A DNA stretch of 16,377 bases from Chlamydiales bacterium (GTDB lineage: Bacteria; Chlamydiota; Chlamydiia; Chlamydiales; JBDQID01): assembly GCA_047611865.1 (NCBI GenBank), contig JBLFWS010000063.1, positions 1 through 16,377 on the forward strand, written 5' to 3'. Position 1 is the first letter of the stretch, and each line of letters begins with the position of its first letter. A program made the translations under genes and the position numbers. The notes beneath the pieces are model-generated. The model was not told the origin of the DNA, did no database searches, and was given only the letters and a program-made list of their open reading frames with translations. Shown here in pieces: positions 1 through 16,377 of the stretch.

Positions 1-286
1 CAGGATATGGGCGGCTCGCAGGATAATTTATCATTTTCTGTGGAAAGTACCTCATAAATCCCTCTATATAGAGCTCTGACAAAGTGTTTGAGCTCGACTT
101 CTTCAGCTTAAAACCCTCTAGACTTCGTCTATGTCACTCATTTGATTTCAATAAATCTTGCGCACTTCAGCACGCTTCTGCACCAGGATAGGGTGTCCAC
201 CCGGCTTTAAATACAGCAAAAAGAGTGGGTCGTTTAGCATCAATATGTTACACTTTTTCTTGTGAAAACGGGAGCGGTGTTCGGAA

Positions 287-2164
287 ATGACTAAAAACTC
301 ATACTCAATAAGACAGGCCAGAGCTATTCTCAGGTCTATTTATCTTCTTTATAAATCCAAGTGGAAAAATCTTTCTTTTTTGAACTTAAGTCTTGTGGAA
401 GAAGATTTGGGAAAGCTGGATCAGGCTTTACTGGCTAAAGACCAAGAAACAGCTGACACTCTTGCTCGTAAATTAGAAACATTCGCTAGCACATACTTTC
501 GAAAAACGCCTTTTGATCACCTCAGAGAAATCTTTTTTGCCATGCTAGGTGCATTGTTGATTGCCATTGTTGTTAAACAAATGTGGTTTGAAATAATGGT
601 GATCCCTACGGGGTCTATGAGGCCTACCTTTAAGGAGCAGGATCACCTCATTGTGAACAAAGATTGCTTTGGCTTGAATATTCCTCTTTTAGCAAAACAA
701 TTCTTCTTTGATCCAAGCACTGTGGAAAGAACGGGAACATTTATTTTCAGACCCGAGAACATGGATATAAAAGATACCGACACCAGCTATTTCGGAATAC
801 CCGCAAAAAAACGCTTTATCAAGCGTTGTATGGGAAAGCCAGGTGACACCTTGTATTTTTATGGAGGGAAAATCTATGGATTTGACAGGGATGGAAAAGA
901 TCTTTTAACTCTCCGTGAAGCTCCCTGGATTGAAAATCTCGAACATGTGCCTTTCATAAACTTCGATGGGCGCGTAGATACTTCTTCGTGGGATTCCAAT
1001 GGTTATTTCAACCCCGTTTATTATAAACAAATGAACCAAACGATTGCTAAGCAATCTGTCTTTTTGAACAAAAAAGTTCAAGGCGAAGTCATGGATGGCG
1101 AGCAATGGACAGATGAAAGCTCTTCCCTTGCCTATGCGGATTTTTGGGGAATGAAAAACTATGGAATGGTTCGCTTAATGAGCAAGAATGAGCTCTACGC
1201 TTATTCCTCGGCAGAACTCAAAAACCTTCCTGAGAGTGATATGTATTTGGAAATTCGTCATTCCCCTCATCTTTCCAGGGGGCAAATGAATGTAGATAGC
1301 TATAATCGAATCCGACCTCTACTTAGTATTCATACTTCGATACTTCCCCTGGGGAAAAAGCAGCTTGAGCGCATCATGGAGAATATGTACACGATGCGAT
1401 TTGATGTGGAAGATGGAACTGCCAAAAGGTACAGCATAAATGCTTCGCCCATAAGAAAAAAAAGTTTTCTGCCAAAATTTTCTGGGGTAGAAAATGGAAG
1501 GTATGAGTTTTATAATGGAATAGCCTCAGAGATTTCCTGGGGAGGTAAAGCCTCTCCCTTAAGTGAGGACCACCTTCTGTATCAAAAATCACAAGAGAAT
1601 ATCCAAAAGCTTTTCAATTTGGGTATCGAAATGCTTAATCCTTTCGCTCCGTACACAAAAGGGCAGCAACTTTTCCCTTCGCGATTCACATATTTTCGTA
1701 ATGGAGATCTTTATTTGATGGGAGCTCCTATTGTTTTTAAAGATGAAGCCAATCTACTGGCCTTTCATGACAGGGAGAAGCTTTTGCATTCTGAAAATAG
1801 AATGCATCAACCTTTTTACGATCACGGACCACCATTGAATGATGACGGAACTCTTGACATAGCACGTATAGAAACCTATGGCTTGAAGATTCCTGAAGGG
1901 ATGTACCTGGCCCTCGGAGATAACCATGCAGCCAGTGGTGATAGTAGGGATTTTGGTTTCGTTCCTGAGGAAAATATTCGTGGTACAGCAGGTCTTGTTC
2001 TATGGCCACCGGGAGAGAGGTGGGGGTACTCAGCACAAGGGATTACTCCGTGGATAACAGTTCCTCGTGTTCTCATATTTATGACGCTTTTACTTTCTTT
2101 TTCGGGATATTTTTTCTTGGAAACTTATCGAAAGAAACGACCTCTTTTCAAAAAGCTTTCTTAA
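287..2164 (+). CDS. lepB: Signal peptidase I, long chlamydial type (625 aa)
   Basis: TM segment followed by box B IPTGSMRPT (catalytic Ser), box D FIKRCMGKPGD (catalytic Lys) and box E GDNHAASGDSRDFG. The N-terminal helical extension and large insert between boxes D and E match chlamydial LepB as I recall it. Confidence 0.95.
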   Translation: MTKNSYSIRQARAILRSIYLLYKSKWKNLSFLNLSLVEEDLGKLDQALLAKDQETADTLARKLETFASTYFRKTPFDHLREIFFAMLGALLIAIVVKQMWFEIMVIPTGSMRPTFKEQDHLIVNKDCFGLNIPLLAKQFFFDPSTVERTGTFIFRPENMDIKDTDTSYFGIPAKKRFIKRCMGKPGDTLYFYGGKIYGFDRDGKDLLTLREAPWIENLEHVPFINFDGRVDTSSWDSNGYFNPVYYKQMNQTIAKQSVFLNKKVQGEVMDGEQWTDESSSLAYADFWGMKNYGMVRLMSKNELYAYSSAELKNLPESDMYLEIRHSPHLSRGQMNVDSYNRIRPLLSIHTSILPLGKKQLERIMENMYTMRFDVEDGTAKRYSINASPIRKKSFLPKFSGVENGRYEFYNGIASEISWGGKASPLSEDHLLYQKSQENIQKLFNLGIEMLNPFAPYTKGQQLFPSRFTYFRNGDLYLMGAPIVFKDEANLLAFHDREKLLHSENRMHQPFYDHGPPLNDDGTLDIARIETYGLKIPEGMYLALGDNHAASGDSRDFGFVPEENIRGTAGLVLWPPGERWGYSAQGITPWITVPRVLIFMTLLLSFSGYFFLETYRKKRPLFKKLS

Positions 2165-2177
2165 TTGTAACGAGAGA

Positions 2178-2213
2178 TATACCTAGACAAGTTCAAGAAC
2201 TTGTTTAGGTATA
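2178..2213. repeat. Palindromic element with 17-bp arms (TATAC...GTATA); may also act as the lepB terminator
   Basis: TATACCTAGACAAGTTC-AA-GAACTTGTTTAGGTATA, one G-T pair, starting 13 nt after the lepB stop. No clear U-tract. Confidence 0.8.
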
Positions 2214-2221
2214 GGCACTTA

Positions 2222-2250
2222 TTGACAAATTAAATAAAATATTATAATAT
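2222..2250 (+). promoter_or_regulatory. Putative sigma66/sigma70 promoter
   Basis: TTGACA at 2222-2227. TAATAT at 2245-2250 gives a 17-nt spacer; TATAAT at 2243-2248 gives a 15-nt spacer. Confidence 0.5.
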
Positions 2251-2365
2251 ATTTATGGGTTTGGGGGAAGTTAACGGGACTAGAAAAGCCTTAACGAAGC
2301 CTTTAAAAAATGTATCTTTTGTATCGATTATAGTCTGTTCTAAACAGGAAGATTCTTCCCGCGTA

Positions 2366-2407
2366 TATGCCCCCATCAGCCACAAGCTTGTGGCTGATGG
2401 GGGTATA
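2366..2407. repeat. 42-bp palindrome with a perfect 34-bp core
   Basis: TATGCCCCCATCAGCCACAAG|CTTGTGGCTGATGGGGGTATA; perfect dyad over 2370-2403 with no loop. Confidence 0.9.
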
Positions 2408-2431
2408 AATCGGACATCTTGAAGAATTCCA

Positions 2432-2447
2432 TGGCATTGAAATTGCA
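2432..2447 (+). promoter_or_regulatory. Putative sigma54 (RpoN) -24/-12 promoter
   Basis: TGGCAT-TGAAA-TTGCA versus consensus TGGCAC-N5-TTGCW. GG (2433-34) and GC (2445-46) are exactly 10 nt apart, about 90 nt upstream of the ATG at 2538. Confidence 0.55.
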
Positions 2448-2537
2448 TGGGAATATCTGCGGCCTAGCTTGAGTTGCCGGATGTACGACTATATCTTTAA
2501 AGGACCTTTTCCGGTGTTGGATACAAGGAGGTGCCAA

Positions 2538-2933
2538 ATGGCCTATACAGTTGCTCTCTTTGGAGAGTCTGAAAAAGGAGAATATAGAACAGCGTATTTT
2601 TGCCAGACTCTAACCCAGTTGGCAGAGAACCTTGGACACCCCCCAATAGAAAGCCAAGGTTTGCATCTAGCAGTACAAACTCTATTATTTAGACGGAACT
2701 TGATCTTTTTTCGGGTGAAGGAAGAGGGGTTTAGTGTTCAGGATTATCTTTTGGGGCTGCGTTTTCTGGAGAACAACCAGTTTGTCTCAAATTTGGCGGC
2801 GATCTGTTTGCCAGGGGTGGGTGATGCTGATATTATTGAGGCTACCGAGCCTGTTTGTGATGCGCATAGTAGCTTTCTAATATGTTCGGAATCTGATTTG
2901 TACGATTTTTTAACTGCCAATACGAAGTATTAA
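2538..2933 (+). CDS. Conserved chlamydial hypothetical protein, CT602-like (131 aa)
   Basis: Strong SD AAGGAGGT before ATG 2538, preferred over TTG 2469. The sequence (MAYTVALFGESEKG...FFRVKEEGFS...LPGVG...DLYDFL) resembles the chlamydial hypothetical found beside ahpC (recalled, not searched). Confidence 0.75.
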   Translation: MAYTVALFGESEKGEYRTAYFCQTLTQLAENLGHPPIESQGLHLAVQTLLFRRNLIFFRVKEEGFSVQDYLLGLRFLENNQFVSNLAAICLPGVGDADIIEATEPVCDAHSSFLICSESDLYDFLTANTKY

Positions 2934-2935
2934 TT

Positions 2936-3045
2936 TATACTGGAATCGGCCACAAGCTTTAATTTGTATGCTGAGATTTTTGCGCTTCAACAGCCAAAAA
3001 AATCTCTGCCCACAAATTCAAAGTTTGCGGCCGAGTTTAGTTATA
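2936..3045. repeat. Imperfect long inverted repeat (MITE/REP-like)
   Basis: Left arm TCGGCCACAAGCTTTAATTTGTATGCTGAGATTTTTG (from 2946) pairs with the arm ending at 3034 (reverse complement TCGGCCGCAAACTTTGAATTTGTGGGCAGAGATTTTTTTG). The element begins TATACTG and ends TAGTTATA. Confidence 0.8.
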
Positions 3046-3047
3046 TT

Positions 3048-3083
3048 AAAAAAAGCGCCAAGTAGGTTGTGGCGCTTTTCTTA
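3048..3083. terminator. Bidirectional intrinsic terminator between the CT602-like gene and ahpC
   Basis: A7-GCGCCA-AGTAGGTTG-TGGCGC-TTTTCTT: GC stem flanked by A and T tracts, between convergent genes. Confidence 0.8.
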
Positions 3084-3104
3084 TTTGTCCCCAAATTTTC
3101 AAAA

Positions 3105-3710
3105 TTAGTTCAGGAATGAAGCGAGGCCTGCTTCTGTAGGAATCATGGCTTTTTCGCCATTTTTCCAGTTAGCAGGGCAAACTTCTCCATTTTCTTCAAA
3201 GAAATTTAGAGAATCCACCATTCTAATTGCTTCGTCAATGGAGCGTCCAAGAGGAAGGTCGTTTATGAGCTGATGGCGTACTACACCTTTCTTGTCTATG
3301 AGGAACAGACCGCGGAAAGCAATGCCTTCTTCTTCGTTAAGAACACCAAAGCTTCTGGAAATTGTTTTGTTGATGTCTGAGATGATAGGGTATTTGATGC
3401 CTTCGATTCCACCTTGAAGCTTAGGTGTTCTGAGCCATGCGCAGTGAGCATATACACTGTCAATAGAGCAGCCGACGACTTTTGTGGAGCGTTTTTCAAA
3501 CTCAGCAAGCTTTTCCTGGAAGGCGTGAAGCTCTGTTGGGCACACAAAGGTGAAATCTAGTGGGTAAAAGAAGAGTACAACATTTTCTCCAAGGAAGTTT
3601 TCTAAAGAAAAGTCTTCCAGGATAGTTTGCTCTACAACAGCTTTTGCTTTGAATTCAGGGGCTTTTTTCCCGACTAGGGATCTGGGGTAGTTTTCAGAAA
3701 AGTTGTTCAT
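3105..3710 (-). CDS. ahpC: Typical 2-Cys peroxiredoxin (AhpC/TSA)
   Basis: FYPLDFTFVCPTE peroxidatic motif, GEVCPANW resolving motif, SD AGGAG upstream. Confidence 0.96.
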   Translation of the reverse strand: MNNFSENYPRSLVGKKAPEFKAKAVVEQTILEDFSLENFLGENVVLFFYPLDFTFVCPTELHAFQEKLAEFEKRSTKVVGCSIDSVYAHCAWLRTPKLQGGIEGIKYPIISDINKTISRSFGVLNEEEGIAFRGLFLIDKKGVVRHQLINDLPLGRSIDEAIRMVDSLNFFEENGEVCPANWKNGEKAMIPTEAGLASFLN

Positions 3711-3785
3711 TTTTGAAACTCCTACTTGTGAATCTTATTTAAAATAAATAATTGGTAAAAACTTTTTTAGCGTAATGGGCCATTT

Positions 3786-4421
3786 TTAGTCTCCAAATAT
3801 TTGCTTTGCATTTGGGAGCCAGTATTCGCTTTCTATAGTCGTATTTTCTCCGTGGCCGGGTAGTACTTGAGTTTCCTTGGGCAGTTTTTCGATCTTGGCT
3901 AGGGAGGCCCACATGAGCTCGGGTTGCGCAGTAGGAAATGAGAGGTTACCAATGCTTCCTTGAAATAAGGTATCTCCAGAAAAAAGGGTCTGTTCTTTGG
4001 GGATATAGAAACATACGCCACCGGGAGTATGTCCGGGTGTATGGATGACCTGGATTTCGAGTTTGCCGAGGGATATTTTATCGTCTTCACTGAGGAAATG
4101 ATCGGCTTTGACTCCTTCGCAAGGGCCAAAAAGAGGAAGGCCATCTGTTCCGGGAGTTTCCAAATTCCCTTTATCCAAATGGTGAACGTACACTGGAGCC
4201 TTGTGCTCAGTCTTCAGGGTGTGGGTATCCTTGATGTGATCCCAATGGCTATGTGTGAGAAGAATTTTGTCTACTTTTAGCTGCGCTTCTTTTAAAAAAA
4301 TATTAATGGGTGAAGCGCTTCCGGGAGCAGGATCGATAATAGCGGCTTTACTTGTTTCCTCACAGACCAAAACGTAAGCATTCGTAACGAAAGGACCTGA
4401 TGGAAATTTCTTGATTATCAT
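3786..4421 (-). CDS. MBL-fold metallo-hydrolase (glyoxalase II/YcbL-like)
   Basis: THSHWDH, HTPGHTPG, LFSGDTLF and PGHG motifs. Confidence 0.92.
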   Translation of the reverse strand: MIIKKFPSGPFVTNAYVLVCEETSKAAIIDPAPGSASPINIFLKEAQLKVDKILLTHSHWDHIKDTHTLKTEHKAPVYVHHLDKGNLETPGTDGLPLFGPCEGVKADHFLSEDDKISLGKLEIQVIHTPGHTPGGVCFYIPKEQTLFSGDTLFQGSIGNLSFPTAQPELMWASLAKIEKLPKETQVLPGHGENTTIESEYWLPNAKQIFGD

Positions 4422-4450
4422 AGGTTTGTGTGGAACAATGTGTTAAGAAA

Positions 4451-4524
4451 TGCACCGGAGAGGATTCGAACCTCTAACCGCCCGGTTCGTAGCCGGGTAC
4501 TCTATCCAATTGAGCTACCGGTGC
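4451..4524 (-). tRNA. tRNA-Arg (anticodon ACG), CCA not encoded
   Basis: Reverse complement GCACCGGTAGCTCAATTGGATAGAGTACCCGGCTACGAACCGGGCGGTTAGAGGTTCGAATCCTCTCCGGTGCA folds as a cloverleaf: anticodon stem CCCGG/CCGGG around CT-ACG-AA, T-loop TTCGAAT. Confidence 0.97.
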
Positions 4525-4595
4525 TTGGATAGGGGTAATAATGCTTCAATGGTCTCTTTTAAATCAAGGTTTTATCTACTCTCGGGTTGGTCAAA

Positions 4596-5978
4596 ATGAA
4601 TATTGTCATTTTAGGGGCTGGGCATGTGGGCTTACATTGCGCTAAGGTCCTTTCCAAAGAAGAAAATAATGTAATCCTGATAGACAAAGACGCACGTCAG
4701 CTGGAGATTGCTTCCCGAGAGATTGATGTGGCAACAAGGCTTGGTGATGGGACTGACTGGCAGCTTTTAGAGGAGCTAACGGAGCTGAACCCAGAGATTT
4801 TTCTGGCGTTAACGGGCTCTGATGAGACCAACCTTGCAGCCTGCGCGATAGCAAAAAACTTGGGGTATGAGCAGACGATAGCTTCTGTGAAGCATGCGCG
4901 TTTTTTGAATTGTTCTCGTATAGATTTTGGCCGTGTCTTTTATGTAGACCACTTTGTCTCTCCCGATCTCTTGACGGCAGAAGAAATTTACCAGTGTATC
5001 GTGTCGCCAGGTTCCATTGGATCGGAAAGTTTTGCTCATGGTTCTGTGCAGATGCGTACTTTTGTGGTGCCTAAGAAGTGGAGGAAAGTTGACAAGAAAC
5101 TCATGGAGCTTAGCTTACCTGCCGGGATGATGGTAGGCCTCATCTCCAGAGATGCAACGGGGGGGGGGACTGGCAAGGGTAATGCTTCTATGAAAAATAT
5201 GCGTTGCTTCTTCCCTCATGGTGAGGACAGCATAAGCCATGGCGACGAGGTGACGATAATAGGCGAGAGTGATGCTATTGCCGGCGCTCATCAGTTTTTT
5301 GGCATTATACAGAAAACAGTTCAGTCAGCGGTTATCATTGGGGGATCTCTCATAGGCCTTCAACTGGCGAAGATTTTGGAAAGGCGCGGGATTAGCGTAA
5401 GGCTTATCGAAAAGGATTTTGATAAGTGTAGTGTATTGGCTGAAAGGCTGGCAAATACTACGGTCCTTCATCATGATGGGACGGATTTTGGTTTTTTGCA
5501 GTCGGAAAAGGTGGGTAATGCAGATGTTTTCGTTGCCTGTACAGGTAGTGACGAAGTAAATTTGTTGGCGGCCATTTTGGGGAAGGAAGCAGGATGTGAA
5601 TATGTTGTCACTGTTACGTCTGATACGCTCTACATTCCAGTCTTGACGAGATTGGGAATCAGACATGCGGTTTCTCCTCGAATCAACGCAGTGAATAGGA
5701 TCCTATCTATTACTCAAAGGGAAACAGTAGCATCAATGGTCTCTCTCTATGAGGGAAAAGCTGAGGTTATGGAGATTCGTGTGTCTATGGACTCTCGTTT
5801 AGCAGGTATTCCTATTTCGGAGCTAGGTCCTCAGCTACCACATGATTTTCTTATTGCGATTATTCAGAACAGGGGTCGTATTATGGTGGCAAATGGGAAT
5901 CGCATTTTAAGTCCTGGTGATACGGTTATTGCTATAACAGATCCTAGACATTTAAAAGATTTGCGACAGCTTTTCTGA
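4596..5978 (+). CDS. trkA: Trk system K+ transporter regulatory subunit (tandem RCK domains)
   Basis: Two Rossmann GxGxxG-type motifs (ILGAGHVG, IIGGSLIG), DETNL and DEVNL motifs, two TrkA-C domains, ~460 aa. ATG 4596 preferred over TTG 4587. Confidence 0.94.
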   Translation: MNIVILGAGHVGLHCAKVLSKEENNVILIDKDARQLEIASREIDVATRLGDGTDWQLLEELTELNPEIFLALTGSDETNLAACAIAKNLGYEQTIASVKHARFLNCSRIDFGRVFYVDHFVSPDLLTAEEIYQCIVSPGSIGSESFAHGSVQMRTFVVPKKWRKVDKKLMELSLPAGMMVGLISRDATGGGTGKGNASMKNMRCFFPHGEDSISHGDEVTIIGESDAIAGAHQFFGIIQKTVQSAVIIGGSLIGLQLAKILERRGISVRLIEKDFDKCSVLAERLANTTVLHHDGTDFGFLQSEKVGNADVFVACTGSDEVNLLAAILGKEAGCEYVVTVTSDTLYIPVLTRLGIRHAVSPRINAVNRILSITQRETVASMVSLYEGKAEVMEIRVSMDSRLAGIPISELGPQLPHDFLIAIIQNRGRIMVANGNRILSPGDTVIAITDPRHLKDLRQLF

Positions 5979-6009
5979 TTGTGGTCTAGATTAATACGGT
6001 GAGGTGGGG

Positions 6010-7656
6010 ATGTCATATCGGGAAATCAGTAGGGTTATCGGGCAGTATCTGTTCTATTTCTCTATTTTGCTGTTAATTCCCCTCTGTATCGCAGCATATT
6101 ACGAGTTCATGGCAGATCCTGAGCTACACCCACAGCCACACAGTACTTTGGCGTTTTTTTTCTCGGCTATAATCAGTGCTACTTTGTCGCTTTGCTTTCG
6201 AGTAATGGGAGCGCGCGCTTCAGGAACTTTGTATCGAAGGGAAGCCCTGGCTATTGTGGTAATGATTTGGTTTATTTCTGCTCTACTTGGGGGGATTCCG
6301 TTTTACCTTTCGAAAACTTTTGAAAACCCTGTGGATTGCTATTTTGAGGCTATGTCGGGTCTGACAACGACTGGAGCTTCGGTGATGCACCCTAAGGCTT
6401 TTGACTCAGAGACTGGTGAGGAAATAGCCTATAATATCAAAGATACCTGGGGATGGAAAGACCCTTATGTGTTTTATGGGACAATTAATCCTGTGAGAGA
6501 CCCTAAAACGGGTGCTGAGATATATAGAGGGATCGAAGCTGTGGGGAGGGCTGTCCTGTTCTGGAGGAGTTTCCTGCAATGGCTGGGAGGAATGGGGATT
6601 GTTGTATTGTTTATTGCGGTACTTCCGGCACTAGGAGTTGGAGGTAAAGTTCTATTTCAAGCTGAGGTTCCAGGCCCGACTAAGGATGCCGTCACCCCGA
6701 GAATTAGAGAGACAGCGGGCGTCTTGTGGAAGCTGTATTTAGGTTTCACAATAGTAGAAGTTCTTCTTCTAATGTATACCAATGAAAATATAGATCTCTT
6801 TAATGCTGTCGCGATTACCTTTTCAAACCTATCTACGGGTGGGTTCAGCGTGCGTAACGCTAGTATTGGGGCGTATGAAAGTGCCACAACGGAATGGATT
6901 GTGATGTCATTTATGCTTTTGGGTAGTATTAATTTTGCCCTGTATTTCCACTGTTTAAAAGGGAAAATCTATCGACTTTATGAGCCTGAATTTATTGCAT
7001 ATATTGTGTCTATCTTGATTGGAAGTCTGATTGTAATTTGGCATTTAATCGGTATAGAAAAGAATCTTCTTACTGGTGAAACGGGTATCTTTAGTAGTGG
7101 TGAGGCCATTCGTTACGGTGCTTTCCATTTGATCTCAGCACAAACATCAACGGGTTATGTGACAGCAAATTTTGATGCCTGGCCATCTGCGGTGCAGGTC
7201 TTGATGCTGATGGTGATGTTTGTTGGTAGTATGTCTGGTTCGACAGGTGGAGGCATCAAAATTGTCCGGCATTATATGCTTCTCAGGATTGCTAAAAATA
7301 AGGTGGAATCAATTTTTCGGCCGGAAACTGTGAGGACTTTGCGGATAGGTAATCAGGAAGTTGATCAAAATGTAGCCAACACGGTTTTGACATTTTTCTT
7401 TATCGTGGTGTCTTTGACGGCTTTGGGGACATTTCTACTTGTAATGGATGGGGTAGATCCTGAGACATCACTTGGTATTAATGCTTGTATGATTAACAAC
7501 ATAGGTATGGCTTTTCGAGTAGCTGGCCCTACAGGTTCTTTCGCTTTTCTTTCAAGCTTTGGAAAAATCCTATCGAGTATATGGATGGTTCTCGGCCGTC
7601 TGGAATTTTTCGCTTTGCTGATTGTTTTGGTGCCCGCATTTTGGAGAGGGAAGTAG
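6010..7656 (+). CDS. trkH: Trk system K+ uptake membrane subunit
   Basis: Four P-loop filters (TTTGA, STGGF, TSTGY, NNIGM), QWLGGMG, GSTGGGIK, GRLE. SD GAGG precedes ATG 6010. Lies directly downstream of trkA. Confidence 0.94.
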   Translation: MSYREISRVIGQYLFYFSILLLIPLCIAAYYEFMADPELHPQPHSTLAFFFSAIISATLSLCFRVMGARASGTLYRREALAIVVMIWFISALLGGIPFYLSKTFENPVDCYFEAMSGLTTTGASVMHPKAFDSETGEEIAYNIKDTWGWKDPYVFYGTINPVRDPKTGAEIYRGIEAVGRAVLFWRSFLQWLGGMGIVVLFIAVLPALGVGGKVLFQAEVPGPTKDAVTPRIRETAGVLWKLYLGFTIVEVLLLMYTNENIDLFNAVAITFSNLSTGGFSVRNASIGAYESATTEWIVMSFMLLGSINFALYFHCLKGKIYRLYEPEFIAYIVSILIGSLIVIWHLIGIEKNLLTGETGIFSSGEAIRYGAFHLISAQTSTGYVTANFDAWPSAVQVLMLMVMFVGSMSGSTGGGIKIVRHYMLLRIAKNKVESIFRPETVRTLRIGNQEVDQNVANTVLTFFFIVVSLTALGTFLLVMDGVDPETSLGINACMINNIGMAFRVAGPTGSFAFLSSFGKILSSIWMVLGRLEFFALLIVLVPAFWRGK

Positions 7657-7697
7657 CCTTTCTCACAGGCTGCTGTTTAAGCAACCCATGACGAGAA

Positions 7698-7943
7698 TTA
7701 TTTTGTGCTACTGTTTGGAACGGAAGAGCTGTCTGACGGGGCAGAGATATTTTTCTTTGGACCGTAGTCGGTGATATAGTAGCCTGTACCTTCAAAGCGT
7801 AGGGTCGCATTAGCACCGCCTATAAGTCTGAGCAAACTACTTTCCAGGCATTCAGGGCATTTAGTGATTTTGTCTTCTGTTATCTTTTGAAAGACAGTAA
7901 GGCTATGATCACATTTCTTACATTTGTAATCGTAATTAGGCAT
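7698..7943 (-). CDS. FmdB-family zinc-ribbon protein
   Basis: MPNYDYKCKKC...CPEC...FEGTGYYITDY signature with a low-complexity Ser-rich tail; SD GGAG at 7952-7955. Confidence 0.9.
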   Translation of the reverse strand: MPNYDYKCKKCDHSLTVFQKITEDKITKCPECLESSLLRLIGGANATLRFEGTGYYITDYGPKKNISAPSDSSSVPNSSTK

Positions 7944-7960
7944 TTTTTTAGCTCCGGATT

Positions 7961-7992
7961 AAAAAAGAGGAGAAACTAAAAAGTTTCTCCTC
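7961..7992 (-). terminator. Intrinsic terminator of groESL
   Basis: Perfect 11-bp stem GAGGAGAAACT-AAAA-AGTTTCTCCTC (7967-7992) followed on the minus strand by T6. Confidence 0.85.
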
Positions 7993-8032
7993 GTAAATAT
8001 TAGTGGTCTATCAAGCTTAGTAGGGGATTGGT

Positions 8033-9721
8033 TTACATCATTCCCATGCCAGGCATTCCGCCCATACCACCCATTCCGCCCATACCGCCCATACCACCCA
8101 TACCACCCATACCGCCGGCCATAGGAGCTACACCGGATTTAGGCTGAGGTTTGTCGGTAATCATAGCTGCGGTCGTCAAAAGCAGTCCGGCAACGGAAGC
8201 TGCATTAACTAGTGCATAGTGAGTAACCATAACAGGGTCAATGACGCCAGCTTCTACCAAGTCGGTAAACTCGTCGGTGAGACCGTTGTAACCCCAGTTG
8301 TCTTCTTTGTGTTCGAAGATTTTTTCTGCGATCAAATTGCCCTGCTTGCCACAGTTGTTGGCAATAGCTGTTGCAGGTTGGAAAGCAGCGAAACGAACGA
8401 TTTCAGCCCCCGTAGCTTCATCACCAATAAGCTTGAGCTTATCAAGAGCTTTAACAGCACGAAGAAGGGCTACTCCACCACCAGGAACGATTCCTTCTGC
8501 AACAGCAGCACGGGTAGCATGTAGAGCATCTTCTACGCGAGCTTTCTTCTCTTTGAGCTCAGTTTCTGTTGCGGCACCAACTTCTACTACAGCAACACCA
8601 CCGACGAGCTTAGCAAGGCGCTCTTCTAGGCTTTCTTTTTCGTAGCTGGAGTCGGAGTTTTCGATCTCGCTGCGGATTTGAGCAACGCGAGATTCAACTT
8701 TTTTCTGACTGCCTAAGCCATCAACGATTGTTGTGTTATCTTTAGTAATTTGGATAGTTTTAGCTTTTCCAAGAACTTCAGGGCCCACTTCATCGAGATT
8801 AAGGCCTATATCTTCTGTAACAACGGTACCACCTGTTAGAACAGCGATATCTTCGAGCATTGCTTTGCGGCGATCACCAAATCCTGGTGCTTTCACTGCG
8901 CATACCTGCATGCCACCTTTTAGCTTGTTAACCACAAGAGTCGCGAGAGCTTCGCCATCTACATCTTCTGCAATGATGAGAAGAGGCTTAGGACTATGTT
9001 CCATGATCTTTTCGAGGATAGGTACAATGTCACGAGCTGTAGAAAGCTTTTTGTCTGCGATAAGTACGTGTGCATTTTCAAGCTCTGTACTCATGCTTTC
9101 TGGATTTGTGATGAAATATGGTGAGAGGTAACCTTTATCGAACTGCATGCCTTCTACAACTTCGAGTGTAGTCTCGATACCCTTTGCTTCGGAAACGGTG
9201 ATGATTCCGTCTTTGCCAACTTTGTCCATAGCTTCGGAGATGATAGAGCCGATGTCTGGGTCGTTATTAGCGGAAATTGTAGCAATTTGCTTAACTTTTT
9301 CCTGGGTATCAATAGGAGTAGCGAGCTTATTGAGTTCAGCGACGATGGCATTAACAGCTTTGTCAATTCCACGTTTGAGGCTCATTGGATTCGCGCCGGC
9401 AGTGATGTTTTTTACGCCTTGTGTGTAGATAGCTTCTGCAAGAACGATAGCTGTAGTTGTTCCATCGCCAGCGGTGTCAGAAGTTTGGGAAGCTACTTGT
9501 TTGACAAGTTGCACACCCATGTTTTCAAATTTATCTTTTAGAGCGATTTCTTTGGCTACGGTAACTCCGTCTTTTGTAGAAGTTGGTGAGCCGAATCCTT
9601 TGTTGATGACTACATTTCGACCTTTTGGGCCCAAAGTAATTTTTACTGCTTTGGCGAGAAGCTTGATCCCTTTAGTAAGGGACTTATTTGCTTCTTCATT
9701 GAATTGCAACATTTTAGACAT
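8033..9721 (-). CDS. groEL: Chaperonin GroEL (Cpn60)
   Basis: [35 protein letters not shown] and GIVPGGG motifs; C-terminal (GGM)7 tail; SD AAGGAG. Confidence 0.99.
8036..8116 (-). repeat. Degenerate 9-nt coding repeat for the GroEL GGM tail
   Basis: Seven GGN-GGN-ATG units followed by PGMGMM. Confidence 0.9.
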
Positions 9722-9757
9722 GTCTTAAGACTCCTTATTACCTTGTGTAGACAAAAA

Positions 9758-10051
9758 TTAGCTGATAACTGCTAGAACATCATTTTCGGACATGATGAGG
9801 AATTCTTCGTCACCATCTTCATCTTTCACTTCGGTTCCTGCATAAGAGGAAAAGAGAACGCGGTCGCCAACTTTTAGTGATAGAGGTACAGTTTTACCAT
9901 CGTCGTCAGTTTTACCAGGACCGGCGGCAACAACTTCGCCTTCCTTTGGCTTTTCTTGTGCTGAGTCGGGGAGTAGGATCCCGTGTTTAGTGGCTAGAGC
10001 TTTAGATCTTTTCACTAATACTCGGTCATGCAAGGGCTTGAATTTAGACAT
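9758..10051 (-). CDS. groES: Co-chaperonin GroES (Cpn10)
   Basis: FKPLHDRVLV, GILLPDSAQEKP, VGDRVLFSSYAGTEV; SD AGGAG; immediately upstream of groEL. Confidence 0.98.
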   Translation of the reverse strand: MSKFKPLHDRVLVKRSKALATKHGILLPDSAQEKPKEGEVVAAGPGKTDDDGKTVPLSLKVGDRVLFSSYAGTEVKDEDGDEEFLIMSENDVLAVIS

Positions 10052-10113
10052 CTTGTCGACTCCTAAAGTTTTTGTTTTTCTGGTTATCGTTTATACCTTG
10101 TTAGAAAAACAGA

Positions 10114-10143
10114 ATTTTAGGGGGGGGGGGAGTTTTCTGTCAA
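10114..10143 (-). promoter_or_regulatory. groESL sigma66 promoter with a poly-C spacer
   Basis: Minus strand reads TTGACA-GAAAACT-C11-TAAAAT (18-nt spacer), about 60 nt upstream of groES. Confidence 0.8.
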
Positions 10144-10160
10144 GCAAAAGGGGGTATTTT

Positions 10161-10187
10161 TTAGCAGATAGCTTATTAGAGTGCCAA
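10161..10187 (-). promoter_or_regulatory. CIRCE element (HrcA operator), degenerate
   Basis: Minus strand TTGGCACTC-N9-ATCTGCTAA versus consensus TTAGCACTC-N9-GAGTGCTAA; correct 9-nt spacer; 17 nt upstream of the groESL -35 box. Confidence 0.8.
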
Positions 10188-10302
10188 ATAGGTCGAGTAA
10201 TCCTTTGGTTTTGATATTGATGGGGGTCTAATTAGAGCGAGGCTTGTAATAGAGGATTTGTGAGATTTTGGAAAGAATGCACGGTAGGGCATAGTTGTTG
10301 TT

Positions 10303-10469
10303 ATATACTGTGCGGGGGGCAATTTGATGCCTTTCCACCCAGAGATTTTGGTGTCTGGTGCCGTGCAGAGACCGAAGATAGCCACTTCGTGCGCTGCTGA
10401 GGTCGAGCACGGTGCCAGGCATCAAAAGATCGGGTGAGAAGCTATCAAATTGCTCACCGTGTAGTATAT
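10303..10469 (+). repeat. 167-nt rod-like hairpin element (TATAC...GTATA); candidate MITE or structured RNA
   Basis: Outer stem 10303-10330/10441-10469, middle stem CACCC/GGGTG, inner 21-bp stem 10346-10366/10407-10427. Confidence 0.85.
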
Positions 10470-10512
10470 TCTTAAATTGATATAAATAAGACACATGAGT
10501 GTTTTCTTTGAT

Positions 10513-11784
10513 TTACTTTTGAGCTACAGGGGCTCTGGAATACTGGGGATTAAGGTATTTTTTCCGTAGCTTGAGGAATTTATGCCTTCTTTCTTCATGG
10601 AGGGCAATAAGGGCCCAGCCGACATACTTTTTTTCTGAAATGATCTGATAGACTTCTTCAGTCCCATTGACCTTACAGAACATCTCTTTGCGATGAGCTG
10701 ATTTTTTTAAGCCCTCTTTAAATTTGGAGGGATAAAGGCTTTTTAGGATTCCTATAATCAAGTATTGAGTGGAGACGGGTTTGTAAATAGCGGGATTGGT
10801 AATGATGATTCGGATTCCGTGACAGTCTTTGCCTTGGAATTTTCCATAAAAGGGTTTGTAATGAAAAGGCTGAAAGTGGACACCAGGTAAATTTTGCTTG
10901 TTGAGGTGTTTGGCAAAGATGTCTGCATCAACCCAGGGTGCTCCAACTAATTTAAAGGGTAATGTATAGCCAATACCAATGCTAACGATTTGGAGCTCTC
11001 CTAAGATCCCGGTAGTAGGGTAGTAAAATGCTGTGTCGTCTTCAGGAATATGTGGACTTGTGGGTATCCATGGCAGGCCTGTGTCGTGAAAGGTCATATC
11101 ACGAGTCCAACCTCGCATGGGGACAACCGTTAAATCACAATCTACTTTGTATTCATTATTGAAAAACTGGGCTAACTCTCCTACGGTCATTCCGTGGCAG
11201 TAAGGTACATTGATATAGCCTACATATGAGCGCCAGGAATTATCGAGCATCGGGCCATCAACAACGAGTCCTCCCATGGGATTTGGGCGGTCGAGGACTA
11301 CGACTTTAATTTTGCGCTTAGCCGCCTCCTCCATGGCGTAGAATAATGTAGTGATGTAGGTGTAGGAGCGGGAGCCAATATCTTGAATGTCATAGATAAG
11401 GATGTCTATATCTTTCAGCATTTCAGGGGTAGGTCGTCTTGTTGCCCCATGCAATGAATAGATAGGGATATCGTCCTTACCCTTTGAAGTTTCAATGTTT
11501 TCAGCAGCATACGCTAAGCCACTAATTCCATGTTCCGGAGCAAACAAAGCTACGAGATTTGCTCGAGATTTAATCGCTTCAATGCTGCTTTCCATATGCC
11601 GGTTGATGGCTGTATGATTCGTGATAAGACCTACACGCTTTCCATCGAGGATTTTGAGATGATCCGTACTACATAAAATATCGATCCCTACGGAAATTTT
11701 TGCTCCAGAGGGCGATGCGTCAACGGAGTGTTGATGGGCAAGAAGGCAGGAAAGTATTAGTAGAAAGAGCAATTTTTTTTTCAT
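10513..11784 (-). CDS. namZ: Exo-beta-N-acetylmuramidase NamZ family (DUF1343/YbbC), with signal peptide
   Basis: RVGLITNHT, LFAPEHG, YDIQDIGSRSYTY, VLDRPNP, HGMTVGELA and WIPTSPHIP motifs; N-terminal MKKK-hydrophobic-VDA signal peptide. Confidence 0.9.
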   Translation of the reverse strand: MKKKLLFLLILSCLLAHQHSVDASPSGAKISVGIDILCSTDHLKILDGKRVGLITNHTAINRHMESSIEAIKSRANLVALFAPEHGISGLAYAAENIETSKGKDDIPIYSLHGATRRPTPEMLKDIDILIYDIQDIGSRSYTYITTLFYAMEEAAKRKIKVVVLDRPNPMGGLVVDGPMLDNSWRSYVGYINVPYCHGMTVGELAQFFNNEYKVDCDLTVVPMRGWTRDMTFHDTGLPWIPTSPHIPEDDTAFYYPTTGILGELQIVSIGIGYTLPFKLVGAPWVDADIFAKHLNKQNLPGVHFQPFHYKPFYGKFQGKDCHGIRIIITNPAIYKPVSTQYLIIGILKSLYPSKFKEGLKKSAHRKEMFCKVNGTEEVYQIISEKKYVGWALIALHEERRHKFLKLRKKYLNPQYSRAPVAQK

Positions 11785-11913
11785 CAGTTCTTTGCTTTAA
11801 TTTTCGCAGTTCTATCCTGTCAATGATTCAAACGAAATTCTTTTTGTAAAGAATGAATTTGTGCTATAAGCGCATAATTCTAATTTTTATATGTAAATAG
11901 TCGGAGGTTCAGC

Positions 11914-14900
11914 ATGGGTTCCTTTTCTCAACGAATGCAGAAAGCCAAGCAGAGGCTTGAGGTGATAAAGGGTAAAAAACTTAGTGTAAAGGAGCGCTGT
12001 GGCGCATCAATAGAGTTAGCTTCTTTGATGCTGGAAGAAGCTCAATCGATACAGAACCCGAGAGAAAAAGCCATACAGGATATGCTTTCTCGTATGATGA
12101 AGGACCCCGATGGGAAGGCATTTACAAATAGTTTTACAGACCAATGTTTTCGAAGTGAAAGAAGTGATCGTGTAGCTAATCAGCTAGTTTATCTTATTGA
12201 AAGTTTTGGAGTTCCTAAATTTCTTCCTTTTTGGGACCGTGTGAAACTAAGTCTATTCAAATTGATGGGTCGAGGAATGTCTCGCTTTCTAGTTCCTTTA
12301 GTCTCTTACGTCCTACGAAAAGAAACTTCAGATGTCATTATACCTGGCGAGCGCAAGCTATTAAACAAACATATGCTTCGTCGTTTTAATGAGGGTGTAC
12401 GTGTTAATTTAAATCACCTTGGAGAAGCTATACTTGGAGAGGGAGAAGCTCAAAGGCGTCTACAGCTTTACCTGGATGATTTGGCTAAGCCAGAGATTGA
12501 ATATGTTTCGGTAAAGATTTCTACGATTTGTAGTCAATTGAACTTGTTGGCGTGGGACGAAACTCTTGAGGGCATGGCTGAAAGGCTAAGAACTCTATAC
12601 CGAGAAGCAATGAAGTACGAGTTTACTTATCCTGATGGAAGAAGAGCTCCGAAGTTTGTTAATCTGGATATGGAAGAATATAGAGACCTGCATCTTACTG
12701 TAGCTATTTTTAAGAAAATTCTGGACGAAGAGGAATTTCGCCAACATAGCGCAGGAATTGTTTTGCAGGCATACCTCCCGGATTCTTACCTTATGCAACA
12801 GGAATTGACGGCCTGGTCTATTCGGCGTCTAGCTAAAGGCGGAGCCCCGATTAAAATTCGTGTGGTCAAGGGAGCTAACCTTGCCATGGAACAAGTAGAG
12901 GCTTCTTTGAATGGGTGGGCACAGGCTCCGTATGAAAACAAAGTAGATGTGGACGCTAACTATAAGCGTATGCTGCTTTACGGTTTTGAACCGAAAAGAG
13001 CCAAGGCTGTTCATATTGGTGTGGGTAGTCATAACCTTTTCGATATTGCTTTTGCGTTGCTTTTGCGTTCAGAGAAAAATGTGGAACAAGAAGTAGAATT
13101 CGAGATGCTTGAGGGGATGGCAGACCATATGAGAGAGGTTGTTCAAGAGCTTTCAGGGGGAATGTTGTTGTATTGCCCGGTTGCCAGAAAGCATGAGTTT
13201 CAAAACGCTGTAGCTTATCTTATCCGTAGACTCGATGAAAATACTGGAGAGGAGAACTTTCTTGGCCAATCTTTTGGGATGCATATGGGGAGTGAGGCAT
13301 GGAAAAGCCAAGTCGAAAAGTTTGAAAAATCTTGTGAGATTGTGAAAACGGTATCCTATGTACCTCGTCGTTCCCAGAACAGACTGGAAGGTATAGGAAA
13401 TATGAGTATCTCTACCCCATTCGATAATGACGCTACCACAGACTGGAGCTTGAAGAAGAATCGGGAATGGGCCCAGGGACTTTTATCAAAATGGTCTGTG
13501 CGAGAGCATCCTCCAGCAGTGCCCCTTGTCATCAGTGGTGGAACAGTATGCCCCCATGAGGCTAAGGGAATTGGTCAAGATCCTTCTAGACCTGGGCATA
13601 TACTATACAATTATTACCTTGCTGATGAGAGTCATGTGGAAAAAGCTCTTGAATCCTCAGTAGAGGCAAGGAATTCTTGGTCAGAGATTAGCGTGAGTGA
13701 GCGTTCAGAAATTGGATTCGCGATTGCTCAAGGTTTACGGCGACATCGTGGGGAGCTTATTGGTGTGATGGTTGCTGACGCCGGAAAGGTTATTCCTGAA
13801 GCTGATTCAGAGGTTTCTGAAGCTATTGATTTTGTAGAATACTATCGCAGAAGCATGGAAGAAGTCCAAGCCTGTGAAGATTTAGAATTGACAGCGAAAG
13901 GAACAGTTTTAGTGACACCTCCTTGGAATTTCCCTTGTGCCATACCGGTTGGAGGGATCTTTGCAGCTTTGATGACAGGAAACACAGTTATATTTAAACC
14001 AGCACCTGAAACAGTTTTGGTAGGGTGGCATGTGGCTCAGGTTTTCTGGGCTGCCGGTGTACCTAAAGATGTTTTACAATTTATTAACTGCCTCGATGAA
14101 CCAGTTGGGAGTAAACTTATTGCTGATCCAAGAGTATCCTGTGTCATCTTGACAGGAGCGACGGATACGGCAAAATTATTCTGGAGGCTAAGACCTGAAT
14201 TAGACCTGGTAGCCGAGACCGGGGGCAAAAATGCCATTATTGTTACAGAAATGGCAGACAGAGATCTCGCTGTAAAAGATATAGTGCACTCGGCTTTTGG
14301 GCATGCAGGACAAAAATGTAGTGCTGCTAGTTTGCTTGTCTGTGAATCAGAAGTTTATGATTCACCTGATTTTCGAAGGCAGCTTCGGGATGCAGCAGCA
14401 AGTTTGAAGGTGGGGTCTGCCTGGGAGCTTTCTACAGAAGTGAACCCTCTGATTCATGAGCCGAACGATACGCTTCAGAAAGGGCTGACGACTTTAGAGG
14501 CAGGAGAAGAATGGCTACTTGAACCGAAACAGAGTCCTGTTAATCCTCAGCTATGGAGCCCTGGCATAAAGTTTGGGGTTAAAAAAGGAAGTGCCTCTCA
14601 TCAAAAAGAGTTTTTTGGTCCGCTGCTTTCGGTGATGCGCTCAGAAGATCTTGATGAGGCGATAGATATTGTGAATGGAACTCCCTATGGCTTGACCTCA
14701 GGTCTTCACAGTCTTGACGAAAGAGAGCATGAGATCTGGTTAGACAAGATAGAAGCCGGGAATTGTTACATTAATCGAGGGATTACAGGGGCAATAGTGA
14801 GAAGGCAGCCTTTTGGAGGTTGTAAAGAAAGCTGTTTCGGGTTTGGAACAAAACCTGGTGGACCCAACTATCTTATCCAGTTTCTTCATTTAGCACAGAA

Positions 14901-15576
14901 AGGTCTGCCAACAGAAAGAGCCATACTTACCGAAGGGCCGATGGATTTTTATGAGATGATCTCTCAGCAGAGCTTTAGTCATCAGGAAAAGGGATTGTGG
15001 CAGGCGAGCATTGGCAGTTATGCTTTTTGGTGGCATTACTACAAATTAGATCATGATTATAGCCGCTTAGTTGGCCAGGATAATGTCATACGTTACCTTC
15101 CACGAAAGGCGATATGTCTACGCTTACAAAAGGGTGATAGCTTCTTATCTTTTGTACAGGTTTGTGCGGCAATAGTCTGTTGTAAGGCCAAGGTGGAGAT
15201 AAGTGCGAGCAAGGAAGTTATGGGTGAGTTTTGTGATGATAACATAAAGCGTTTTCCTGGCTTTTCATTTGCGGAAGAAGATGAACTTACCTTGATAGAC
15301 CGTTTGCGTTCTGGGGAGATTAAGCGACTACGCGTATTATCAACAGTTAGCGAAGCCTTGGTTCGTGCTGTAGCTGAGACTGGCTGTTACTTAGCCCGTC
15401 AGCCTGTGTTAGCGAATGGTCGGGTAGAATTATTGCAGTATCTCTCAGAGGTAAGCATTAGTAAAGACTACCATAGATATGGAAACTTAGGAACCCGTGA
15501 GCAGGAGAAGCGTAGGCCATTGCCTCGGCCGATCACTCAGACGAATTTATCTGTACGACGCGTCAAGGTAAGCTAG
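11914..15576 (+). CDS. putA: Bifunctional proline dehydrogenase / glutamate-gamma-semialdehyde (P5C) dehydrogenase, no N-terminal RHH domain evident
   Basis: PRODH motifs NLDMEEY, IVLQAYL, RVVKGAN, YLIRRLDEN; ALDH motifs PWNFP, ETGGKNA, AGQKCSA, EFFGP, RQPFGG; SD GGAGG. Confidence 0.96.
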   Translation: MGSFSQRMQKAKQRLEVIKGKKLSVKERCGASIELASLMLEEAQSIQNPREKAIQDMLSRMMKDPDGKAFTNSFTDQCFRSERSDRVANQLVYLIESFGVPKFLPFWDRVKLSLFKLMGRGMSRFLVPLVSYVLRKETSDVIIPGERKLLNKHMLRRFNEGVRVNLNHLGEAILGEGEAQRRLQLYLDDLAKPEIEYVSVKISTICSQLNLLAWDETLEGMAERLRTLYREAMKYEFTYPDGRRAPKFVNLDMEEYRDLHLTVAIFKKILDEEEFRQHSAGIVLQAYLPDSYLMQQELTAWSIRRLAKGGAPIKIRVVKGANLAMEQVEASLNGWAQAPYENKVDVDANYKRMLLYGFEPKRAKAVHIGVGSHNLFDIAFALLLRSEKNVEQEVEFEMLEGMADHMREVVQELSGGMLLYCPVARKHEFQNAVAYLIRRLDENTGEENFLGQSFGMHMGSEAWKSQVEKFEKSCEIVKTVSYVPRRSQNRLEGIGNMSISTPFDNDATTDWSLKKNREWAQGLLSKWSVREHPPAVPLVISGGTVCPHEAKGIGQDPSRPGHILYNYYLADESHVEKALESSVEARNSWSEISVSERSEIGFAIAQGLRRHRGELIGVMVADAGKVIPEADSEVSEAIDFVEYYRRSMEEVQACEDLELTAKGTVLVTPPWNFPCAIPVGGIFAALMTGNTVIFKPAPETVLVGWHVAQVFWAAGVPKDVLQFINCLDEPVGSKLIADPRVSCVILTGATDTAKLFWRLRPELDLVAETGGKNAIIVTEMADRDLAVKDIVHSAFGHAGQKCSAASLLVCESEVYDSPDFRRQLRDAAASLKVGSAWELSTEVNPLIHEPNDTLQKGLTTLEAGEEWLLEPKQSPVNPQLWSPGIKFGVKKGSASHQKEFFGPLLSVMRSEDLDEAIDIVNGTPYGLTSGLHSLDEREHEIWLDKIEAGNCYINRGITGAIVRRQPFGGCKESCFGFGTKPGGPNYLIQFLHLAQKGLPTERAILTEGPMDFYEMISQQSFSHQEKGLWQASIGSYAFWWHYYKLDHDYSRLVGQDNVIRYLPRKAICLRLQKGDSFLSFVQVCAAIVCCKAKVEISASKEVMGEFCDDNIKRFPGFSFAEEDELTLIDRLRSGEIKRLRVLSTVSEALVRAVAETGCYLARQPVLANGRVELLQYLSEVSISKDYHRYGNLGTREQEKRRPLPRPITQTNLSVRRVKVS

Positions 15577-15604
15577 GTCGTGTATTTAAATTACGAAACG
15601 CTAC

Positions 15605-15665
15605 TTTGAGATCGGTCATAACGCACCTACTTGTCTAAGTATGGAGAGTTATGACCGATCTCAAA
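15605..15665. repeat. Perfect 18-bp inverted repeat downstream of putA
   Basis: TTTGAGATCGGTCATAAC (15605-15622) and GTTATGACCGATCTCAAA (15648-15665), 25-nt spacer, no U-tract on the + strand. Confidence 0.9.
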
Positions 15666-15816
15666 TCAAGACAAAATGTGGGATGGTTTAGAAAGAGGAT
15701 TTTTTAGGTAACAAAAAGGGTTGTGGGATCATGCCGTTAGAATATGTCTAATTGCCAAAATTGCGAAGGCTAAATCGAGAAAAGTAAAGCTATGCTTAAG
15801 CTACCTGTTCTTGAAG

Positions 15817-16036
15817 TATTGGAGAGGTGCCACTACCGTGGCTATTAGGAGTTATCCATAGGAAGCTTATTCAAATTAGCTAATAATGGGATAATTTTAT
15901 TTCTTTGTTGGAGAGGGGTTTATAGGTGATTTCTTCTTAAGGCCACGGTAGTGGTCTTCCCTCTTGATAGCCCCGTGCTTTAGCTCGGGGATAGGAAAAA
16001 AAGATTCTGTGCCACGGTAGTGGGACCTCTCCAATA
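15817..16036. mobile_element. Putative MITE (~220 bp) with 26-bp terminal inverted repeats
   Basis: TATTGGAGAGGTGCCACTACCGTGGC (15817-15842) and GCCACGGTAGTGGGACCTCTCCAATA (16011-16036) are 25/26 complementary and TA-bounded, with internal partial copies and no ORF in the track. Confidence 0.6.
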
Positions 16037-16377
16037 TAAGCAAAGAACAAAACGTTTATCAATTTTGATACCCTGCATTTTTAGAAGATCGGGCATGACT
16101 CAGTTACATAAGCACAAATTCCTTCGCTTCTCTTAAGTCATCCGAGATTTTGGTCAGACAGCCTATAGGCTTAGGAAAAAGTGTTACCTTGTATTGAACC
16201 ATGCCCAAAATGCTCTCAAAATCAACAGTTAGTTCATTTGAAAACACGCACAAGCCGGTTTATGCCAAGTTTGTGAAAAATACAATATTTTTAAGGGGAG
16301 ACAATAATGGTTGATTCTTCTTTATTGGTGGCGAATCTTTTTTGTCATGGAAGACTTCTTTATCGATTTCCAGGCTC

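Follow-up and report, generated by a model that had tools for sequence, protein, structure and literature searches.

A TA-flanked palindrome upstream of groESL in a Chlamydiales genome: a probable IS630/Tc1-mariner-type MITE whose core appears to be selected on one strand

The element between namZ and groESL

The window analysed here is a 16,377-nt stretch of DNA from a Chlamydiales draft genome (the source genome, G000; 3.59 Mb in 272 contigs). A 167-nt hairpin, predicted from the letters of the DNA at 10303-10469, is indeed present between a NamZ-family gene and the promoter region of groESL, and both of its strands were folded. The two open reading frames that overlap it (10228-10494 and 10176-10385, both on the minus strand) match no Pfam family, and a PutA-like gene lies on the plus strand beyond the NamZ-family gene. 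The features of the locus are as follows.

8033-9721, minus strand: groEL, a context gene
9758-10051, minus strand: groES (Cpn10), assigned by Pfam; groEL comes next
10143-10114, minus strand: promoter-like site before groES, TTGACA-18-TAAAAT, 11/12, a consensus match only
10304-10305: left TA flank, at whose first base (10304) identity with the second copy begins; candidate target-site duplication
10306-10466, plus strand (the folding, model-sense strand): putative MITE body, TAC...GTA, 161 nt, assigned from a 93% identical second copy and the fold energies
10306-10332, plus strand: 5' arm of the outer stem (terminal inverted repeat), of subfamily-specific sequence, pairing with 10440-10466
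10333-10439, plus strand: conserved structured core; covariance model R1 scores 90.3 bits on the plus strand and 36.8 bits on the minus strand
10344-10345, plus strand: GA of the first GA-opposite-GA motif, partner 10428-10429; GA in 25/35 aligned cores on each side
10346-10366, plus strand: 5' strand of the inner stem (21 bp, four G.U) in the fold
10368-10375, plus strand: GA-GACC-GA, one strand of a 4-bp helix between conserved GAs (flanking GA in 30/35 and 24/35)
10376-10398, plus strand: apical hairpin of variable sequence (helix 4 of R1: 96% paired, 5/5 pairs covary)
10399-10406, plus strand: GA-GGTC-GA, partner strand of the 4-bp helix (flanking GA in 26/35 and 30/35)
10407-10427, plus strand: 3' strand of the inner stem, from the fold and the copy-to-copy comparison
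10428-10429, plus strand: GA partner of 10344-10345, same motif
10440-10466, plus strand: 3' arm of the outer stem (terminal inverted repeat), from the fold
10467-10468: right TA flank; identity with the second copy stops at 10468
10513-11784, minus strand: NamZ-family gene (Pfam NamZ_N and NamZ_C), its stop codon 44 nt from the element

Folded as RNA, the plus strand of 10303-10469 yields -100.2 kcal/mol (z -12.0, with 0/200 shuffles as good) and the minus strand -68.9 kcal/mol (z -7.0). The plus-strand fold is one long rod of 71 pairs, 11 of them G.U. When the element is compared with its own reverse complement under Watson-Crick-only scoring, 60 Watson-Crick, 11 G.T, 1 A.C and 9 transversion-type oppositions are found; it is palindromic over its whole length, and its ends pair across 13+13 positions. 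The arm sequences differ in other subfamilies.

The stems agree largely with the original prediction. The inner stem is fully paired (21/21, 10346-10366 with 10407-10427) with the four G.U expected. The outer stem does bear G.U pairs, but the count of four is too low, since five are found in 26 pairs (10310, 10311, 10312, 10318 and 10329), and a sixth occurs in a CUUU/GAAG step. The absence of A-C oppositions holds in the two main stems; one C.A opposition lies between them (10335/10437). The GA/AG motif suspected at 10344-10345/10428-10429 is real and conserved in the family. At the apex, the GACC/GGUC helix (10370-10373/10401-10404) is backed by covariation, but the proposed CGAAG/CTTCG helix and the branching are unsupported; the family consensus is an unbranched rod (0 branch points in R1), and the GA of CGAAG forms part of a conserved unpaired motif.

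The promoter-like site before groES is 160 nt from the element, which lies upstream of it, and no promoter-like or terminator-like site is predicted on the plus strand of 10040-10530, nor any terminator-like site around the element. The position of the element beside groESL is most likely incidental, and nothing suggests a specific role for groESL. The region has some further features of its own. A run of 11 G at 10121-10131 lies within the 18-nt spacer of the groES promoter-like site (-35 at 10143-10138, -10 at 10119-10114, minus strand); Logan contigs of two metagenome runs (X2 and X3) end at this run, and in a relative from a marine metagenome (run X5) A, T, C and T replace G at 10126-10129. 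The run could be a length-variable promoter spacer or merely an assembly problem. In the X5 relative, groES (33 differences in 475 nt) and namZ are found on different contigs, both of which run on into unlike sequence, implying that namZ and groES have not stayed adjacent even in close relatives. At 10161-10187, TTAGCAgat-N9-GAGTGCcaa forms an imperfect inverted repeat that presumably resembles the CIRCE operator of heat-shock operons; it is located upstream of the predicted -35, which would be an unusual place for such an operator.

A second copy of the element in the source genome (G000:C43:20796-20959) is 93% identical and has unrelated flanks, its neighbours being a UvrD-type helicase gene and an unannotated ORF that diverge from each other. 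Identity between the two copies starts and stops sharply at TATAC...GTATA, and both have the termini TA/TAC...GTA/TA, a TA that is a duplication and a TA that is the element end looking alike in the window copy. The second copy folds at -110.9 on the same element strand versus -77.6 on the other. The 12 differences (11 substitutions and 1 indel) include a paired double change from G.U to C-G at 10351/10422 and three G.U/A-U switches. Four changes (10344, 10378, 10442 and 10456) make a mismatch of the window copy a pair in the second, one (10318) makes a G.U of the window copy a U.U mismatch, and two differences (one substitution and the indel) fall in loops; none creates an A.C on the plus strand. 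The strands carrying the copies have GC skews of +0.13 (window) and -0.13 (second copy), and G.T lies on the same element strand in both.

A structured core common to many palindromes

Minus-strand self-comparison of the source genome reveals 187 whole-length self-palindromes, 95 of which are at least 135 nt long. Those of 140-175 nt number 49, the two copies of this element included, and BLAST sorts them into clusters of 16, 12, 8, 3, 2, 2 and 2 with four singletons, most being without a BLAST link to this element. When oriented to the better-folding strand and aligned, 24 other palindromes of ~165 nt share its architecture and short motifs, namely A-GA-UUUU, a ~13-bp stem containing YUG, GGAGAUCGAAG, an apical hairpin, YGAGAUCGAGC, the returning stem and AAAAGAUC. 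RNAalifold on the alignment of the ~165-nt palindromes gives 29 pairs, 22 with compensatory changes. The central core is described by the covariance model R1, which has 106 positions, 33 pairs and no branch.

R1 detects at least 88 matches at 59 or more loci in the source genome, which is a lower bound from 150 scored candidates out of 1278, and its forward scores are about twice the reverse; the element's own subfamily has two copies there. Of 150 other genomes of the order, 32 match (E <=0.001), representing at least 16 families; many of these contain 26 or more candidates each, so the per-genome counts are lower bounds. In a second sample of genomes of the same order, R1 is found in 23/150, and in 0/27 of a family of ~1.1-Mb genomes. 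The complete genomes G148, G118 and G177 have at least 13-16 copies. The 29 homologues, one per other genome, are hairpins of ~156-193 nt when trimmed to the outermost pair, and most of those whose ends were inspected by eye are TA-flanked (TATACC..., CTAGTGC..., TTAGGG...).

Homology to other genomes is detectable only through the covariance model. A BLAST-type search with the 167-nt sequence found it in 0/60 relatives; in 400 genomes of the order, G000 included, it gave in four others only 20-35-nt matches (E 0.001-0.008), which we read as chance. Exact-pattern scans found no match in genome contigs, viral contigs and metagenome contigs, and a further metagenome scan gave three loci that are alike over 19-21 nt only. 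At the Rfam gathering threshold only a tRNA passes in the whole window, and at E <=10 a single chance snoRNA match, outside the hairpin, appears in 10200-10560; the comparison with 6S, SRP and other families that the original prediction had proposed thus gives no 6S-like or other match to the hairpin. The only models matched by 15 loci of the family are those of plant miRNA precursors, at scores well short of the threshold (55.1 bits at best vs 249). Hammerhead-like words (CUGAUGA, GAAAC) seen in some subfamilies were rejected as a lead, being neither conserved nor matched in Rfam.

Other kinds of palindrome occur in the same genome. A second ~167-nt family of 16 copies has the ends (C)TAGGTCGTGTATTAAAATTAGGG, TA or CTAG flanks and a different core (for example C79:7009-7177, C70:13189-13357 and C226:4891-5059), and is also strand-biased (e.g. 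G.T 9 vs A.C 1; 7 vs 0). Longer palindromes of the whole-length type come in size classes of 228-231, 276-295, 348-356, 453-482 and 841 nt (C61:2996-3477, C85:7609-8090, C149:5762-6232, C58:10092-10556, C18:10207-11047 and others); strand bias is evident in the 276-290-nt class (13-15 vs 3-5) and hardly so in the 228-231-nt and 453-482-nt classes. Adjoining or overlapping palindromes (C103:2828-3012 with 3012-3179; C48:14726-14924 with 14907-15073) represent tandem or nested insertions.

To evaluate the core, 35 forward cores (8 from the source genome and 27 from 27 other genomes) were aligned by fitting them to R1. Standard pairs occupy 91.1% of the cells versus 68.0% in shuffles, with 0/500 shuffles reaching 91.1%, and when the partners are slid by 1-3 columns as a control, 34-44% are paired. 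The covariation that the original prediction had asked for is seen in 33/33 model pairs, each changed on both sides, in an alignment that was itself fitted to the model. Helix 3 of R1 (4 bp) is 100% paired in the 35 sequences with 4/4 pairs covarying, its variants being GAUC/GAUC, GACC/GGUC (the window copy), GAAC/GUUC, GUUC/GAAC and GCCU/AGGC. Since any palindrome family covaries, and such covariation can also be maintained by DNA-level processes and is alone no proof of a folded strand, the telling features are those that break palindromic symmetry.

Six unpaired GA dinucleotides, each in 24-30 of the 35 cores (28 genomes), make up three GA-opposite-GA motifs, of which one lies at the UUUU/AAAA junction and one on either side of the 4-bp helix; on the opposite strand these are pyrimidine-pyrimidine oppositions. 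The cells at the 33 model pairs comprise 937 Watson-Crick, 112 G.T, 18 A.C and 84 other combinations. Over 97 long palindromes (the 95 plus the two element copies), whichever of G.T and A.C is more frequent adds up to 682 and the less frequent to 266, compared with a symmetric expectation for the more frequent class of 592 and a maximum of 626 in 2000 simulations, the copies being not independent. The bias in recent within-subfamily variants is mild and weaker than in the consensus sequences: consensus Watson-Crick pairs have changed to G.U in 38 cases, to A.C in 22 and to other mismatches in 37, and 25 double changes lead from one Watson-Crick pair to another. The better fold lies on the model strand in 29/29 homologues from other genomes. 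Together with the two copies and the 112 to 18 ratio, this bears out the earlier claim that one strand is specifically the folding one. With DNA parameters the core folds at -28.7 vs -22.3 kcal/mol, a strand difference of 6.4, and with RNA parameters the strands of the whole element differ by ~31 kcal/mol.

Mobility, strand asymmetry and their interpretation

Every subfamily in the source genome is TA-bounded (TA/TAC..., C-TA/GTAC...GTAC/TA-G, TA/GGTCGTG...), and CTAG contexts are frequent. In another genus, g84, an element of genome G118 lies between TA and TA; in genomes G148 and G097 the matching flanks (84-90% identity) meet at one TA. One filled and two empty sites thus constitute an insertion polymorphism with TA duplication. 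At the other two of the three sites tried in this genus, multi-copy IS sequence adjoins the element. At two G118 loci (L099 and L104), core-bearing elements lie beside multi-copy sequence that adjoins DDE_3 matches (e.g. G148:C1:949527-950346), indicating that MITEs and IS630-type copies cluster in g84. For the insertion beside groESL, no empty site was found, and no joint appears in four metagenome (DNA) runs; contigs of runs X2 and X3 cover both element copies.

The source genome contains 12 DDE_3 matches. A complete, TA-flanked IS (G000:C121:145-1344) encodes a 316-aa ORF that scores 195 bits against the NCBIfam model 'IS630 family transposase' (cut-off 100), and at both of its ends 21/23 bases agree with the 5' ends of core-bearing MITEs from two sister subfamilies, C2:47617 and C18:6398. 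The inverted ends of another IS630-family IS, located on C11, are perfect over 17 nt, start with TAGTGC and resemble those of a further subfamily. A group-c end beside the C11 transposase was considered as the end of this IS and rejected, as it is a separate partial element and the IS has its own 17-nt inverted repeats. No IS with the ends of the present subfamily (TATACTGTGCGG...) is found in the source assembly; these ends have only TATAC and one further base in common with the C121 IS, and a genome-wide search with the 14-nt ends gives 29 loose matches, none paired at IS distance except the two known copies.

Across the 150 genomes, DDE_3 occurs in 12/32 core-positive and 32/118 core-negative genomes, Y1_Tnp in 20/32 and 51/117 (12/32 core-positive genomes are without it), and seven core-positive genomes have neither, in a set where many assemblies are incomplete and the genomes are related and not independent. 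Such co-occurrence fails to single out the mobilising enzyme, and the IS630-type link by this measure is only weak. There are five Y1_Tnp matches in the source genome. One Y1_Tnp (HUH transposase) gene (C24:29554-29892, 155 aa) is 130 nt from a 279-nt palindrome (C24:29143-29421; G.T 11 vs A.C 2), which may be a separate element family moving as single-stranded DNA.

The multiple copies, the insertion at TA and the ends that sister subfamilies have in common with an IS630-family IS point to a MITE of the IS630/Tc1-mariner type. A mobile element had been the other alternative of the original prediction, and its own copy-number test (two subfamily copies, at least 59 core loci), the TA flanks and the filled/empty site polymorphism in relatives all speak for it.

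The folding strand has no preference relative to neighbouring genes. The 49 elements of the source genome give 9 co-directional, 10 antisense, 16 convergent and 9 divergent arrangements, and those of other genomes 18, 18, 19 and 12, respectively. Relative to GC skew, the model strand coincides with the C-rich strand in 57/71 copies from eight other genomes (binomial p ~3e-7): G118 10/10, two of these with the skew taken from windows beside the match, G037 23/28, G097 5/6, G148 3/4, G161 3/3, G108 2/2, G177 9/15 and G218 2/3. In the source genome the distribution is 34 vs 25 (34/59 C-rich), which is not significant. On contig C4 of G118, the matches below 0.6 Mb are all plus (5/5) and those above 1.2 Mb all minus (5/5), so that orientation follows the chromosome arm; the orientation loci (L098-L157) lie on this contig and on C9, C16, C17 and C31 of G037.

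Deamination bias would place G.T on the G-rich strand. Since the G.T-bearing strand is mostly C-rich in the other genomes, the bias is opposite to this expectation, and copies on opposite GC skew keep G.T on the same element strand, which argues against a mutational artefact. The strand asymmetry seems to have consequences at the DNA level: the folding strand would mostly lie on the leading-strand template, where it is seldom single-stranded. Either better survival of copies in the orientation less prone to form hairpins or a preference at insertion could underlie the orientation bias.

We conclude, with a probability of about 0.8, that 10304-10468 is a non-autonomous IS630/Tc1-mariner-type MITE whose ~105-nt core is under selection while the model strand is single-stranded. 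According to this reading, a 161-nt element, palindromic throughout, would have entered a TA that lies between namZ and the groESL promoter region, and IS630-family transposases would move core-bearing elements in trans by cut-and-paste at TA. A conserved core that folds well on one strand hints at such a single-stranded stage. The single-stranded state may be a transcribed RNA hairpin, to which we give roughly even odds; RNA is favoured because the energy gain from G.U is large in RNA (~31, whole element) and small in DNA (~6, core), which speaks mildly for RNA as the form in which the strong G.U excess arose by selection. We see a hairpin of single-stranded DNA, formed during replication or transposition, as clearly less probable, and something other than these two takes the smaller share that is left.

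A more ambitious proposal is that the core is a structured functional RNA or single-stranded DNA module inside IS630-type MITEs, order-wide and read by a protein, which we regard as possible though on the doubtful side. If true, rod-shaped nucleic acids bearing three tandem G.A motifs would form a mobile family, candidate roles would be those of a transposase regulator, an RNase III-type processing signal or an amplification factor, and the strand asymmetry of the core would also determine which insertions survive replication.

The first option of the original prediction, an ncRNA antisense to namZ-groESL, does not survive the random orientation relative to genes and the unrelated context of the second copy. 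Put more generally, a stand-alone structured ncRNA gene in two copies, expressed from the plus strand and regulating the namZ-groESL junction as an antisense RNA or otherwise, would account for the very stable and strand-specific plus-strand fold and for stem changes between the copies that keep pairing; TATACT at the 5' end even looks like a -10 hexamer by eye, although the promoter scan is silent. We consider such a gene very unlikely, as the core is present at 59 or more source-genome loci and in many other genomes, in random orientation (9 co-directional, 10 antisense, 16 convergent and 9 divergent), with the second copy in an unrelated context, no plus-strand promoter- or terminator-like site in 10040-10530, no Rfam match, and ends that are TA-flanked inverted repeats of the transposon type. 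Just as improbable is a neutrally decaying palindrome that acquired its G.T excess from strand-asymmetric mutation (replication- or transcription-linked deamination) without selection on the fold. The window copy alone would fit this, its plus strand being G- and T-rich (GC skew +0.13) as deamination predicts, and so would the modest 38 (G.U) vs 22 (A.C) among recent within-subfamily variants. But G.T stands at the same positions in the second copy, whose strand has a skew of -0.13, the G.T-rich strand is the C-rich one in 57/71 copies of eight genomes and 34/59 of the source genome, six unpaired GAs that break the palindrome are kept in 24-30/35 cores from 28 genomes, and the 25 double Watson-Crick changes within subfamilies also argue against neutral decay.

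Somewhat better placed, yet still unlikely, is a single-stranded DNA element moved by an HUH/Y1 transposase (IS200/IS605-derived or REP/RAYT-like), with the folding strand as the active one. The fold is strand-specific with DNA parameters as well (core -28.7 vs -22.3 kcal/mol), the source genome has five Y1_Tnp matches, Y1_Tnp is found in 20/32 core-positive vs 51/117 core-negative genomes, and in other genomes the elements show an orientation bias with respect to GC skew (57/71). IS200/IS605 elements, however, are not known to have target duplications or terminal inverted repeats, whereas this element has inverted ends and its family duplicates TA, and the TA duplication at the filled/empty site is an IS630/Tc1 signature. 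Sister subfamilies have ends that match an IS630-family IS and not a Y1 element, and 12/32 core-positive genomes are without Y1_Tnp. The strand bias of IS200/IS605 elements is the opposite of having the folding strand on the leading-strand template, and here the folding strand is mostly on the C-rich strand, that is, the leading-strand template.

Comparison with known repeats

Integron attC sites are imperfect palindromes of which only one strand folds into the active form, and in sedentary chromosomal integrons this folding strand is kept on the leading-strand template. The chlamydial element likewise has one folding strand, but the likeness is an analogy only, and neither an integrase nor a cassette structure accompanies it.

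Among described repeats the nearest parallel is the 107-bp RUP (repeat unit of pneumococcus). This MITE inserts at TA, has its ends in common with IS630-Spn1 and is presumably mobilised by that IS (PMC2229807). The two are likened by description, not by sequence: both are small, non-coding intergenic repeats that insert at TA, with terminal inverted repeats (in the chlamydial case those of sister subfamilies) resembling the ends of an IS630-family element in the same genome. Unlike RUP, the chlamydial element belongs to another phylum, is longer (~165 nt), is a whole-length palindrome, and has subfamilies that share the core and not the ends. The part of PMC2229807 used here makes no mention, for RUP, of the G.U strand bias and GA motifs seen in the chlamydial element.

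The ERIC/IRU sequences of enterobacteria are ~127-bp intergenic imperfect palindromes, a likeness to the present element, whose RNA hairpin acts on neighbouring transcripts in an orientation-dependent manner (PMC2229807). In contrast, the orientation of the chlamydial elements is biased with respect to GC skew and random with respect to genes, so that nothing points to a role in host mRNAs. The Correia elements (CREE/NEMIS) of Neisseria duplicate TA. Their transcript hairpins are bound or cut by RNase III, they can alter the expression of adjacent genes, and, by description, they resemble the chlamydial element in having inverted repeats around a conserved core (PMC2649163). They differ in that the chlamydial core is conserved across an order, under different ends.

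A literature search for MITEs or palindromic hairpin repeats in chlamydiae (Parachlamydia included) found no paper, and the word stem 'chlamyd' is absent from a 2024 review of prokaryotic MITEs. The elements fill intergenic space in chlamydial metagenome-assembled genomes, where they mimic ncRNA genes and terminators, and annotation that does not model them will go astray. Should the core act as RNA or single-stranded DNA, it would be a tractable example of how a DNA transposon carries and spreads a non-coding function, and the tolerance of these genomes for palindromes of such length would have an explanation.

The kind of mechanism is already known, that of a TA-inserting, IS630-associated MITE comparable with RUP, Correia and ERIC. 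The element stands out by the order-wide structured core under varying ends, its G.U/G.A strand specificity and an orientation that is biased with respect to replication skew. A MITE is usually defined by its ends, with the interior treated as filler; here the reverse applies, a structured and strand-specific core being kept under different ends in many families of environmental chlamydiae.
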